A DNA stretch of 64,000 nt from a virus. The stretch spans positions 54,418 through 118,417 of IMG/VR virus record IMGVR_UViG_3300021963_007890; one strand, written 5' to 3'. The notes below the pieces were generated by a model, which saw nothing but the letters and a program-made list of their open reading frames with translations, made no database searches and was not told the origin of the DNA. This document shows positions 1-64,000 of the stretch, piece after piece. Position 1 is the stretch's first letter. Each line of letters starts with the position of its first letter. A program made the position numbers and the translations under genes.

Positions 1-1
1 T

Positions 2-2230
2 GAAAGTCTTGACTTTAAGAAGATGAAGGAGTTAGGTAAATCTACCTACTTCAACAAATATGACCCTAAGCATAACCCAAAGTTAGCAACTAAATTAGGA
101 AACAAATATAAAGGAGACGGCGCACATTTTAGAGGTCGTGGCTTTATACAATTAACAGGTAGAGAAAACTACACACAAGCCAGTCGTGATATATTCGGTG
201 ACGATCGTCTAGTGAAGAAACCTGACCTAGCAGCACAGCCAGATATAGCCGCACGTATCGCGGTTTGGTATTGGACTGATCGTGTGAAACCTTTGGTCAA
301 AGATTTTTCAGATACTACTCGTGTTACCAAGATTATCAACGGTGGACTAAACGGTCTTGAAGATAGAGAAAATAATTTTAGAGACTACATGGCCAGTCTT
401 GGTCTAATGGAAAAGTGGTCAATGAAATATAAAAAGAGCATCAACTGTGCTAATCCCAAAGGATTCAGTCAGCGTGCTCATTGTCAAGGTCGTAAGAAAA
501 CAGAAGATGTAGAACAAGATCCAGGAGATCCTATACCTTTTCCAGCAGGCACTACTTCAGTAGATGTTAGTGATCCCTATGATTGGTATAAACTAGGCAT
601 GGTAATCAGTGATCTAGATGATGCTAATCCTCAAGCATTTGGACGAGGAGGTCCTAGCACTGTGATTGCCTTTGGCAGTGAAGATGAAGAACATAGACTA
701 TTACCTCATCTTAAACGACTTGGACTTAAATTACAAGACATAGATAAACCCAGTGACACTAGAAAAATTGTGCCCGCGAAGGCTGTTTTAGATAAACTGG
801 AAGAAGATTTTAGACTAGATATTATCAAAAATAATCTTCAAGAACTAGGAACTACACAATATAAAGTAACAGAACCTAGAGATATGGTAAATGTTGATTT
901 TAGAACCAAGCAAATCACCTACAAAGTTTTCAAGTTCAAAGTAGATAAGCAGGTATTTCTAATTGTGCTCACTGTAAAAGATCAGGCAATGCCAGGCGCT
1001 AAGAAAAAGGTTCCAACACTAAATGTGGCTTTTGGTAGGCAAGATAAAAACGGGTGGGATGTTGACGATATTGACACTAACCTAACTGGTGACAATCAAA
1101 ATCAATTTCAAATCTATTCTACTGTGATCAAGGCCATACAAAAGTTTATTACTCAACTGAACCCTAATGTAGCACAAATTATAATAAAAGGAGACAATGA
1201 GAGACAACAGGTGATGTATGATAGATTTTTTAACTCACGCTATTTAGAGAAATTCTTTCCAGGTTGGCAATTAAACCCAACAACTAAAACTCTAATAAAA
1301 AATCAAAGTCAGAATCTGAAAGAACTTTTGGACCCTAAACTAGCCGTAGATCTTGAATGGGCAGAGGGTAGTGACTATATTGCGGCTAGAGGTTATGTCA
1401 CAGTGACAGATCAATATGGCAACAAAGAAGATGAAGAATTAGAAGTAGAATTCGGGGAATTTCCACACAGAAATCGCAAAGAATACGAAGTTCAATTTAA
1501 AGTAGGCGATAGTTATGATATAACAGGTGGTGGCAACGCTAATGTGATTTTTGCCACGGTTAGACAGGCTTGTAAAGATTTCGTGGAAATGTATAACCCA
1601 GATCGATTATTCTTCACAGCAAAAGAGCAGTCCAGAGCAAGAATGTATGACACCATAACTAAACGTGTGGCCAAGGAAGTAGGCTGGCACGTTATACCAT
1701 TTGATGAAATACAAAAGGATCCATTGTATAGGAATAGGAGTGATAACGGGTTTGTGTTTGTCATACAAAAAGGTCAAGCACCTGAAAAATGGTCCAGTAG
1801 TCAAAAGCCACAACACGGTAGTTTTATGCCTATCTGGTTTGTGTATAATGTAGATAAAGATACACCTACTGTGGCAGTTAAGGTTAGGGCTCCAAATAGA
1901 GAGACTGCTGTTCAGCACGCTATGAAAATAGAACCCAGTTTTAAAGATTTGGATTTGATGCAGATACATGCCTTGAACAGCCTACCCAAGCGTGAAGTCA
2001 CTGCGGTAAAGGATGGCGGCACAGCAGAAGATCCTAGTAAGGTAGGAGAAAACTTTGCTGATGGTCGTAACCCACAGGACAAAGGCGATAGTGGTAGACA
2101 CGGCATTAAAAAAGGTATTACAATAGCACAACTAAAAAAGATTAGATCCAGTGACTCAGCCAGTCCGAGAAAGAAACAACTGGCGCATTGGCAGATCAAT
2201 ATGAGACAGGGGCGTAGTAAAAAAGGATAA
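2..2230 (+). CDS. GH19 lysozyme/chitinase-like domain fused to several head-protein-like modules (probably 5'-truncated by the window edge)
   Basis: The frame is open from base 2 (ESLDFKKM...). GH19 motifs GDGAHFRGRGFIQLTGRENY, IAVWYW and TKIINGGLNGLEDR are present. Downstream modules are separated by xxE junctions. Confidence 0.8.
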   Translation, partial: ESLDFKKMKELGKSTYFNKYDPKHNPKLATKLGNKYKGDGAHFRGRGFIQLTGRENYTQASRDIFGDDRLVKKPDLAAQPDIAARIAVWYWTDRVKPLVKDFSDTTRVTKIINGGLNGLEDRENNFRDYMASLGLMEKWSMKYKKSINCANPKGFSQRAHCQGRKKTEDVEQDPGDPIPFPAGTTSVDVSDPYDWYKLGMVISDLDDANPQAFGRGGPSTVIAFGSEDEEHRLLPHLKRLGLKLQDIDKPSDTRKIVPAKAVLDKLEEDFRLDIIKNNLQELGTTQYKVTEPRDMVNVDFRTKQITYKVFKFKVDKQVFLIVLTVKDQAMPGAKKKVPTLNVAFGRQDKNGWDVDDIDTNLTGDNQNQFQIYSTVIKAIQKFITQLNPNVAQIIIKGDNERQQVMYDRFFNSRYLEKFFPGWQLNPTTKTLIKNQSQNLKELLDPKLAVDLEWAEGSDYIAARGYVTVTDQYGNKEDEELEVEFGEFPHRNRKEYEVQFKVGDSYDITGGGNANVIFATVRQACKDFVEMYNPDRLFFTAKEQSRARMYDTITKRVAKEVGWHVIPFDEIQKDPLYRNRSDNGFVFVIQKGQAPEKWSSSQKPQHGSFMPIWFVYNVDKDTPTVAVKVRAPNRETAVQHAMKIEPSFKDLDLMQIHALNSLPKREVTAVKDGGTAEDPSKVGENFADGRNPQDKGDSGRHGIKKGITIAQLKKIRSSDSASPRKKQLAHWQINMRQGRSKKG

Positions 2231-2232
2231 CG

Positions 2233-2445
2233 ATGTTTCTAAATACAATCGCAGCAATTTTTATTATATACGCAATTTTAATTTTATTTTCAACCAAAGA
2301 CGGAATTAGCAAACAAGTAAGACAAGCCCTAGGCCCCGAAGATTTAGAAAGACTTCAAACTGAACTAGACTATCGTGAATATTGGGCGGTATTATTACTC
2401 TTATTCGGTTTATTAATATTATTACCTAAATTAATAATGTGGTAA
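2233..2445 (+). CDS. Small two-TM membrane protein
   Basis: 70 aa with hydrophobic N- and C-termini, directly after the GH19 gene. Confidence 0.6.
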   Translation: MFLNTIAAIFIIYAILILFSTKDGISKQVRQALGPEDLERLQTELDYREYWAVLLLLFGLLILLPKLIMW

Positions 2446-2470
2446 AAAAAAGGACCCTAAGGTCCTTTAA
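2443..2470. terminator. Bidirectional intrinsic terminator
   Basis: A-run, then aaaggac-cctaa-ggtccttt hairpin, between convergent genes. Confidence 0.75.
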
Positions 2471-2488
2471 ATCTCTATGAGATAGATT

Positions 2489-2773
2489 TTATTTCCTACC
2501 ACCTGCTGCATTAACAAATTGATACATCTTTTCAGCAGTCTCTAGAACTTTATCAAGTCCTGGAAATTCAGGCATAGAAACTGTGCTGACAATTTGTCCA
2601 GTTTTTTCATCACGCTTGGCTGACAATTCCCAACCTTGGAATTTAGTATGAAATTCTGTTTGAACTAGGTCCTTGGCCATACCTAAGATTTCTGTGCGGA
2701 TTTCATATCCGTTCTTATTAAATTTTACTTCAGGTAATTTTATTTCTGGTAAAATTGGTTGACTGTTTGACAT
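2489..2773 (-). CDS. Hypothetical phage protein
   Basis: 94 aa; AAAGGAG RBS upstream. Confidence 0.75.
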   Translation of the reverse strand: MSNSQPILPEIKLPEVKFNKNGYEIRTEILGMAKDLVQTEFHTKFQGWELSAKRDEKTGQIVSTVSMPEFPGLDKVLETAEKMYQFVNAAGGRK

Positions 2774-2806
2774 ATTTTTCTCCTTTGTGTATGTGTATGT
2801 CTTATA

Positions 2807-3097
2807 TTAGGATTTTTGTGCTGCACGACTCTGCGAAGACCAGGCATCCCAACCTGCCTTGAACCAGTCAATACTAAAAGGATTGACTAATTTTTCTACT
2901 TTGGTATGTAATATTTCTCTGCCACATGTTGAAATAATATTGCTTGTGGCTTCTACGGCACTGTGCAAAAATTTAGTTTGAGCATCAATATAGATAATCA
3001 TATCTGCTTTGATATCTTGATGACGTACATATTTTTCTACAAATTGCCTCTTAGCATTTTGCACGCTGTCGATGAACAGTAAAGGTTGATTAAACAT
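2807..3097 (-). CDS. Hypothetical protein, possibly a phasin-like amphipathic helical protein
   Basis: 96 aa; GGGAG RBS; helical pattern FIDSVQNAKRQFV...YIDAQTKF. The phasin resemblance is inference. Confidence 0.6.
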   Translation of the reverse strand: MFNQPLLFIDSVQNAKRQFVEKYVRHQDIKADMIIYIDAQTKFLHSAVEATSNIISTCGREILHTKVEKLVNPFSIDWFKAGWDAWSSQSRAAQKS

Positions 3098-3126
3098 AAT
3101 TGTCTCCCTGTCTGTATTATAAAACG

Positions 3127-3282
3127 TTATTTATTAATGTCAATAGGTCTGGGAATAAAATTTATTCTTGTAAAATCCCATTCCTCACCAAGTACAGTCT
3201 TTCTTTCTAACATTTCATCAATTGCTACAATGCCTAATAAAAACACTAGAAATCCTAGTGCTGCGATTAATTCGAATTCCAT
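3127..3282 (-). CDS. Small membrane protein (51 aa, MEFELIAALG...)
   Basis: AGGAG RBS before the ATG at 3282; one TM segment. Confidence 0.6.
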   Translation of the reverse strand: MEFELIAALGFLVFLLGIVAIDEMLERKTVLGEEWDFTRINFIPRPIDINK

Positions 3283-3290
3283 AAATTCTC

Positions 3291-3422
3291 CTAAGTATTT
3301 ACTAACCAGTTTATAACATTTAGAAAACAGAATAATGGGCCTAACATTAGAAATATAATGATAGCCCACATCTTCTTATCGAAGTTTTTATAGTCCTTTT
3401 CACCTTCCATCCATTCTGTCAT
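3291..3422 (-). CDS. Small membrane peptide (43 aa, MTEWMEGEKDY...WAIIIFLMLGPLF)
   Basis: Manually translated, below the ORF-track cutoff; packed 1 nt from the upstream ORF. Confidence 0.55.
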   Translation of the reverse strand: MTEWMEGEKDYKNFDKKMWAIIIFLMLGPLFCFLNVINWLVNT

Positions 3423-3423
3423 A

Positions 3424-3531
3424 TCAGCGGCCCATTAATTTTACCGCACTTTGCCATTTACCTCTACGTGTCAAATGGCTAGCTACTAGACCTGTACACC
3501 AAACTTCATATAATATTTTTATTAAATTCAT
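3424..3531 (-). CDS. Small basic peptide (35 aa, MNLIKILYEVW...LTRRGKWQSAVKLMGR)
   Basis: Manually translated; ATGA overlap with the upstream ORF. Confidence 0.55.
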   Translation of the reverse strand: MNLIKILYEVWCTGLVASHLTRRGKWQSAVKLMGR

Positions 3532-3641
3532 TGCCATGCTCCTGGGTTGCGAGTGCTTAGGTATCTACGGGCACGAGCCTGGCCGCTGCGCTCTAGGGCG
3601 AGAAAAATTTTATGAAATACAGCTAAGATATAACTTATCAT
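3528..3641 (-). CDS. Small basic peptide (37 aa, MISYILAVFHKIFLALERSGQARARRYL...)
   Basis: Manually translated; AAGGA upstream; starts 1 nt after the previous stop. Confidence 0.55.
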   Translation of the reverse strand: MISYILAVFHKIFLALERSGQARARRYLSTRNPGAWQ

Positions 3642-3642
3642 A

Positions 3643-3815
3643 TTAAAAGTCCTTATGGGATTTGTATTCAAACTCTTTGATATGATTATCAAGAGTCGCA
3701 GCATCGGTAATGCTTTTTGTGCTTAGGTATGTTTCTAAACGGCTTTGGTATCCATCTTTTGGAAACATCTCTGCCAGTCGCTCAAGGTATTGAGCATAAT
3801 AGTTGATATAGACAT
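3643..3815 (-). pseudogene. Small protein (DUF3563-like by resemblance) with an apparent 1-nt frameshift near the N-terminus
   Basis: The RBS-led ATG at 3815 reads MSISTIMLN and stops early. The protein-like body LERLAEMFPKDGYQSRLETYL... is in a different frame. Confidence 0.45.
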
Positions 3816-3854
3816 TGCTTATATTTCTCCTATATGTATATGTGTATATGATTA

Positions 3855-3884
3855 TATTTAGTATTATATTGTGCGACGCCGCAA
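3855..3884 (-). promoter_or_regulatory. TAAATA late promoter plus TGC/GCA-rich operator (PhaR-box-like)
   Basis: The minus strand reads TTGCGGCGTCGCACAA-tataatac-TAAATA, a GC island in otherwise very AT-rich intergenic DNA. Confidence 0.4.
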
Positions 3885-3938
3885 TAACAAATGATTTTGA
3901 AAAGTTTTTTTCAAATAAATAGTTCATAGGAAACTTAG

Positions 3939-4187
3939 ATGAAAAAGACCACGAAAAGTTTAATGGAAGAGCTCAACAGCATTGCTGCCAAAAAAGACAA
4001 TAATGCTGTGATAGAATCTAGAGCTACTCATGTTATTAACAGTGCTATAAACTTACTTTCTTCACTGAAAGAAAACTTTCCAATTGAACAAGCGCAAGAG
4101 CTTGAAAGACGTTTTTTGAATAGTATAAAATCTTCTGATCCGGCTAAATTTACAAGAGGTATAAGAAAATACAGAGATAGTAAATGA
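3939..4187 (+). CDS. Hypothetical phage protein
   Basis: 82 aa; TAAATA promoter and AGGA RBS upstream. Confidence 0.75.
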   Translation: MKKTTKSLMEELNSIAAKKDNNAVIESRATHVINSAINLLSSLKENFPIEQAQELERRFLNSIKSSDPAKFTRGIRKYRDSK

Positions 4188-4272
4188 TCCTGTAAACCAT
4201 AAATTTATTTTTTTATAATAAATAAAAACATATTAGTGTGCATTTACACTTATAGATTTAGGAGAAATTAAA

Positions 4273-4683
4273 ATGCCAAGTATTGTTAAAAAGAATGAAG
4301 CTGTAGTTTTACCTGCATTTAAGAATGGTGTCAGTCTACAGTTTTTTAAAGTTACATTCCCAAGTGACGTTAGTGCTAAACTAACAGCCGTTTCAACATC
4401 TGGTGTAAGAAGCCCTGTAGCACAAGCTATTGAGGCTATCCAGGCTCGTGTTAGTGTTGAAGTAATGGCTCCGTTACAGACAGGCGGTACTGTTCTTCCA
4501 ATCGCTGTAGCAGCCATCGGTGGTGATTATCCTACAGATAATTATGATGGTACAGCAGGAACAGAATCAATGGCTGCTTATCTACAGAGCGTTGTTCAGG
4601 CAGCAGGTACAGTAACTGGTGCATTACAGGGTGTAGCGAACACAGCTACAACTGTTACAGGTGGTTGGCCCACAATTGCCTAA
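4273..4683 (+). CDS. Putative virion structural protein
   Basis: Ala/Thr/Val/Gly-rich 136 aa; TAAATA promoter, AGGAG RBS and its own terminator. Confidence 0.6.
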   Translation: MPSIVKKNEAVVLPAFKNGVSLQFFKVTFPSDVSAKLTAVSTSGVRSPVAQAIEAIQARVSVEVMAPLQTGGTVLPIAVAAIGGDYPTDNYDGTAGTESMAAYLQSVVQAAGTVTGALQGVANTATTVTGGWPTIA

Positions 4684-4700
4684 TTAGTTATTAGGAAATC

Positions 4701-4726
4701 AAAAGCGGCTTCGGCCGCTTTTTTTT
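4701..4726 (+). terminator. Intrinsic terminator
   Basis: aaaagcggc-ttcg-gccgc-tttttttt. Confidence 0.9.
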
Positions 4727-4756
4727 GCTATAAATATCTTTAAATAGGTAGTTAAT

Positions 4757-5182
4757 ATGAAGATAATTGAAATCCAAACTCTAATTGACATCACAAATAC
4801 TAAAGTTAATAGACCAAGAAAAGATTTTTTAAAGGAATATGATCAATTTAAAAATTTTGTCACTTTGAAACAATGTTTAGAACTTCGTTCAATTATAAAT
4901 TATCAAACTGATCCAGTAGTAGAAACTAAAGATGTTAAAAATTTAGATTTTGGTTCTAAATTTAAAGGAAAACATAATGTATGGACATTTAGATTTAGTC
5001 CTGATAGATCGGGTGTATACTCCGATGGTATTTCCGAAATTGGATTATTAGTGGAAGATATTCATGAAGTACCATTCATTCAAAATCTTACAGAAACGAT
5101 AAATATTGCTAGGCCGGTCTTTGATTTAAAAGATACCGAGTCTAAAAATACAATCATCAAGGCATACGAAGGCTCAATTTAG
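4757..5182 (+). CDS. Hypothetical phage protein
   Basis: 141 aa ORF after TATAAATA/TAAATA motifs. Confidence 0.75.
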   Translation: MKIIEIQTLIDITNTKVNRPRKDFLKEYDQFKNFVTLKQCLELRSIINYQTDPVVETKDVKNLDFGSKFKGKHNVWTFRFSPDRSGVYSDGISEIGLLVEDIHEVPFIQNLTETINIARPVFDLKDTESKNTIIKAYEGSI

Positions 5183-5227
5183 GCACATAAATTCTTGTTT
5201 GACAATTTATTAGGAGATCTTCGGAGT

Positions 5228-5455
5228 ATGGCCAGCGATATAGAAAAAGCCAATCTAGAGGCACATGTTGAATTATGTGCAGAAAGATATAAATCATTAG
5301 AATCTAGATTAGATGCTATAGAATTAAAGGTAGGCGACCTATCAAAAACTATAAAAGATAGTCATCTCAGTACCATTAAGGTTTTAATTGGCACGGCAGG
5401 AACAGTTGTAGCTAGTGTGTTAGGTTTAGTTGTAGTGATGATTCAAAAATTATGA
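5228..5455 (+). CDS. Coiled-coil protein with C-terminal TM (holin/XhlA-like architecture)
   Basis: GGAG RBS before the ATG at 5228; AHVELCAERY coiled coil followed by a hydrophobic tail. Confidence 0.65.
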   Translation: MASDIEKANLEAHVELCAERYKSLESRLDAIELKVGDLSKTIKDSHLSTIKVLIGTAGTVVASVLGLVVVMIQKL

Positions 5456-5850
5456 GAATTTTTGAACTTTTGGAACAAACCATAGGAACAACTGGATCAT
5501 CTACAGGCCAGATGAGCACTGTTCAACCTGTTAGTAATAAACCAAGTGATCAGCCAGCCACTGCTACAAGTCCAAAAGACAAATCTCCAACAATAGATCC
5601 TAAACAACAGCAGCAACTTGATAATTTATTAAAACAAAATCAAATTAATGTTAAAAGCTCAGATGATTTTCTTAGAGCGTTTGATGCCATCCAACAAAAA
5701 ACAGATATCAATAAGCTGCCTCCAGAACAACAAAAGGCTATAAGTGATTATACAAAAGCAACTATTACTAAGCCAGGATTACCTACTCAGATGAACATGT
5801 TGATGAAATCAGCTATTACTTCTAAACCCGCAGTAAATCCTAAAGTATAA
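5452..5850 (+). CDS. Putative internal head protein
   Basis: N-terminus MRIFELLE resembles T4-type capsid-targeting leaders. Confidence 0.55.
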   Translation: MRIFELLEQTIGTTGSSTGQMSTVQPVSNKPSDQPATATSPKDKSPTIDPKQQQQLDNLLKQNQINVKSSDDFLRAFDAIQQKTDINKLPPEQQKAISDYTKATITKPGLPTQMNMLMKSAITSKPAVNPKV

Positions 5851-5851
5851 T

Positions 5852-6313
5852 ATGGTTATATCTGATTCGCTGTTACAAAAATTATTTTTGCTGAATAATG
5901 AGGTACAGAAATCCTTAAAAAAGAAAGGATTTAATTCGGCAAAAAAGTTAGAAGATGGCTCTATACAGGTAGGGAAATTTACTATTAAGAAATGTAATAA
6001 TGGGTTTTTTTCTGTGCTAGATCAAAATCATTATATAATACTTGATAAGATTAATTTACCTCATACAGCAGCAATTCTTGCGAATAAACTAGCATGTGGA
6101 AAATGGACTGATAGAGAAATTTTAGATCTAGATAGAAAATATGGACACTATAGTTTTGTAGAAGAACTTTACACAGAACAAATGAAAAAATCTAAAAAAG
6201 ACTATGACAAACTGGACATCCTTAGTGAAAAACAAAAAATAGCTAGAATTAAAAAAGCCATGTATAAAAAACAGATCCAAATTGGATTTGATAAACTTTT
6301 AAAAATAGCATAA
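5852..6313 (+). CDS. Hypothetical phage protein
   Basis: 153 aa in an operon. Confidence 0.7.
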   Translation: MVISDSLLQKLFLLNNEVQKSLKKKGFNSAKKLEDGSIQVGKFTIKKCNNGFFSVLDQNHYIILDKINLPHTAAILANKLACGKWTDREILDLDRKYGHYSFVEELYTEQMKKSKKDYDKLDILSEKQKIARIKKAMYKKQIQIGFDKLLKIA

Positions 6314-6340
6314 ATAAAACTATAAAATTTGGATGTTTCT

Positions 6341-7906
6341 ATGAAAACAAGTGATTTTAAAAAAAAATTAACCAGTAAGGCTCTTTTAGAAAACATCTCT
6401 CGCCAATTTAATATCAAGTTAAATCTTGATGGTTATAACAGAGAGCAATTAGAAGATTATAGAAATAAGTTGAGAACTAGAGTATTTCAACAAGAAAACA
6501 ATTCAGCTATAAATTCATTACTTACAGATGAAACATACCAGAAAGATAAAGCAATGCTGGAATTGCTAAACACAAGGATTAAAGAAATGCTAGGCGAAGA
6601 TCTTAAAAAACTTAGAGATAAAATTGATGCTTTGGAAGAAGCGAAAAAAGGTGTTAGAGCACCAAAATATACCAAGAAAGCAAAAGGTGCTGATGATGGT
6701 AACCTAGCCAATAACTATCCTCCGTTTGATAAAGTTACCAGAGGCGATGTAATTGCCGGTGCTACTGGTAAAGATCAAAAAGGTGGAAAGAAGAAAGATG
6801 TAAAAGCAGACGAAGGTCGTCGCATTGCAGGCAAAGGTTACGATAATCCTGAACACGATAGTAAACCGCCAGAGGGTAAAGTTCCCTTTACCAGTTTTCA
6901 TCAAGGCAAGCAAGGTGATCAGGCCGCAAGACTACATGCTACACAGGTTAAAGGTAAGTTGGTCAAGGGCAAGGCACAGAGCGCAAAACAAGATGAGCCA
7001 GGTGTAAAAGAAGAAAAGTTCGATCCGTTAAAGCATGTTAAAAATCCTACACCAGGTGAAAAGAAGGCTGCTAAGGATGTTAAGCGTAGTAGCTATGCTG
7101 ATCGTGCCGCAATGTTAAGATCAGCCGAAAAAGATGGACGCTTAAAAGAAGCAGATGACAAGTGTAATCATACACCAAAAGGTAAGAAATGTCCAGTACA
7201 TGGTCTAAAAGAGTGTGGCACAATGGAAGGCAAGGACGAAGGTAAGCCAGGTAAGAACTTTGCTAAGATTGCTAAGAAAGCAGGCGAAAAGTATGGCAGC
7301 AAGGCAGCAGGTGAGCGTGTAGCAGGTGCTGTTCGTCAAAAATTAAAGAAGGCTGGTAAATTAGAAGAAGCTAATCTAGTCTTCAAACGTAATGTTCGTA
7401 CAGTAAATGAAAGTCTTGCTTATCTATTAAGCGAGGATGAGGAAGGTAAGGCCAAAGCTATCACAGCCGCAGGTGATATGGTAAATGATTATACAAGCTG
7501 GATGCAGCGTGTTGGCCAATACCAAACTAAGAGTATGATTGAACTTGCTGATGCTATCCGTGCTGACTTTGGACCTGCCGAAGCAGAGGCATTTAAGCAG
7601 GCTGTAGGCCCAGCGTTAAGTGCTACATTAGAAGTTCTTACTCAACAACGTGAAGCAATTTCAAATGCTGTAGCAGCACTGGCAGGAGAACAAATGCCTA
7701 CAGAGCCGATGGGCATGGACACAGGTATGGAACCAGATATGGATGCTGCGGCTCCAGATATGATGAATGAACCTGCTGCCGATGAGTTTGGTGCTGCTGA
7801 TGCTGCTGCGGGTGGTCCTGAGGCTGCTGGTCGTGAAATGCGTGAAAGTAAGTTTGCTCGCAAAATAGCAGAATCTCATAGCATAATTACCAAACTAGCA
7901 AAATGA
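6341..7906 (+). CDS. Prohead core/scaffold-like modular protein
   Basis: Highly charged, with short Lys-rich modules bounded by LEE/LKE/ME sites and an acidic C-terminus; TAAATA upstream. Confidence 0.6.
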   Translation: MKTSDFKKKLTSKALLENISRQFNIKLNLDGYNREQLEDYRNKLRTRVFQQENNSAINSLLTDETYQKDKAMLELLNTRIKEMLGEDLKKLRDKIDALEEAKKGVRAPKYTKKAKGADDGNLANNYPPFDKVTRGDVIAGATGKDQKGGKKKDVKADEGRRIAGKGYDNPEHDSKPPEGKVPFTSFHQGKQGDQAARLHATQVKGKLVKGKAQSAKQDEPGVKEEKFDPLKHVKNPTPGEKKAAKDVKRSSYADRAAMLRSAEKDGRLKEADDKCNHTPKGKKCPVHGLKECGTMEGKDEGKPGKNFAKIAKKAGEKYGSKAAGERVAGAVRQKLKKAGKLEEANLVFKRNVRTVNESLAYLLSEDEEGKAKAITAAGDMVNDYTSWMQRVGQYQTKSMIELADAIRADFGPAEAEAFKQAVGPALSATLEVLTQQREAISNAVAALAGEQMPTEPMGMDTGMEPDMDAAAPDMMNEPAADEFGAADAAAGGPEAAGREMRESKFARKIAESHSIITKLAK

Positions 7907-8250
7907 AAATAAAGGAACTTTTTGAAGACCCGAGTTATGATATCGGGTCTCTTAGAAGTGCCTTGGCTGTCAGGCAGGGACAGGTTAAAAAAAGTGGTGC
8001 CTCTAAAGAACTTCCCCTTGCTGTGATAAAAGATATAGCAAGAGATCTTGGATTTTCTATCACAGATCTTGATACATTAAAAGCATTCAAAGATAAAATT
8101 GATCCCACAGGTGATGTTTTTGATATCACGGACAAAGGCACAATTATTCTAAATAAACCAGAATCAGCTATGATGCCTGGTAAAGGTGCAGGCCCTAGTG
8201 TAGATGCAATGGCCGCAAGCAACAGCAAAACACTATCTCCAAAAATTTGA
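7903..8250 (+). CDS. Putative internal head protein
   Basis: N-terminus MKIKELFE. Confidence 0.55.
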   Translation: MKIKELFEDPSYDIGSLRSALAVRQGQVKKSGASKELPLAVIKDIARDLGFSITDLDTLKAFKDKIDPTGDVFDITDKGTIILNKPESAMMPGKGAGPSVDAMAASNSKTLSPKI

Positions 8251-8275
8251 CTTAGGTAATTAGGACTAGTATAAT
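8247..8275 (+). promoter_or_regulatory. Sigma70-type promoter
   Basis: TTGACT-17 nt-TATAAT. Confidence 0.85.
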
Positions 8276-8282
8276 TAGCAGT

Positions 8283-8972
8283 ATGAATTATACTCCACCT
8301 CCTTTTGTTGATAAATTTCAATATAAAAATTGTAAGCAGATTAACGATCCAATTACTCGTAAGCGTGTATATCTTACACCTGACGGCGAACGCTTACCCA
8401 GTGTTACTACCATCCTCAGTGCTACCAAAGATATGACAGCATTAAATGAATGGCGTGATAGAATTGGGCACGAAAAGGCTCAACAGATTACTACAGAAGC
8501 GGCAGGCATAGGAACAGCCATGCACGGTAACCTAGAACGTTTTATCGCAGGTCTACAAAGACAACCGGGTAATAATCCTGTTCATGTACAAGCTAATAAA
8601 ATGGCAGATATTATAATTGAAAACGGACTAAAAGATGTGGATGAAGTTTGGGCTATGGAACAAAGTCTTTATTATCCTGGCTTATATTCAGGGACCACCG
8701 ACCTTGTTGGTGTTTATAAAGGTAATCCTAGTGTAATGGACTATAAACAGACTAATAAGCCCAAAAAAGAAGCCTGGATAGATGATTATAAAATTCAGCT
8801 AGTTGCCTATATTATGGCACATAACCAAGTCTACGGTACTGATATAAAAGAAGGTCATGTCTTCATGTGCTCTAGAGATCTTCAATATCAACAGTTTGAC
8901 CTAAGGCCTGACGAATTTGAACATTGGCAAAATCAATGGTTAGATAAAGTAGAAGAATACTATACCAAGTGA
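8283..8972 (+). CDS. PD-(D/E)XK exonuclease (Cas4/lambda-exonuclease-like phage nuclease)
   Basis: LPSVTTIL, GTAMH, EQSL, GTTD and MDYKQT motifs, then QLVAY. Confidence 0.85.
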   Translation: MNYTPPPFVDKFQYKNCKQINDPITRKRVYLTPDGERLPSVTTILSATKDMTALNEWRDRIGHEKAQQITTEAAGIGTAMHGNLERFIAGLQRQPGNNPVHVQANKMADIIIENGLKDVDEVWAMEQSLYYPGLYSGTTDLVGVYKGNPSVMDYKQTNKPKKEAWIDDYKIQLVAYIMAHNQVYGTDIKEGHVFMCSRDLQYQQFDLRPDEFEHWQNQWLDKVEEYYTK

Positions 8973-9029
8973 ATGCAAGGACTTAAACAACTTCTAACCT
9001 GATAAATATCCTATAAGGGGATATTATCT

Positions 9030-11048
9030 ATGCCAGTTGTTGAAATAGCGAAAATTCAGGTTCGCAGAGGACAAGAAAACCAATCTGGGACTCCTGTTTT
9101 GGATAGTGGGGAATTTGGATGGGCTTCAGATACTGAAAAACTTTATATCGGGCTCCGTAGGGTAGATGGTGGATCGAGAGACGCCAATGTAAGAATTCTG
9201 ACAGAAAATGATCTAAGAAACTTTTTTCAATCATCAGTAATCGCTAATCTTAATACAACTACTTTATATACATTTAAAGTTGGCACTTTTATTGCAACCA
9301 GTAATACTACACATATTCCTCCCACTGGCCCACAGGTTGTTAGAAGTATTCAAGGTAAATTAGATGATATTGTTAGTATCAAAGATTTTGGGGCTATCGG
9401 TGATGGTATAAATGATGACCATATGGCTTTTCAAACTGCCATAGATAATCTCTACCTTTATGATAGATGGAAAAACACTTTAAGCCTTGCTACAGGCACA
9501 GAGAAAACACTATTTTTACCAAAAGGTTCTTATTTAATCAGTCAAACTTTGTATATACCTTCTAAAGTTAGAATTCAAGGTGAAGGAATAGAAAATACCA
9601 AAATAGTGCTGATAAGCACAGGATCTCACTTTTTTCAAACTATTGACGGTAACAGCACAGACAATAATAGAATACATTTCGATAATACTGGTAACTTTTC
9701 TACAAGTGGTCCTATGGGAAGTCCTGCTCCTGATTTTATCAGCCTCGAAAAACTGTCTTTAGTTCATCAATCTAGTACAGCGACAGGGTTGAGTTTTATC
9801 AGCATGGATGTTTCAGATTGTTCTATTATTAGAGATGTAAAATTTCAAGGCGCTTACACAGGGACATTTGCAGTAACTACTAATACTTATGTAGGAATAG
9901 ATTTAAGAGGTTACGGTGCTGCTACTACCCAAAATCTAATGATTGAAAATTGTCATTTCGACGGCCTATACGCAGGTATTAAAAGTAATTATAATGTACA
10001 AGATATAACTATAGATTCTTGTAGTTTTGTAGTTTGTGATAGAGGAATTTCATTTTTAGAGTCTATAGCAGGAAATGGACCGAAAAATGTCAAAATTACC
10101 AATAGCTCATTTGACAGAATTAGACGAGAGGCGATCTATGTAGGGGCTAACAGTAACCAAACAAATTGTCATATTTTAAGCCAAAATAATAGTTTTGTTC
10201 AGGTTGGAAATTATTTACCAGCTGGTGGAGAGGAGAACACCAATACAGGAACCAGCATAATCTATTTCACGCAAAAAGGTGGTATTAGTCAAAATGATTA
10301 TTTTGCTAGATATGAATCAATGGCTGCTAATATAGATGCGAATACAGGAACTTTTTTTCCATTAATAGGTGGTCAAGGGATTTTAGATTTTACTTATCAT
10401 CAAAGATTGCCGGTTATTGCCCGTGCGACAGCCACAGTGTGGGTAGTTCCTATAACTGGAGATTTTCAAAATATTGATGTAAAATACTCCTTGATCGGCG
10501 CTACTATTGATAGGATTGGGGATTTTAAAATAAATATATCGTCTGGTTCTAACCCAAATTTTGGTGTAACAGATAACTTTATCTACGATAATGGCTTATT
10601 AGTAGATAATATTCCATTTGATTTAAATTCTAACAGGAAATTTTTAAGAATACCGCTATATAATCTACCTCCTCCGGGTGTGAACGCTGCTTTTACTATA
10701 CAAAATTCTCCATATCCGGCCTGGACAGGTTCTACTGTTACGGGAACCTATACTAACCTAACGCTAGTAAGTCCAGGAGTAGATTTTATAGTAGGAGATC
10801 AAATAATATTACCTGGTGTAAGTTTTACTACAGGCACTTTTTTAGCTACAACACCTGTTAATAATGTATACGTTACTATTACTGGTGTCGATGGAGTTGG
10901 AGGCATAAACGCTTTTACTTTTATCGGTACAGCCACTAATATAATTAATACAGCTACCTTCTCATTTGCTGGCTTAAGTTCGATTAGAGTAGGTGGCCCG
11001 GGACAAACTGTTGAGTTTCTAAGCCAAACTAAAATTTTATATTCATGA
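9030..11048 (+). CDS. Virion/tail protein with Mtd_N-like N-terminus and pectate-lyase-like beta-helix
   Basis: KIQVRRG...LDSGEFGWASDT..LYIG; VSIKDFGAIGDGINDD; LFLPKGSYLIS. Confidence 0.8.
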   Translation: MPVVEIAKIQVRRGQENQSGTPVLDSGEFGWASDTEKLYIGLRRVDGGSRDANVRILTENDLRNFFQSSVIANLNTTTLYTFKVGTFIATSNTTHIPPTGPQVVRSIQGKLDDIVSIKDFGAIGDGINDDHMAFQTAIDNLYLYDRWKNTLSLATGTEKTLFLPKGSYLISQTLYIPSKVRIQGEGIENTKIVLISTGSHFFQTIDGNSTDNNRIHFDNTGNFSTSGPMGSPAPDFISLEKLSLVHQSSTATGLSFISMDVSDCSIIRDVKFQGAYTGTFAVTTNTYVGIDLRGYGAATTQNLMIENCHFDGLYAGIKSNYNVQDITIDSCSFVVCDRGISFLESIAGNGPKNVKITNSSFDRIRREAIYVGANSNQTNCHILSQNNSFVQVGNYLPAGGEENTNTGTSIIYFTQKGGISQNDYFARYESMAANIDANTGTFFPLIGGQGILDFTYHQRLPVIARATATVWVVPITGDFQNIDVKYSLIGATIDRIGDFKINISSGSNPNFGVTDNFIYDNGLLVDNIPFDLNSNRKFLRIPLYNLPPPGVNAAFTIQNSPYPAWTGSTVTGTYTNLTLVSPGVDFIVGDQIILPGVSFTTGTFLATTPVNNVYVTITGVDGVGGINAFTFIGTATNIINTATFSFAGLSSIRVGGPGQTVEFLSQTKILYS

Positions 11049-11482
11049 TTTTTAAGTCCAGTCTAGAAGATAGACTAGAATCTTGGAAAACTCTTAGGCG
11101 AAAGGCCAATAATTCTCAATATCCGCTTCAAGATATTTGGGACTATTGGCATTTGGCACCATTTAGTCCTTTAAACCATAATATTAATCCCTATCACAAG
11201 GAAAAATGGCCTTGTCCGTGGCAAATTATAGCTGATAATATCTATGATGACTTTACCAAAGCTCTTATGATAGCATATACTATTAAATTATTAGAAAGAT
11301 ATAATGATTCGAGTGTCAAACTCAAAATATTACTAGACAAACATAAAAAAATTGAATACAATCTTGTATTCGTAGATGATATCTCGGTACTAAACTATAG
11401 TGATAATGGCCCGATAAATGCTGATAATTTGCCCGATTCATTTATCCTACAAAATACAATAGAAGTTGAATGTCCTAGGTAA
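11045..11482 (+). CDS. Hypothetical phage protein
   Basis: 145 aa, ATGA-coupled to the previous gene. Confidence 0.7.
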   Translation: MIFKSSLEDRLESWKTLRRKANNSQYPLQDIWDYWHLAPFSPLNHNINPYHKEKWPCPWQIIADNIYDDFTKALMIAYTIKLLERYNDSSVKLKILLDKHKKIEYNLVFVDDISVLNYSDNGPINADNLPDSFILQNTIEVECPR

Positions 11483-11514
11483 ATATCTCATCCAAACAAA
11501 AGAGGTGAAGTCCT

Positions 11515-13824
11515 ATGATCACAGTGGTCAAAAGGAACGGGGATCGTGTTCCCCTAGACATTAGTAAGATACAGAGACAGGTGCTAAATTCTTGCAGGGG
11601 TATAGATGGAGTAAGCCCAAGCATGATTGAAATAAAAGCACAAATAGAAATACACGACGGGATGAAAACCCAAACTATAGACGAATTATTGCTCAAAGCA
11701 ATGGTCGATTTAATAGATGAAACAGAAAACCCTGAAATAAACAACATTAATTATCAATATGTAGCAGGTAGACAAAGAGTTAGTATGCTTCGTAAAGAAG
11801 TCTACGGCCAATATACTCCAGATAAACTCTATGATATTATTAAAAAAAATATAGAATTGGGATTATATACACCAGACTTGCTTACCTGGTATTCAGCTGA
11901 TGAATGGAATACTATAGAATTATTCATAGATCATGATAAAGATTTAAATTATACCTATGCGGCCATTGCCCAGCTTTGTGAAAAGTATTTGGTACAAAAT
12001 AGAACAACAGGCAAAATTTATGAAACCCCACAGGTTAGATACGCTGTGGCTGCGGCGACTGCTTTTCATTCTGAACCTCGAGATAAAAGATTAAAGTATG
12101 TAAAGGACTACTATGAGTGCGCTTCAGATGGCCATTTCACTCTTGCCACCCCTGTGCTTGCTGGGCTTGGCACTACTACTAAACAGTTCAGCAGTTGCGT
12201 TCTTATCAGCAGTGATGATACCCTTGATAGCATATTCGCTGCTGGTGAAATGATGGCCAAATATGCCAGTAAACGTGCTGGCATCGGTTTAGAGATTGGT
12301 CGTATTCGTCCATTGGGTTCACCTATTCGTAATGGCGAGATCAAGCACACAGGAATGGTACCTTTCCTTAAGAAGTGGTTCTCAGACCTGCGTAGTTGTA
12401 GTCAAGGGGGAATACGTAACGCAAGTTGCACAGTGACTTTTCCAATTTGGCATTATCAATTTGAAGATCTTATTGTATTAAAAAATAATCAGGGTACAGA
12501 AGAAACTCGTGTGCGCCAAATGGACTATTCAGTTGTAGTAAACTCTTTATTTTGGAATAGGTTTAAAAACAAAGAAAATATAACCTTATTTGATCCCCAT
12601 GAGGTACCTGATCTATACGAAGCCTACTACAGAGATAGCAAAGAATTTGAAAGACTATATCTACGCTATGAGCAAGATAAGACAAAAAAGAAAAAAATAT
12701 TATCCGCGGATGAGATATTCAAAAATGGAATACTTAAGGAGCGAACTGACACTGGCAGAATATACCTGGTCAATATTGACAATGTCATCCAACAAGGTCC
12801 CTTTGATACAAGCACTGATCCGATTTATCAATCAAATTTATGCCAGGAGATACTTTTACCCACGAAGCCTTTCCAAAGAATTGAAGATCCTGAAGGACGA
12901 ATTGCTCTTTGCACTCTTGGATCCATCAACTGGGGTGCCTTTCGCAATCCGCAGGATATGCGAAAAGCCTGTAGAGTATTGGTTCGATCACTAAGCAACC
13001 TACTCAACTATCAAGACTTCCTAAGCATACAGAGTAAGCTGGCTAATGAGGATTTCGAACCATTGGGTGTAGGTATTACCAATCTGGCGTATTGGCACGC
13101 TAGGCGTGGAATGAAATATGGAGAGACTGATAGTCTTGCCGAAGTTAAGCGTTGGGTAGAACACCAGGCTTTTTATCTCACTGAGACCAGTGTTGAGCTT
13201 GCCGAAGAAAGAGGTTCCTGTAAGCGTAGTCAATATACTTGGTATGGACGTGGAGTGTTTCCTTGGGAAAGGAGAAGTAAAAATGTTGACGAACTTACAG
13301 ATTTCAAGCCCTCGTTAGATTGGGAGATTCTTAGGGCTAAAATGAAAAAGCATGGCATTAGAAATGGTACTTTAATGGCAGTAGCCCCAGTTGAATCAAG
13401 TTCTGTTGTATTGAACAGTACCAATGGCATCGAAATGCCTATGGAACTTATTAGTGTAAAAGAATCTAAGGCAGGCAGTTTTGTTCAGGTAGTTCCTGAA
13501 TATAAGCGCCTTAAAAATAGATATGAACTTATGTGGGAACAAAAAGACTGTATAGGATATCTTAAAACAGCAGCAGTGCTAGCAGCCTATATAGATCAAA
13601 GTCTAAGCACTAATACATTTTATAATCCAGGAAACTATCGCGGAGGAAAAATTCCAGGAACATTGATCGCTAGGAACTTAATGTTAGCCTATAAATGGGG
13701 TATCAAAACAGTATATTATAGTTTAATCAACAAGGTAGGAGCTAAGTCAGAAATTACAACAGCCACTCAAATACAAAAAGTGGTAGTTGAAGATATAGAA
13801 AATTGTGAGGCATGCGTTTTATGA
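11515..13824 (+). CDS. nrdA: Ribonucleotide reductase class Ia alpha subunit with ATP cone
   Basis: VVKRNG ATP cone, QFSSC, QSNLCQEI, ALCTLGS, YY and C-terminal CEACVL. Confidence 0.97.
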   Translation: MITVVKRNGDRVPLDISKIQRQVLNSCRGIDGVSPSMIEIKAQIEIHDGMKTQTIDELLLKAMVDLIDETENPEINNINYQYVAGRQRVSMLRKEVYGQYTPDKLYDIIKKNIELGLYTPDLLTWYSADEWNTIELFIDHDKDLNYTYAAIAQLCEKYLVQNRTTGKIYETPQVRYAVAAATAFHSEPRDKRLKYVKDYYECASDGHFTLATPVLAGLGTTTKQFSSCVLISSDDTLDSIFAAGEMMAKYASKRAGIGLEIGRIRPLGSPIRNGEIKHTGMVPFLKKWFSDLRSCSQGGIRNASCTVTFPIWHYQFEDLIVLKNNQGTEETRVRQMDYSVVVNSLFWNRFKNKENITLFDPHEVPDLYEAYYRDSKEFERLYLRYEQDKTKKKKILSADEIFKNGILKERTDTGRIYLVNIDNVIQQGPFDTSTDPIYQSNLCQEILLPTKPFQRIEDPEGRIALCTLGSINWGAFRNPQDMRKACRVLVRSLSNLLNYQDFLSIQSKLANEDFEPLGVGITNLAYWHARRGMKYGETDSLAEVKRWVEHQAFYLTETSVELAEERGSCKRSQYTWYGRGVFPWERRSKNVDELTDFKPSLDWEILRAKMKKHGIRNGTLMAVAPVESSSVVLNSTNGIEMPMELISVKESKAGSFVQVVPEYKRLKNRYELMWEQKDCIGYLKTAAVLAAYIDQSLSTNTFYNPGNYRGGKIPGTLIARNLMLAYKWGIKTVYYSLINKVGAKSEITTATQIQKVVVEDIENCEACVL

Positions 13825-14051
13825 GTGATGATCTAGAAGCCAAAAGAATAGAAATTACAACTCTATTGGCATACTATGGGCTACGTAGCTATGTTGAAAT
13901 TGAGGATGAAGCAGTACCGATGATTCTTACTACACTTAAGAGTGATGAAGTTATAAGAGTAAGAATTGATGAGGAAGGAGGACTGGTTATTGACCTCGAT
14001 GACACAGTTACATACAAACAGGAAAAACCAAATGAGCCAAGAACAATATAA
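13821..14051 (+). CDS. Small acidic hypothetical protein between nrdA and nrdB
   Basis: ATGA overlap with the nrdA stop; also overlaps the nrdB start. Confidence 0.6.
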   Translation: MSDDLEAKRIEITTLLAYYGLRSYVEIEDEAVPMILTTLKSDEVIRVRIDEEGGLVIDLDDTVTYKQEKPNEPRTI

Positions 14052-15135
14052 TTTAAAAAAACAGACTAATTATCTTAAACGTAAAATGTTTTTAGATCCT
14101 GAAGGTCCCGTTACCGTACAAAGATTCGAAGAAGTCAAATATCCTAAAATACAAAGATTTGAAGAGCTGGCTCGGGGGTTCTTCTGGGTGCCGGAAGAGA
14201 TAAGTTTGACAAAGGATAAAATTGATCACAAGGAAGCTAGTGACGCTGTACGTCATATTTTTACCAGCAATCTTTTAAGACAAACTGCGCTTGATAGTAT
14301 ACAGGGTAGAGCCCCATCGCAAATATTCAGTCCTGTGATCAGCATACCCGAATTAGAAGCATTGGTTAGTAATTGGAGTTTTTTCGAAACAAATATCCAC
14401 AGTAAGAGTTATAGTCATATTATACGTAATGTCTATGGTGTGCCAAAAGAGGAATTTAATAAGATTCACGACACACAAGAAATCGTCAATATGGCATCTA
14501 CTGTAGGAGAGTACTATGATCGCTTACATAAACTGAATAGCCATAAAGAAACGAAACCTGAGTCAGTAAGTGAAAAGGAACACATTAAATCTATTTGGTT
14601 AGCACTAAATGCCAGTTACGCCTTAGAAGCCCTACGATTTATGGTAAGTTTTGCCACAAGTTTAGCCATGGTAGAAAATCGTATTTTTATAGGTAATGGC
14701 AATATTATAAGTTTAATCCTACAAGACGAGTTGCTTCATGCTGAATGGACTGCTTTTCTTATTAATCAAGTGGTCAAAGAAGATCAAAGATTTGCCAATA
14801 TAGTTGACGAATGTCGTAGTGAAGTATATAACATGTATATGGACGTTATAGAGGAAGAAAAATCTTGGGCAGACTATCTGTTTAAAAAGGGAGTGGTCAT
14901 AGGACTCAATGCTCAGATTCTCAAGGATTTTGTAGACTATACAGCCTATTCAAGACTGAAGGATATCGGTATCAAATATCAAGCCGACCATCCTAAAAAT
15001 AATCCAATTCCTTGGTTTAACAAACACGTTCATATCAACAAAAAACAAACAGCATTACAAGAAAACGAATCTACAAACTATGTTATAGGAGTAATGAGTG
15101 ACATAGTTGAGTACGATGATCTGCCCGCACTATAA
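14032..15135 (+). CDS. nrdB: Ribonucleotide reductase class Ia beta subunit
   Basis: FFWVPEEI, ETNIHSKSY, EALRF, DELLH and QENE..NY. Confidence 0.97.
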   Translation: MSQEQYNLKKQTNYLKRKMFLDPEGPVTVQRFEEVKYPKIQRFEELARGFFWVPEEISLTKDKIDHKEASDAVRHIFTSNLLRQTALDSIQGRAPSQIFSPVISIPELEALVSNWSFFETNIHSKSYSHIIRNVYGVPKEEFNKIHDTQEIVNMASTVGEYYDRLHKLNSHKETKPESVSEKEHIKSIWLALNASYALEALRFMVSFATSLAMVENRIFIGNGNIISLILQDELLHAEWTAFLINQVVKEDQRFANIVDECRSEVYNMYMDVIEEEKSWADYLFKKGVVIGLNAQILKDFVDYTAYSRLKDIGIKYQADHPKNNPIPWFNKHVHINKKQTALQENESTNYVIGVMSDIVEYDDLPAL

Positions 15136-15146
15136 GGAGAATAATA

Positions 15147-15383
15147 ATGAAGGCAATAATATGGAGCAAATACCACTGTAGTTATTGTGATCAGGCGATA
15201 ACGTTATTGAAACAACGTGGTATTGAATTTGAAGAACGTAAAATAGGTGACGGGTGGTCAAAAGAGGAATTACTAGAAGTAGTTCCTACAGCTAGAACAG
15301 TTCCGCAAATCTTCATCGATGATAAACACATCGGTGGCTACACAGAATTAAGGCAATATCTAGCAGAGGCAGCAAATGGATAA
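15147..15383 (+). CDS. grx: Glutaredoxin
   Basis: CSYC, RTVPQIFI and IGGY. Confidence 0.93.
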   Translation: MKAIIWSKYHCSYCDQAITLLKQRGIEFEERKIGDGWSKEELLEVVPTARTVPQIFIDDKHIGGYTELRQYLAEAANG

Positions 15384-15861
15384 AGATGAAGAACAGTTCA
15401 TAATTTCAGCAAGTGATGATATGTCATCTCCAGTTATATCTGCACTAAGCTCTGAACAGATTAAGCCATTGGATCTTTCAGACCTAAACTTAGACACTAT
15501 CACCATAGATACATCTTTGAACAATTATGGGTCTGGTCTAACAGGAGCAGGACAATATGCGGCTGCTGGTAATTATGTCCTTAGCACTAACGGAACTGGT
15601 CCTGGTTGGAGTCCTCTTAGTTGGCCTTCAATCACGAGTAGTGTATCTACGATCGACAACACACTTTCAGTTAAGGGTGATGCAGAATTTGGAGGTGATG
15701 TGAAAATTCAAGGACATAGTATCCTACATCTGTTGAAAAAAATTGAGGATAGATTAGCGGTGCTTCAAGAACCAGATCCGGAAAAGCTAGAAAAGTTTGC
15801 TGCTTTGAAAAAGGCCTACGAACATTACAAGACTTTAGAACGACTTATAGGTGATGAATAA
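15376..15861 (+). CDS. Hypothetical phage protein
   Basis: 161 aa; low-complexity N-half and helical C-terminus. Confidence 0.7.
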   Translation: MDKDEEQFIISASDDMSSPVISALSSEQIKPLDLSDLNLDTITIDTSLNNYGSGLTGAGQYAAAGNYVLSTNGTGPGWSPLSWPSITSSVSTIDNTLSVKGDAEFGGDVKIQGHSILHLLKKIEDRLAVLQEPDPEKLEKFAALKKAYEHYKTLERLIGDE

Positions 15862-16151
15862 TGCTAGTAAACAAAGGTTTTAGTTCAGGTGATATTGTCA
15901 GTATTAAACTGATTAACGGTGATGAGATTCTTGCTAGATTTGAATCAGAAACCAATGAAGATGTAACAATAACAAGACCTTTGGTATTGACTATGAACCA
16001 TACGGACGGATTAGGTATGATGCCTTGGATAATTTTAAGTGCCAAAGAATTAATCACCATTGACAAACGTAAGTTTTTTGTTATGGTTCCTTGTAAGCCA
16101 GATGCTGCTAAACAGTACATGGAAGGCACGACAGGGATAGCTTTAGGATAA
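15861..16151 (+). CDS. Sm-like fold phage protein
   Basis: IKLINGDEILA...PW...Y pattern typical of T4-like Sm-fold proteins. Confidence 0.6.
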   Translation: MLVNKGFSSGDIVSIKLINGDEILARFESETNEDVTITRPLVLTMNHTDGLGMMPWIILSAKELITIDKRKFFVMVPCKPDAAKQYMEGTTGIALG

Positions 16152-16155
16152 TCTT

Positions 16156-17043
16156 ATGCCATATGTAAGGGGTGCAACTGCTCACGGAGTTGTTCACGTA
16201 GCGGACGTTTATAACAGCGGTAATGTATTTGCCAATGGGACACAGATAGCATTGTGGAACGCTCCTGGTAATTCAGAAAGTTTTGTATTAGCAGCAATCA
16301 ATAGTCCTTCTTTCAATACGGAACAAGTGCTCTTCGAAATAGATGGTGAAGAGGATGAAGCTATCGTTGAGGCAAAACAGCAAGAGCTTGTTAAAAAAGG
16401 TGTTATTACCCAATATGAATTAGACAAGGGTAAAGGGGCGGGCGCAAATCCAGCTAATACCAATACTGCTCCCTCGGCTGCTGGTCCAGGCGACACAACA
16501 GGGACAGCAACCTTGGCTTCTGAGGTAGATGAAACTTTACTTTATGACGGTACCGCCACTTCGGGCGTAAAATGGTATGTCAAGACTGTAACTAAGCAGC
16601 CATTTGTAATCTTCCCCTATGATGTTGCTACAGTTGCCCCTCAGAACGGTACAACTGTTCAGGCTGTATGTGATAATTTGAGATTACTTGTCAAGAATTG
16701 TATAGACCCAATCAAAGCAAAATATAAAGATATGTTTTTAACCTGTACATTTAGAAAAGCAGGTGTAGGTGCTACAACTAGCCAACATCCAAAAGGTATG
16801 GCCTGTGATATACAATATAGCAGTGCATCAAAAGCAGATTATTATACAAGAGCTCTATGGATTAAAGATAATATTCCATTTGATCAATTTATTTTAGAAT
16901 ACAAAACAACAGGTACAGGTAACCCGTGGCACCATTTAAGTTTTGCTGCTGCAGGAAATAGACAACAGGTGCTTACATTTATGAATGACAAAAACTGTAA
17001 AGGGCCTGGAGTTACAGGACTGTATGATTTAAGCAACAGTTGA
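16156..17043 (+). CDS. Peptidase M15A-family endopeptidase (virion-associated or lytic)
   Basis: CTFR...SQHPKGMACDI, FDQFILEY and WHHLSF Zn motifs. Confidence 0.8.
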   Translation: MPYVRGATAHGVVHVADVYNSGNVFANGTQIALWNAPGNSESFVLAAINSPSFNTEQVLFEIDGEEDEAIVEAKQQELVKKGVITQYELDKGKGAGANPANTNTAPSAAGPGDTTGTATLASEVDETLLYDGTATSGVKWYVKTVTKQPFVIFPYDVATVAPQNGTTVQAVCDNLRLLVKNCIDPIKAKYKDMFLTCTFRKAGVGATTSQHPKGMACDIQYSSASKADYYTRALWIKDNIPFDQFILEYKTTGTGNPWHHLSFAAAGNRQQVLTFMNDKNCKGPGVTGLYDLSNS

Positions 17044-17068
17044 CCATTTCATTTATATGTCATATAAT
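17040..17068 (+). promoter_or_regulatory. Sigma70-type promoter
   Basis: TTGACC-17 nt-TATAAT. Confidence 0.8.
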
Positions 17069-17099
17069 ACGTGAACTAAACAACTTATTGGAGAATAAC

Positions 17100-17249
17100 G
17101 TGTACAAATATGCCCTTTGGATCAGAATTAATGCTTATCAAACTGCTAACACCTTTATCTTCGCTAATAACGACTATGAAGCCAAAATGCTTGCTGAAGC
17201 CCAATACGGTCAAGGAAATGTACTGAATTATAGTCGTGTAAGCGAATAA
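17100..17249 (+). CDS. Small hypothetical protein (GTG start, MYKYALW...)
   Basis: GGAG RBS before the GTG at 17100. Confidence 0.7.
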   Translation: MYKYALWIRINAYQTANTFIFANNDYEAKMLAEAQYGQGNVLNYSRVSE

Positions 17250-17320
17250 TTCTAGATCACCACCAGTACATATCGGCTGGTGAATTTTATTAGCTATTTT
17301 TATCGCAGGAATGTTTCAAT

Positions 17321-17713
17321 ATGTCAATGCACCTAGAAGGCCCTTGGTTATCAACTACTGGTAAGCGTAAAGGTAAATTCAAATATACTTCTGCCGAAGC
17401 CAAACGCCGTCAACAAGAGCTTGAAAATGATTGGAAAAATCTCAAGTCTAAATATCAAATTGAAGCAGATGAACGTAAAAAACAACATGGTCTAACTGCT
17501 AAAAAATTGGTGTATAACCTAGCACCGCCTCCTGGTCGCTCTACCACAGCCAATATCAAAAGTTTAGACAGTGGATTAGGTAATGCTACTAAAAAAGATG
17601 CACCAGTGTACACAGGAGATAAAATAGTCGGTATTGGTACTATGCACAAAAGCAACGCTGTTCCAATTTTTTCTGACGCACAGGCCAAAGAAATTTCTAG
17701 TATGCGCAGATAA
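17321..17713 (+). CDS. Basic hypothetical phage protein
   Basis: C-terminal YTGDKIVGIGTMHKSNAVPIF...ISSMRR motif, familiar from T4-like phages. Confidence 0.75.
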   Translation: MSMHLEGPWLSTTGKRKGKFKYTSAEAKRRQQELENDWKNLKSKYQIEADERKKQHGLTAKKLVYNLAPPPGRSTTANIKSLDSGLGNATKKDAPVYTGDKIVGIGTMHKSNAVPIFSDAQAKEISSMRR

Positions 17714-17743
17714 TTACCCCGTTTTGGGCTAATAAATATCTCT

Positions 17744-18814
17744 ATGAGTAAATTCAATGAGATACTATTAGCCTACTTGGCCTTGTTAAGCGGACTGGCA
17801 ATTTCTGCTGTCGCAGTTTATTATTCGGTTGTTGGATTAACTGCCATTTTTGCTGCCGCGGCTATCCCCATTATCATTATGGGTGTGGCTTTGGAAATAG
17901 GTAAACTAGTTGCTACAGTTTGGCTAAAGCAAAATTGGTCTATATGTCCTAAATCTGTTAAAATATACTTAATTTCTGCTATCATATTATTGATGGTCAT
18001 TACCAGTATGGGCATATTTGGATTTTTGTCTAAAGCCCATAGTGACCAAAGCCTAGTGGGTGGACAAGTTCTAAGTCAGTTAGCCATATATGATGAAAAA
18101 ATTAAAACTACCAAAGAGAGTATTGAAACCAAGCGCCGCGAACTTAAACAAATGGACGATGCAGTGGATCAAGTTATGGCACGATCGCAGGACGAAAAAG
18201 GTGCGGATAAATCCATTGCTCTACGTAAAAGTCAACAAAGGGATCGCACTCGTATTTCCCAAGAAATTGAAACCGAACAGAAAAGACTTAGTGAACTTAC
18301 TAACGAGGCCGCACCAATACGTGCGCAGGTTAGGCAAGTTGAGGCTGAGGTAGGGCCTCTTAAGTACATAGCGGCCTTCTTCTATGGTGAAACTGATCAA
18401 ACAGTTTTAGAAAAGTCAGTTGTTTGGGTTATAATTATTTTGATCGTGGTATTTGATCCGTTGGCTATAATTCTTCTTTTAGCCAGCCAAATAAGTTTTC
18501 AAAATTTAAGAGACATTAAAGATACACCTATAATTGAACAGACTCCTATTGAAACCAAATCAAAAACAGATGAACCCGTCATACCGATAAGTACACTGAC
18601 TAATACGGTTATTTTCGAAAACTCGGAATCAGTTGATCCCTGGACTCAAGAACAAATTGATTTGAAAAGAACAAAATTGAATGTGAAAGAATATAGAGGT
18701 GGCAGTGTTTTAGTTGACTATTATGCTAATATGATCACCACCAAACAATTAAAATTACATCAGGTTCCTGAACAACTGGTAAAAGAAGTCAAAGCGAGAT
18801 TAAATGAAAAATAA
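17744..18814 (+). CDS. Multi-TM membrane protein with central coiled coil
   Basis: Three N-terminal TMs, a coiled coil, VGPLKYIA, and a further TM with FDPLAI. Confidence 0.75.
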   Translation: MSKFNEILLAYLALLSGLAISAVAVYYSVVGLTAIFAAAAIPIIIMGVALEIGKLVATVWLKQNWSICPKSVKIYLISAIILLMVITSMGIFGFLSKAHSDQSLVGGQVLSQLAIYDEKIKTTKESIETKRRELKQMDDAVDQVMARSQDEKGADKSIALRKSQQRDRTRISQEIETEQKRLSELTNEAAPIRAQVRQVEAEVGPLKYIAAFFYGETDQTVLEKSVVWVIIILIVVFDPLAIILLLASQISFQNLRDIKDTPIIEQTPIETKSKTDEPVIPISTLTNTVIFENSESVDPWTQEQIDLKRTKLNVKEYRGGSVLVDYYANMITTKQLKLHQVPEQLVKEVKARLNEK

Positions 18815-19211
18815 AATCACACTAATAACTCCCCCTGACAAATTTGAAAACGCAAACTTTAATCTTACATTGATAAATTTAAATCAAAGTCAACAAGAAT
18901 CTGTTACCAATTGGTTAGAGCAAGTAGAGATAGAAAAAGATATGAATATATACTATTTCGGACCAAACGATGACGCTCAATGGTTGTTATATGCTGTAAA
19001 TCAATCACATCTTACCTACTGTAATATAGATAATCAATGCCAAACAATGTCTGTACTACTATCTTGGATTGTTGCCAAGAATAAAGTTTATTTCAATAGT
19101 GAAAACGAAAAGACTTCAACAATATTATCTAATATTACTCATAATAGAGTACCGGATATTAGCTTTTTTTTAGATCATTGCCTTTTTGATAAATTAAAGT
19201 TTTACGAATAA
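18804..19211 (+). CDS. Hypothetical phage protein
   Basis: 135 aa, starting ITLITPPD. Confidence 0.7.
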   Translation: MKNKITLITPPDKFENANFNLTLINLNQSQQESVTNWLEQVEIEKDMNIYYFGPNDDAQWLLYAVNQSHLTYCNIDNQCQTMSVLLSWIVAKNKVYFNSENEKTSTILSNITHNRVPDISFFLDHCLFDKLKFYE

Positions 19212-19232
19212 ATATTTTTTTGATTTGATAAA

Positions 19233-19466
19233 ATGGCTAAAAAACAACAAATTACTGGCAATAAAATAATCTGCGGTGATATACCGCTGAACACAGCACT
19301 AAAAAAGTTTAAACAAAAAGTTGAGGATTCTGGAATTTTAGAAGAAGTAAAAAACCGTATGTTTTACGAAAAACCAACTAGTGTAAAAAAACGTAAAAAA
19401 GGTGCTGCTCGTGCTCGATGGTTGAAAAAATTAAAAAGTCAAGAATTACCAAAGAAAAATTATTGA
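19233..19466 (+). CDS. rpsU: Ribosomal protein bS21
   Basis: ALKKFKQKV..SGILEEVKNRMFYEKPTSVKKRKK matches the bS21 signature. Confidence 0.9.
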   Translation: MAKKQQITGNKIICGDIPLNTALKKFKQKVEDSGILEEVKNRMFYEKPTSVKKRKKGAARARWLKKLKSQELPKKNY

Positions 19467-19491
19467 CTTTAGCTAATTCCTAGTGTACAAT
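19463..19491 (+). promoter_or_regulatory. Sigma70-type promoter
   Basis: TTGACT-17 nt-TACAAT. Confidence 0.75.
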
Positions 19492-19496
19492 ACACT

Positions 19497-19727
19497 ATGA
19501 ATAAAAAACTTACTCTTAAATTCGCCCCAGGCGCTTTTGATGACTTTGATGGAACTCAAGAGGAACTGGATCAACTTGTGAAAACTATCCAAGAAGCAGT
19601 AGATTCTGGAGAGATTCTACGAATGTCACAAGAAGTTGATCTAGATGATCTGGTCACTGAAGATCCGGAATTAGCAGAAACCTTAAGATTAATGTTGGAA
19701 GACCCTAATAAAAGGAAACTAAACTAA
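19497..19727 (+). CDS. Acidic hypothetical phage protein
   Basis: 76 aa, FAPGAFDDFDGTQEELD. Confidence 0.75.
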   Translation: MNKKLTLKFAPGAFDDFDGTQEELDQLVKTIQEAVDSGEILRMSQEVDLDDLVTEDPELAETLRLMLEDPNKRKLN

Positions 19728-20260
19728 TGAGCAAGCACCTAATGGTTGATATGGAAACTTTGTCCGTAACTCCTCAGGCTGTGATTTTATCCATAGGAGC
19801 AGTGATATTCAATCCATATCATGAAGGACATACAGACGAGTTTTACTTGAAAGTCACACTAGATGATCAGGATCAATTAGGTAGAGAAATAGATCCTAAA
19901 ACTATCGACTGGTGGAGTAAACAAGATCCTGCAATAATGGAAGAAGCTTTTGATGAAACTGGTAGAATACTACTTAGCGAATCTATTGAACGATTTCATA
20001 AATTTGCCTGGGGGTGTGATGCTTTTTGGAGTCACGGTGCTACTTTTGACCTTGTAATACTTGAAAACATATACAAGAGCTTTAATAAAGGGTTACCTTG
20101 GAATTATTGGCAGTTAAGAGATACCCGTACATTATTTGATCTAGGATTTGATCCAGAAATGCCGCAAAATAGTAAACACGATGCTTTGCAAGATGCTATT
20201 AGGCAGGCTATCGGTGTTCAAAATGTTTATAGGAAAATAGCTCTGCTGAGGCAAGAATGA
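19727..20260 (+). CDS. DEDD 3'-5' exonuclease (DexA/Rv2179c-like)
   Basis: MVDMETL, WSHGATFD, RDTRT and HDALQDA. Confidence 0.88.
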   Translation: MSKHLMVDMETLSVTPQAVILSIGAVIFNPYHEGHTDEFYLKVTLDDQDQLGREIDPKTIDWWSKQDPAIMEEAFDETGRILLSESIERFHKFAWGCDAFWSHGATFDLVILENIYKSFNKGLPWNYWQLRDTRTLFDLGFDPEMPQNSKHDALQDAIRQAIGVQNVYRKIALLRQE

Positions 20261-20511
20261 AAATAGGTAAATTAGATAAAAGGCATAACGGATATGATCG
20301 ATTCAAATACTTCGCCAGTTTCTCCTCTACCAATCTATATAAATTTGTAGAAGTAAGAAACTGGTGTTGGCAAAATTGGGGTCCTAGTTCTGAGTTGGAC
20401 ATAACCGGTTTAGGTGACCAGAAATGGGCCTGGATTCATGGTCAATATAATACAAGGATTTATTTGGCTACAGACGCAGAATACCAATGGTTCGTTTTAA
20501 AATGGAAATAG
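20257..20511 (+). CDS. Hypothetical phage protein
   Basis: 84 aa, Trp-rich, ending FVLKW. Confidence 0.7.
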   Translation: MKIGKLDKRHNGYDRFKYFASFSSTNLYKFVEVRNWCWQNWGPSSELDITGLGDQKWAWIHGQYNTRIYLATDAEYQWFVLKWK

Positions 20512-20512
20512 T

Positions 20513-21367
20513 ATGAAAATTACCCTAGTATCAGATCTACATCTTGAGTTTAGCGACGTCAACCTTACTAACGAACAAGGTGCTGATGTTCTAATCCTTG
20601 GTGGCGATATTATGGTAGCACAAGACCTACACGATCATCCCGAGCCTGCCAATGCCATTGAGCGATCAATGATTGCTCATGGTCAAGGTTTAGGACGTAG
20701 GCAGGAAAAGGCTCAACAATTTAGGGATTTTCTAAAAAGAGTAAGTTTTCAATTCCCACACGTTATCTACATTGCGGGTAACCACGAGTACTATCATGGT
20801 AAATGGCCAGATAGCATTCGATACCTACGTGATGAAGTCAGTGTATTTCCTAACATTTATTTTTTAGAAAATGACGTAAAGGAAATTGATGATGTAGTAT
20901 TTGTGGGTGGTACCCTTTGGACTGATATGAACCGGGGTGATAGTGCGACTATTAACATGGTAAAGGCCATGTTAAATGACTATCGTGTTGTAAGAGATAG
21001 CACTAAAGAATATAGCAAACTACATCCACTTACTACATTAGGTAGACATCGTGAAACCTTGAAGTATATAAAGAATGTTGTAGACAGTGATCCCACTCGT
21101 AAGTATGTAGTGGTTGGTCATCACGCACCTAGTAAACGCAGCACCAAGCCAAAGTATGAAAAAGAATTTCACTTGAATGGTGGTTATAGCAGTGACCTAA
21201 ATGAATTCATTGAGGCACGCCCACAGATCAAATTATGGACTCATGGACATACACATGATGTTTATGATTATATAGTTGGTAGTACTCGCATTGTATGTAA
21301 CCCCCGTGGCTATGAGGGTTATGAGCCAGATAGTGGATGGGATCCTAACTTCACAATTGAGGTATGA
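20513..21367 (+). CDS. Calcineurin-like metallophosphoesterase
   Basis: SDLH, GGDI, GNHE, HHAP and HGHTH. Confidence 0.9.
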   Translation: MKITLVSDLHLEFSDVNLTNEQGADVLILGGDIMVAQDLHDHPEPANAIERSMIAHGQGLGRRQEKAQQFRDFLKRVSFQFPHVIYIAGNHEYYHGKWPDSIRYLRDEVSVFPNIYFLENDVKEIDDVVFVGGTLWTDMNRGDSATINMVKAMLNDYRVVRDSTKEYSKLHPLTTLGRHRETLKYIKNVVDSDPTRKYVVVGHHAPSKRSTKPKYEKEFHLNGGYSSDLNEFIEARPQIKLWTHGHTHDVYDYIVGSTRIVCNPRGYEGYEPDSGWDPNFTIEV

Positions 21368-21573
21368 TAGCACTCAGAGTTTTTGATATAAAACCCAACG
21401 AGGTTTTAGAGATAGTTCACCAAGTTAAGCAGCAGGGTTATAAACAGGGTATTGATTTTGATTTCGCACATTTTCAAGCAAAAATATCAATAGATGGTGT
21501 AGAAAGACGTTATACTAACTTTATGTTTTACAATGAAAAATTAGCTACTTATTTTGCTTTGAGGTATCAATGA
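21364..21573 (+). CDS. Hypothetical phage protein
   Basis: 69 aa, ATGA-coupled. Confidence 0.65.
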   Translation: MIALRVFDIKPNEVLEIVHQVKQQGYKQGIDFDFAHFQAKISIDGVERRYTNFMFYNEKLATYFALRYQ

Positions 21574-21848
21574 GACCAATCCAAGATGAACTATATGAAA
21601 ATTGGTGCGATCGATCTCGTATTTTTGAGCGAAATGTTGCTATTAGTCGAATATCTCAGAATGAAAATATCAAACTCGTTTTGGAAGAAATGTCTAATAA
21701 ACTCTTATCCAAAATGATGCATCCGTTATTTGAAATAATCAAAGAAGAAATTGTTAATGATTATGATCCTGTTAAATCTAGAGAAGAATACAAACGATTA
21801 TATTTGGATAAAGTTGGGCCTAGAGCCGACCACGTTTCTAATGACTAA
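21570..21848 (+). CDS. Stand-alone glutamyl-tRNA reductase dimerisation-domain-like protein
   Basis: FERNVAISRI...VLEEMSNKLLSKMMHP resembles the HemA C-terminal pattern E..KAL..L...L..KLLH.P. Confidence 0.55.
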   Translation: MRPIQDELYENWCDRSRIFERNVAISRISQNENIKLVLEEMSNKLLSKMMHPLFEIIKEEIVNDYDPVKSREEYKRLYLDKVGPRADHVSND

Positions 21849-21951
21849 TTTTTAAAATTTGTATATAATATAGATAAATAAATTTATATCAGACCTAATG
21901 GCTGATATATAGGCATAAGCCAAATTACTCACTTTTTAAGGAGAACAGATT

Positions 21952-23844
21952 ATGAGTAAAGTCATCGGTATCGATCTCGGTACTACCAATAGCTGCGTCG
22001 CAGTAATCGAAAACGGAAATCCCAAGGTAATTGAAAATTCAGAAGGTGCTCGTACTACACCTAGTATCATTGCCTACGGTGAGGAAATACTTGTTGGAGC
22101 ACCGGCAAAGCGCCAAGCAGTAACCAATCCCAAGAACACTATCTATGCTGCTAAACGACTGATCGGCAGAAAATTTAAGGAAAATGCTGTACAAAAAGAT
22201 ATCGATTTAATGCCCTATAAAATCATCGAGGCAGACAATGGTGATGCTTGGGTAGAAGCCAATAATCAAAAACTAGCACCTCCTCAGATCAGCGCAGAAG
22301 TATTGCGTAAAATGAAAAAGACTGCTGAAGATTATCTAGGTGCGGAAGTAACACAGGCTGTAATCACTGTACCTGCCTACTTTAACGATAGTCAAAGACA
22401 GGCTACTAAAGATGCAGGCCGTATAGCTGGACTTGAAGTTCTACGTATTATTAACGAACCTACTGCGGCGGCATTGGCCTACGGCGTAGACAAAACAGAT
22501 AAAAAAGATCGTAAAATTGCTGTATATGATCTAGGTGGTGGAACATTTGATATTAGTATTATTGAGATAGCCAACATTGACGATGATAAGCAAATTGAAG
22601 TATTAAGTACCAATGGTGATACATTTTTAGGTGGTGAAGATTTTGATCAACGCATTATGGATTTCCTAGTCACCGAGTTCAAAAAAGAACAAGGAGTTGA
22701 TCTAACTAAAGACGTTTTGGCACTTCAGCGTCTCAAAGAGGCTGCTGAAAAAGCTAAAATTGAACTAAGTAATAGCGCTCAAACCAATGTAAATCTGCCA
22801 TATGTAACCGCAGATGCTACAGGACCCAAACATTTAAACATAAGCATAACCAGAGCTAAATTAGAAAGTCTTGTGGATGAACTTATTCAACGCAGTATTG
22901 AACCTTGCCGTATCGCTATGAAGGATGCAGGAGTAACTGCAGCAGATATAGATGAGGTTATCCTTGTAGGTGGTATGACACGCATGCCTAAGGTACAGGC
23001 TACAGTTGAACAGGTATTTGGGAAGGCTCCGCGTCGAGATGTCAATCCAGATGAAGCTGTAGCAGCAGGGGCAGCTGTTCAAGGAGCAGTGCTTGCAGGT
23101 GATCGTAAAGATGTTCTTTTACTTGATGTCACTCCATTGAGCCTAGGTATTGAAACACAAGGCGGCGTAATGACCAAGGTTATTCAAAAGAATACAACTA
23201 TTCCTACTAAAAGTAGCGAAATTTTTAGCACCGCAGAAGACAATCAACCTGCAGTTAGCATTAGAGTATTCCAGGGCGAAAGAGATCTTGTAGTGTACAA
23301 TAAGTTACTAGGAGATTTTAGTTTAGGTGGTATTAACCCGGCTGCTAGAGGAACTCCTCAAATCGAAGTAACTTTTGATATAGATGCTAATGGTATCTTA
23401 AATGTTAGTGCTAAAGATAAAAGCACAGGTAAGGAAAATCAAATTACCATTAAATCAAGCAGTGGTCTAACCGAGTCTGAAATTAAAAAGATGATCAAAG
23501 AAGCGGAGGAAAATGCTGAGGCAGATAAGAAGCTAAAGGATCTTATCACTAGCCGTAACAGTGCAGAATCTCAACTTTATTCTGTAAAGAAAGATCTAAC
23601 CGAGTTTGATACTATAATTACAGAAGAAGAAAAAACTAGGATAAATGACAGTATTAAAGATCTAGAAGAAAAGGTCAAATCTGAAGATGCAGAAGCTATT
23701 CAAAAGGCCACTATGACATTAGTCCAAGATTCCTTGCCAATTCTTAAAGCCAAACAGGAAAAAGAAAAGGCAGAAAAAACTGCTAAAGATCAACCTAAAG
23801 ACGAAAAGGTTGTTGATGCAGAATTTACTGAAGTTAAAAACTAA
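21952..23844 (+). CDS. dnaK: Hsp70 chaperone DnaK
   Basis: [26 protein letters not shown] and C-terminal VVDAEFTEV. Confidence 0.98.
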
Positions 23845-23909
23845 TTTCAGTATAATTGGGGGTACCTAATAGGGCCCCATAAGTGTCTTACTTTTTAAGG
23901 AGATATATT

Positions 23910-24344
23910 ATGACACAATTAGTTAGATTTGATACAAACGCTTTAAATAGGTCCTTTTTGGGTTTTGATCATTTGTTTAATGATTTGGAACGTAGATTTA
24001 CTAATCAAATCAATAACAATTATCCGCCCTATAATATTATTAAGACCAAAGAAAATCACTATAATCTTGAGGTGGCTGTCACAGGATTTCAAAAAGATGA
24101 AATTACTGTAGAAGTAGATCAAGACATGTTGATTGTCAAAGGCGAAAGGCAACGTCAAGACGATGATGAAGTACAATATCTACATCATGGACTGGCCAAT
24201 AGGGATTTTACAAGAACTTGGCCTTTGGCTGAACATATTGAAGTAGGCGAAGTTACTATTAAAAATGGTGTGCTTACTATCAATCTAGAAAGAAAAATTC
24301 CTGAATCATTAAAACCCCGTGTTTTGAAGATTAAGGAAGCCTAA
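23910..24344 (+). CDS. hsp20: Small heat shock protein (IbpA-like)
   Basis: YPPYNII, YLHHGLANRDF and NGVLTI; AAGGAG RBS before the ATG at 23910. Confidence 0.95.
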   Translation: MTQLVRFDTNALNRSFLGFDHLFNDLERRFTNQINNNYPPYNIIKTKENHYNLEVAVTGFQKDEITVEVDQDMLIVKGERQRQDDDEVQYLHHGLANRDFTRTWPLAEHIEVGEVTIKNGVLTINLERKIPESLKPRVLKIKEA

Positions 24345-24348
24345 TCAC

Positions 24349-24368
24349 CGTGGGGGATAATCCCCCAC
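24349..24368 (+). terminator. GC hairpin after hsp20 (terminator or processing stem)
   Basis: gtggggga-taa-tcccccac. Confidence 0.55.
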
Positions 24369-24390
24369 TAAATTATAGCTAAATATAATT

Positions 24391-24696
24391 ATGACAACTG
24401 AAACTGTTCTTGAGAAAACTAACAAAACTCTTGACAAATTTAAGGAGCCAAAAAAATATAAAGTCATTGTTTTAAATGATGACGTTACACCTATGGAATT
24501 TGTTATAGCATTATTAACCACAGTTTTTAGACACAGTATGGAGGCCGCCAGAGATATTACGCTGAAAATTCATAATGAAGGTAGTGCTGTGGTTGGGATA
24601 TATAATTATGAAGTAGCAGAACAAAAGACATTTGAAGCGAAAAGTTTAGCTAAGGCCAATAACCTACCTTTACAGATAACTATGGATCAAGAGTAA
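24391..24696 (+). CDS. clpS: Clp protease adaptor ClpS
   Basis: YKVIVLNDDVTPMEFV, IHNEGSAVVG and EVAEQK. Confidence 0.93.
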   Translation: MTTETVLEKTNKTLDKFKEPKKYKVIVLNDDVTPMEFVIALLTTVFRHSMEAARDITLKIHNEGSAVVGIYNYEVAEQKTFEAKSLAKANNLPLQITMDQE

Positions 24697-24698
24697 CA

Positions 24699-25253
24699 AT
24701 GAGTTTAAAAGAACGTACTAAAGAAAAGCACAAGCAGGCAGAATCAACTTTATTTATGGAATCAGTTTTCAAAAAGAAACTACCAACTGACTTATGGATA
24801 GACTGGACGAAACAAAAAAGTTTTTTTTATAATAAGATAGAATATTATTCAGACCAATTAGGGATTTTAGAGGGAATTGAAGATATTAGAAGAAGTTATT
24901 ACCTGCTTCAAGATTACTCAATTATGAATAACGGTAATTTGATTCATTCTATAAGGACACCAGTATTAGAATATGGTAATTACCTTGATTCTATAGGTAA
25001 TGATAGAAATAAAATTCTTGCTCATTTATATACCTGGCATATGGGAGATATGTTTGGCGGGCAAATGATAAAGAAAATTGTACCTGGATCACATTTAGCA
25101 TTGGAATTTAACAATTCTCAAAGTATTATGTCTAATCTTAGAGAGAAACTAAGTGACGATTTGGCAGACGAAGCTAATATAGCGTTTGATTGGGCCATAG
25201 AAATGATGAGCGATTATGACAACCACTTGGAACAAAATTATCAACTTAGCTGA
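24699..25253 (+). CDS. hemO: Heme oxygenase
   Basis: LKERTKEKHKQAE (proximal His), AHLYTWHMGDMFGGQMI and EANIAF. Confidence 0.9.
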   Translation: MSLKERTKEKHKQAESTLFMESVFKKKLPTDLWIDWTKQKSFFYNKIEYYSDQLGILEGIEDIRRSYYLLQDYSIMNNGNLIHSIRTPVLEYGNYLDSIGNDRNKILAHLYTWHMGDMFGGQMIKKIVPGSHLALEFNNSQSIMSNLREKLSDDLADEANIAFDWAIEMMSDYDNHLEQNYQLS

Positions 25254-25884
25254 AAGCATTGAAGATAAATTCAAAGCTACCGGCGAACGTTATCAAGAAA
25301 AAGAACATGCCTACGATTGGTATAATAATCTATATTCTAGTATAAGATATAGAAGAGCACACATTGAAATAGTAGATAAAAGAAATACACACGGTATATA
25401 TATTTTACATTCAACAGTGTTCCCTCATTTTAACGACCCTAGTCCAATTTGGGGATTTGATGCTATCTGCGGCAAAAATAAAATAACAGGCGCTTTTCAC
25501 GATTTTAGTAATGGTGGAGATCCTACGCACGACATGATGAATTGGTTTGATAAAGCAACACAGGATCTAGCTTGGTCTAAACCTCGACAACTTCCAGATT
25601 GGGCTAAACAAATTTTTAGTAAAAGTATGGTAGCTGCTGGTAATATACAAGAGGAAATAGAAATTGATCTACTTTGTCATTTAGCTAATACTTCTCTTAA
25701 GTATTATCTTGAAAATGTAGGAATAACTCAGACTTGCGGGGGAGATTTTCATATGGCGCAAAATCGTTACTGTCATTACCAAAAACAAAACCCACAAGTG
25801 ATCAAAAGTATGGTAGCTATGGGTGTTCCTGAACCTACTATTATAAAATTTGTAGACGAAATTTTGTTCCCAGAAACCGTATAA
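25216..25884 (+). CDS. Ferredoxin-dependent bilin reductase (PcyA/PcyX-like)
   Basis: RRAHIE, ILHSTVFP, PIWGFD, GAFHDFS, LPDWA..IFS and QNRYC; overlaps hemO. Confidence 0.85.
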   Translation: MTTTWNKIINLAESIEDKFKATGERYQEKEHAYDWYNNLYSSIRYRRAHIEIVDKRNTHGIYILHSTVFPHFNDPSPIWGFDAICGKNKITGAFHDFSNGGDPTHDMMNWFDKATQDLAWSKPRQLPDWAKQIFSKSMVAAGNIQEEIEIDLLCHLANTSLKYYLENVGITQTCGGDFHMAQNRYCHYQKQNPQVIKSMVAMGVPEPTIIKFVDEILFPETV

Positions 25885-25894
25885 ATATTTTATT

Positions 25895-27016
25895 ATGCGA
25901 TTTAGTGAATTCTCAACCCCATTAGAAGAAGGTGGAAAAAGCAGCGGTGTTAGGTATAACAGCGAAATTGCGATGTTATGCGCTCTCATAGGTTCTGATC
26001 CTGAAACATTTAATCCTGCTAATCCTCAGTTAACTATTCCTTCTGAATCATTATCAGATCCAACTGGTACATATAATTCAATAAAAAAACTTTTAGGACC
26101 TAACTTTGATCAAGGACTATTTTTAAGATGGTTCCAGATAGGCTCTAAATATTCTGAACTTATTAAAAATAAACTATCAGAAACAGGAGAGTCAATTATC
26201 AGTTTCTCATGGGCAGGTGGAAAAAACAAAGCAGACAATGCTGCAGATATCGGATTTGAAGGAACTAGCATAGCAGGAATAAGTCTTAAGGCAGAAGGAG
26301 GAATCACTCTTGCTAACCTAACACCTAAGGCTCTGGGACTGACTCCAGAAAGAGGAAATGATATATTTTATCAATACGCTCAAGACGAATTTAAAAAAAT
26401 GAAGCAGGATATTTTCAATGATGTGTTGGCGCAGGCACAAAGCCAACCGGGTGAAGTAATCGCTCCATTGACAGACAAATATACAATAATGTTTGACCCT
26501 GCTACACAAAAGTTTACTTGTAAAGGTAAAACCAGTTTAACAGCAGATGCTAATACTATTATTGCCTCTTCAGGTAAAAATGCAAAATGGCAACGTGTGT
26601 TTGGTGATTGGTTTCAGGCCAATTGGCAAACAAAGAAAGCATATGCTACTCCTTTATTTTCTAAGATTGCTACTGTTTTTGAAGCTATAATTGAAAACAA
26701 TCTTAAACAAAATAACAGTCTTACATCTATGCTTAGATTTTCCAAACAGCCTTACTTTTATGCAAGTGTAAACGGACTTTATTATGTACCTAGTATAACA
26801 GAAGTTGAGGACCTCCAACTAATGGGATTGAAGTATGGAGCCCCAGACGGAACTAGTCAACTATTTGTAGCCCAAATTGGACGTCCTGACAGCAACGAGT
26901 TCGCAGAGTTAGATATCTATATTAGATATGCTAACGGTATGTTTGAAAGTAATCCTACAGTTAGAATTCAAACTCTACGAAATCCTCAATTTATCAGTTG
27001 GGAAAAATTATCTTAA
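25895..27016 (+). CDS. Putative head-packaged protein with PD-(D/E)XK-like motif
   Basis: N-terminal MRFSEF..PLEE leader; AADI...ISLK motif. Confidence 0.5.
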   Translation: MRFSEFSTPLEEGGKSSGVRYNSEIAMLCALIGSDPETFNPANPQLTIPSESLSDPTGTYNSIKKLLGPNFDQGLFLRWFQIGSKYSELIKNKLSETGESIISFSWAGGKNKADNAADIGFEGTSIAGISLKAEGGITLANLTPKALGLTPERGNDIFYQYAQDEFKKMKQDIFNDVLAQAQSQPGEVIAPLTDKYTIMFDPATQKFTCKGKTSLTADANTIIASSGKNAKWQRVFGDWFQANWQTKKAYATPLFSKIATVFEAIIENNLKQNNSLTSMLRFSKQPYFYASVNGLYYVPSITEVEDLQLMGLKYGAPDGTSQLFVAQIGRPDSNEFAELDIYIRYANGMFESNPTVRIQTLRNPQFISWEKLS

Positions 27017-27044
27017 TTAGATAAGTATCCATATAAATAGTTAT

Positions 27045-27422
27045 ATGGAGATATTACTATTAATGTTTCTGCTACAGGCCAAACATTGGTACGCAGACTT
27101 TTTCATTCAAACATATGATCAAACTGTAAAAAAGGGAATTTATGGTGATCCTATAGGTTTAAGCCACTCATTAGATCATATCCTATGGAGCATAGTGGCT
27201 CTTGTAATTTTTAGTTTCTTTCATTATCTTACCCCAGTTGAAATACTGGCTATCAGCATTTTAGAAGGTATCGCTCACTATCATATAGACTGGTTTAAGG
27301 TAAAGTATGGAACTAAGGACATGACCAAGCCTAGATTTTGGCGAGAGTTTGGTGCAGATCAAATGGCACATCATATCTGCTACTTGTTTATAATTTGGTA
27401 TATAATGGTTAGAAGCAGTTAA
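27045..27422 (+). CDS. DUF3307-like membrane protein
   Basis: KHWYADF..Q, HYHIDWFK and GADQMAH. Confidence 0.75.
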   Translation: MEILLLMFLLQAKHWYADFFIQTYDQTVKKGIYGDPIGLSHSLDHILWSIVALVIFSFFHYLTPVEILAISILEGIAHYHIDWFKVKYGTKDMTKPRFWREFGADQMAHHICYLFIIWYIMVRSS

Positions 27423-27466
27423 ATTCTTAAACGCTCCGATAAATAATATATAACTAAGGAGCGACT

Positions 27467-27940
27467 ATGAAGAAAATTGCGTTGGTATTGCTTCTCATTC
27501 CAACACTTGTTCATGCTGAATTGGTTCAACAATTTAAGAGTCCAAGTTTTAACGGACAAAATTGGAGCAGCCATGTTCTTACCATAGACAGTATAGAAAA
27601 AGCACGTAAAGATAACATCGAGAGCCAGAAGAAATCAGAAGAGGCTAAATTGTTAGCCGAAGCACAGAATACACCATTGGCTCGCTTTATGAGCCTGTTT
27701 ACCAGTCAAGTATATGCTCAATTGGCCAGTCAACTTAGCACAAATCTATTCCAAAATAAATGCCAAGGTGCAGACGGATTAGCCATACCCGGTTGCGTTA
27801 ATCCTTCAAGCGGAGTGTTTAGTTTAGATGGTAATACTATTACCTGGGTAAAAACGGACAAAGATGTTACTTTGACAGTGGTTGATAAGGCAGGCACCGT
27901 AACTGTTGTCAAAGTTCCTATAGCAAGTTTTGGATTCTAA
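27467..27940 (+). CDS. csgF: Curli assembly component CsgF-like protein
   Basis: Signal peptide, then AELVQQFKSPSFNG (CsgF-type FxNPxFGG); directly upstream of csgG. Confidence 0.75.
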   Translation: MKKIALVLLLIPTLVHAELVQQFKSPSFNGQNWSSHVLTIDSIEKARKDNIESQKKSEEAKLLAEAQNTPLARFMSLFTSQVYAQLASQLSTNLFQNKCQGADGLAIPGCVNPSSGVFSLDGNTITWVKTDKDVTLTVVDKAGTVTVVKVPIASFGF

Positions 27941-27941
27941 T

Positions 27942-28853
27942 ATGAAGAATATATTTAAACTAACTATCATAGCGGCCAGTATAGCCATATCGGGCTGTAA
28001 TGCCATTCGTCCAGTGTTAGATGCTAAAGCAGCCAGTGAACCCAGAGTCAGCCAAAACATGCTGAAAGAACTTAATCAAGTTCCAGCACCAATGGGTCCT
28101 CCTATCACTGTGGCTGTATATAACTTTAGAGACCTAACAGGACAACGTAAACCCAGTAACACACTGAGTCTTTTTAGTTCAGCAGTGACACAGGGCGCAG
28201 AAAGTTATCTAATTAAAACACTGGCAGAAGTAGGTAATCGTCAATGGTTTACTGTGGTAGAACGTGTTGGTCTTGACAATCTATTAAAAGAACGTCAAAT
28301 GATCAAACAGACTCGTGAGATCTATGACGGTGAAAAGGCCAAGATGCTGCCACCGATGACACTGGCAGGTGTTATCATTGAGGGCGGTATTATAGATTAT
28401 AATTCAAACACACTGACAGGTGGAACTGGAGCACGTTGGTTAGGCATAGGGCCATATACTCAATATACACAAGATTTGGTCGTTATTAGTCTAAGACTGG
28501 TCAGTGTTCAAACAGGTGAAGTATTAACCAGCGTCACTATTGAAAAGAACTTACTATCTACAGCAGAAGGTGTTACTACATTTAAATTCTTCAACACTGC
28601 CACAAGAGCCTTTGAATTAGACTCAAGTCAGACTTTTAATGAACCGGGCAACTATGCTCTACGTTCGGCCATAGAAGCGGGTGTAATAGAACTTATTCGT
28701 CAAGGAGAAAGCCAAGGACTGTGGAAATACAAGGAGCAAGTGAAACATGACGTGGTTCCGACACCGCAGCCCAAAACTGCCCCCCAGTCTACTGAATCAG
28801 CCCCCAATCAAGGATTGGTCGACTCCAGCGGCCAACCAGTTAAAACAAACTAA
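27942..28853 (+). CDS. csgG: Curli secretion channel lipoprotein CsgG
   Basis: Lipobox IAISGC; VAVYNFRDLTGQRKP, SSAVTQG, WFTVVERVGLDNLLKERQ and EGGIIDY. Confidence 0.93.
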   Translation: MKNIFKLTIIAASIAISGCNAIRPVLDAKAASEPRVSQNMLKELNQVPAPMGPPITVAVYNFRDLTGQRKPSNTLSLFSSAVTQGAESYLIKTLAEVGNRQWFTVVERVGLDNLLKERQMIKQTREIYDGEKAKMLPPMTLAGVIIEGGIIDYNSNTLTGGTGARWLGIGPYTQYTQDLVVISLRLVSVQTGEVLTSVTIEKNLLSTAEGVTTFKFFNTATRAFELDSSQTFNEPGNYALRSAIEAGVIELIRQGESQGLWKYKEQVKHDVVPTPQPKTAPQSTESAPNQGLVDSSGQPVKTN

Positions 28854-28869
28854 GAAGGACGGAGCGAAC

Positions 28870-29736
28870 ATGAAAAAAACACTATTAACACTGCTGATGA
28901 TCTCAGCATTTCCGGTAGCAGCACAAACAACAGTGGCAGCACCAACTCCAACGACCCCCGTTGATCCCACAGTGGGAGTGATGGCAGGCACCGCCACAGC
29001 ACTGACACAGAGTGCGACCAATCGTGTGTTCGTAGATCAAGACGGCGAACGTCCTAATGTCAGCATTACACAAACAGGTAGTGGCAATACAGCAGGCAGT
29101 GATTCAACATATAGCAAAATTATAACAGGTATTGTGGATCGACTAAACGCAGGTGGTGTGCGTCAATACACAGTAAACAGTGCTTTGTATCTACGTGGTG
29201 ACGATCATAACATTATCTTAAATCAAGTGGGCAACAATAACACCATTGCTATGAAGGCCATAAGCCCAGATGTAGCAGCACAGGGAGTAGATATTACTAT
29301 TCAACAATTAGGCAACAGTAACTTTGCTGATGTCCTATGCGGATCAGGATCAAGTTCAGCAGGAACAGCATTGACAGGTTGTAAAGATGCTGTGCTGAAT
29401 TGGAAATTTACAGGCAATAGCAATGCCATACAGTTTCGTGGCACAGGTGATGATCTAAACAGCCAGATCACAGTGACCAGTGGAAACAGCAATGAATTTA
29501 ACATTGACTCTGTAGGTAATAAGCATAATCAAACTATCACCGTGGCAGGTAACTTCAATGTGTTTAATATCAGTCAAACAGGTAACAGCGCCTATGGTAG
29601 CAGTGTTTGGATGGATGTAAATGGAGCAAGTAATAGGTTTGCTATCAGTCAAGCAGGCACACAGGACAATGTAGTTAAAATTACCACTGTGGGCAGTAGT
29701 GGAGTTTGGAATATAATCCAAAGAACAACACCATAA
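28870..29736 (+). CDS. Secreted curlin-repeat protein (CsgA/CsgB-like)
   Basis: Signal peptide and repeated Q-x-G-x-x-N units (SITQTGSGN, ILNQVGNNN, TIQQLGNSN, AISQAGTQDN). Confidence 0.7.
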   Translation: MKKTLLTLLMISAFPVAAQTTVAAPTPTTPVDPTVGVMAGTATALTQSATNRVFVDQDGERPNVSITQTGSGNTAGSDSTYSKIITGIVDRLNAGGVRQYTVNSALYLRGDDHNIILNQVGNNNTIAMKAISPDVAAQGVDITIQQLGNSNFADVLCGSGSSSAGTALTGCKDAVLNWKFTGNSNAIQFRGTGDDLNSQITVTSGNSNEFNIDSVGNKHNQTITVAGNFNVFNISQTGNSAYGSSVWMDVNGASNRFAISQAGTQDNVVKITTVGSSGVWNIIQRTTP

Positions 29737-29745
29737 GGAGTTGTC

Positions 29746-30900
29746 GTGCGTTATTACTTTTTAAGTTTATTATTTTGCGCCACCACGGCCTGGGCAGACA
29801 TAGGTTCAGTTACAGAGATCACAGGCAGTGGCACAATAAAACGTGGTAAAGATTCTGTGACAATAGCCAAGGGAACGGTGATTCAAACCAATGATAAGAT
29901 TGAAACAAAGAATGGCAAGGTTAAAATTACTTTTAAGGACAATACTACAGTATCAGTCACGGAACACAGTAGTTTGGTTATTGATGATTTTGTTTATGAT
30001 CCTAAAAATGCTCAGGGAGGAAAACTTGGTCTAAAGGCCACTGGTGGTGCTGTGCGCTATGTAAGTGGTGCCATAGCTGGTGCTAATCCTAATGCTGTGA
30101 AAATTAATACACCCACTGCTGCTATTGCTGTGCGTGGCACTGACTTTGTTATGGCAGTAAATGAAACTGGAGCATCTACTGTGATATTGATGCCCAGTTG
30201 CGAAGATAACACAGGACCTAATGTAAAAGGTGCTGTATGTGGCAGTGGTGCTATTGATGTAGAAAGTGGCCCTAACCTTGTCACTATGAATCGTCCATTT
30301 CAAGCCACTATGGTAGAAACAGCGGGCGCACCACCTACGCCACCATTGACAGTGAATTTGTTTGCTACACCCGTAGGCACTAATTTATTAGTCAGTCCTC
30401 CACCTATAATGAGCGGTGCGCCGTTGGTAGCAGCCGCAAGAGCAGCCGCGGCAGCAGCAGGTGTTCCGGGAGCAAAGAAAAATGACGCAAAGAAAGAGAG
30501 CAAAGAAGAGAGCAAAGATGGTGGCGACAATTCTGAACAGGTCGCAAGTAACCAGGCGGCAGAAAGTAAAAAGGCTCAAGAAGCCCCTGCTTCAGACAGC
30601 AAGACCACAGTAGCACAGGCTGAGGCCAAAGAAGAAGTTGTAGCCACTGCTGCCAAAGAAGAAACAAAGTCAGAAGATCCAGAATGGCTACGTAAGATTT
30701 ATAAAGATAAAAGTGAAACCAAACAGGTAGGTTGGGCCATAGAATCAGTAAGTCAAAATGGTCGCAATGTAGCACAGGTTTCGCTACAGATGAGCACACA
30801 AGTCCAAGTTAGCGTTACACAGGATATGATGAGTATCAGTAACAATTTTAGTTCAGGACGCCCTCAAGGACAGATTATAATTAATCAAACATACAGATGA
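29746..30900 (+). CDS. Secreted FecR-domain protein
   Basis: Signal peptide; DKIETKNGKVKITFKDNT, LVIDDFVYDP and INTPTAAIAVRGTDF. Confidence 0.85.
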   Translation: MRYYFLSLLFCATTAWADIGSVTEITGSGTIKRGKDSVTIAKGTVIQTNDKIETKNGKVKITFKDNTTVSVTEHSSLVIDDFVYDPKNAQGGKLGLKATGGAVRYVSGAIAGANPNAVKINTPTAAIAVRGTDFVMAVNETGASTVILMPSCEDNTGPNVKGAVCGSGAIDVESGPNLVTMNRPFQATMVETAGAPPTPPLTVNLFATPVGTNLLVSPPPIMSGAPLVAAARAAAAAAGVPGAKKNDAKKESKEESKDGGDNSEQVASNQAAESKKAQEAPASDSKTTVAQAEAKEEVVATAAKEETKSEDPEWLRKIYKDKSETKQVGWAIESVSQNGRNVAQVSLQMSTQVQVSVTQDMMSISNNFSSGRPQGQIIINQTYR

Positions 30901-32744
30901 AATACGGATATAAATGGGTCACAGGATTTGGCATATTTGTTCTTATACTATGCCTAAGTTTAGTTTTTATAGCAATCTCGCCTACTCCGGCTCGTGCTGA
31001 CGTCACCGACCTACAACTACCTGTAGGTAAGGTATTTGACAGTCAATGGAACGTAGGAGCCTGCACCGCAGCCAGTGGAACCTGCTCAGTCAGCGGCCTT
31101 GTATCAAGTCAACTTTATAGTCCATCAGCAGGATGGAAAAGTTTTACCTCAGGTATGACTGTGCGTTTTAGTTATAATAACGGCAGTGTGGCAGGCAACC
31201 CTATACAGTTAGAACTATGGAATAGTAATAATACTCTAAACACTGTGATGATACCTTATGGCAGATTTATTGCTTTTGAAAATGGTGCTAATGAAGGTCG
31301 TCAATATATGTTTGTGGATAACACCACTTGGTATGGATATTATATAAATTTACAAGCATCAACCTCAACTACCAGTTCAACTTGGAATCACGGTGGTGCT
31401 GCCACTACAGCACAATATCAAGCAATCACACAGGCCATGGTCACTGCGCCACCGCCACCAGCCATACCCACAAATAATGTAGCACAGACCAGTGGGTCAA
31501 GTCTATATCCCTATACCAGAGGAACATCAAATCGTGGATGGACAATACAATGGTGGGACTGCTGTGGCAGCGGTGGTTGGAATATGTCAAATGCTACCTG
31601 GAGTCAAGGCGGCACAGGCAGTGGATTTTATGCTTGGGTCACAGGATATCTCCGCTGGCCAGGTGCTCAAGACGGTGTAAGTAGAACCATATGGTTTAGA
31701 ACAGGTTGGGATGACAAGCATAGATTATACATAAATGGCACACAGGTAACTAATGGTGATTGCTGTTCCTACTCTTATGGTTCATATACTGCCAAACCTG
31801 GTGAAATACTTTATGTTCAATTTTATACAGACAACAGTGGCGGTGGTCCTACCAGTTGGGAAATAGCCTGGGATCCACAGGGTGACGGCACCTATGAAAT
31901 ATTAGGTGGCGAAAGCATAGGATTAGAAGCAGGTGGTGGTTCCAGCTGGTATTCAAGCACAGAGACTGCCGCACAACTTAATCAAAAGAATTCAGATCGT
32001 GCTCGATTAGCAGCATTGGCACAGGGCAATAAATTATATATCGCACAAAGTGGCAGTTACGCAGATGTTGATATTATACAAGAAGGTTCAACAAATTATA
32101 TACAGGGTCGTGGTGGTGTAGGTGATGCTCAACTCATAGGTAATTATAATACTCTACGTATTAGACAAGGTGATGGCCTAGGTTCAGGTAAGAACCTAAT
32201 TGAGTTTGATGTTAATGGAACTGCTAATACTGTGACACTGTTACAAGGGTGGAATGGAACTTGGCCCTCTGTCAGTAAGGATGGATTAGAAAGTGGCGGA
32301 CATTTTATTGATCTAAAACTAACAGGTAACAATAACACAGTGACATTTCAACAGGCCAACGTGGGTGCGGCAAATTCAGGACACTATAATAGATCAGAAA
32401 TCACAGGTGACACTAATACAGTGTTAGTAAGACAACTATGGGGCAGCGCAGCCTATCACACATTCTTCGGCAACATTACTGGTAATAGTAATAATGTAGA
32501 TGTATTACAGACAGGCTCAGCAGCCAAGTATATGGATCTTACCTTGACAGGAAATGGACACACTGTGGTGGCCTCACAGTCAGGCACAGGTAGTCATAGA
32601 GCAACAATTGATCTAACCAGAGTGCTAGGATCATCCACTTTAAATCTTACTCAACAAGGTGCTGTCACACAACAATATAACATTACTCAGGCCTGCGCTA
32701 ATCTTAGTGGTTGCTCAGTGACAGTAACACAGGGTTCGCCATGA
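30897..32744 (+). CDS. Secreted protein with PA14-like domain and C-terminal curlin-like repeats
   Basis: N-terminal signal/TM; WVTGYLRWP...FRTGWDDKHRLYING (PA14 DD motif); Q-x-G-x-x-N repeats. Confidence 0.65.
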   Translation: MKYGYKWVTGFGIFVLILCLSLVFIAISPTPARADVTDLQLPVGKVFDSQWNVGACTAASGTCSVSGLVSSQLYSPSAGWKSFTSGMTVRFSYNNGSVAGNPIQLELWNSNNTLNTVMIPYGRFIAFENGANEGRQYMFVDNTTWYGYYINLQASTSTTSSTWNHGGAATTAQYQAITQAMVTAPPPPAIPTNNVAQTSGSSLYPYTRGTSNRGWTIQWWDCCGSGGWNMSNATWSQGGTGSGFYAWVTGYLRWPGAQDGVSRTIWFRTGWDDKHRLYINGTQVTNGDCCSYSYGSYTAKPGEILYVQFYTDNSGGGPTSWEIAWDPQGDGTYEILGGESIGLEAGGGSSWYSSTETAAQLNQKNSDRARLAALAQGNKLYIAQSGSYADVDIIQEGSTNYIQGRGGVGDAQLIGNYNTLRIRQGDGLGSGKNLIEFDVNGTANTVTLLQGWNGTWPSVSKDGLESGGHFIDLKLTGNNNTVTFQQANVGAANSGHYNRSEITGDTNTVLVRQLWGSAAYHTFFGNITGNSNNVDVLQTGSAAKYMDLTLTGNGHTVVASQSGTGSHRATIDLTRVLGSSTLNLTQQGAVTQQYNITQACANLSGCSVTVTQGSP

Positions 32745-32974
32745 ACATCAATCAATTACACAAAGAAATTTGTCTACAGATCTTTCGTGTGATAGAATTA
32801 TGCTATAGTCAAGGTGTTACAACAACCTGGCGTGACATTTATCTATTTCTTAGACTACCTAAAAAAATTTGGGAAGGTGATACTGATTTAGATGAAAAAA
32901 TTATAGTATCTTCAGATGAAGAACTAGAAATGATCCGCGACCTTTTAATGGCCAACTTCGCTACAAAACATTAA
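32741..32974 (+). CDS. Hypothetical protein
   Basis: ATGA-coupled start at 32741. Confidence 0.6.
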   Translation: MNINQLHKEICLQIFRVIELCYSQGVTTTWRDIYLFLRLPKKIWEGDTDLDEKIIVSSDEELEMIRDLLMANFATKH

Positions 32975-32982
32975 ATATACAC

Positions 32983-33059
32983 ATAGGATCCTTACAGCAA
33001 AATTATTTGGCCTTCTTGATCGCTGTTCACAGCGTGTGATATCCCAAAACGGATCCTGT
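32983..33059 (+). ncRNA. Candidate small structured RNA
   Basis: Closing helix ataggatcc/ggatcctgt, inner hairpin cgctgt-tc-acagcg, and a TAAATA promoter about 5 nt upstream. Confidence 0.45.
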
Positions 33060-33074
33060 TTATAAAGCAACCAC

Positions 33075-33371
33075 ATGAAAAAATTCTTATTAGTATTGTT
33101 GTTATTTCCATTCACTGCTCATGCTCAACAAACTGCCTATAAGGCCGTAATGTGTGCAGATACTCAAAATGTTATAAAATCTCTTACTGGAAATGATTAT
33201 AAAGAACGACCATTCTGGATGGGTGTTGATCAGAAAGATCATACATTCTCAATTTTTTATAATAAAGAAACTACAGGGTGGACCATAATTGAATTTAAAG
33301 GTAAGACTGCCTGTATATTGGGCGCTGGTGAGGAAAGTCAATTAAGTCAAGAGCTAAGTAAAATAAAGTAA
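33075..33371 (+). CDS. Secreted hypothetical protein
   Basis: Signal peptide and two Cys. Confidence 0.7.
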   Translation: MKKFLLVLLLFPFTAHAQQTAYKAVMCADTQNVIKSLTGNDYKERPFWMGVDQKDHTFSIFYNKETTGWTIIEFKGKTACILGAGEESQLSQELSKIK

Positions 33372-33385
33372 AGGGATAAAGCATT

Positions 33386-34144
33386 ATGTTCATATTATCA
33401 GGTGGCATGACATTATCGGGAGGGCTCACATTTACACCGACCTATAATTTAGCCTCATCTGGATTGAGAGTTCATTTAGATGCTGCTAATACTAGCAGTT
33501 ATCCGGGATCGGGTTCGACCTGGACAGATCTAAGCGGAACTGGAAATAATGCTACATTAATTAATACTCCTGTTTATAGTGCTAGTTTTGGTGGATACAT
33601 AGGAGATAATGGTTCTAATACAGCATATATGTCGCTGGCAAATGCGTCTAGTACTCTAGTTTTCGGAACAGGTGATTTTACTATAGAAATCTGGCATAGA
33701 CCGAAATTTGATACTACGAGTGGTAGTGTATCTGCTGTATTATTCCAAATTGGAGGAGTATTGTTATCCTGGGATAATATTTACAAATCTTGGAACGGTG
33801 AATCTATTTCAACAGGTGGGAGTGGAACTTATACCGCAAGACCAGATAGTAATAATAATATATTAGCATTGTGTCCTCAAAATATATGGAAGCAGGTAGT
33901 GTATAGAAGGCAAGGAACAACAGCACAGATTTTTTATAATGGGGCTTTGGTAGCTACTGGAACTGATAATGCCAATTACACAGGAGGAGGTCCTCAAGGT
34001 AATTATTGGATAGGTGAAAGAGATCCTTATCCTGAACAGCAATTTAAATGCGATGTAAGTATTTTAAGAATCTACAATAGAGCTATCTCTAATTTAGAAA
34101 TAAGTGATAATTTTAATCTCCAGAAAACAAGATATAGCATTTAA
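33386..34144 (+). CDS. LamG/concanavalin-A-like lectin virion protein
   Basis: HLDAANTSSYPGSGSTWTDLSG, DFTIEIW and LRIYNRAIS. Confidence 0.85.
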   Translation: MFILSGGMTLSGGLTFTPTYNLASSGLRVHLDAANTSSYPGSGSTWTDLSGTGNNATLINTPVYSASFGGYIGDNGSNTAYMSLANASSTLVFGTGDFTIEIWHRPKFDTTSGSVSAVLFQIGGVLLSWDNIYKSWNGESISTGGSGTYTARPDSNNNILALCPQNIWKQVVYRRQGTTAQIFYNGALVATGTDNANYTGGGPQGNYWIGERDPYPEQQFKCDVSILRIYNRAISNLEISDNFNLQKTRYSI

Positions 34145-34162
34145 AAATAAGGATAGGGAATA

Positions 34163-35071
34163 ATGTTAATTCAAGGAGGAGTATTAATTAGTAGTGGAGT
34201 ATCTATGATAGGTATTCCTTCACAAATAGATATTCTTCTTGTGGCAGGTGGGGCCGGCGGTACTAGGTCTTTTAATGGTGGCAGTCCCGGAGGTGGGGCC
34301 GGAGGATGGATAGAAGTTTTTAATATTGATCTAGTATCTGGTACAACTTATAATATCACAATAGGTTCCGGTGGTAACGGTGGCGGATATAGTACTTCTA
34401 ATAATGGTAATGACAGTTTATTTGGCACATTGCTCACAGCCAAGGGCGGAGGCGCTAATATATTAAATGGTTTTTGGTCTGAAAATGGTCGAAGTGGTGG
34501 AAGTGGTGGTGGAAGTGCTCCAGGATCTACTTGGGTAGGAGGATCCGCAACACAACCACTACAACCTGGTCTAAGTGGCGCATATGGATTTGGTAATCGT
34601 GGCGCCAGTGTTGTAGTATCAAATGGTGATGTAGGAGGGGGAGGTGGTGGAGCAGGCGGACCTGGCGGATCTGTAACAACTGTTGCAGATGGAGGAGCTG
34701 GCAAACAAAGTTCTATATCAGGAACCCCTACATTTTACGCTGGGGGAGGTGGCGGAGCATCTTATGGAACAGCAGGAACTCCCCCTCAACGAGCAGGAGC
34801 AGGAGGCAGTGGTATAGGCGGTGATGGGAGCAATCTAAATGGTGCCGCTGCCGCTGTGGGCGGAAGTGGAAGTATCAATGGTTTACTAAATTCCGGATCT
34901 GGTGGAGGTGGAGCTTACGGATTCACTTCGGGAAATGGAGGATCTGGAGTGTGTATATTAAGACATCCAAATACAATACCACAAAAAACTACCACCGGAT
35001 CTCCTACTATAACAACCAGCAGCGGATATATTATATATATATGGACTGGAACTGGAAGTATAACATGGTGA
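34163..35071 (+). CDS. Glycine-rich virion decoration protein
   Basis: LLVAGGAGG...YAGGGGG...GGSGVCILR. Confidence 0.8.
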   Translation: MLIQGGVLISSGVSMIGIPSQIDILLVAGGAGGTRSFNGGSPGGGAGGWIEVFNIDLVSGTTYNITIGSGGNGGGYSTSNNGNDSLFGTLLTAKGGGANILNGFWSENGRSGGSGGGSAPGSTWVGGSATQPLQPGLSGAYGFGNRGASVVVSNGDVGGGGGGAGGPGGSVTTVADGGAGKQSSISGTPTFYAGGGGGASYGTAGTPPQRAGAGGSGIGGDGSNLNGAAAAVGGSGSINGLLNSGSGGGGAYGFTSGNGGSGVCILRHPNTIPQKTTTGSPTITTSSGYIIYIWTGTGSITW

Positions 35072-35077
35072 GATCTT

Positions 35078-35449
35078 ATGGCACATTTTGCTAAGTTAGA
35101 CGAAAACAACATAGTATTATTAGTATGTACGGTTAATAATAATGTAATACTTGATGAACAAGGTATTGAAAGAGAATCTAAAGGAATTGACTTTTTAACC
35201 GGATGGTCTGGTGGGCACCGTAATTGGAAACAAACTAGTTATAATTGCTCTTTTAGAAAAAACTATGCCGGTATCGGTGATAGATATGATCCTGTTTTAG
35301 ATGCTTTTATCTCACCCTCACCTTACCCTAGTTGGAACCTAAATACACAAACTTGTAGATATGAACCTCCTGTTCCGTTTCCGAGTATTCATGAAAATAA
35401 ACGATGGGGTTGGGACGAAAATATTCAAAACTGGATTGAAATACCTTAA
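35078..35449 (+). CDS. Conserved partner of glycine-rich proteins
   Basis: MAHFAKLDENN...WKQTSYN..FRKNYAGIG..YD...DAFI. Confidence 0.75.
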   Translation: MAHFAKLDENNIVLLVCTVNNNVILDEQGIERESKGIDFLTGWSGGHRNWKQTSYNCSFRKNYAGIGDRYDPVLDAFISPSPYPSWNLNTQTCRYEPPVPFPSIHENKRWGWDENIQNWIEIP

Positions 35450-35483
35450 TTCTATATAGAAAAATTAAACACAGGGAGACGCA

Positions 35484-36116
35484 ATGTTAGAAACTTGCTG
35501 CGATGTTTTAGCAGAAGCATATCACCGTAATTGGATTACCAGTAGAGACGGTAATCTCAGTATTAGATACCACGATCGTAATCATTTTTATATAACACCA
35601 AGTGGTGTGCGCAAACAAAAACTACAATACGATATGTTTAAAAAGATACGTATTGCTAATAAGGGTACGACAGAATATCCTGAAGTCATAGAACAAGATG
35701 ATATCAGTGGTAATTTACAGCCCAGTGGAGAACTGCCATTACATTGGGGACTTCAGAGACAAATGGGACAGCACTCAGAAGATATTCGTGTGGTAGTTCA
35801 TCTTCACCCAACATACACCATAGCGGCCATGCACCGTGGCATAATCCTACAAGACCTAGTGAAAGACTTTCCTGAACTTAGTCGTTATACTAAAGTAGCA
35901 CCTAATGTAGGTGATGTTGCTCCGATCAGCCAAGAACTAGCAGATGAATGCCACCGCGCCCTAGAGCTAGATAAGTTTGGCAATATTGCCTATGACATAG
36001 TAGGCATAAAAGGACATGGAGTAGTGGCCATAGATACCACACCCTGGCGAGCCTTTGAGCATATAGAGAGATTAGAGCACATTTGCCAAATAGTCTTGGC
36101 CAGCGGTGTAAAATAG
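35484..36116 (+). CDS. Class II aldolase/adducin family protein
   Basis: DGNLS, ITPSG, PSGELPLH, VVHLHP and GHGVV. Confidence 0.88.
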   Translation: MLETCCDVLAEAYHRNWITSRDGNLSIRYHDRNHFYITPSGVRKQKLQYDMFKKIRIANKGTTEYPEVIEQDDISGNLQPSGELPLHWGLQRQMGQHSEDIRVVVHLHPTYTIAAMHRGIILQDLVKDFPELSRYTKVAPNVGDVAPISQELADECHRALELDKFGNIAYDIVGIKGHGVVAIDTTPWRAFEHIERLEHICQIVLASGVK

Positions 36117-36172
36117 TGTATAATCCTTGTATAGGACAATAAATATCACACCTAACACATATAGAGGATTTT

Positions 36173-36469
36173 ATGAAACAACTAGCAATTCTAGCATTAT
36201 CAGCCCTACCATTTACAGCACAGGCAGACGAGGCTCTACTTAAAAAGTATAACTGCACTGCCTGTCATCAAAACGCTGCCAAACTAGTAGGACCAGCATA
36301 TAAGGATGTAGCAGCAAAATACACAGGCCAGAATATGACCGATAAACTAGCGGCCAAGATCAAGGCAGGTGGTGCTGGTGTATGGGGACAAGTTCCTATG
36401 CCCCCTCATCCACAGATTCCGGACGCTGATCTTAAGAAAATGGCCGCATATATTCTAACCATTAAGTAA
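36173..36469 (+). CDS. Periplasmic cytochrome c551/c552
   Basis: Signal peptide, CTACH, KLVGPAYKDVA and GVWGQVPMPP. Confidence 0.93.
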   Translation: MKQLAILALSALPFTAQADEALLKKYNCTACHQNAAKLVGPAYKDVAAKYTGQNMTDKLAAKIKAGGAGVWGQVPMPPHPQIPDADLKKMAAYILTIK

Positions 36470-36474
36470 CAGAT

Positions 36475-36633
36475 ATGAAATACGCCATCGCTACATTTGT
36501 AGCCTTTATCTTGCCCGTTTTAATTGGTCTTGGTCTATACGCCATCAAGGATCAACACTACGGTGTAACTAACATATGTAATGAACAATTTTACCCAGAT
36601 CTCTGCGGTAAAAAGACTGACAAAGAATCTTAA
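36475..36633 (+). CDS. Small membrane peptide (52 aa)
   Basis: Manually translated: MKYAIATFVAFILPVLIGLGLYAIK... Confidence 0.5.
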   Translation: MKYAIATFVAFILPVLIGLGLYAIKDQHYGVTNICNEQFYPDLCGKKTDKES

Positions 36634-36656
36634 TTTTTTAACAGGAGACACAGACC

Positions 36657-37031
36657 ATGTTCGGACTTATTAAATTTCTCATTTCTCTATATCGTGCTTT
36701 CGTAGCACTACTTGATCCCAATCGTAATGCGCTCAAAGATGCACCCCCTCAAATTAAGTATATCACCAGCGTATTTTTAGCGACATTTTGGGCATTAGCA
36801 TTCAATCTATATACAGGAGAACTTTGGTATCTTGGGTATAACATCATTGGACACTTTGCTATAGTGAGTATGGCATTTGTCACTTGGTTGGTATTCCGTC
36901 ATTTCCGTAAGACCTATACAAATAGATCGGAGTACGATCTACTACGTGATCCTAACCGCTTGCCCAAGTGTTATGAACTGACCGATGAAGAGAGACTACA
37001 GGCCGCACAGAAAGCAAGTTTTCAAAATTAA
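36657..37031 (+). CDS. Membrane protein
   Basis: Two TMs; AGGAG RBS. Confidence 0.7.
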   Translation: MFGLIKFLISLYRAFVALLDPNRNALKDAPPQIKYITSVFLATFWALAFNLYTGELWYLGYNIIGHFAIVSMAFVTWLVFRHFRKTYTNRSEYDLLRDPNRLPKCYELTDEERLQAAQKASFQN

Positions 37032-37091
37032 ACCAAATCCCTGTATCTCGGCATTAAATATTCCATATTATGGCAACTATAAAGGCACAAC

Positions 37092-38756
37092 ATGGAATCA
37101 AGATACAGGGAACTAGAACACCTCATCACTAAATTTACCAGGCAAATACCCGATACTGAAGAATATAACACAAGACTAGCAGAAGAATTAGAACTCATAG
37201 CACAACTAGGTTTTGCCAAACACTTTCTAAGAGTTAGAGAAATATTGGATCTAACTCGTGACATTCCACACATAACCAGAGGTTCAGCAGGCTCAAGCCT
37301 GATCTGTTATCTAATGGCTATATCAGATGTAGATCCTGTTAAGGAACGCATACCTTTAGCACGTTTTATGAATCCTAAACGTGATGACTTACCTGACATA
37401 GACTTAGACTTTCCTCACTGGCAACAGGAAACTGTGATGAACAGGATATACAAAAGATGGCCAGGACAATCTGCCCGTGTGTCAAACTATGTAACCTATA
37501 AAGAAAAATCTGCCATACGAGAAGCCGCTAAGAGATATGGTGCCAAGGGCAGACTACCTCGCAATATTGATCTCGATAAGGTTGTGCCCGAATTCGCCGA
37601 AGATGCCAAAAGGCTAGTTAAAAAACTACTAGGTAAGAAACGCTGTATATCTAAACACTGCGGTGGCATATTGATCTTTGATCGCTCAGTGCCTAAAAGC
37701 CTAATCAATGCTGAGAATCAAATTCTACTGGACAAATATGAAATTGAAGATCTTGAACACTTTAAGATAGATATCTTGGCTAATCGTGGGCTAAGTCAAC
37801 TATGGGAAATAGAACAGCGTTCATTGTCTGACTATCCCGAACATGATGAGGCTACCAGCGAACTATTGTGTCGTGGTGATATACTGGGTGTAACACAGGG
37901 TGAAAGCCCTGCTATGAAGCGTCTGTTTCGTGCTATTCGTCCTAAGAGCAAGAGTGACTGCACCTTGGCCACAGCACTGATTCGTCCAGTGGCTACACAA
38001 GGTCGTCGTAAGGCCAGTTTCTTTCAAGACTGGTCAAAGGATGGATTTCAAGATACCATAGTGTTCGAAGATGATGCCATAGAACTTATATCAGAGATTC
38101 TAGGCTGTGATACGTATACCGCAGACATGTGGCGTCGTGCTTTTGCCAAAAAGAACGAAGAAAAGATGTTCGAATTCCTACAACTAGTGGGCGATCATCC
38201 ACGTAAGGACGATGTGTTTATGGCGCTGAAAGAACTCAGCCACTTTGGTCTGTGTCGTGCTCATGCCATAAACTTAGGAAGGTTGATCTGGGCCTTGGCA
38301 TACCAAAAGGCTCATAACCCCGAAGCATTCTGGCGTGCTGCCCTCAAACACTGTCAAGGCTCATATGCTCGTTGGGTCTATTGGCAAGAAGCAAAGTTAG
38401 CGGGTGCTGTGCCTTCCATAGGCCAGGGTGGTGAAATTGAGGATCTAATGAAAATGGGTCGTTGGCGTTCAAAGAGTTTTATACCTGTGTGCCAGGAAAT
38501 TCGCAAGCCAGGGCAGGTAGAGTTCTGTGGATTGGTAGCAAACTATCGTGTGTTCAAATCTAAGCCTAAAGAGTATATAACATTTGTCACACTGGGCACA
38601 GGCAATGGTCGTTACTTGGATGTGGTTCTACCTCATGCTGTGAGCCTACATGATCATCCTATTATCTGGGGCACGGGCAAATTGGGGTATAAAAATAACA
38701 CAGAATATGTTACAGTATACAAGCATAAAAGAATCAAACTACAAGAATTAGTATGA
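37092..38756 (+). CDS. Family C DNA polymerase (DnaE-like) lacking the PHP domain
   Basis: RGSAGSSL, LPDIDLDF, SKHCGG, FKIDIL, HFGLCRAHA and C-terminal OB-like region; only 554 aa. Confidence 0.85.
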   Translation: MESRYRELEHLITKFTRQIPDTEEYNTRLAEELELIAQLGFAKHFLRVREILDLTRDIPHITRGSAGSSLICYLMAISDVDPVKERIPLARFMNPKRDDLPDIDLDFPHWQQETVMNRIYKRWPGQSARVSNYVTYKEKSAIREAAKRYGAKGRLPRNIDLDKVVPEFAEDAKRLVKKLLGKKRCISKHCGGILIFDRSVPKSLINAENQILLDKYEIEDLEHFKIDILANRGLSQLWEIEQRSLSDYPEHDEATSELLCRGDILGVTQGESPAMKRLFRAIRPKSKSDCTLATALIRPVATQGRRKASFFQDWSKDGFQDTIVFEDDAIELISEILGCDTYTADMWRRAFAKKNEEKMFEFLQLVGDHPRKDDVFMALKELSHFGLCRAHAINLGRLIWALAYQKAHNPEAFWRAALKHCQGSYARWVYWQEAKLAGAVPSIGQGGEIEDLMKMGRWRSKSFIPVCQEIRKPGQVEFCGLVANYRVFKSKPKEYITFVTLGTGNGRYLDVVLPHAVSLHDHPIIWGTGKLGYKNNTEYVTVYKHKRIKLQELV

Positions 38757-39040
38757 GATCACGACTACAAATATACACAGGTAAAGATGTCAAAGACCCC
38801 GCTTACATAGTGGGAGAACGTGCCGCATTGAAAGAACTAGCACAGGCTCTAATACAGGCAGCAGACAGCCCCGCAGGTTTTCAAACGGTGAACCTATACA
38901 AGGGCAACGGACACGACTATGAAATCTTTGTTACTAAAAACGTCAAAGAAGCAGAATGGCAGGACATGCCACAACAACCTGATAAACTGGACTTTATATC
39001 CGAGTACGATAGTTTGAAGAAAAGTCTTCAGAAACTGTAA
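38753..39040 (+). CDS. Hypothetical protein
   Basis: ATGA-coupled to the DnaE-like gene. Confidence 0.7.
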   Translation: MRSRLQIYTGKDVKDPAYIVGERAALKELAQALIQAADSPAGFQTVNLYKGNGHDYEIFVTKNVKEAEWQDMPQQPDKLDFISEYDSLKKSLQKL

Positions 39041-39052
39041 TAATTCTGTAAT
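39035..39052 (+). promoter_or_regulatory. Pho box upstream of phoX-pstS
   Basis: CTGTAAT-AATT-CTGTAAT, an 11-bp-period direct repeat matching the PhoB consensus CTGTCAT-N4-CTGTCAC. Confidence 0.8.
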
Positions 39053-39111
39053 TATTATATGCTAATATAAATGTAAATATTAGCAACAATCATTTACATA
39101 GGAGAAAGCAG

Positions 39112-41325
39112 ATGATTACAGAGACTGAGAATACGTCTAACAATTCACATATCAGTGATGTGATTAAAGAGATGTTAGGCAACCCAAATCGCCGAAGTTT
39201 CCTAAAAGGAAGTTCGGCTTTTTTAACGGCGGCAACAGGTGCCACATTGGCAGGTTGTGCCAGTGGTGACGATGATTTTTTTACTCGTCCTACGGCCTTA
39301 ACTTTTGAAGCAGTTCCTAAGAACACTTTAGATAAGGTCACACTACCCCCAGGTTATCAATTCACAGTGCTACACGGCACTGGTGATAGACTAGTAAGTA
39401 GTATTCCTGCTTATTCAAACAAAGGTACAGAAACCGATGACTGGAGCCAGCGAGTAGGCGATCATCACGATGGTATTGAATTATTTCACTTAGACAGTGC
39501 TGGCAAATATACTAAAAATATGACTGATCGTGCTCTACTATGTATGAACCATGAAAGTTCAGCAGACGCACATTTCTTTCATCCTAACGGACAGACCAGT
39601 AATGGCGTCAGTGGAAAGAAATATGATCAATTCGGTCAATGGGACCTAGGCACACGCCCAGGATTAGAAGCACTTAAAGAAATCAATCATCACGGTGTTA
39701 GTATTGTAGAGATCAACCGAGGCAGCACTGGCTGGACCTACAAGTTAGATAGTGCCTTCAATCGTAGAATAAACCCACAAACTGTTTGTCGTGTGGCAGG
39801 ACCAGCAGCAGAGTTAGCCAATATTAAAGCATTATTAGCAACTAAGTTTGATACCACTGGTGCTACTGCTCGTGGAACCCTAAACAACTGCGGCACAGGA
39901 TATACTCCTTGGGGCACATTCTTAACCTGTGAAGAAAACTGGGCTACCTATTTTGCCATGCCCAAAGGAAGTCAAGCACCAGACGCTCGTATGACACAGA
40001 CCAGAGCAAGATATGGTGTTCGTAACTCAGCAACTGCTGCCACTGCTACAACAGCAAACACACAGGGATGGCATACTGTAACCGATCAACCAGATACAGC
40101 ATTTAGATTTAGTCGTTGGGATGTCAGCATCAAAGGTGCTACAGAGCGTGACGACTTCCGTAACGAACCACAGACCTTCGGATATATTGTTGAGATTGAT
40201 CCTACCCAGCCAAACAGTCAACCTGTTAAACGAGTGGCCATGGGAAGGACCGCTCACGAGGCCTGTGTGTTCGGCAAATTGGAAGCAGGCAAGCCAGTGA
40301 CATTTTATATGGGTTGTGACAGTCGCAATGAGTACATTTACAAATGGGTAAGTACAAAAACTTGGGATCCTGCTGATTTCGGTGGCGGCACTGCTGCTGG
40401 CGACAAGTATCTCAATGATGGTAAATTGTATGTGGCCAAGTTTGCTGCTGATGGCACAGGTATGTGGTTAGAACTCTCAATCACTAATCCTGCTATTGCT
40501 AACTATGCTACATTTAAGTTTAACAATCAAGCAGAAATTTATGTGTTCACAAGATTGGCGGCTGATGCTGTAGGTGCTACAAAAATGGATCGTCCTGAGT
40601 GGGGTGCTGTGAATCCTGCCAATGGCGAGATTTATTTCGCACTGACAAATAATAGTGCGGCAAATCGTACCCCAAATACCACTGACGCAGCCAACCCAAG
40701 AAGTTATGCTGATCCAGATGGAAAAATGGGTTCAGGCAATCCTAACGGACATATTATTCGTTTTAAGGAAAGTTCAACAGGACTAACATTCCAGTTTGAT
40801 ATTTTCTTATTCGGTTCTGAAGAAGATAACGCTGCCAGTAACATCAGTAAACTTACTGCTAAAAACTCATTCAGTAGCCCAGATGGTTTATGGTTCAGCA
40901 AGGCCACTGGTCTATGCTGGATTCAAACCGATGACGGTGCTTACACAGATGAAGTTCATTGTATGCTATTGGTTGCAATTCCAGGACAAGTTGGTGATGG
41001 TAAGGCTGTAACAATTACCAATACCCTAAGTGGTGCTACTAAAGATCAGGCAACATTTGTCGGTGCCGAATTAGGTGAAACAAAGTTGCGTAGATTCTTA
41101 ACAGGTCCAGCAGGTTGTGAAATAACCGGTATTGCTGAATCCGCAGATGGTAGAACTATATTTGTCAATGTTCAACATCCTGGCGAAAATACCACAGCAG
41201 CATTTTGGACAGGCACAGCACCTGAAAGCCAATGGCCTGGTAACGCAGGTTATGGTGTAACAGGTCGTCCTCGTTCTGCTACCTTGGTAATCACAAAGGT
41301 TGACGGCGGACTAATAGGTGTATAA
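39112..41325 (+). CDS. phoX: PhoX-family alkaline phosphatase (Tat-exported lipoprotein)
   Basis: RRSFLK Tat motif, LAGC lipobox, NHE, NNCG, TPWGTFLTCEEN, MDRPE, PDGL and NVQHPGE. Confidence 0.93.
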   Translation: MITETENTSNNSHISDVIKEMLGNPNRRSFLKGSSAFLTAATGATLAGCASGDDDFFTRPTALTFEAVPKNTLDKVTLPPGYQFTVLHGTGDRLVSSIPAYSNKGTETDDWSQRVGDHHDGIELFHLDSAGKYTKNMTDRALLCMNHESSADAHFFHPNGQTSNGVSGKKYDQFGQWDLGTRPGLEALKEINHHGVSIVEINRGSTGWTYKLDSAFNRRINPQTVCRVAGPAAELANIKALLATKFDTTGATARGTLNNCGTGYTPWGTFLTCEENWATYFAMPKGSQAPDARMTQTRARYGVRNSATAATATTANTQGWHTVTDQPDTAFRFSRWDVSIKGATERDDFRNEPQTFGYIVEIDPTQPNSQPVKRVAMGRTAHEACVFGKLEAGKPVTFYMGCDSRNEYIYKWVSTKTWDPADFGGGTAAGDKYLNDGKLYVAKFAADGTGMWLELSITNPAIANYATFKFNNQAEIYVFTRLAADAVGATKMDRPEWGAVNPANGEIYFALTNNSAANRTPNTTDAANPRSYADPDGKMGSGNPNGHIIRFKESSTGLTFQFDIFLFGSEEDNAASNISKLTAKNSFSSPDGLWFSKATGLCWIQTDDGAYTDEVHCMLLVAIPGQVGDGKAVTITNTLSGATKDQATFVGAELGETKLRRFLTGPAGCEITGIAESADGRTIFVNVQHPGENTTAAFWTGTAPESQWPGNAGYGVTGRPRSATLVITKVDGGLIGV

Positions 41326-41329
41326 AATA

Positions 41330-41351
41330 GTAGGGGACTCTGGTCCCCTAC
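41330..41351 (+). terminator. Hairpin between phoX and pstS
   Basis: gtaggggac-tctg-gtcccctac; no U-tract, so it may be a stabilising stem. Confidence 0.5.
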
Positions 41352-41375
41352 TCTAACACACATAAGGAAAATTTA

Positions 41376-42383
41376 ATGAAACGACTAATCGCAGCCGTTG
41401 CGACTGCTCTATTCGCAACGATCACACAAGCAGCGGAAATCACAGGGGCCGGTGCTACATTTCCCTATCCTATCTACGCCAAATGGGCCGAAGCATATAA
41501 TAAGGCCACTGGTAATACACTAAACTATCAAAGTATTGGCAGTTCAGGTGGTATCCGTCAAATCAATAATAAGACAGTCTCATTCGGTGCTACAGACGCA
41601 CCAGTAAAAGGAGAAGACCTTGAAAAACTTGGACAAGTTCAATTCCCTGCTATCATTGGTGGCACGGTGCCTGTGGTTAATCTTGAAGGGTTTAAGCCAG
41701 GTGAACTTCGCATCACAGGACCTGTGCTTGCCGAAGTGTTTATGGGCGACATCACTAAGTGGAACGACCCCAAACTACAAGCACTAAATCCAGGTAAAAA
41801 ACTACCCGACCAAAATATCACAGTGGTTCATCGTGCTGATGGCTCGGGAACAACATTTAACTGGACTGATTATTTGACAGAAGTCAGTGCTGCGTGGAAG
41901 GACAGAGTAGGCAAGGGTGCTGCTGTAAAGTGGCCTGCTGCCAGTTCAGTTGGTGGCAAAGGCAATGAAGGTGTCGCCGCCAATGTGAATAGAGTAAAAG
42001 GTAGTATTGGTTATGTTGAATACGCCTATGTTAAAAAGAACAATATGAATTATATGTTGTTACAGAACCGAGCCGGCGTCTTTGTTGCCCCTGATGACAC
42101 AACTTTCGCAGCAGCCGCAGCGGGAGCAGATTGGTTCTCAGTTCCAGGAATGGGCCTGAGTATTGTAAATCAACCAGGCAAAGACACTTGGCCTGTTACC
42201 ACAGCAAGTTTTATCATAATGTATCGAGAACCTGCTGATAAAAAGGCCAGTCAAGAAGTAATCAAATTCTTTGATTGGGCATTTAAGAACGGTAAGAAAC
42301 TTAGTGAAGAACTTGACTATGTTCACTTACCTGATAAGTTACAGGCTGATATCAGAACAAGAGTTTGGTCACAGATAAAATGA
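41376..42383 (+). CDS. pstS: Phosphate ABC transporter substrate-binding protein
   Basis: GAGATFPYP, YQSIGSSGG, HRADGSGTT, GKGNEGV and IGYVEY. Confidence 0.97.
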   Translation: MKRLIAAVATALFATITQAAEITGAGATFPYPIYAKWAEAYNKATGNTLNYQSIGSSGGIRQINNKTVSFGATDAPVKGEDLEKLGQVQFPAIIGGTVPVVNLEGFKPGELRITGPVLAEVFMGDITKWNDPKLQALNPGKKLPDQNITVVHRADGSGTTFNWTDYLTEVSAAWKDRVGKGAAVKWPAASSVGGKGNEGVAANVNRVKGSIGYVEYAYVKKNNMNYMLLQNRAGVFVAPDDTTFAAAAAGADWFSVPGMGLSIVNQPGKDTWPVTTASFIIMYREPADKKASQEVIKFFDWAFKNGKKLSEELDYVHLPDKLQADIRTRVWSQIK

Positions 42384-42401
42384 TTGTAATAATTCTGTAA
42401 A
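42384..42401 (+). promoter_or_regulatory. Pho box
   Basis: TTGTAAT-AATT-CTGTAAA, nearly identical to the box at 39035. Confidence 0.7.
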
Positions 42402-42476
42402 AATAAAATACGCATTTAATTGTAAATAAGGGAGGAAGGTCACACGCCTTCCTCTCATAGCATAAGGAGACACAAA

Positions 42477-42716
42477 ATGAAACTTGAGATGCGTGCCTGG
42501 GACTTAGATGTAAAGGTTGAGTTAGAAGATGATGAAAGTTTAGATCCTCTAGAAGTTTTTACTACTGTAAAAACATTGTTAGAAACTCTAGTAAAATATG
42601 AAAAAGTTAGCGTAAGTGTTCAACAAATTGTTGATCCAGAAGACGATAATGACGAAGATGATGAAGAAGACGATGAGCAACACGAAGAAGTTAATCATCT
42701 AAGTGTTGTAGCCTAA
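42477..42716 (+). CDS. Small highly acidic protein
   Basis: 79 aa with a poly-D/E tail; AAGGAG RBS. Confidence 0.75.
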   Translation: MKLEMRAWDLDVKVELEDDESLDPLEVFTTVKTLLETLVKYEKVSVSVQQIVDPEDDNDEDDEEDDEQHEEVNHLSVVA

Positions 42717-42720
42717 CAAA

Positions 42721-42762
42721 ACGACCGCAAGATAGAGTGGTGCTGGATGCTCGTAACCAGCA
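42721..42762 (+). ncRNA. Structured RNA motif, probably the COG2908 RNA motif (assigned by context)
   Basis: Hairpins accgc/gtggt and tgctgg/ccagca; gagt can alternatively pair with loop gctc. Followed by a terminator and a COG2908-family gene. Confidence 0.5.
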
Positions 42763-42787
42763 ATAGGGCCTACAAGGCCCTATTTTT
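42762..42787 (+). terminator. Intrinsic terminator
   Basis: aatagggcc-taca-aggccctattttt. Confidence 0.8.
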
Positions 42788-42795
42788 GTCTGATA

Positions 42796-42813
42796 GTTTA
42801 ATAATACTGTAAT
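42796..42813 (+). promoter_or_regulatory. Pho box upstream of the plcP-like gene
   Basis: GTTTAAT-AATA-CTGTAAT. Confidence 0.55.
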
Positions 42814-42845
42814 ATTTTTTTTGCGGTAACGCAGTAAATATTATT

Positions 42846-43619
42846 ATGGAATACCAAACCATATTCATATCAGACATACACCTTGGGTCAAAGGGTTGTA
42901 AAGCAGATGTGTTGAACAATTTTCTCAAGCACAATTCTGCTAAAAAATTATATCTTGTCGGTGACATTATAGATGGTTGGAAAATACAACAGAACAAATG
43001 GCGTTGGAATCAAAGTCATTCAAATGTAGTGCGTAGAATATTAGGACATGCTAAACGAGGCACTGAAGTAATCTATGTGGCAGGTAATCACGATGAGTTT
43101 CTTAGACCAATGATTCCCTATAATATCACACTTGGCCGTGTGTTGGTCTGTAATCAAGCAGAGCACATGGGTGTAGATGGTTGTAGATATTTGGTAACTC
43201 ACGGAGATCTATTTGATGGCATAGCAAGACTGACACCTTGGATCAGTTTTTTAGGGGACAAGGCCTATGACATTTTACTCATATTCAATACCGCCTTCAA
43301 TCGCTGGCGTCGTAGATTTGGATTCGGCTATTGGAGTCTTAGCCAATATCTTAAACAACGTGTCAAACGGGCTGTGGATTTTGTTTTTCATTTTGAGCGT
43401 AATCTCAGTGACTATTGCCGTAAGCGTGGTTTTGACGGAGTCATCTGCGGACACATACACAAAGCAGAAATCAAAGAAATAAATGGTGTTGTATATATGA
43501 ATGATGGTGACTGGGTGGAATCATGTTCCGCCTTAGTTGAGCATTTAGATGGCCGTTGGGAGATCATCTACTGGACTCGAGACCGAGATGACCTGGATCT
43601 TATTCCTCATAGTGGTTAA
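42846..43619 (+). CDS. COG2908 metallophosphoesterase (PlcP-like phospholipase C / LpxH-like)
   Basis: FISDIHLG, LVGDIIDGW, GNHD, HGDLFD, CGHIH and YMNDGDWVESCSALVE. Confidence 0.85.
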   Translation: MEYQTIFISDIHLGSKGCKADVLNNFLKHNSAKKLYLVGDIIDGWKIQQNKWRWNQSHSNVVRRILGHAKRGTEVIYVAGNHDEFLRPMIPYNITLGRVLVCNQAEHMGVDGCRYLVTHGDLFDGIARLTPWISFLGDKAYDILLIFNTAFNRWRRRFGFGYWSLSQYLKQRVKRAVDFVFHFERNLSDYCRKRGFDGVICGHIHKAEIKEINGVVYMNDGDWVESCSALVEHLDGRWEIIYWTRDRDDLDLIPHSG

Positions 43620-43794
43620 TATCTATGACGCTACAGATATACCTGGGCGTATACAATTAGAATTTCGTGATCAGGCCAGTTGCGAACAGGCACTTAAAAA
43701 CATGAACTACTGGGTCAAGTTTCCCTGGTTTCGAGTGGAGGGCAGATGTGAAAAAAATATTGATCATAACAGACAACCTACCAGATCAAATTAA
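43588..43794 (+). CDS. Small hypothetical protein
   Basis: MTWILFLIVV..., two Cys; overlaps both neighbours. Confidence 0.55.
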   Translation: MTWILFLIVVNIYDATDIPGRIQLEFRDQASCEQALKNMNYWVKFPWFRVEGRCEKNIDHNRQPTRSN

Positions 43795-44752
43795 TGGCGT
43801 CGTTACAACATATTCGAATATTGAGGCGTGTGCGCTTCGTGACAGTTATCAGTTTGTTTATATTACTCCCGGGGACTTCAGCCATGTTGATTGCCCTATC
43901 TATAACGAAGTCAAACTTGCCCTTCCGAGGAAGATGGGCGAGAAGATTGAGGAGATCGGTGCGGATTATTACCATATCGCCACGGAGGGTCCTGTGGGTC
44001 TGTGGGCTCGAAAATATCTTACAAAACATCATATTAGGTATAATACTGCTTATCACACTAAGTTCCCTGAAGGACTATATACCCTTCTTGGCATTCCTGA
44101 ATCAATAACTTGGCGTTACATAAAGTGGTTCCATAAACATACAGGTCGAGTATTGACCACTACAGAATCAATGGTCCGTCAATTAGAGAGCAAAGGACTG
44201 CGTGGTAATATCATACCATGGACTCGTGGTGTAGATAGATCCCTGTTTCGTCCTGAACTAAGAACAAAACGAGCAGGAGAAGTTGTATTGGTCTGTGTCA
44301 GTCGTGTTAGCAAAGAAAAGAATTTGGATGATTTTTGTTCTTTAGATTATTTCGGTGCTCGTAAGATCATGGTGGGAGATGGTCCTTATAGGACGGAATT
44401 AGAATCTAAATACCCCAATGTTGAATTTGTTGGCTTTAAGCGTGGTGAAGAATTAGCCACTTACTATGCCAACGCTGATGTATTTGTGTTTCCTTCACGC
44501 TGGGAAACATTTGGCATTGTCATGATAGAAGCCATGGCCTGTGGCACACCGGTGGCAGCATATCCTGTCCAAGGACCACAGGATGTTGTTGATCATGGAC
44601 GAACAGGATATTTGAGAGATAATCTCAAACAGGCCATAACAGAATGCTTGATATTAAATAGAAACGATGTTATACTTGGTAGTCAAAGGTGGTCATGGAA
44701 TGCTGCCTGGACGATATTTCGTGACAATCTAATAGAGGCATATAATGAGTGA
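43748..44752 (+). CDS. GT4 glycosyltransferase (Agt-like glycolipid synthase)
   Basis: ITD..PDQINGVVTT, HIATEGPVG, AYHTKFPE and FPSRWETFGIVMIEAMACGTPVAAYP. Confidence 0.85.
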   Translation: MKKILIITDNLPDQINGVVTTYSNIEACALRDSYQFVYITPGDFSHVDCPIYNEVKLALPRKMGEKIEEIGADYYHIATEGPVGLWARKYLTKHHIRYNTAYHTKFPEGLYTLLGIPESITWRYIKWFHKHTGRVLTTTESMVRQLESKGLRGNIIPWTRGVDRSLFRPELRTKRAGEVVLVCVSRVSKEKNLDDFCSLDYFGARKIMVGDGPYRTELESKYPNVEFVGFKRGEELATYYANADVFVFPSRWETFGIVMIEAMACGTPVAAYPVQGPQDVVDHGRTGYLRDNLKQAITECLILNRNDVILGSQRWSWNAAWTIFRDNLIEAYNE

Positions 44753-44960
44753 ATCAACCGGCGGATTTTTAGGTGTATTCGAGCAAAGAGTTAATCAACT
44801 TAGGAAAAGACTTAAGGATGAGTTAGACAAAGACAAACTCATCCGCTGCCGTAGGACTCTTAAAAAGATAATAAAAGAAATAAAAGAATGGGAAGATGTT
44901 CTACATCAACATCGTAAGGACACCAAACGCTGTCCGCATTGTGGGGAGAAGTTAGAATGA
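44745..44960 (+). CDS. Small protein with C-terminal CPHCG
   Basis: 71 aa. Confidence 0.65.
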   Translation: MSESTGGFLGVFEQRVNQLRKRLKDELDKDKLIRCRRTLKKIIKEIKEWEDVLHQHRKDTKRCPHCGEKLE

Positions 44961-45058
44961 CTACAGAATTATGGTTATTTGTCTTAGCAGTATTTGCCAT
45001 TACCGCCGCCATAGTAGTGCCTAACATAATTGTATGGCGGCATAGGCGAAAAGACTAA
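44957..45058 (+). CDS. Small single-TM peptide (33 aa)
   Basis: Manually translated: MTTELWLFVLAVFAITAAIVVPNIIVWRHRRKD; ATGA overlap. Confidence 0.5.
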   Translation: MTTELWLFVLAVFAITAAIVVPNIIVWRHRRKD

Positions 45059-45222
45059 CTCATTCCTAATGCTAGAATAACAGCAACAACTAATATAAAA
45101 AATACAATAAACCCTGACCTGTCCTTGTGACCACCATGGACAGGATCTATGTCTTTAAAGTCAGGCCTAGTTGTATTTTTCTTTTGTGCTGCTATCAGCG
45201 TCTGAAGTAGAACTGGTTTCAT
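45055..45222 (-). CDS. Small C-terminally anchored peptide (55 aa)
   Basis: Manually translated: MKPVLLQ...FIVFFILVVAVILALGMS; AAGGA upstream. Confidence 0.45.
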   Translation of the reverse strand: MKPVLLQTLIAAQKKNTTRPDFKDIDPVHGGHKDRSGFIVFFILVVAVILALGMS

Positions 45223-45895
45223 TTTTTGATTTCCTTATGCGTGTTCTATAATATTGTTTAAAAGTCAATACAACTGCTAAAACCCACGGTAGTCCCATTT
45301 CGGACCAATCATGAAGTGGATCTATATACTTATCGACAAATGGCTCTGCTACAATCATCTTAAAGGCCACAGCATATAAAACAAATGCGCCTATAAAGAT
45401 TGTGTCAGGATGACGTTCCATAATACGTGCTACTATTGTGCTACCAAACAAGATAATAGGAACACTGACAAGAAGTCCAAATATAATTAAAATCCAATTA
45501 CCACCAGCAGCACCAGCAATGGCTAGAGCATTATCTAGGCCCATTACAGCATCTGCTAGAACAATAGTTGCCATAGCACCCCAAAATGTATCCGAAGCCT
45601 TAACATCGCTGTGATCATCATTTCCTGTTGTAAGACGCCAGGCGATCCATATAAGCATAAGACCTCCTACAAACCTAAGACCGGGAATCATCAACAAATA
45701 TGTTAGTGCTGCCACACAGGCGAACCTCACTGCCACAGCACCAAATGTTCCCCATATCATGGCTCGCTTTCTTAAATTTTCAGGCAACTTATTAGCGGCC
45801 ATAGCAATAACTAAGGCGTTCTCACCGCCTAATACTACATCAATTAAAATGATAGCCAATAAGGCCCATAAGAATTCAAATGTTAAGATTTCCAT
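45167..45895 (-). CDS. TerC/YjbE-family membrane protein
   Basis: IILIDVVLGGENALVIAMA and IVLADAVMGLDNALAIAGAA. Confidence 0.9.
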   Translation of the reverse strand: MEILTFEFLWALLAIILIDVVLGGENALVIAMAANKLPENLRKRAMIWGTFGAVAVRFACVAALTYLLMIPGLRFVGGLMLIWIAWRLTTGNDDHSDVKASDTFWGAMATIVLADAVMGLDNALAIAGAAGGNWILIIFGLLVSVPIILFGSTIVARIMERHPDTIFIGAFVLYAVAFKMIVAEPFVDKYIDPLHDWSEMGLPWVLAVVLTFKQYYRTRIRKSKNETSSTSDADSSTKEKYN

Positions 45896-45926
45896 AAATT
45901 GTCCTGTACAAAATCATTTTATTTAA

Positions 45927-45953
45927 TAAAAAAAGGGCCCTAAGGCCCTTTTA
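45927..45953. terminator. Intrinsic terminator for the leftward gene (bidirectional form)
   Basis: A-run, then gggcc-ctaa-ggccc-tttt. Confidence 0.75.
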
Positions 45954-45970
45954 GTTTGAACTGGATCTAA

Positions 45971-46240
45971 TTACAGACCAAGTTGTAGAGCACGATAACC
46001 AGCAGCAATCAAACGACGGCTGGGTTGGCCCATAACATATTCAGTGACCTGAACGCCATTGCCTGCTTTGCGGCTATTGGCATATACAGCGAAACCAGCC
46101 TGACGGATACGACTTGCTTCTGCTGAAATGTTCTTGATGCCAAAACGCTTTTCTGCCTGCGCAGAAGTTAATTTCTCACCTGACTTAAGTGCGGTGAAAA
46201 GTTTATGGGTCTTTGTGCCTTCATTGATAGAATATAACAT
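45971..46240 (-). CDS. Small winged-HTH-like phage protein
   Basis: GAGG RBS; LTSAQAEKRFGIKNISAEASRIRQAGFAVY. Confidence 0.7.
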   Translation of the reverse strand: MLYSINEGTKTHKLFTALKSGEKLTSAQAEKRFGIKNISAEASRIRQAGFAVYANSRKAGNGVQVTEYVMGQPSRRLIAAGYRALQLGL

Positions 46241-46286
46241 ATTATTTCCTCTTGAATATTTACACTGCTTTTTAGCAGTTAGACCT

Positions 46287-46315
46287 ATAATAGCGTAATA
46301 ATTTAACAAGGTCAA
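46287..46315 (-). promoter_or_regulatory. Sigma70-type promoter
   Basis: Minus strand TTGACC-17 nt-TATTAT. Confidence 0.7.
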
Positions 46316-46345
46316 GATCTTTTTTCGCCAAATAAATAAACTATT

Positions 46346-48400
46346 ATGAGAAAGATAATTTTAAACCCTTGGTGGGCTCTACTCACCCTTATAGCAGTTA
46401 TAGCATTAAGATTTTTTGATCCTAGTTTTGTAGAGTCAGTTAGATTACGCTACTTTGATCAGCTTATAACTAGTCAACCTCAAGTTGATGTTCCGGTTCA
46501 CACAGTGAACATTGATGAGGCTACTCTAGAGAAAATGGGTCAATGGCCATTCCCTAGAGGTGACTATGCTAAAATGATTGACGAATTGTATAAAAGAAAT
46601 GCAGGCTTAGTGGTATTCAATGTATTAATGCCTGAGCAAGATCGTTTTAAAGAAGATAAGGAACTAGCACAATATCTTAAAACGCACCCTGTAGTTCTTC
46701 CAGTATTAGGACATACAAAAGAACGTAATGCCACACAACCGCCCAATACTCAAGTTGTAGGACAGGATCCTCAGGGCAAAGTGGTAGAGTATCCAGGTGT
46801 TATCAGTTCGGTGGCCACAATAACAGGTCAAGCCGCAGGATACGGTGTTGTTAACACCTTTCCTGAAATAGACGGGGTAGTTCGTCGTATGCCTCTTGTT
46901 ATAGCTAGTCAAGGTAAATTACATCCGGCTCTGGCGCTAGAAACACTGCGAGTAGCAGCACAGGATCCTAAGGTGCAAGTAAAAATTGGTGATATTGGTG
47001 TAGAAGCACTTCGTGTTCCTAAAATAGGAAAGATACCAACCGATCCCTTAAGTCGTATTTGGATTGATTGGGCAGCAACTCCTAAAGAACATAGTTATAC
47101 AAAATTACCAGATAATTTTAATGGTGAGATAGTAATAGTGGGACTGTCCGCAGCAGGTTTAGCTAATCCTGTAGCAACTGCCAATGGGGAAGTTTGGCCT
47201 CACTATTTACAAGGAGCCGTTTTTGGAACTTTGGCAACACAAAGCCACATACAGAGACCAGATTGGGCAGATGCCGCTGAACTAGGTGCTATTGCTGTAT
47301 TTGGCATTGTTTTAATATTTTTATCAAGGTGGGTCTATGTCGGTATCGGATTTTATCTTATTCTTGCTGGTTCATGCGTGGCAGGCAGTATATACGGGTA
47401 TAGTAATTATAGGTGGCTTATTGATGCAACTCTTCCTACCCTTAGTATTCTTCTTGTAGCACTACACGCCTATACGGTGAAGTTTATTTCAGAATTTCTA
47501 CAGAAACAGCAAATACGCAAACAGTTCCAAAGTTATCTATCACCAGATCTTGTGGCTAAACTGATCAAAGATCCTAGCTTACTTAAACTAGGCGGTGAAG
47601 AAAAAGAACTCAGTATCATGTTCACAGATGTAAGAGGATTTACCAGCATCAGCGAACATTATGGCAAAGATGTTCAAGGTCTTACTAAGATAATGAATCG
47701 TTATATGACTGCCATGACACGAAAGATACTGGAAAACCACGGCACATTGGACAAGTATATAGGTGATGCTCAAATGGCATTTTGGAACGCTCCTTTAGAT
47801 GAAACTATTCATTGTAAGGAAAGTGTTAAAGCAGCATTAGAAATGTTAGAGGATTTAAAGGTATTCAATGATGAAATCACAAAAGAAGGAATACCAGCGT
47901 TTGGCATGGGCATTGGTATTAATACCGGTGTTGTTGTGGTTGGTAATATGGGTAGTGAACAGCGTTTTGATTATACTTGTCTTGGTGATGCGGTAAATCT
48001 AGCAAGTAGGTTAGAAGGACAGAGTAAGAACTATGGTGTTTTACTAGTTATTGGTCCTGTAACAGAAAGCAGATTAGAAGGCACAGCATTTAGTCTACCT
48101 TTAGATTGTATAGCGGTCAAGGGCAAACATGAAGGCGTAAACATTTTTACAGCATTTAAAAATCCTCCATCGTTAGAAATGTCAACATGGCAAAACGATA
48201 AACAGCGTCACGAAGCCATGCTTGACTTATACCGTAGACAAGAATGGACTAAAGCCCTTAAAGCAGTTGAATCATTAAAAGGCTGCTTTGGAGGACAGAT
48301 GGACAACTACTACGATCATTGGGTAGATCGTATCCACGAAATGGCCAAGATGAATTTACCTAAAGACTGGGATGCCACTTACAGAGCCACCTCGAAGTAA
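46346..48400 (+). CDS. CHASE2-domain membrane adenylate cyclase (class III)
   Basis: VNIDE..L...GQWPFPR and DGVVRRMPL (CHASE2); three TMs; MFTDVRGFT, LDKYIGDAQM and FDYTCLGDAVNLASRLE. Confidence 0.93.
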   Translation: MRKIILNPWWALLTLIAVIALRFFDPSFVESVRLRYFDQLITSQPQVDVPVHTVNIDEATLEKMGQWPFPRGDYAKMIDELYKRNAGLVVFNVLMPEQDRFKEDKELAQYLKTHPVVLPVLGHTKERNATQPPNTQVVGQDPQGKVVEYPGVISSVATITGQAAGYGVVNTFPEIDGVVRRMPLVIASQGKLHPALALETLRVAAQDPKVQVKIGDIGVEALRVPKIGKIPTDPLSRIWIDWAATPKEHSYTKLPDNFNGEIVIVGLSAAGLANPVATANGEVWPHYLQGAVFGTLATQSHIQRPDWADAAELGAIAVFGIVLIFLSRWVYVGIGFYLILAGSCVAGSIYGYSNYRWLIDATLPTLSILLVALHAYTVKFISEFLQKQQIRKQFQSYLSPDLVAKLIKDPSLLKLGGEEKELSIMFTDVRGFTSISEHYGKDVQGLTKIMNRYMTAMTRKILENHGTLDKYIGDAQMAFWNAPLDETIHCKESVKAALEMLEDLKVFNDEITKEGIPAFGMGIGINTGVVVVGNMGSEQRFDYTCLGDAVNLASRLEGQSKNYGVLLVIGPVTESRLEGTAFSLPLDCIAVKGKHEGVNIFTAFKNPPSLEMSTWQNDKQRHEAMLDLYRRQEWTKALKAVESLKGCFGGQMDNYYDHWVDRIHEMAKMNLPKDWDATYRATSK

Positions 48401-48442
48401 GGTTTTTTGTGCTACTGTTAAATACATTATAGGAGAAACGTT

Positions 48443-49129
48443 ATGTATCTATATGTAAAAACTCATAATGTAACAGGATTAAAATATTTAGGAAAAACTA
48501 CACAAGATCCTTACAAATATAAAGGATCAGGAACTCATTGGATAAGACATCTTAAAAAATACGGTGATAGTGTGACTACAGAAGTTTTATTAGAAACAGA
48601 CGATAAAAAATTATTACGAGAAAAGGGAATTTATTATAGTAATTTATGGAATGTTGTAGAATCTAAAGAATGGGCAAATATAGTTCCAGAACAAGGTGAT
48701 GGTGGAGATACTTCAAAGTCACCTAATCATATATCTTCAATGAAGAAAAAAGTTCCAAAAATATCTGGATCAAATAATTATTTTTACGGTCAAAAGCACA
48801 GTGTAGAAACTAAACAAAAGATTAGTCAAAAAAATAAAGGAAGATTAAAAGGGGTTCCAAAGCCAGAAGGATTTTCTGAAAAGTGTAGGGAACGAATGTT
48901 AAGCGGGAATAATCCAATGTATGGTAAAACACCATGGAATAAAGGATTAAAAGGAGTTCAACCAAAGAGTTTAGAAACAAAGAAAAAAGTTTCTGTGCCT
49001 GTTATTTTTAGAGGTGTAGAATATTATTCAATAAAAGAAGCAGCACGACAATCGGGTTTATCTGATTATCTTATTAAAAAGGAAGTATATGGAAATGGAT
49101 TACACAGAGTCCGTCCTAAAACTGAATAA
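48443..49129 (+). mobile_element. Free-standing GIY-YIG homing endonuclease with NUMOD-type DNA-binding repeats
   Basis: YLYVKTHNVTGLKYLGKT, YKGSG, FYGQKHSVETKQKIS, NPMYGK and YYSIKEAAR. Confidence 0.85.
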
Positions 49130-49271
49130 TCAAATAGCAAGTGATATCATGGACGCCCAAATACAATTCTTTGTCACTGCTTGGTTCTGGCCCTACTTTG
49201 TCATGGGCAATTTGGATAGTTGGCAAAAACTTGGTATAACACTTAACGGAGCAAGACCAATAAGGTGCTAA
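49089..49271 (+). CDS. Small hypothetical protein
   Basis: 60 aa; AAGGA RBS; abuts the next gene. Confidence 0.45.
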   Translation: MEMDYTESVLKLNNQIASDIMDAQIQFFVTAWFWPYFVMGNLDSWQKLGITLNGARPIRC

Positions 49272-50501
49272 ATGGACAAAAAATTAACCACCATACTGTG
49301 TAGTGATGTTATAGGATACAGTCGTATGATGGGAGAGAATGAACATCTAACTCTCCAAAAATTAGATCAATGTAGACAAATCATTGATCCCAGTATAGCA
49401 AAATACAATGGCCGTATTTTTAACACAGCAGGCGATGCTGTGTTAGCAGAGTTTGCCAGTCCCACTGATGCTGTAAAATGTGCTGTAGATATTCAAAACT
49501 CAATTAACAAACTTGATACGGACATGCGTTGGCGTATTGGACTACATCTCGGTGAAGTCTATACCTACGGTGATAATCTCATGGGCGACACTGTAAACAT
49601 TGCAGCCCGTATAGAAAGCACTGCTGATCTAGGTGGAGTTTGTTTTAGCAGTCAGGTCTTTGACGCAATCAGTGGTAAGGTTACTATGGACATAGAATGG
49701 CGTGGACCACAGTCATTTAAGAATATCAAAGATCCTATCAAAATCTATGCTATAAAGATAGCAGGTGCCCAGAAAAATCCTAATGTAGTTCATAAAGAAA
49801 CTGTAAAATATAGTAAAGAACAATTGATTAAGAGTGTGATCAATGACAAACCTGCCATAGGAAAAACTTTACACGATGCTCAAAATCTTAAACGTGATCG
49901 TCAGTTTGGTCCAGCTGTTCGTGTATTAATGTGGCGTATTACAAAAAAGTGCGGACCAAGCCTAAATGAACTGTTAGATATGAGCCAAAAAGAATTAGTG
50001 CCTGTGGAATTAAGACATGTTGTAGTAGCTATACTCAGTGAATATTGTAAAGGTGTAGACAGTGATCGTGCTATGACTATATATCGACTACTACAAGGAC
50101 CGTTAGGCGTTCATCGTAGTCTTGGATTACAATTTTTAAAACAGGCCGCAAAGACCAATCTCGAAGCTCAGATGGAATATAGTTCTACAATTATGGAAGA
50201 TCCACATAGTAGCCAAAATGAAATCACGGATGCTGTAGAACAGTTGGTCACTATGGCTCGTAGAAAAAGTCAGCCTGCTATGTTGAAGTTATGTGACTAC
50301 TATAATAAGGTGGGTGAAAAACATCAACAGTTTTTATGGTTGTGGGTATTGAGGGGACTGTTTGAACCTTCAGCACAAAACAAACTTCAACTGTTAATGA
50401 ACACAATTAACAAAACTGATTTTACTAATTGGAAAATAGAAGGAGAGTCGCTCTTAGATGAGATTAAATTTAAGAACGATCCTGGTAATTATGGTTATTA
50501 A
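49272..50501 (+). CDS. Soluble class III nucleotide cyclase with helical (Sel1/TPR-like) C-terminus
   Basis: ILCSDVIGYSRMM, TAGDAVLA, RIGLHLGEV and GDTVNIAARIE. Confidence 0.85.
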   Translation: MDKKLTTILCSDVIGYSRMMGENEHLTLQKLDQCRQIIDPSIAKYNGRIFNTAGDAVLAEFASPTDAVKCAVDIQNSINKLDTDMRWRIGLHLGEVYTYGDNLMGDTVNIAARIESTADLGGVCFSSQVFDAISGKVTMDIEWRGPQSFKNIKDPIKIYAIKIAGAQKNPNVVHKETVKYSKEQLIKSVINDKPAIGKTLHDAQNLKRDRQFGPAVRVLMWRITKKCGPSLNELLDMSQKELVPVELRHVVVAILSEYCKGVDSDRAMTIYRLLQGPLGVHRSLGLQFLKQAAKTNLEAQMEYSSTIMEDPHSSQNEITDAVEQLVTMARRKSQPAMLKLCDYYNKVGEKHQQFLWLWVLRGLFEPSAQNKLQLLMNTINKTDFTNWKIEGESLLDEIKFKNDPGNYGY

Positions 50502-51195
50502 TTTCAGCCAATCTTAGAAATTCAAATAACTTGAGATAACAATAACCAATATCTATTTCAAACCACTTACGGGATAGTTTGACACTTGCGGGATCAAGAT
50601 GGTGGTTGTTGTGCAACTCTTCTCCACCAATAACAATACCCCAAGGACAAATGTTCCTACTATTATCTTCTGTATTCCCATTTCTATATCCTAACCAATG
50701 TCCAACACCATTAATGACACCAGCAGCCCAGAACGGTATCCATAATACCTGTATAAGCCAAATAACAATGCCCCACCAGCTAAAAAACAATATGTTAAAA
50801 CTAAGTAAAAAAATAATTCCATGATAATGGCAGGGAGTATATAAGTTACGCTCTATCCAATCAGAGGGCGCATCGGGAGCGTAGGCCTTGATACCAATCC
50901 CTCTCTTAAGAGCAAGACAATAATATCTAACGCCACGTAAGAGAATATTGTAGTTGCCAAAAACAACAGGACTATGCGGATCGCCAGGCCGATCGCTGTA
51001 TCTATGATGCGCACGGTGAACTGCCATCCACTGCTTTGTAACCATACCAGTAGTCAGCCACAACCAAAACCTCATAAAGTGACTTAATAAAGGGTGAAAC
51101 TTGATACCACGATGTGCCATGCCTCTGTGTAGATATAGCGTTACACAAATTATAGTTATGTGAGTGGCTATCAGTGTCCATATTACCATCCACAT
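50470..51195 (-). CDS. Membrane fatty acid desaturase (DesA-like, delta-9)
   Basis: His boxes LHRGMAH, HRAHH, DPHSP and GEELHNNHH. Confidence 0.9.
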   Translation of the reverse strand: MWMVIWTLIATHITIICVTLYLHRGMAHRGIKFHPLLSHFMRFWLWLTTGMVTKQWMAVHRAHHRYSDRPGDPHSPVVFGNYNILLRGVRYYCLALKRGIGIKAYAPDAPSDWIERNLYTPCHYHGIIFLLSFNILFFSWWGIVIWLIQVLWIPFWAAGVINGVGHWLGYRNGNTEDNSRNICPWGIVIGGEELHNNHHLDPASVKLSRKWFEIDIGYCYLKLFEFLRLAEINNHNYQDRS

Positions 51196-51392
51196 TAAAC
51201 TACGCTGGCTGCTATATGAACAGCCTGAACTATGTACCTAAACATCTCTTCATTACCTGCACACTCCTGAGCAGCACGAACTTCTTTTATTTCCTGTAAA
51301 AGATAATTACGTTCTTCGAGACTTAGCTGCCCACCTCTGTAGGCTGCTTCTATATTGCTTATTTCTTGTATTAATGGGTGTGTTGCTGTCAT
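51195..51392 (-). CDS. Small hypothetical protein
   Basis: Start MTATHPLI, coupled to the upstream stop. Confidence 0.6.
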   Translation of the reverse strand: MTATHPLIQEISNIEAAYRGGQLSLEERNYLLQEIKEVRAAQECAGNEEMFRYIVQAVHIAASVV

Positions 51393-51763
51393 CGCTTGCT
51401 CCATGAAGTTATTACTACACTGATTCTGTCCTTGGCAGTTGTCTTTCCAAAAGTACAAAATATTTTTTTAGGATTGGATTTTAATTTTTCAAAGTGCTGA
51501 TGTAATCCTTTTAGGTTTTCAGTCTGTGGATCTCTGCGAAGTTCTGCGTATCTTGCTAAAAACATTGACTTAAAAATAAGATCATTAAATTCTGGCTTAT
51601 CGCAATCAATTGCGTCAATGTCTATACTTAAACTAAGAGCACGCTCAAACATTACAGGGTCGTGATCTCTCGGCCAATATTTCTTAACAGTATCTACTCC
51701 AGATTGAATGGTAGAACAACCTGTTATCAAAAAAAATAATAAACCTAAGAATAGTTTAATCAT
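51389..51763 (-). CDS. Lipoprotein
   Basis: Lipobox LITGC. Confidence 0.7.
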   Translation of the reverse strand: MIKLFLGLLFFLITGCSTIQSGVDTVKKYWPRDHDPVMFERALSLSIDIDAIDCDKPEFNDLIFKSMFLARYAELRRDPQTENLKGLHQHFEKLKSNPKKIFCTFGKTTAKDRISVVITSWSKR

Positions 51764-52166
51764 CACCAGCCGCATCTTTTATTTCTTGAGCAGTGGCTTT
51801 ACGGCCTTTAGAGCCGCCTATTGGTTTGGCGTCTTCTTCCGCTGCTTTCTTAGCAGCAGCATCTTCTTCACGTTTTTTCTTAAATGGATCTACATTTATT
51901 TCTTGTTCAGCAATAATACGCTCTTTGTCAATAGTTTTACCACGCAGTTGTAGTACAACTTCTACCTTTTGGTTTAGTCTTATTAAATCGTTATCTAACA
52001 TACGAATACGATCAATAAGAGCAATAAGAGTCCCATTAGCCTGTCCTATAACAGGTTTAACCACAGTGGTCACCCATTTCCAAACGAAGAAAATAAAGTA
52101 TCCCATGCCGGCGGCTGACACTATAGGAAATCCGTATTTGTTAATTAGTTCTGCTACGTTGTCCAT
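51756..52166 (-). CDS. Single-TM coiled-coil membrane protein (paralog of 52261..52536)
   Basis: YGFPIVSAAGMGYFIFFVWKW...RIRMLDNDLIRL. Confidence 0.75.
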   Translation of the reverse strand: MDNVAELINKYGFPIVSAAGMGYFIFFVWKWVTTVVKPVIGQANGTLIALIDRIRMLDNDLIRLNQKVEVVLQLRGKTIDKERIIAEQEINVDPFKKKREEDAAAKKAAEEDAKPIGGSKGRKATAQEIKDAAGDD

Positions 52167-52261
52167 TGATATAGTAATTCCATTAGGTAGCGAAACTCAA
52201 TTGGATTTTTATTTTCATCTATGCCAATTCCCCAGGCATGTATTAATTCCTGTAAAGACAT
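52154..52261 (-). CDS. Small peptide (35 aa)
   Basis: Manually translated: MSLQELIHAWGIGID...; TAATG overlap. Confidence 0.45.
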   Translation of the reverse strand: MSLQELIHAWGIGIDENKNPIEFRYLMELLYQWTT

Positions 52262-52536
52262 TAGTCTCTCCTTTGATCACTTTGTTCAGCGCGACTGATA
52301 CGATTATAATCTGGCTGAAGTCCAAGCGCATGGCTTATTTTTACATCAATACGTTGTACATCATGATTCATAGTTGATACCCTAGAATCAAGACCTTTGA
52401 TAATTCCAGCCATGCCATTAACACTAGATGTAACACCATCTAGAATAAATTTCAGTGTAAGGAAAACAAAGTAGCCAGCGGCCAGTGCTGCTGCTATAGG
52501 AAATCCGACATCTGCTACTAATTTGAAGAAATCCAA
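52261..52536 (-). CDS. Single-TM coiled-coil membrane protein
   Basis: VGFPIAAALAAGYFVFLTLKF...RVSTMNHDVQRI; TTG start with GGAG RBS. Confidence 0.75.
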   Translation of the reverse strand: MDFFKLVADVGFPIAAALAAGYFVFLTLKFILDGVTSSVNGMAGIIKGLDSRVSTMNHDVQRIDVKISHALGLQPDYNRISRAEQSDQRRD

Positions 52537-52596
52537 GTTACCGCTCCCAATAACAATTATATTTAGTGTTAATTGGGAGAGATTTTAACTACGCAG

Positions 52597-53331
52597 TTAT
52601 TCTAACCACCAGCATGGACTTTCTGGAAAAACCTGACATACATAATCCGCATTACGAGGAACACCTGGGGCACAATTTGGATCAGCTACTCTAGCCATAC
52701 CTGGAGCGAATTCACCCCAGCGATCGCCGTAGAAGTCTTTGACAATATTAGTGTATGGGACATAAAATTCAGGAAACTTTCCTTTATAGACAGTGTTATA
52801 ATCTTCATTAAGGTTATTCCAATTGATAAAATCTTGAACATTAGAACCTGCTATGATTTGAATATTATTCTCAGGGAAGTTATGTCTTGGACACCAAAAT
52901 GTCGTCCAACCTTGATCTAAATTATTAACATAATCTTGTATACGATGAGATATTAGAAACGCATCTGATTCGATGTGTATAATTTTTTCAAAGCCATACT
53001 TCTCTGCCAATTTAGCAGCAAACATAAAACTACGGTGCCAACCTGGACTATCAATAGGCGGATCATCTGGTTTCATCGGAGGGCGATGTCCAAGGTTTTT
53101 ATTGAAGTGAAAAATTACTCCTCTACTATCTGGACATGACTCAGGTAGGTCCTCGGCGTCAACAACTTCGACTCCTTCCCATTGTGGTAGAACTGTGCTA
53201 CCGTCATCTATCATAAAAATTTGATCATATTCTAAATTGCTGTTTTCAAGAGCATTTATCCAACGAGCGAATAAACCGGACCACCTTTCTTGATTAGTGG
53301 ACCACGATGTGCAAAATACAAAAGTTTTCAT
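52597..53331 (-). CDS. Glycosyltransferase-like protein (GT-A fold)
   Basis: MIDDGS and IHIESDAF. Confidence 0.6.
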   Translation of the reverse strand: MKTFVFCTSWSTNQERWSGLFARWINALENSNLEYDQIFMIDDGSTVLPQWEGVEVVDAEDLPESCPDSRGVIFHFNKNLGHRPPMKPDDPPIDSPGWHRSFMFAAKLAEKYGFEKIIHIESDAFLISHRIQDYVNNLDQGWTTFWCPRHNFPENNIQIIAGSNVQDFINWNNLNEDYNTVYKGKFPEFYVPYTNIVKDFYGDRWGEFAPGMARVADPNCAPGVPRNADYVCQVFPESPCWWLE

Positions 53332-53416
53332 AGTGAAATATTTAGTGCTTGACCTTTCATTGAAAAAATTATAGTATACTTTAATTAAAATAAATATCTA
53401 CAATTAAAGGATTAAA

Positions 53417-54217
53417 ATGGAGAAAAGACTCAGCTTCTGTCATCCAGGTACATTTGGTGACACCCTTTATGGCATGTGTGCTGTAAAATTACTAGGGGGT
53501 GGAGATGTTTACATAAAGCTAAATGGCATGAACGAAGTAGCCTATAAGGCTTTTGGCATGCCTGACGCAGGTGTACATGCTGGCAGATATACACAAAAAG
53601 ATTTAGATTTTTTGTTTCCCTTATTAGAGCATCAAAGTTATATTCATAAATTAGATGTATGGAGAAACGAAACTGTTGATTTTGATCTAGGAAATCATTA
53701 TAAATTTACCACAGGGCCAAATGGATGGCAAGGTAATCAAACTGAATGTTATGCTCTAGTTTGCGGACTTGATCTTACAATATATAGAAAACAGTTAAAC
53801 ATTGATCCGTGGTTGGATCCGGTAGAGCCAAAAAAAATTCCAGGACGATCTGTTGTAATTAATCGTACAGGAAGATATCTACAGGGCAGTGACCCAAAAC
53901 CAGAAATGTGGACTAAATGGATCAACGAAGGATTAGAAGATGTTTCTATATTCATAGGTACAGAACAGGAATGTGACACATTTAATAAATTGTTTGGATG
54001 TAATGTACCATATCGCCCTGTTAAAGATATGTTAGAAATGGCACAGTATGTTCAAGGTGCCGAACTGGTTATTGCTAATCAAAGTCCCGTAATGGCAGTG
54101 GCTATTGGATTAGGTAAAACATTCTGGAGTGAAACTAGAAAAGATTGGAATGCTTTTAAAAGCCCTCACGGTTGGGGTGATGTTTGGTTCCCTAGAGTTA
54201 ATGGGAATTATTTCTAA
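53417..54217 (+). CDS. Glycosyltransferase-like protein (GT9-like)
   Basis: HPGTFGDTLY; IANQSPVMAVAIGLGK. Confidence 0.55.
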   Translation: MEKRLSFCHPGTFGDTLYGMCAVKLLGGGDVYIKLNGMNEVAYKAFGMPDAGVHAGRYTQKDLDFLFPLLEHQSYIHKLDVWRNETVDFDLGNHYKFTTGPNGWQGNQTECYALVCGLDLTIYRKQLNIDPWLDPVEPKKIPGRSVVINRTGRYLQGSDPKPEMWTKWINEGLEDVSIFIGTEQECDTFNKLFGCNVPYRPVKDMLEMAQYVQGAELVIANQSPVMAVAIGLGKTFWSETRKDWNAFKSPHGWGDVWFPRVNGNYF

Positions 54218-54765
54218 TGCTAGCCACTGTTGAATTAAATCTTAAGCCAGCTAGATTAATTACACTAAAGTCTCATATAGATGACCGAGGTTGGTTTACA
54301 GAGACTTATAGAAAGTCTTGGTATGAATCTTTAGAAAATACAGAGTTCATATTCGAATTCAATACACTCAGCAAAATTCAAAAAACACTGCGAGGTCTAC
54401 ACTGTCAAAATGATTTAATGTCACAGTCTAAACTGGTGACAGTTTTACAGGGTAGAATTTTTGATGTCATAGTAGATGCCAGATTAAACAGTCCTACCTA
54501 CGGACAGTATCAGACTTTTATACTAAGTGACAATTTAATACAAACATTATATGTGCCAAAAGGATTCTATCATGGATTCCTCACGTTAGAAACTAATACG
54601 TTAGTTAACTACAAGTTAGATAACTATCATCTTGAAGAAGCCGAAACTGGTTTAATGTATAATGATTCTACTCTAAATATACCATGGCCTTGTGATCCGT
54701 TAGTAATAAGCAAAAGGGATCAAAATCATCCCTCTTGGGGAAATTGTTTCAAATTTAAGGAATAG
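54217..54765 (+). CDS. rmlC: dTDP-4-dehydrorhamnose 3,5-epimerase
   Basis: DDRGWFTE, LRGLH, DVIVDAR and LYVPKGFYHGF. Confidence 0.9.
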   Translation: MLATVELNLKPARLITLKSHIDDRGWFTETYRKSWYESLENTEFIFEFNTLSKIQKTLRGLHCQNDLMSQSKLVTVLQGRIFDVIVDARLNSPTYGQYQTFILSDNLIQTLYVPKGFYHGFLTLETNTLVNYKLDNYHLEEAETGLMYNDSTLNIPWPCDPLVISKRDQNHPSWGNCFKFKE

Positions 54766-54766
54766 T

Positions 54767-55423
54767 ATGAAAATAGCAATGTGTCAAGCCTGGGACAAAA
54801 ATTATGAACCATTGGCGCAAATTACATGGTATCAGAACAAAAAACTCTATTGCGATCATTGGCAGTATCCATATCATTTAAAAACTGATGGCTTCAAATA
54901 TCAAGTCAGCTACGAAAAAATTAAATTGATGTTAGATACTATGAATGAGCATCCTGAGTACGACTGGCTTTATTGGGCAGGAACTGATACGCTAATCACT
55001 AACATGTATATTAAATTAGAAAGTTTTGTTGACGAAAATTATCACATTGTTATGGCCAAGGATATCAATAATATCAATGCTGATAGCTTTATGATAAAAA
55101 ATAGTCAAGAAAGCAAAGATTTTCTAGCCTATATATGGTCCTTAGTAGATACTTACAATAGTCATCATTGGTGGGAACAGCAGGCAATGATAGACAATAT
55201 GGATAAGTTTGAACATTTATTTAAATTTGTTCCTCAAAAAACATTCAATAGTTTTTTATACAAGGAACTATATTGGAATATCTACAGAAGTTCGATTGAC
55301 AAAACAGGACATGATGGTCAATGGGAACCTGGTGATTTTCTGTTACATGTCCCAGGAACAGGATTACCTAAGGTAGAAATAATGAGTAAATTTTTAGGCT
55401 TAGTCAGACACATAGTAGCCTAA
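54767..55423 (+). CDS. GT34-like glycosyltransferase
   Basis: WLYWAGTDTLITN, WWEQQAM and GDFLLHVPG. Confidence 0.75.
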   Translation: MKIAMCQAWDKNYEPLAQITWYQNKKLYCDHWQYPYHLKTDGFKYQVSYEKIKLMLDTMNEHPEYDWLYWAGTDTLITNMYIKLESFVDENYHIVMAKDINNINADSFMIKNSQESKDFLAYIWSLVDTYNSHHWWEQQAMIDNMDKFEHLFKFVPQKTFNSFLYKELYWNIYRSSIDKTGHDGQWEPGDFLLHVPGTGLPKVEIMSKFLGLVRHIVA

Positions 55424-55436
55424 TGGAAAAAAAAAT

Positions 55437-56756
55437 ATGAAAGAAATTTTAGATCTAGTTAAAAATTTTATAGAAAACAAACAGGCAAATAAATCTTGGA
55501 CTCCAGGAAAAGATTTTGTTAACTATGCAGGTCCTTACTATTCAAGTGCCGAATATGTGGCAGGAGTAGAAAGTCTACTTGGTGGTTGGCTTGTCATGGG
55601 CGATAAAAGTCTCAAATTTGAAAGAAAGTTTCACGACTACTTTGGAAAGCCCCATGGCGTGTTAACGAACTCGGGTAGTAGTGCTAACCTATTAATGGCA
55701 GCTAGTTTGACCAGTAAAAGAGGTCATGCTTTCCCCAAGGGTACTAAAGTATTAACACCTATCGCAGGTTTTCCTGTAACACTAAACCCCACTATTCAAA
55801 TGGGCTTCCAGCCTATCTTTGTAGATATTGAATTAGATACTCTAAACTTAGATTTGGATCAATGTGAAAAAAGACTTAAAGAACATCCAGATATTAAAGT
55901 GATTACTTTTGCTCATGTATTAGGCAATCCCCCTAATATGGATCAGCTGATGGATCTAGTCCAAAAATATAATCTAGTGCTACTCGAAGATTGTTGTGAT
56001 GCTCTAGGTTCAACCTACGATGGAAGATTACTAGGCAGCTATGGTGAAATGGCGTCTTGTAGTTTTTATCCCGCACATCATATGACCATGGGAGAAGGTG
56101 GTTATGTTGCCTGTAATACATATGATCAAGAAGTCATTTTAAGATCATTTAGAGAATGGGGACGTGGATGTTACTGTGTAGGACCAGAGGCTAATAAATT
56201 ACAGTGTGGAACCTGCGGTAAGAGATTTAGTGATTGGGTTCCATGTATGCCCGGTGAAATTTTTGATCATAAATATGTATATGATGAAATTGGATTTAAC
56301 CTCAAACCTATAGAAATTCAAGCAGCGATGGGACTACATCAACTTGATAAGTTAGATGAAATACACGAATTAAGAAAGCGTAATTATAGGTTGATGTTTA
56401 ATATATACGAAAAGTATGAGGAGTTTTTCCATCTTCCTAGACCGCGTGCCAAGAGCAGTCCTAGTTGGTTTGCTTTTCCTTTGACAATTAGAAAAGGATC
56501 TCCTTTTACAAGACATGATATAGTAGATCATTTAGAAACTAATCTTATCCAAACTCGTCCGTATTTTGCTGGAAATCTAATGCTACAACCTGCTTATAGC
56601 CACCTAATGGATCCAATGGTAGCTAAAAACGATTTTCCAACTGCTACTTATGTTATGAGTAATACATTTTTCCATGGAACAAGTCCAGTTATTACACCTG
56701 AACAAATCGATTATATTGGAGAAACTGTGGATGGATTTATGAGTTTATTTGTATAA
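55437..56756 (+). CDS. rfbH: NDP-4-keto-6-deoxyglucose 3-dehydratase (RfbH/DdhC, E1)
   Basis: NSGSSANL, EDCCDALG, SFYPAHHMTMGEGG (His in place of the PLP Lys) and GRGCYC...CGTC. Confidence 0.88.
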   Translation: MKEILDLVKNFIENKQANKSWTPGKDFVNYAGPYYSSAEYVAGVESLLGGWLVMGDKSLKFERKFHDYFGKPHGVLTNSGSSANLLMAASLTSKRGHAFPKGTKVLTPIAGFPVTLNPTIQMGFQPIFVDIELDTLNLDLDQCEKRLKEHPDIKVITFAHVLGNPPNMDQLMDLVQKYNLVLLEDCCDALGSTYDGRLLGSYGEMASCSFYPAHHMTMGEGGYVACNTYDQEVILRSFREWGRGCYCVGPEANKLQCGTCGKRFSDWVPCMPGEIFDHKYVYDEIGFNLKPIEIQAAMGLHQLDKLDEIHELRKRNYRLMFNIYEKYEEFFHLPRPRAKSSPSWFAFPLTIRKGSPFTRHDIVDHLETNLIQTRPYFAGNLMLQPAYSHLMDPMVAKNDFPTATYVMSNTFFHGTSPVITPEQIDYIGETVDGFMSLFV

Positions 56757-56764
56757 GGAAATTT

Positions 56765-58531
56765 ATGAAAGGTTCTCTCTACGTCGCAAAATTTTTAGAA
56801 GCTATAGGTATTCAGCAGGTATACATTGTCCAAGGAGGAGCTTGTGCCTTCATGTTAGACTCTTTAGCAACTTCTACAAAAGTTGGATATGTTTGTTTTC
56901 AACATGAACAAGCAGCAGCTATGGCAGCAGATGCTGTTTGGAGATTGAATAGCAATCTAGGTGTAACATTTTGTACAAGCGGTCCGGGTGCTAGTAATTT
57001 AATCACAGGAATAGCTTGTTCTTATTATGATAGTATACCTAGTCTACACATCACAGGACAGGTCAATGGTAAAGAAGTAGCTCAATATAGAGGAGCTAAA
57101 GTTAGGCAGGCAGGATTCCAACAAATGGATATAGTAAGTATGGTTAAACCTGTAACCAAGTATGCTGTCGCAGTTCATGATGCAGAAGGTCTTAAAAGAG
57201 AATTGAAACGAGCCGTAGAAGAAGCCTATAGCGGTAGAATGGGTCCAGTGCTTGTAGATATTCCTATGGATGTTCAAACTGAAGATGTAGGTGATGAACT
57301 TCTACTGCCCGATATTAATTTGGCAAAAAGGTATTATAATAATATAAACTCTGCTAACTCAGTGGCGGACAAAATAAGTGAGTTTTTCCAAAACAGTCAA
57401 CGACCACTTGTTGTGTTCGGTGCTGGCCCAGGTTTAGCCGATACCCACAAAGAACTTGAAAGTTGGTTAAAATCTACAGGAATACCTTTTGTTGCTAGTT
57501 GGAGCGGTATGACATTCTTCAATCACGATATTCCTAATTATGTAGGTCATTTCGGAGTTTACGGCAATAGAGGTGGTAACTTTGCTATTCAAAACGCAGA
57601 CAAAATTTTAGTGCTAGGTAGTAGACTAGATAACAGACAAAGAAGCGGAAATCCAAAAACTTTTGCTCCATATTCAAAATTACTTGTCTTAGACATAGAC
57701 AAGGAAGAATTATTCAAATATGATCCCGAACAATACAATACTGTAGAATTTGATTTTAGGAATTTGCCAGCAGTGTTAAGTAGTATTAAGTTGAACACAA
57801 TAAGCCAAGATTGGCTATCTCATATTTCCGATCTTAAAAAGAAATATTTTAATAAAGATACTAGCAGTTATTCTAAGAATAATAATACTCTCAGTCCATA
57901 TCTTGTTGTACAAAAATTCAGTGAAATTATGGATAAGGATGCTGTGGTTATTACAGATGCAGGTGCTAATCATTGTTGGATATATCAAATGTTTTATAGA
58001 AATAGAGAACAGTATTTAATGACCAGTTCTGGACATTATTCTATGGGCTATTCTTTACCAGCGGCTATAGGTTCCAAACTTACTATGCCTGCTAGGCAAG
58101 TTCTTAGTTTCAACGGTGATGGTGGAATTCAAATGAATATTCAAGAACTGCAGACTTTGAAAGAATATGATTTAGATGTCAAGGTAATTGTGTTCAACAA
58201 TCATGCTTTGGGTATGATCAAACAATTTCAGGACTCATATATGGAGTCAAGGTATGAAGCCACTTCACAAGGAAAAGGCCCAGGTAATCCTAATTTTAAA
58301 ATGATTGCCTTGGCTTATGACATGGAATATGCTCTTGTGAATAATTTAGATCAAATAACAATTGATCTTCTTAAACCTGGCAGTAGACTAATAGAAATTA
58401 TTATAGATAAAGGCACACTAATTGAACCTAAATTAGAAATGGGTCGGCCTATCAACGATCAATTTCCTTACTTGTCCGATAAAGAATTCAAAGATAGTAA
58501 TAGATATAACGAATTTACAAGGTATAAATGA
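56765..58531 (+). CDS. ThDP-dependent enzyme (acetolactate synthase family, YerE-like)
   Basis: QHEQAAAMAAD, TSGPGASN, GRMGPV and GDGG...NN; embedded in the sugar cluster next to rfbH. Confidence 0.85.
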   Translation: MKGSLYVAKFLEAIGIQQVYIVQGGACAFMLDSLATSTKVGYVCFQHEQAAAMAADAVWRLNSNLGVTFCTSGPGASNLITGIACSYYDSIPSLHITGQVNGKEVAQYRGAKVRQAGFQQMDIVSMVKPVTKYAVAVHDAEGLKRELKRAVEEAYSGRMGPVLVDIPMDVQTEDVGDELLLPDINLAKRYYNNINSANSVADKISEFFQNSQRPLVVFGAGPGLADTHKELESWLKSTGIPFVASWSGMTFFNHDIPNYVGHFGVYGNRGGNFAIQNADKILVLGSRLDNRQRSGNPKTFAPYSKLLVLDIDKEELFKYDPEQYNTVEFDFRNLPAVLSSIKLNTISQDWLSHISDLKKKYFNKDTSSYSKNNNTLSPYLVVQKFSEIMDKDAVVITDAGANHCWIYQMFYRNREQYLMTSSGHYSMGYSLPAAIGSKLTMPARQVLSFNGDGGIQMNIQELQTLKEYDLDVKVIVFNNHALGMIKQFQDSYMESRYEATSQGKGPGNPNFKMIALAYDMEYALVNNLDQITIDLLKPGSRLIEIIIDKGTLIEPKLEMGRPINDQFPYLSDKEFKDSNRYNEFTRYK

Positions 58532-59343
58532 AAATACTAATCACAGGAGCTGACGGGTTTATAGGTTCCTATCTTAAAAATCGTTTGAAGAATTCTAATC
58601 ATTTAACTTCTCCTAGTAGATCTAACTGTGATTTCGCAAATAAAAATGATGTTGATCATATATTTCGAGATCGGTATTATGATGCAGTAATACATTGTGC
58701 AGTTGAAGGACGATATACACCTATGGCCATAAGCGATAATATTTTGAATACTAATTTGGCTATGTTTAAAAATTTAAGCAGATATAAAGATCGTTTTGGA
58801 AAATTTATCAACATAGGTACAGGTGCTGAATTCGGATTGACGAATAATATTTCCAATGCCAGAGAAGCTGAAATTTTGAATGTCGATCCTAAAGAAAGTT
58901 ATGGTTTAAGTAAAAATTGGATAGCCAGAGAAATATTAGAACTAAACAATTTTTATACATTAAGATTATTTGGTATTTTTGATAGTTCAGAACCAGAAGC
59001 AAGACTATTAAGTGGACTAGACAAAAAAATAAAAAATAAAGAAGTATTTGAATTAAGTAATGACAGGTACTGCGATTATATCAGTGCTGATGATTTCTAT
59101 ATGGTTATCACTACAGTATTAAATGATGAAATAAATTTCAAAGACTTTAATTGTGTTTATAACAGTAAATTTAAATTAAGTGACATTTGTAACCTATATT
59201 GTGATATTAAAAATTATGATAAATCCTTAATTGCTATAAAAAGTCAAACAAATAATCATTATACTGGGAACAGTTTTAGGTTAAACAGTTTAAATTTGCC
59301 ATTAAAAGGCCTAGAAGAATCATTGAAACTTTATAATAGATAG
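58528..59343 (+). CDS. NAD-dependent epimerase/reductase (SDR)
   Basis: ITGADGFIG and YGLSK. Confidence 0.85.
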   Translation: MKILITGADGFIGSYLKNRLKNSNHLTSPSRSNCDFANKNDVDHIFRDRYYDAVIHCAVEGRYTPMAISDNILNTNLAMFKNLSRYKDRFGKFINIGTGAEFGLTNNISNAREAEILNVDPKESYGLSKNWIAREILELNNFYTLRLFGIFDSSEPEARLLSGLDKKIKNKEVFELSNDRYCDYISADDFYMVITTVLNDEINFKDFNCVYNSKFKLSDICNLYCDIKNYDKSLIAIKSQTNNHYTGNSFRLNSLNLPLKGLEESLKLYNR

Positions 59344-59349
59344 GAAAAT

Positions 59350-60009
59350 ATGATTGCCATTATTTCATCTCATACTAAAGAATATGAGCCTTTAGCAAAG
59401 TATACTTGGACTAATAAGGTAGAATATGCAGAAAAACACAATTACCTCTATCATTGTAAAACAGAAGGTCACGATCCAAATCTAAGATGGCATCACGATA
59501 AACTATATTTTATAAGAGACTGTTTAGAAATTAATCCTGATGTATCGTGGTTTTTATGGGTGGGCTGCGACACATTAATTACAAATTATAATATAAAATT
59601 AGAATCATTGGTAGATGATAATTTTAATATTATCATAGCTACAGACGGAAATGGTATTAATAACGACATTTGTATTTTCAAAAATAGTTCTGATACCCGT
59701 GAGTATTTAGATCATCTTATAGAAATTTTTCCACAATATGCCCATCATCCTTTTTTGGAACAGCAGGCAATGATTGAAAGTTATGAGTATCCTAAATGGC
59801 AAAAACTATATAAGATTGTTCCTCAATACTTGCTTAATTCACACGATTGCTGGCCCAACGAACACCAACCAGATCCTAAATGGACTGACAAGTTCGGTAA
59901 TCGCTCGTGGTGGGAACCTGGAGATTTCATAGTTCATTGGCCGGGCAGTAGTTTACAAACAAGACTGGAAAGAATGATTCCCCACTATATACCTAAGGTA
60001 ATTAAATGA
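59350..60009 (+). CDS. GT34-like glycosyltransferase (paralog of 54767)
   Basis: WVGCDTLITN, EQQAM and GDFIVHWPG. Confidence 0.75.
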   Translation: MIAIISSHTKEYEPLAKYTWTNKVEYAEKHNYLYHCKTEGHDPNLRWHHDKLYFIRDCLEINPDVSWFLWVGCDTLITNYNIKLESLVDDNFNIIIATDGNGINNDICIFKNSSDTREYLDHLIEIFPQYAHHPFLEQQAMIESYEYPKWQKLYKIVPQYLLNSHDCWPNEHQPDPKWTDKFGNRSWWEPGDFIVHWPGSSLQTRLERMIPHYIPKVIK

Positions 60010-60869
60010 GAAAAATATACGATTGCTTTCCTTTTTTTAATGAATACGATCTATTAGAGTTAAGGTTAGAAGAAGCCTATGACCATGTTGATTATTTTGT
60101 CATATCAGAATCTGATAGATCATTTCAAAACAAACCCAAACCATGGAACCTAGAAAATAACTGGTCCAGGTATGAAAAATATCACGATAAGATCATATAC
60201 TTAAAAATCACTGATATGCCTCATGGTGAAGGTAATCAGGCCAATTGGATTAGAGAAAATTTTCAAAGGGATGTATTAGCAAGAGGTATTGGGGATGCTG
60301 GTCCTAATGATGTAATTGTCATAAGTGATTGTGATGAAATGCTTAGACCTTCCACTTATGATCTTTTAAGATCAGATACAGAGCATTATTTTTGGATGTG
60401 TAGACAGCCAATCTTTTGGACTAGATTTAATTATTGGCAGGCTAATCCTCGTGGCTATAATATCAGCAGTATGGCCATACTGAAAAGTCATCTCATCAAT
60501 CCGCAAGAAATTAGAAATAGAATGAATTGGGCATACACACTACCAGAAAACTTCGATCAAAATGGTATGAGATTTATTCATCATGCCGGATGGCATTTTA
60601 CTTATTTAGGCAATGATGATAATGCTAAAAACAAACTGCTCAATTTTGCTCATGATGAATGTACTCACTTGGCCAGTAGATTAAATATCGATGAAGCGAT
60701 ATCTGCTAACAAGAACCCAATTGATCAGAACGATCCTACTCAATTTTTACCTGTGAAATTGGATGATTATTTCCCTAAGACTGTAGTCAATAATATTGAC
60801 AAATATAAAAATTATATTATACAAGATGTAGATACTGATATACGAGGTCATTTACCAACATATGATTAA
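60006..60869 (+). CDS. GT17-like glycosyltransferase
   Basis: IYDCFPFFNEYDLLELRL, RENFQR, SDCDE and AGWHFTY. Confidence 0.85.
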   Translation: MRKIYDCFPFFNEYDLLELRLEEAYDHVDYFVISESDRSFQNKPKPWNLENNWSRYEKYHDKIIYLKITDMPHGEGNQANWIRENFQRDVLARGIGDAGPNDVIVISDCDEMLRPSTYDLLRSDTEHYFWMCRQPIFWTRFNYWQANPRGYNISSMAILKSHLINPQEIRNRMNWAYTLPENFDQNGMRFIHHAGWHFTYLGNDDNAKNKLLNFAHDECTHLASRLNIDEAISANKNPIDQNDPTQFLPVKLDDYFPKTVVNNIDKYKNYIIQDVDTDIRGHLPTYD

Positions 60870-61668
60870 AAATGTTCTAATCACAGGATCGCATGGGTTC
60901 GTAGGTAATAAGATATCTGCTGAGTTAGATAAAAAATTTAATCTAATTAGGCCTACTAAGTATGAGCTAGATCTTTTAGATTTTAAACAAACTGAAGAAT
61001 ACTTTCTGGCCAACAGCATAGATGCGGTGGTTCATTGTGCTTTGACAGGTAGAGAAGTCTTGTTTAGTGTAGATCCAACCTTTCTTTCAGATGGTTTGAT
61101 TATGTTTAGAAACCTATATCATAATAGGGATCGGTATAAATTATTTGTAAATCTAGGGACTGCTTATGAATTAGATTTGACAAAGAGTCATAATCTAGTC
61201 AACGAGGATGAATTTTTAAATCACTTGCCATTGCCTAGTTATGGACTTGCCAAAAACTTAATAGCTAGAACTTGTCGAGAAACAAATAACTTTTATAATC
61301 TTCGTTTATTTGGAGTGTTTCATGAAGATGAAAAAGATTTAAGATTTTTCAAGAGAGTTAAATTAGCAGATCAAGTAGTTATCGAAAACGATCAATATCT
61401 AGATTATATCTATCTTTTAGATATAGTTCCTATGATAGAAAAGATACTTAATTTACAATCTAACCATAAAGACATAAACATGGTATACGAGCAAAAGTAT
61501 AAATTAAGTGAAATGGCATTTATGCTTTGTGATGTACTAGGCGTTGACAAAAATAAAATATCTATTAAAAACCATAATGGTAGAAACCTTACAGGTGATT
61601 GGACTAAATTAAAGAGTTACAATTTAAGCCTTATAGGTTTAGCAAATGGATTTAGGAATTACTTATGA
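60862..61668 (+). CDS. NAD-dependent epimerase/reductase (paralog of 58528)
   Basis: ITGSHGFVG and YGLAK. Confidence 0.85.
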   Translation: MIKNVLITGSHGFVGNKISAELDKKFNLIRPTKYELDLLDFKQTEEYFLANSIDAVVHCALTGREVLFSVDPTFLSDGLIMFRNLYHNRDRYKLFVNLGTAYELDLTKSHNLVNEDEFLNHLPLPSYGLAKNLIARTCRETNNFYNLRLFGVFHEDEKDLRFFKRVKLADQVVIENDQYLDYIYLLDIVPMIEKILNLQSNHKDINMVYEQKYKLSEMAFMLCDVLGVDKNKISIKNHNGRNLTGDWTKLKSYNLSLIGLANGFRNYL

Positions 61669-62603
61669 AAATTGTTTATGTTACTGGCTGCTTGGGATTC
61701 ATTGGATTTCATCTTACTAAAAAATGTCTAGACAGAGGTTGGTATGTGGTAGGTGTTGATAAAGAAACATACGCAGCTAATCTAAATTTTTTGCCTATTT
61801 TAAAAGAGTACAGTAACTTCAAATATATAAAAGAAGATATTAGAAATTTAACTTATCTTTTAGATTGTGATTATGTTATTAATACAGCAGCAGAAAGTCA
61901 TGTCGATAACAGTATTGTTGGCAGCGAAGTTTTCTTAGATACTAACATATACGGAGCTCATAATTTATTAAATTTATTACAAAAGAACAAATTTAAAGTT
62001 CCAACATTTTTACATTTTAGTACCGACGAAGTATACGGTGACATCGTAACAGGATCCCATACTGAAGTTGATTTGCTGAAACCCAGTAACCCTTATAGTG
62101 CTACCAAGGCCAGTGCAGACATGTTGATCAGTGCTTGGGCTAGAACTCATGATATTCCTTGGGTAATTGTACGCCCTACAAACAATTACGGAATTGGTCA
62201 ATATGTAGAAAAGCTGATTCCTAAAAGTGTAAAATATTTGAATATCAATCGTCCTATACCTTTACATCAAAACGGAACTCCTCGCCGTACTTGGCTCCAT
62301 GTTAGTGACACAGTAGAAGCAGTTATAACTATCATTGATAAAGAAGTCACAGGAGAAATCTTTAATATTAGTGGAAACTATGAAGAAAGTAATTTGGAAA
62401 TTGTAAAGCAAATTATCAAACTTACTCGTCATACTGATCATTATGAAGAGTTTATTGATTTCAAATTCAGTCGACCTGGGCAAGATGTTAGATATAGCAT
62501 TGACGATACTAAACTACGAGCGTTAGGTTGGAGTGCCAAAGCGGACTTTAACATTGAGCTAGCTAAAATAGTTCAGTACTATAAACAGAATTTTGTGTGG
62601 TAA
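61665..62603 (+). CDS. rmlB: dTDP-glucose 4,6-dehydratase
   Basis: TGCLGFIG, AAESHVD, STDEVYG, PYSATKA, NNYG and RPGQDVRY. Confidence 0.92.
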   Translation: MKIVYVTGCLGFIGFHLTKKCLDRGWYVVGVDKETYAANLNFLPILKEYSNFKYIKEDIRNLTYLLDCDYVINTAAESHVDNSIVGSEVFLDTNIYGAHNLLNLLQKNKFKVPTFLHFSTDEVYGDIVTGSHTEVDLLKPSNPYSATKASADMLISAWARTHDIPWVIVRPTNNYGIGQYVEKLIPKSVKYLNINRPIPLHQNGTPRRTWLHVSDTVEAVITIIDKEVTGEIFNISGNYEESNLEIVKQIIKLTRHTDHYEEFIDFKFSRPGQDVRYSIDDTKLRALGWSAKADFNIELAKIVQYYKQNFVW

Positions 62604-62613
62604 AAACAACAGG

Positions 62614-62819
62614 TTGACAACTGAGATAAATAAATACATAATAGATATATTGTTAGTTCAGTGCTTTACGATGTTGTGGTATAAAAACAACGGTAAAATA
62701 AGTAGTTGACAATTAAAGAAATAGGCATTACAATAGATTCATGCGTTAGAGATTGTGTTGTTTTAGAGCAAGTAGCAAAAAAACAACAGGTTGACAACGT
62801 GCTAATAAGGTAGTATAAT
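62614..62819 (+). promoter_or_regulatory. Three tandem sigma70 promoters upstream of the tRNA operon
   Basis: TTGACA-17-CATAAT (62614), TTGACA-17-TACAAT (62706) and TTGACA-17-TATAAT (62791). Confidence 0.85.
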
Positions 62820-62857
62820 TTGTCGTGTAGTAATTAAAAAGGAAACGAGATTCAAAA

Positions 62858-63004
62858 ATGAAACCCAGTGTAAGATCAACAAAGCATTATAATAGCAAGC
62901 CCCAGAATTATGGCTTTACAGCCTGTTCTTGGTCTGCGATTAGAATGTCAAGTTATGATCGCACACCAGAGGGTAGTCGGGGTCCAAAGGAGACCGGTGT
63001 ATAG
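62858..63004 (+). CDS. Putative attenuator leader peptide (48 aa)
   Basis: Manually translated: MKPSVRSTKHYNSKPQNYGFTACSWSAIRMSSYDRTPEGSRGPKETGV*; AAGGA/GAG upstream. Confidence 0.6.
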   Translation: MKPSVRSTKHYNSKPQNYGFTACSWSAIRMSSYDRTPEGSRGPKETGV

Positions 63005-63035
63005 AAGTAGATAACACCAAACTCTAAAGGACCCC
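62979..63035 (+). promoter_or_regulatory. Putative antiterminator hairpin
   Basis: Nested pairings ggggtcc(62979)/ggacccc(63029), ggag/ctct and ggtgt/acacc. Confidence 0.65.
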
Positions 63036-63063
63036 AGGATTGACAACCCTGGGGTTTTTTGTT
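63031..63063 (+). terminator. Intrinsic terminator (attenuator)
   Basis: accccagg-attgacaac-cctggggt-tttttgtt. Confidence 0.88.
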
Positions 63064-63316
63064 ATAGTAGTACATGTTATAGGGAACGCGACCCTGCGGT
63101 GCATGTAAAACATGCCGCAAATGAGGGCGGAGACAGGGATGATAAGTCTGGGGCGATAACTCAGATGTGTAAAAACTGTCAGTAATAAAGCAGATTGCCG
63201 AACAGACAAATGGTGTAGTATGCCGATGAGTAGTCTGCTTTATTACACACACTCGTCCATCTGTACATAGTACACTGGGGCAGAAAGATAAACTGCTAGA
63301 GTGTGTTAACAATTAT

Positions 63317-63404
63317 GGGGGCTGTTCTCTGCGGGTGACTGTAAATCACTTGCCATAATATGCAGAGTGGCGGCAGTTAGGTTCGATTCCTTCAGTCCCC
63401 ACCA
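63317..63404 (+). tRNA. Atypical tRNA-Tyr(GTA)-like RNA
   Basis: Acceptor helix plus ACCA, anticodon arm gtga-ctGTAaa-tcac and TTCGATT loop, but no canonical D arm. Confidence 0.55.
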
Positions 63405-63409
63405 AATAA

Positions 63410-63486
63410 GCCGGTTTAGCTCAGTTGGCCAGAGCAGTGCTCTTGTAAAGCAAAGGTCGTCAGTTCGAATCCGACAACCGGCACCA
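63410..63486 (+). tRNA. tRNA-Thr(TGT)
   Basis: Cloverleaf, loop ctTGTaa, encoded CCA. Confidence 0.92.
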
Positions 63487-63492
63487 AACAAT

Positions 63493-63566
63493 TCCGGGGT
63501 AGTATAATGGCAGTGCGGCGGTCTCCAAAACCGTTAGTGGGGGTTCGATTCCCTCCCTCGGAGCCA
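63493..63566 (+). tRNA. tRNA-Trp(CCA)
   Basis: Loop ctCCAaa, G73, CCA end. Confidence 0.92.
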
Positions 63567-63572
63567 AACATT

Positions 63573-63647
63573 GGGCTGGTAGTGATAATGGTAGCACAGG
63601 GGCTTTGCAAGCCTTTAGTCGGAGTTCGATCCTCCGCCGGTCCACCA
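63573..63647 (+). tRNA. tRNA-Ala(TGC)
   Basis: Loop ttTGCaa, G3:U70 pair, CCA end. Confidence 0.92.
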
Positions 63648-63652
63648 AATAT

Positions 63653-63727
63653 GGTCTCTTCGTCTATCGGTGAGGATAGCGGCTTGTCACGCCGCAGAGA
63701 CGGGTTCGACTCCCGTAGGGACCGCCA
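63653..63727 (+). tRNA. tRNA-Asp(GTC)
   Basis: gcggc-ttGTCac-gccgc, G73, CCA end. Confidence 0.92.
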
Positions 63728-63733
63728 AACTGT

Positions 63734-63807
63734 TGGGGTATGGTGTAATGGCAACACAGTAGATTTTGATTCCACTGCTCTTGGTTCGATTCCAGGTACC
63801 CCTGCCA
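63734..63807 (+). tRNA. tRNA-Gln(TTG)
   Basis: Loop ttTTGat, unpaired 1:72, G73, CCA end. Confidence 0.88.
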
Positions 63808-64000
63808 TATTGAAGCACATTTTGATGCCTATAAGGCAACAGAGTTGATCGCCTGTTGTACGGTGTGTGATGGGTGTGTTTCAATATGGTGAGTAGGAAG
63901 TAACCGTGAGCCGACTTGGTGAGGTTGCAGACTAAAGATCAACTTCGACCGCGTAGATAGTCCGGACTATCGTTTGAAACGGAAGATGCATCCATCCCCT

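What the first reader, a model, noticed from the sequence alone, without database searches (positions are those of the whole stretch)
62858..63063. Leader-peptide attenuator gating the phage tRNA array: a candidate general sensor of tRNA depletion
Seen: between the triple promoter and the tRNAs lies an unannotated 48-codon ORF containing 19 of 20 amino acids (only Leu is absent), including single Trp, Cys, His, Gln, Asp and Phe codons and three each of ACA and TAT. Its last 8 codons form the 5' arm of a long hairpin (ggggtcc/ggacccc, ggag/ctct, ggtgt/acacc). The 3' arm of that hairpin overlaps the 5' arm of a strong terminator (accccagg/cctggggt plus U-tract), so the two structures are mutually exclusive. 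Known: this is the logic of trp/his attenuation, but those leaders have runs of one amino acid and control biosynthetic genes. Inference: a ribosome reaching the stop masks the antiterminator and transcription terminates. Stalling at any earlier codon (starvation, or tRNA cleavage by host anticodon nucleases) frees it and switches on the replacement tRNAs. I know of no description of such a codon-diverse attenuator on a phage tRNA operon.
Basis: partly seen in the sequence, partly recalled or inferred. Interest (0 to 1): 0.88.

Follow-up and report, generated by a model that had tools for sequence, protein, structure and literature searches.

The report
All-amino-acid leader switch before phage tRNAs
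A tiny gene that uses nearly every amino acid ends inside a stop/go RNA switch in front of this uncultured phage's tRNA genes, as in over a hundred related phages, so the phage probably makes more tRNA when ribosomes decode slowly.

Summary
Observation confirmed. The 48-codon ORF (62858-63004, 19 of 20 amino acids), the long hairpin (62979-63035) and the overlapping terminator (63029-63060) are all present.

The same module heads tRNA arrays in 133 analysable leaders from uncultured phage contigs:
- The ORF is always open. Its stop always lies in the 5' half or apex of the hairpin, although the hairpin's base stem falls in all three codon phases.
- The antiterminator and terminator stems covary.
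- The peptide evolves almost freely (dN/dS about 0.8), yet 113 of 127 distinct peptides contain all 20 amino acids. Column-shuffled alignments give 27.8 +/- 4.1.

I read it as a ribosome-dependent transcription attenuator (confidence 0.62).

Caveats:
- Translation is not shown, and the ribosome-binding site is weak.
- At equilibrium the terminator state is the more stable.
- The window's copy lacks Leu and the small downstream gene seen in most relatives.
- The window alone carries a strong promoter-like site (63040-68) inside the terminator that could bypass the switch.

This scan has noted the same family on other DNA (e1-6049458 and others). Eight literature searches found no published account.

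The parts
62614..62819 (+). Three tandem sigma-70-type promoters. First hexamers at 62614, 62706 and 62791; the last ends with TATAAT at 62814-19, so the start is expected near 62826.
   Evidence: matches of 11, 11 and 12 of 12. In relatives, 121 of 128 leaders have an 11-12 of 12 promoter within 130 nt upstream of the ATG.
62858..63004 (+). Leader ORF: 48 codons plus UAG, with 19 of 20 amino acids (no Leu).
   Evidence: The family ORF is open in 133 analysable leaders. The other two frames carry 2.8 and 4.3 stops on average over the same span. dN/dS is about 0.8. 113 of 127 distinct peptides hold all 20 amino acids.
62921..62974 (+). Hairpin inside the ORF (P0), in which the invariant UGG pairs with the conserved CCA. 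A possible pause or synchronising hairpin.
   Evidence: -20.3 kcal/mol, z -3.0 in the window. In the family, the GG of the Trp codon pairs downstream in 110 of 133 leaders, but the median energy z is only -1.2. Support is weak.
62979..63035 (+). Antiterminator hairpin of three helices. The stop codon 63002-04 lies in its apical loop.
   Evidence: -25.1 kcal/mol, z -4.88. Covariation of the base stem. Model R1 hits once in each of 100 sources; the window scores 75.2 bits at 62968-63061.
63029..63063 (+). Intrinsic terminator: stem 63029-38 with 63048-57, 9-nt loop, U tract 63055-60. Its 5' arm is the 3' arm of the antiterminator.
   Evidence: -16.7 kcal/mol. On 100 sequences the stem is 89.3% paired, with 3 pairs changed on both sides and a covariation score of 0.115 against 0.075 in shuffles (0 of 500 as high).
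63040..63068 (+). Promoter-like site overlapping the terminator: TTGACA in the loop, 17 nt, then TG-n-TATAGT. Specific to the window. Start expected near 63075.
   Evidence: 11 of 12, with TG. Only 1 of 117 distinct terminator regions scores 10 or more, and that is the window; 114 have no site. TTGACA occurs in the loop in 1 of 34 distinct terminator hairpins.
63078..63807 (+). What the switch gates: structured RNA 63078-63315, a tRNA-like element 63316-63405 (GUA anticodon), and tRNA-Thr, Trp, Ala, Asp and Gln at 63410-63807. The contig ends at 64000, inside RNA-like sequence.
   Evidence: z -4.8. 90 of 99 leaders with at least 1.5 kb downstream have 3 or more same-strand tRNAs within 1.5 kb. 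The median is 24 tRNAs within 9 kb in 53 loci.

Best explanation
The element is a ribosome-dependent (leader-peptide) transcription attenuator at the head of the phage's tRNA operon. It is built to sense decoding speed in general, not one amino acid.

Proposed mechanism:
1. Strong tandem promoters start a transcript whose first feature is a 42-50-codon ORF.
2. The last 7-9 codons of that ORF are the 5' strand of a long antiterminator hairpin. The 3' strand of the hairpin is also the 5' arm of an intrinsic terminator.
3. If the leading ribosome keeps up with RNA polymerase, it unwinds and covers the 5' strand and halts at a stop codon in the hairpin's apex. The stop lies 23-37 nt before the shared arm, so the shared arm stays free.
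4. The terminator then forms, and transcription ends before the small gene, the structured RNA and the tRNAs.
5. If the ribosome is delayed at any earlier codon, the antiterminator forms first and polymerase reads through.
6. The leader is kept stocked with all 20 amino acids, mostly one or two copies each. A shortage of any charged tRNA, from starvation or from host tRNA-cleaving defences, would therefore raise transcription of the phage's own near-complete tRNA set.

What is shown here: the anatomy, its conservation, covariation of both stems, the frame-independent placement of the stop, and the all-20 composition.

What is inferred: that the ORF is translated, that the antiterminator wins kinetically when no ribosome is present, and the direction of the response.

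In this particular phage the device looks partly eroded or bypassed. It has no Leu codon and no downstream small gene, and a promoter-like site sits inside the terminator.
For: 1. Conserved module. 133 analysable leaders came from IMG/VR contigs, found by three independent anchors.
- 90 of 99 with enough flank are followed by 3 or more same-strand tRNAs within 1.5 kb.
- 121 of 128 have an 11-12 of 12 promoter just upstream.

2. Both alternative structures covary, and they always overlap.
- The key pair reads AU 53, GC 33, GU 12, other 2.
- The antiterminator covariation score is 0.178, against 0.140 +/- 0.007 in shuffles (0 of 500 as high) and at most 0.095 in slid registers.
- The terminator stem scores 0.115 against 0.075.
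- In 133 of 133 leaders, the minimum-energy fold of the RNA made before the terminator's 3' arm appears ties up 4-9 nt of the terminator's 5' arm. With the upstream part shuffled this falls to 1324 of 2660, and the natural folds are 13.1 kcal/mol more stable on average.

3. The ORF matters as an ORF (129 distinct leaders).
- The other two frames carry 2.8 and 4.3 stops over the same span, and are open in 8 and 0 of 129.
- The base stem starts in codon phases 2, 1 and 0 in 61, 35 and 33 leaders.
- The in-frame stop falls in the 5' half or apex in 129 of 129, against 96 and 52 for the other frames.
- In four leaders listed (L121, L133, L169, L178) the ATG lies 6-7 nt after the -10 hexamer, consistent with leaderless mRNAs.

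4. The product is not under ordinary protein selection.
- Variation by codon position is 1.05, 0.94, 1.05, and dN/dS is about 0.8.
- The neighbouring small gene ORF2 gives 1.24, 1.06, 1.50 and dN/dS of about 0.45.

5. Composition is under selection.
- 113 of 127 distinct peptides (median 47 aa) hold all 20 amino acids.
- Column-shuffled alignments give 27.8 +/- 4.1, with a maximum of 40 in 500.
- 3.4% of random peptides of the same pooled composition are complete.
- ORF2 is complete in 4 of 82.
- Equal-length windows of long genes hold 17.0 kinds on average.
- Single-copy Cys sits in 14 different alignment columns, His in 9 and Tyr in 10.
- 92 of 127 peptides are already complete before the base stem starts.

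6. Environmental RNA. Metatranscriptome contigs of relatives cover the leader. Whole contigs from two studies both end at 63070 (X20 62767-63070; X21 62848-63070). This is a weak hint only.
Against: - There is no direct evidence of translation.
- The Shine-Dalgarno match is weak. In the window, AGGA lies 14 nt and GAG 8 nt before the ATG. Among 103 distinct upstream regions the best core is only GAG in 43 and none in 24.
- At equilibrium the window's full sequence prefers the terminator, extended into the U tract, plus the apical helix: -31.0 against -25.1 kcal/mol. Read-through therefore depends on an assumed kinetic advantage of the antiterminator.
- A shuffled upstream part already ties up the terminator arm in half of the trials.
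- The proposed pause hairpin P0 is only weakly supported in the family.
- Leader codons are not enriched for codons read by the phage's own tRNAs: 67.4% against 69.5% in control genes, and the leader is higher in only 20 of 53 loci.
- A nucleotide-level conserved block (UGG ... GAUCGYACACCAGAG) is not fully explained.
- In the window, the promoter-like site at 63040-68 could make tRNA transcription independent of the switch.
- Contigs cannot show RNA ends or levels.
Confidence: 0.62

Rival explanations
1. A general sensor of translation capacity that is not specific to aminoacyl-tRNA. The same switch would respond to ribosome availability or initiation (host shut-off, ribosome-targeting defences or antibiotics, timing of infection), and the amino-acid content of the leader would be incidental to its function.
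For: - The anatomy is identical to the best explanation.
- The weak ribosome-binding site would make the switch sensitive to initiation capacity.
- Leader codons are not matched to the phage's own tRNAs.
- Known uORF attenuators such as whiB7 respond to many kinds of translational stress (PMC10274678, abstract read).
Against: This reading leaves the all-20 composition unexplained. That composition is maintained through positional turnover: 113 of 127 peptides are complete, against 27.8 +/- 4.1 when columns are shuffled, and Cys sits in 14 different columns.
Confidence: 0.15
2. An ordinary small early gene followed by an ordinary terminator. The peptide acts in trans, for example as a small inhibitor. 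The long hairpin would be an mRNA-stabilising or RNase III processing structure that happens to abut the terminator.
For: - A conserved motif is present: an invariant Trp, and Asp-Arg-Thr-Pro-Glu in most members.
- Strong promoters lie upstream.
- Long irregular hairpins are typical RNase III sites in phage early transcripts (recalled, not tested here).
Against: - dN/dS is about 0.8 and variation is flat across codon positions, unlike ORF2 in the same loci.
- The conserved motif is conserved at nucleotide level, with GAU in 70 of 72 and ACA in 62 of 71. That points to RNA, not protein.
- The C-terminal third is read in three different frames.
- No Pfam or PHROG family matches.
- The overlap of hairpin and terminator is kept through compensatory changes.
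Confidence: 0.12
3. An untranslated structured small RNA of about 235 nt ending at its own terminator. The reading frame would be a by-product of conserved RNA sequence.
For: - The whole transcript 62826-63075 is strongly structured: -76.7 kcal/mol, z -5.72.
- Conservation acts at nucleotide level.
- The ribosome-binding site is weak.
- Leader-sized contigs occur in metatranscriptomes.
Against: - The frame is open in every analysable leader, while the other frames are closed.
- The ATG is invariant.
- The stop stays in the hairpin's 5' half or apex through shifts of frame.
- The all-20 composition has no meaning for an untranslated RNA.
- No Rfam family reaches its threshold. The best hit on the leader is NsiR1 at 26.5 bits against a threshold of 39.
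Confidence: 0.08

Closest known systems
Leader-peptide attenuators of enterobacterial amino-acid operons (trpL, hisL, pheL, thrL, ilvL), known from textbooks; pheL in PMC3082878 (search listing and start of abstract only)
   Same: - A short translated ORF lies in the 5' leader.
- A terminator and an overlapping antiterminator are present.
- The stop codon is placed so that a terminating ribosome blocks the antiterminator.
- Stalling upstream gives read-through.
   Different: - There are no runs of one or a few regulatory codons. Instead about one of each of the 20 amino acids is present.
- The regulated genes are tRNA genes of a phage, not biosynthetic enzymes.
- There is no clear 1:2 pause hairpin that competes with the antiterminator.
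- There is no sequence similarity.
whiB7 uORF attenuator of mycobacteria (PMC10274678; abstract read)
   Same: Stalling in a uORF leads to antitermination. Deprivation of many different amino acids, and knock-down of tRNAs and tRNA synthetases, activates it. [quoted passage not shown]
   Different: - The whiB7 uORF is enriched for alanine, not balanced over all 20 amino acids.
- It controls a transcription factor in Actinobacteria.
- It is neither phage-borne nor upstream of tRNA genes.
- It is unrelated in sequence.
Antibiotic-responsive ribosome-mediated attenuators (vmlR PMC9226507, msrD 10.1101/2021.11.29.470318; search listing and start of abstracts only)
   Same: Stalling in a leader ORF is sensed largely regardless of amino acid and relieves premature termination.
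   Different: Those respond to drug-bound ribosomes and control resistance factors. Selection for all 20 amino acids in the leader is not mentioned in the parts I saw.
Cryptic long tRNA operon (trn) of Anabaena PCC 7120 (PMC8421152, term search only; PMC10272220, start of abstract)
   Same: An accessory array of many tRNA genes is silent in standard conditions and is switched on under translational stress.
   Different: Control is by a transcriptional repressor, TrcR (PMC10272220 abstract). The words attenuat-, leader and terminator occur 0 times in PMC8421152. The array is bacterial and on a megaplasmid, not in a phage.
T-box riboswitches (recalled)
   Same: They sense tRNA charging through an antiterminator/terminator choice in a 5' leader.
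   Different: T-boxes bind uncharged tRNA directly and need no translation. No T-box or other Rfam family matches here.

Membership tests
Ribosome-dependent (leader-peptide) transcription attenuator | A short ORF in the 5' leader, downstream of the promoter and upstream of the regulated genes | tested here: met
   ORF 62858-63004 lies after the promoters at 62614-62819 and before the tRNAs. It is present in 133 analysable relatives.
Ribosome-dependent (leader-peptide) transcription attenuator | An intrinsic terminator between the leader ORF and the regulated genes | tested here: met
   GC-rich stem plus U tract at 63029-63060, -16.7 kcal/mol. The stem is 89.3% paired with covariation in 100 sequences. 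Activity was not tested.
Ribosome-dependent (leader-peptide) transcription attenuator | An alternative antiterminator structure that shares nucleotides with the terminator | tested here: met
   5-7 nt are shared in the window. 4-9 nt are tied up in 133 of 133 leaders, against 50% in the shuffled control. Compensatory changes are seen.
Ribosome-dependent (leader-peptide) transcription attenuator | A stop codon placed so that a terminating ribosome occludes the antiterminator's 5' strand but not the terminator | tested here: met
   The base stem starts 21-28 nt before the stop in most leaders, and the shared arm starts 23-37 nt after it. The stop lies in the 5' half or apex in 129 of 129. The ribosome footprint size is taken from general knowledge.
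Ribosome-dependent (leader-peptide) transcription attenuator | Regulatory codons: a run or enrichment of the sensed amino acid | tested here: not met
   No runs are present. Instead all 20 amino acids occur in 113 of 127 peptides, mostly in one or two copies. This is the feature that makes it a new variant.
Ribosome-dependent (leader-peptide) transcription attenuator | A functional ribosome-binding site, and translation of the leader | tested here: inconclusive
   SD-like cores are weak, upstream regions are A-rich, and some variants look leaderless. Translation itself cannot be tested with these tools.
Ribosome-dependent (leader-peptide) transcription attenuator | A pause hairpin that synchronises polymerase and ribosome | tested here: inconclusive
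   P0 at 62921-62974 has z -3.0 in the window. In the family the median z is only -1.2.
Ribosome-dependent (leader-peptide) transcription attenuator | Read-through that depends on leader translation and on aminoacyl-tRNA supply | not testable with these tools
   This needs reporter, Term-seq or in vitro coupled assays.
Any curated RNA family (Rfam 15), including T-box | A covariance-model score at or above the family's gathering threshold | tested here: not met
   In one search (62000-64000, E up to 1), only the tRNAs pass. The best hit on the leader is NsiR1 at 26.5 bits against 39.
Known protein families for the leader peptide (Pfam-A, PHROGs) | A profile match | tested here: not met
   0 families at E up to 1 for the window's peptide.

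The most novel reading that the evidence does not exclude
The leader is a deliberate 'one of each' gauge of the whole aminoacyl-tRNA pool. Selection keeps a codon for every amino acid in about 40 codons upstream of the switch. Loss of any single host tRNA species, through starvation or through anticodon nucleases and other tRNA-targeting defences, would then derepress the phage's own near-complete tRNA set, a small helical protein and a structured RNA within seconds. That would be the first attenuator known to control tRNA genes, and the first with a pan-amino-acid sensor.
Probability: 0.5. Interest if true: 0.92.

Novelty: new variant of a known kind. Interest (0 to 1): 0.85.

Why it matters
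Why phages carry tRNA genes has been debated for decades. Recent work points to replacing host tRNAs that are degraded or cleaved by defence systems (PMC10264068, PMC11555353, PMC12409363; listing and start of abstracts only). How phage tRNA arrays are regulated is largely unknown.

A conserved switch that reads the decoding speed of a test peptide containing every amino acid would show that these phages monitor the host's tRNA pool and respond on demand. It would add a new logic, pan-amino-acid sensing, and a new target, tRNA genes, to classical attenuation.

It would also give a compact natural sensor of translation stress. The system is directly testable, because the leader is about 240 nt and uses sigma-70-type promoters.

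Tried and rejected
- Close relatives among cultured phages. None was found. Megablast of 22.6 kb gave no match. blastn of 62550-64000 hit only the tRNA genes. blastn of a majority-type leader gave no match. A protein search with the 630-aa ORF found only DnaK homologues.
- Exact terminator string in IMG/VR: 0 hits.
- RNAalifold on the first MAFFT alignment returned only the terminator, with no covariation. Those sequences had been selected by a terminator pattern, so this was uninformative.
- An all-against-all column covariation scan was too permissive and noisy. I kept only one observation from it (see Noticed in passing).
- The model-fitted alignment A3 still has register slips of one base in the base stem and aligns the apical helices poorly. 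Paired percentages for helices 2 and 3 (54.8% and 38.2%) therefore understate what single-sequence folds show.
- Idea that leader codons mirror the phage's own tRNAs: not supported (67.4% against 69.5%).
- Idea that the conserved Trp...Asp-Arg-Thr-Pro-Glu motif is a TnaC-like arrest motif: dropped. The spacing varies (W to D is 18-36 nt) and conservation is at nucleotide level.
- My earlier view that peptide conservation argued against a general sensor was reversed.
- Host assignment. Of 118 pattern hits in bacterial and archaeal genomes, only 1 is a real leader: L376, a 6.2-kb contig of a MAG labelled Polynucleobacter sp.. This is a weak hint only.
- Metatranscriptomes. The runs are kept as contigs, so depth, ends and strand cannot be used as evidence. 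Parts without cover mean nothing.

Rows dropped:
- Of 143 distinct nhmmer segments, 6 had no ORF matching my criterion. Four begin within a few bases of the end of the stored locus (L160, L166, L238, L268). L117 has an ORF without the motif. L277 was not examined.
- 4 of 137 lacked a UUUUU tract or a hairpin in the search range.
- Of 30 motif matches without the exact terminator pattern, 5 were unrelated DNA and 1 (L100) has the hairpin deleted.
- Supplementary files of papers were not consulted.
Full report
**What is in the window**

The + strand carries three consensus sigma-70-type promoters, with first hexamers at 62614, 62706 and 62791 matching 11, 11 and 12 of 12 positions. They are followed by a 48-codon ORF at 62858-63004. 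Five canonical tRNA genes lie at 63410-63807. The ORF product has 19 of the 20 amino acids and lacks only Leu.

The last eight codons form the 5' strand of a three-helix hairpin at 62979-63035 (-25.1 kcal/mol, z -4.88). The UAG stop at 63002-04 sits in its apical loop. The 3' strand of the hairpin, GGACCCC at 63029-35, is also the start of the 5' arm of a terminator: stem 63029-38 with 63048-57, U tract to 63060, -16.7 kcal/mol.

The simple terminator scan missed this terminator because its loop is 9 nt long. No Rfam family reaches threshold on the leader. The window is the 3' part of a 118,417-bp phage contig of 37.9% G+C. The contig ends 193 nt after tRNA-Gln, so the tRNA array is probably cut off.

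**Relatives**

No cultured phage shares the region. In IMG/VR I reached relatives by three routes:
- through the upstream sugar-dehydratase-like gene: 80 loci, of which 3 carry a leader;
- through a terminator pattern: 92 stretches;

A profile search over all loci gave 174 hits and 143 distinct segments. Of these, 137 have the ORF and 133 could be analysed fully (dropped rows are listed under Tried and rejected). The window's genome has one copy.

The context is constant:
- 121 of 128 leaders have an 11-12 of 12 promoter within 130 nt upstream of the ATG.
- 90 of 99 with at least 1.5 kb of downstream DNA have three or more same-strand tRNA genes within 1.5 kb.
- The first tRNA lies at a median of 444 nt.
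- The arrays are large, with a median of 24 tRNAs in 9 kb across 53 loci.
- In 90 of 133 leaders, a 42-65-codon ORF (ORF2) starts shortly after the U tract. The window and its nearest relative for the downstream RNA, L111, lack it.

**The two structures**

The RNA made before the terminator's 3' arm appears folds so that 4-9 nt of the terminator's 5' arm are paired upstream. This holds in 133 of 133 leaders. A control with the upstream part shuffled does the same in 1324 of 2660 trials, so the baseline is high. The natural folds are 13.1 kcal/mol more stable on average.

The stronger evidence is covariation. The base stem occurs in these forms:

| 5' strand / 3' strand | Leaders |
|---|---|
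| AGGGUCC / GGACCCU | 47 |
| GGGGUCC / GGACCCC | 42 |
| G-U intermediate | 4 |
| GGGUUC / GAACCC variants | 6 |
| GGGUCU / AGACCC | 1 (L111; its terminator 3' arm changes to match) |

A covariance model built on the antiterminator hits exactly once in each of 100 sources over 1.07 Mb. Results on its alignment:
- The key pair reads AU 53, GC 33, GU 12, other 2.
- The covariation score is 0.178, against 0.140 +/- 0.007 in shuffles (0 of 500 as high) and at most 0.095 in slid registers.
- The terminator stem is 89.3% paired, with three pairs changed on both sides. Its score is 0.115 against 0.075, with 0 of 500 shuffles as high.

That alignment has register slips and is poor at the apex, so its figures for helices 2 and 3 are underestimates.

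One result goes against a simple picture. When the window's full sequence, U tract included, is folded at equilibrium, the terminator state plus the apical helix wins: -31.0 against -25.1 kcal/mol. As in classical attenuators, the antiterminator would have to win by forming first.

**Is the ORF meaningful?**

In 129 distinct leaders the ORF frame is open. The other two frames carry 2.8 and 4.3 stops over the same span, and are open in 8 and 0 cases. The ATG is invariant.

The distance from the conserved Asp codon to the base stem takes values in all three residue classes modulo 3. The stem therefore starts in codon phases 2, 1 and 0 in 61, 35 and 33 leaders. The same RNA motif is read as Arg-Val-Arg, Gly-Ser or Gly-Pro. 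Even so, the first in-frame stop after the stem start lies in the 5' half or apex in 129 of 129 leaders, against 96 and 52 for the other frames.

In four leaders listed (L121, L133, L169, L178) the ATG lies 6-7 nt after the -10 hexamer, as in leaderless mRNAs.

Against translation, SD-like cores are weak. There is no direct evidence of translation.

**What is selected in the peptide?**

It is not the sequence. Variation is flat over codon positions (1.05, 0.94, 1.05) and pairwise dN/dS is about 0.8. ORF2 from the same loci shows the usual coding pattern (1.24, 1.06, 1.50; dN/dS about 0.45).

The conserved block (UGG, then GAU CGY ACA CCA GAG) is conserved at nucleotide level. It partly pairs within a hairpin, P0. 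That hairpin has z -3.0 in the window but only a weak energy signal across the family.

What is kept is the composition.
- 113 of 127 distinct peptides (median 47 aa) contain all 20 amino acids, and 10 of the 125 with controls contain 19.
- Equal-length windows of long genes from the same loci hold 17.0 kinds on average.
- Random peptides of the leaders' own pooled composition are complete in 3.4% of draws.
- ORF2 is complete in 4 of 82.
- Shuffling residues within alignment columns leaves 27.8 +/- 4.1 complete peptides, with a maximum of 40 in 500 shuffles.
- Rare residues are mostly single copy and move about. Cys is single in 107 peptides and spread over 14 columns; His is spread over 9 and Tyr over 10.
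- 92 of 127 peptides are already complete before the base stem begins, with a mean of 19.6 kinds in about 38 codons.
- Distinct codons per position are 0.758 against 0.61 in controls.
- The codons are not specially those read by the phage's own tRNAs (67.4% against 69.5%).

The sequences are related, so none of these counts is a formal probability. A tree-aware simulation is still needed.

**Mechanism**

The best reading is a ribosome-dependent attenuator. A ribosome that keeps pace melts and covers the 5' strand and stops in the apex, 23-37 nt before the shared arm. The shared arm is then free to form the terminator.

A ribosome delayed at any earlier codon lets the antiterminator form, and polymerase reads through into ORF2, the structured RNA and the tRNAs. 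The all-20 composition makes the delay sensitive to any amino acid or tRNA.

Shown here: anatomy, conservation, covariation, stop placement and composition. Inferred: translation, kinetics and the direction of the response.

Metatranscriptome contigs of relatives cover the leader. Whole contigs from two studies both end at 63070. Contigs cannot establish RNA ends.

**This window in particular**

The window's copy departs from the family in four ways:
- It lacks Leu, as do 5 of 127 peptides.
- It lacks ORF2.
- It has three rather than one or two upstream promoters.
- It carries a strong promoter-like site in the terminator: TTGACA in the loop and TG-n-TATAGT after the U tract. This is unique among 117 distinct terminator regions.

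If that site is active, tRNA transcription here is at least partly independent of the switch.

**Comparison with what is known, and novelty**

The device works like the trp, his and thr leader-peptide attenuators. Among known systems, its broad sensing most resembles the whiB7 uORF attenuator (PMC10274678, abstract). It differs from both in its balanced all-20 leader and in controlling tRNA genes of a phage.

The Anabaena trn operon is a tRNA array induced by translational stress, but through a repressor.

Eight full-text searches (and the term search) found no description of a leader-peptide attenuator on a tRNA operon.

This scan has reported the same or similar devices on other DNA. I tested the central claims independently here.

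Noticed in passing
window 63078-63315: Strongly structured RNA between the terminator and the tRNA-like element: -77.9 kcal/mol, z -4.8. No Rfam match. Its start (AUAGGGAACG...) and later blocks are shared with relatives such as L055 and L111. Whole 177-nt metatranscriptome contigs from two runs span 63078-63246. It may be a stable non-coding RNA co-transcribed with the tRNAs.
   Followed up: partly
window 63316-63405: A tRNA-like RNA with a GUA (Tyr) anticodon arm and ACCA end. ARAGORN does not call it, and Rfam scores it only as tRNA-Sec at 24.5 bits against a threshold of 47. The D-arm region CUCUGC is complementary to GCAGAG in a long variable arm; in relatives the two read CCCUAC and GUAGGG. 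Its 23-nt T-arm motif occurs in 31 IMG/VR stretches. It may relate to the tRNAs with unusual cloverleaves of PMC5389517 (listing only).
   Followed up: partly
relatives, e.g. L002:8098-8250, L055:880-1041 (-), L163:8879-9052 (-): A small gene starts about 20 nt after the terminator's U tract in 90 of 133 leaders. It shows a coding signature (dN/dS about 0.45). The seven products printed are 50-58 aa and look helical by eye. It has no Pfam or PHROG family. It is absent from the window and from L111. Function unknown, but it is gated by the same switch.
   Followed up: partly
window 62900 and 62921 (alignment columns 74 and 95): Two positions 21 nt apart in the ORF swap together (G-C in 57 leaders, C-G in 48). 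This corresponds to exchanged hexamers AUGCCC...AUAGCC versus AUAGCC...AUGCCC on either side of a conserved GGC. It may be a small hairpin whose partner strand can lie on either side. Unexplained.
   Followed up: no
L100:7790-7920: A variant in which the antiterminator hairpin is deleted, so that the ORF runs through a minimal terminator. It is a natural 'no antiterminator' allele that could serve as a comparison.
   Followed up: no
window 63810-64000: More hairpin-rich, RNA-like sequence follows tRNA-Gln up to the contig end. RNA-library contigs of two runs cover 63874-64000.
   Followed up: no
L376 (6.2-kb contig of a MAG labelled Polynucleobacter sp.): This is the only real leader among 118 pattern hits in bacterial and archaeal genomes. 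It is a weak hint that hosts include freshwater Betaproteobacteria.
   Followed up: no
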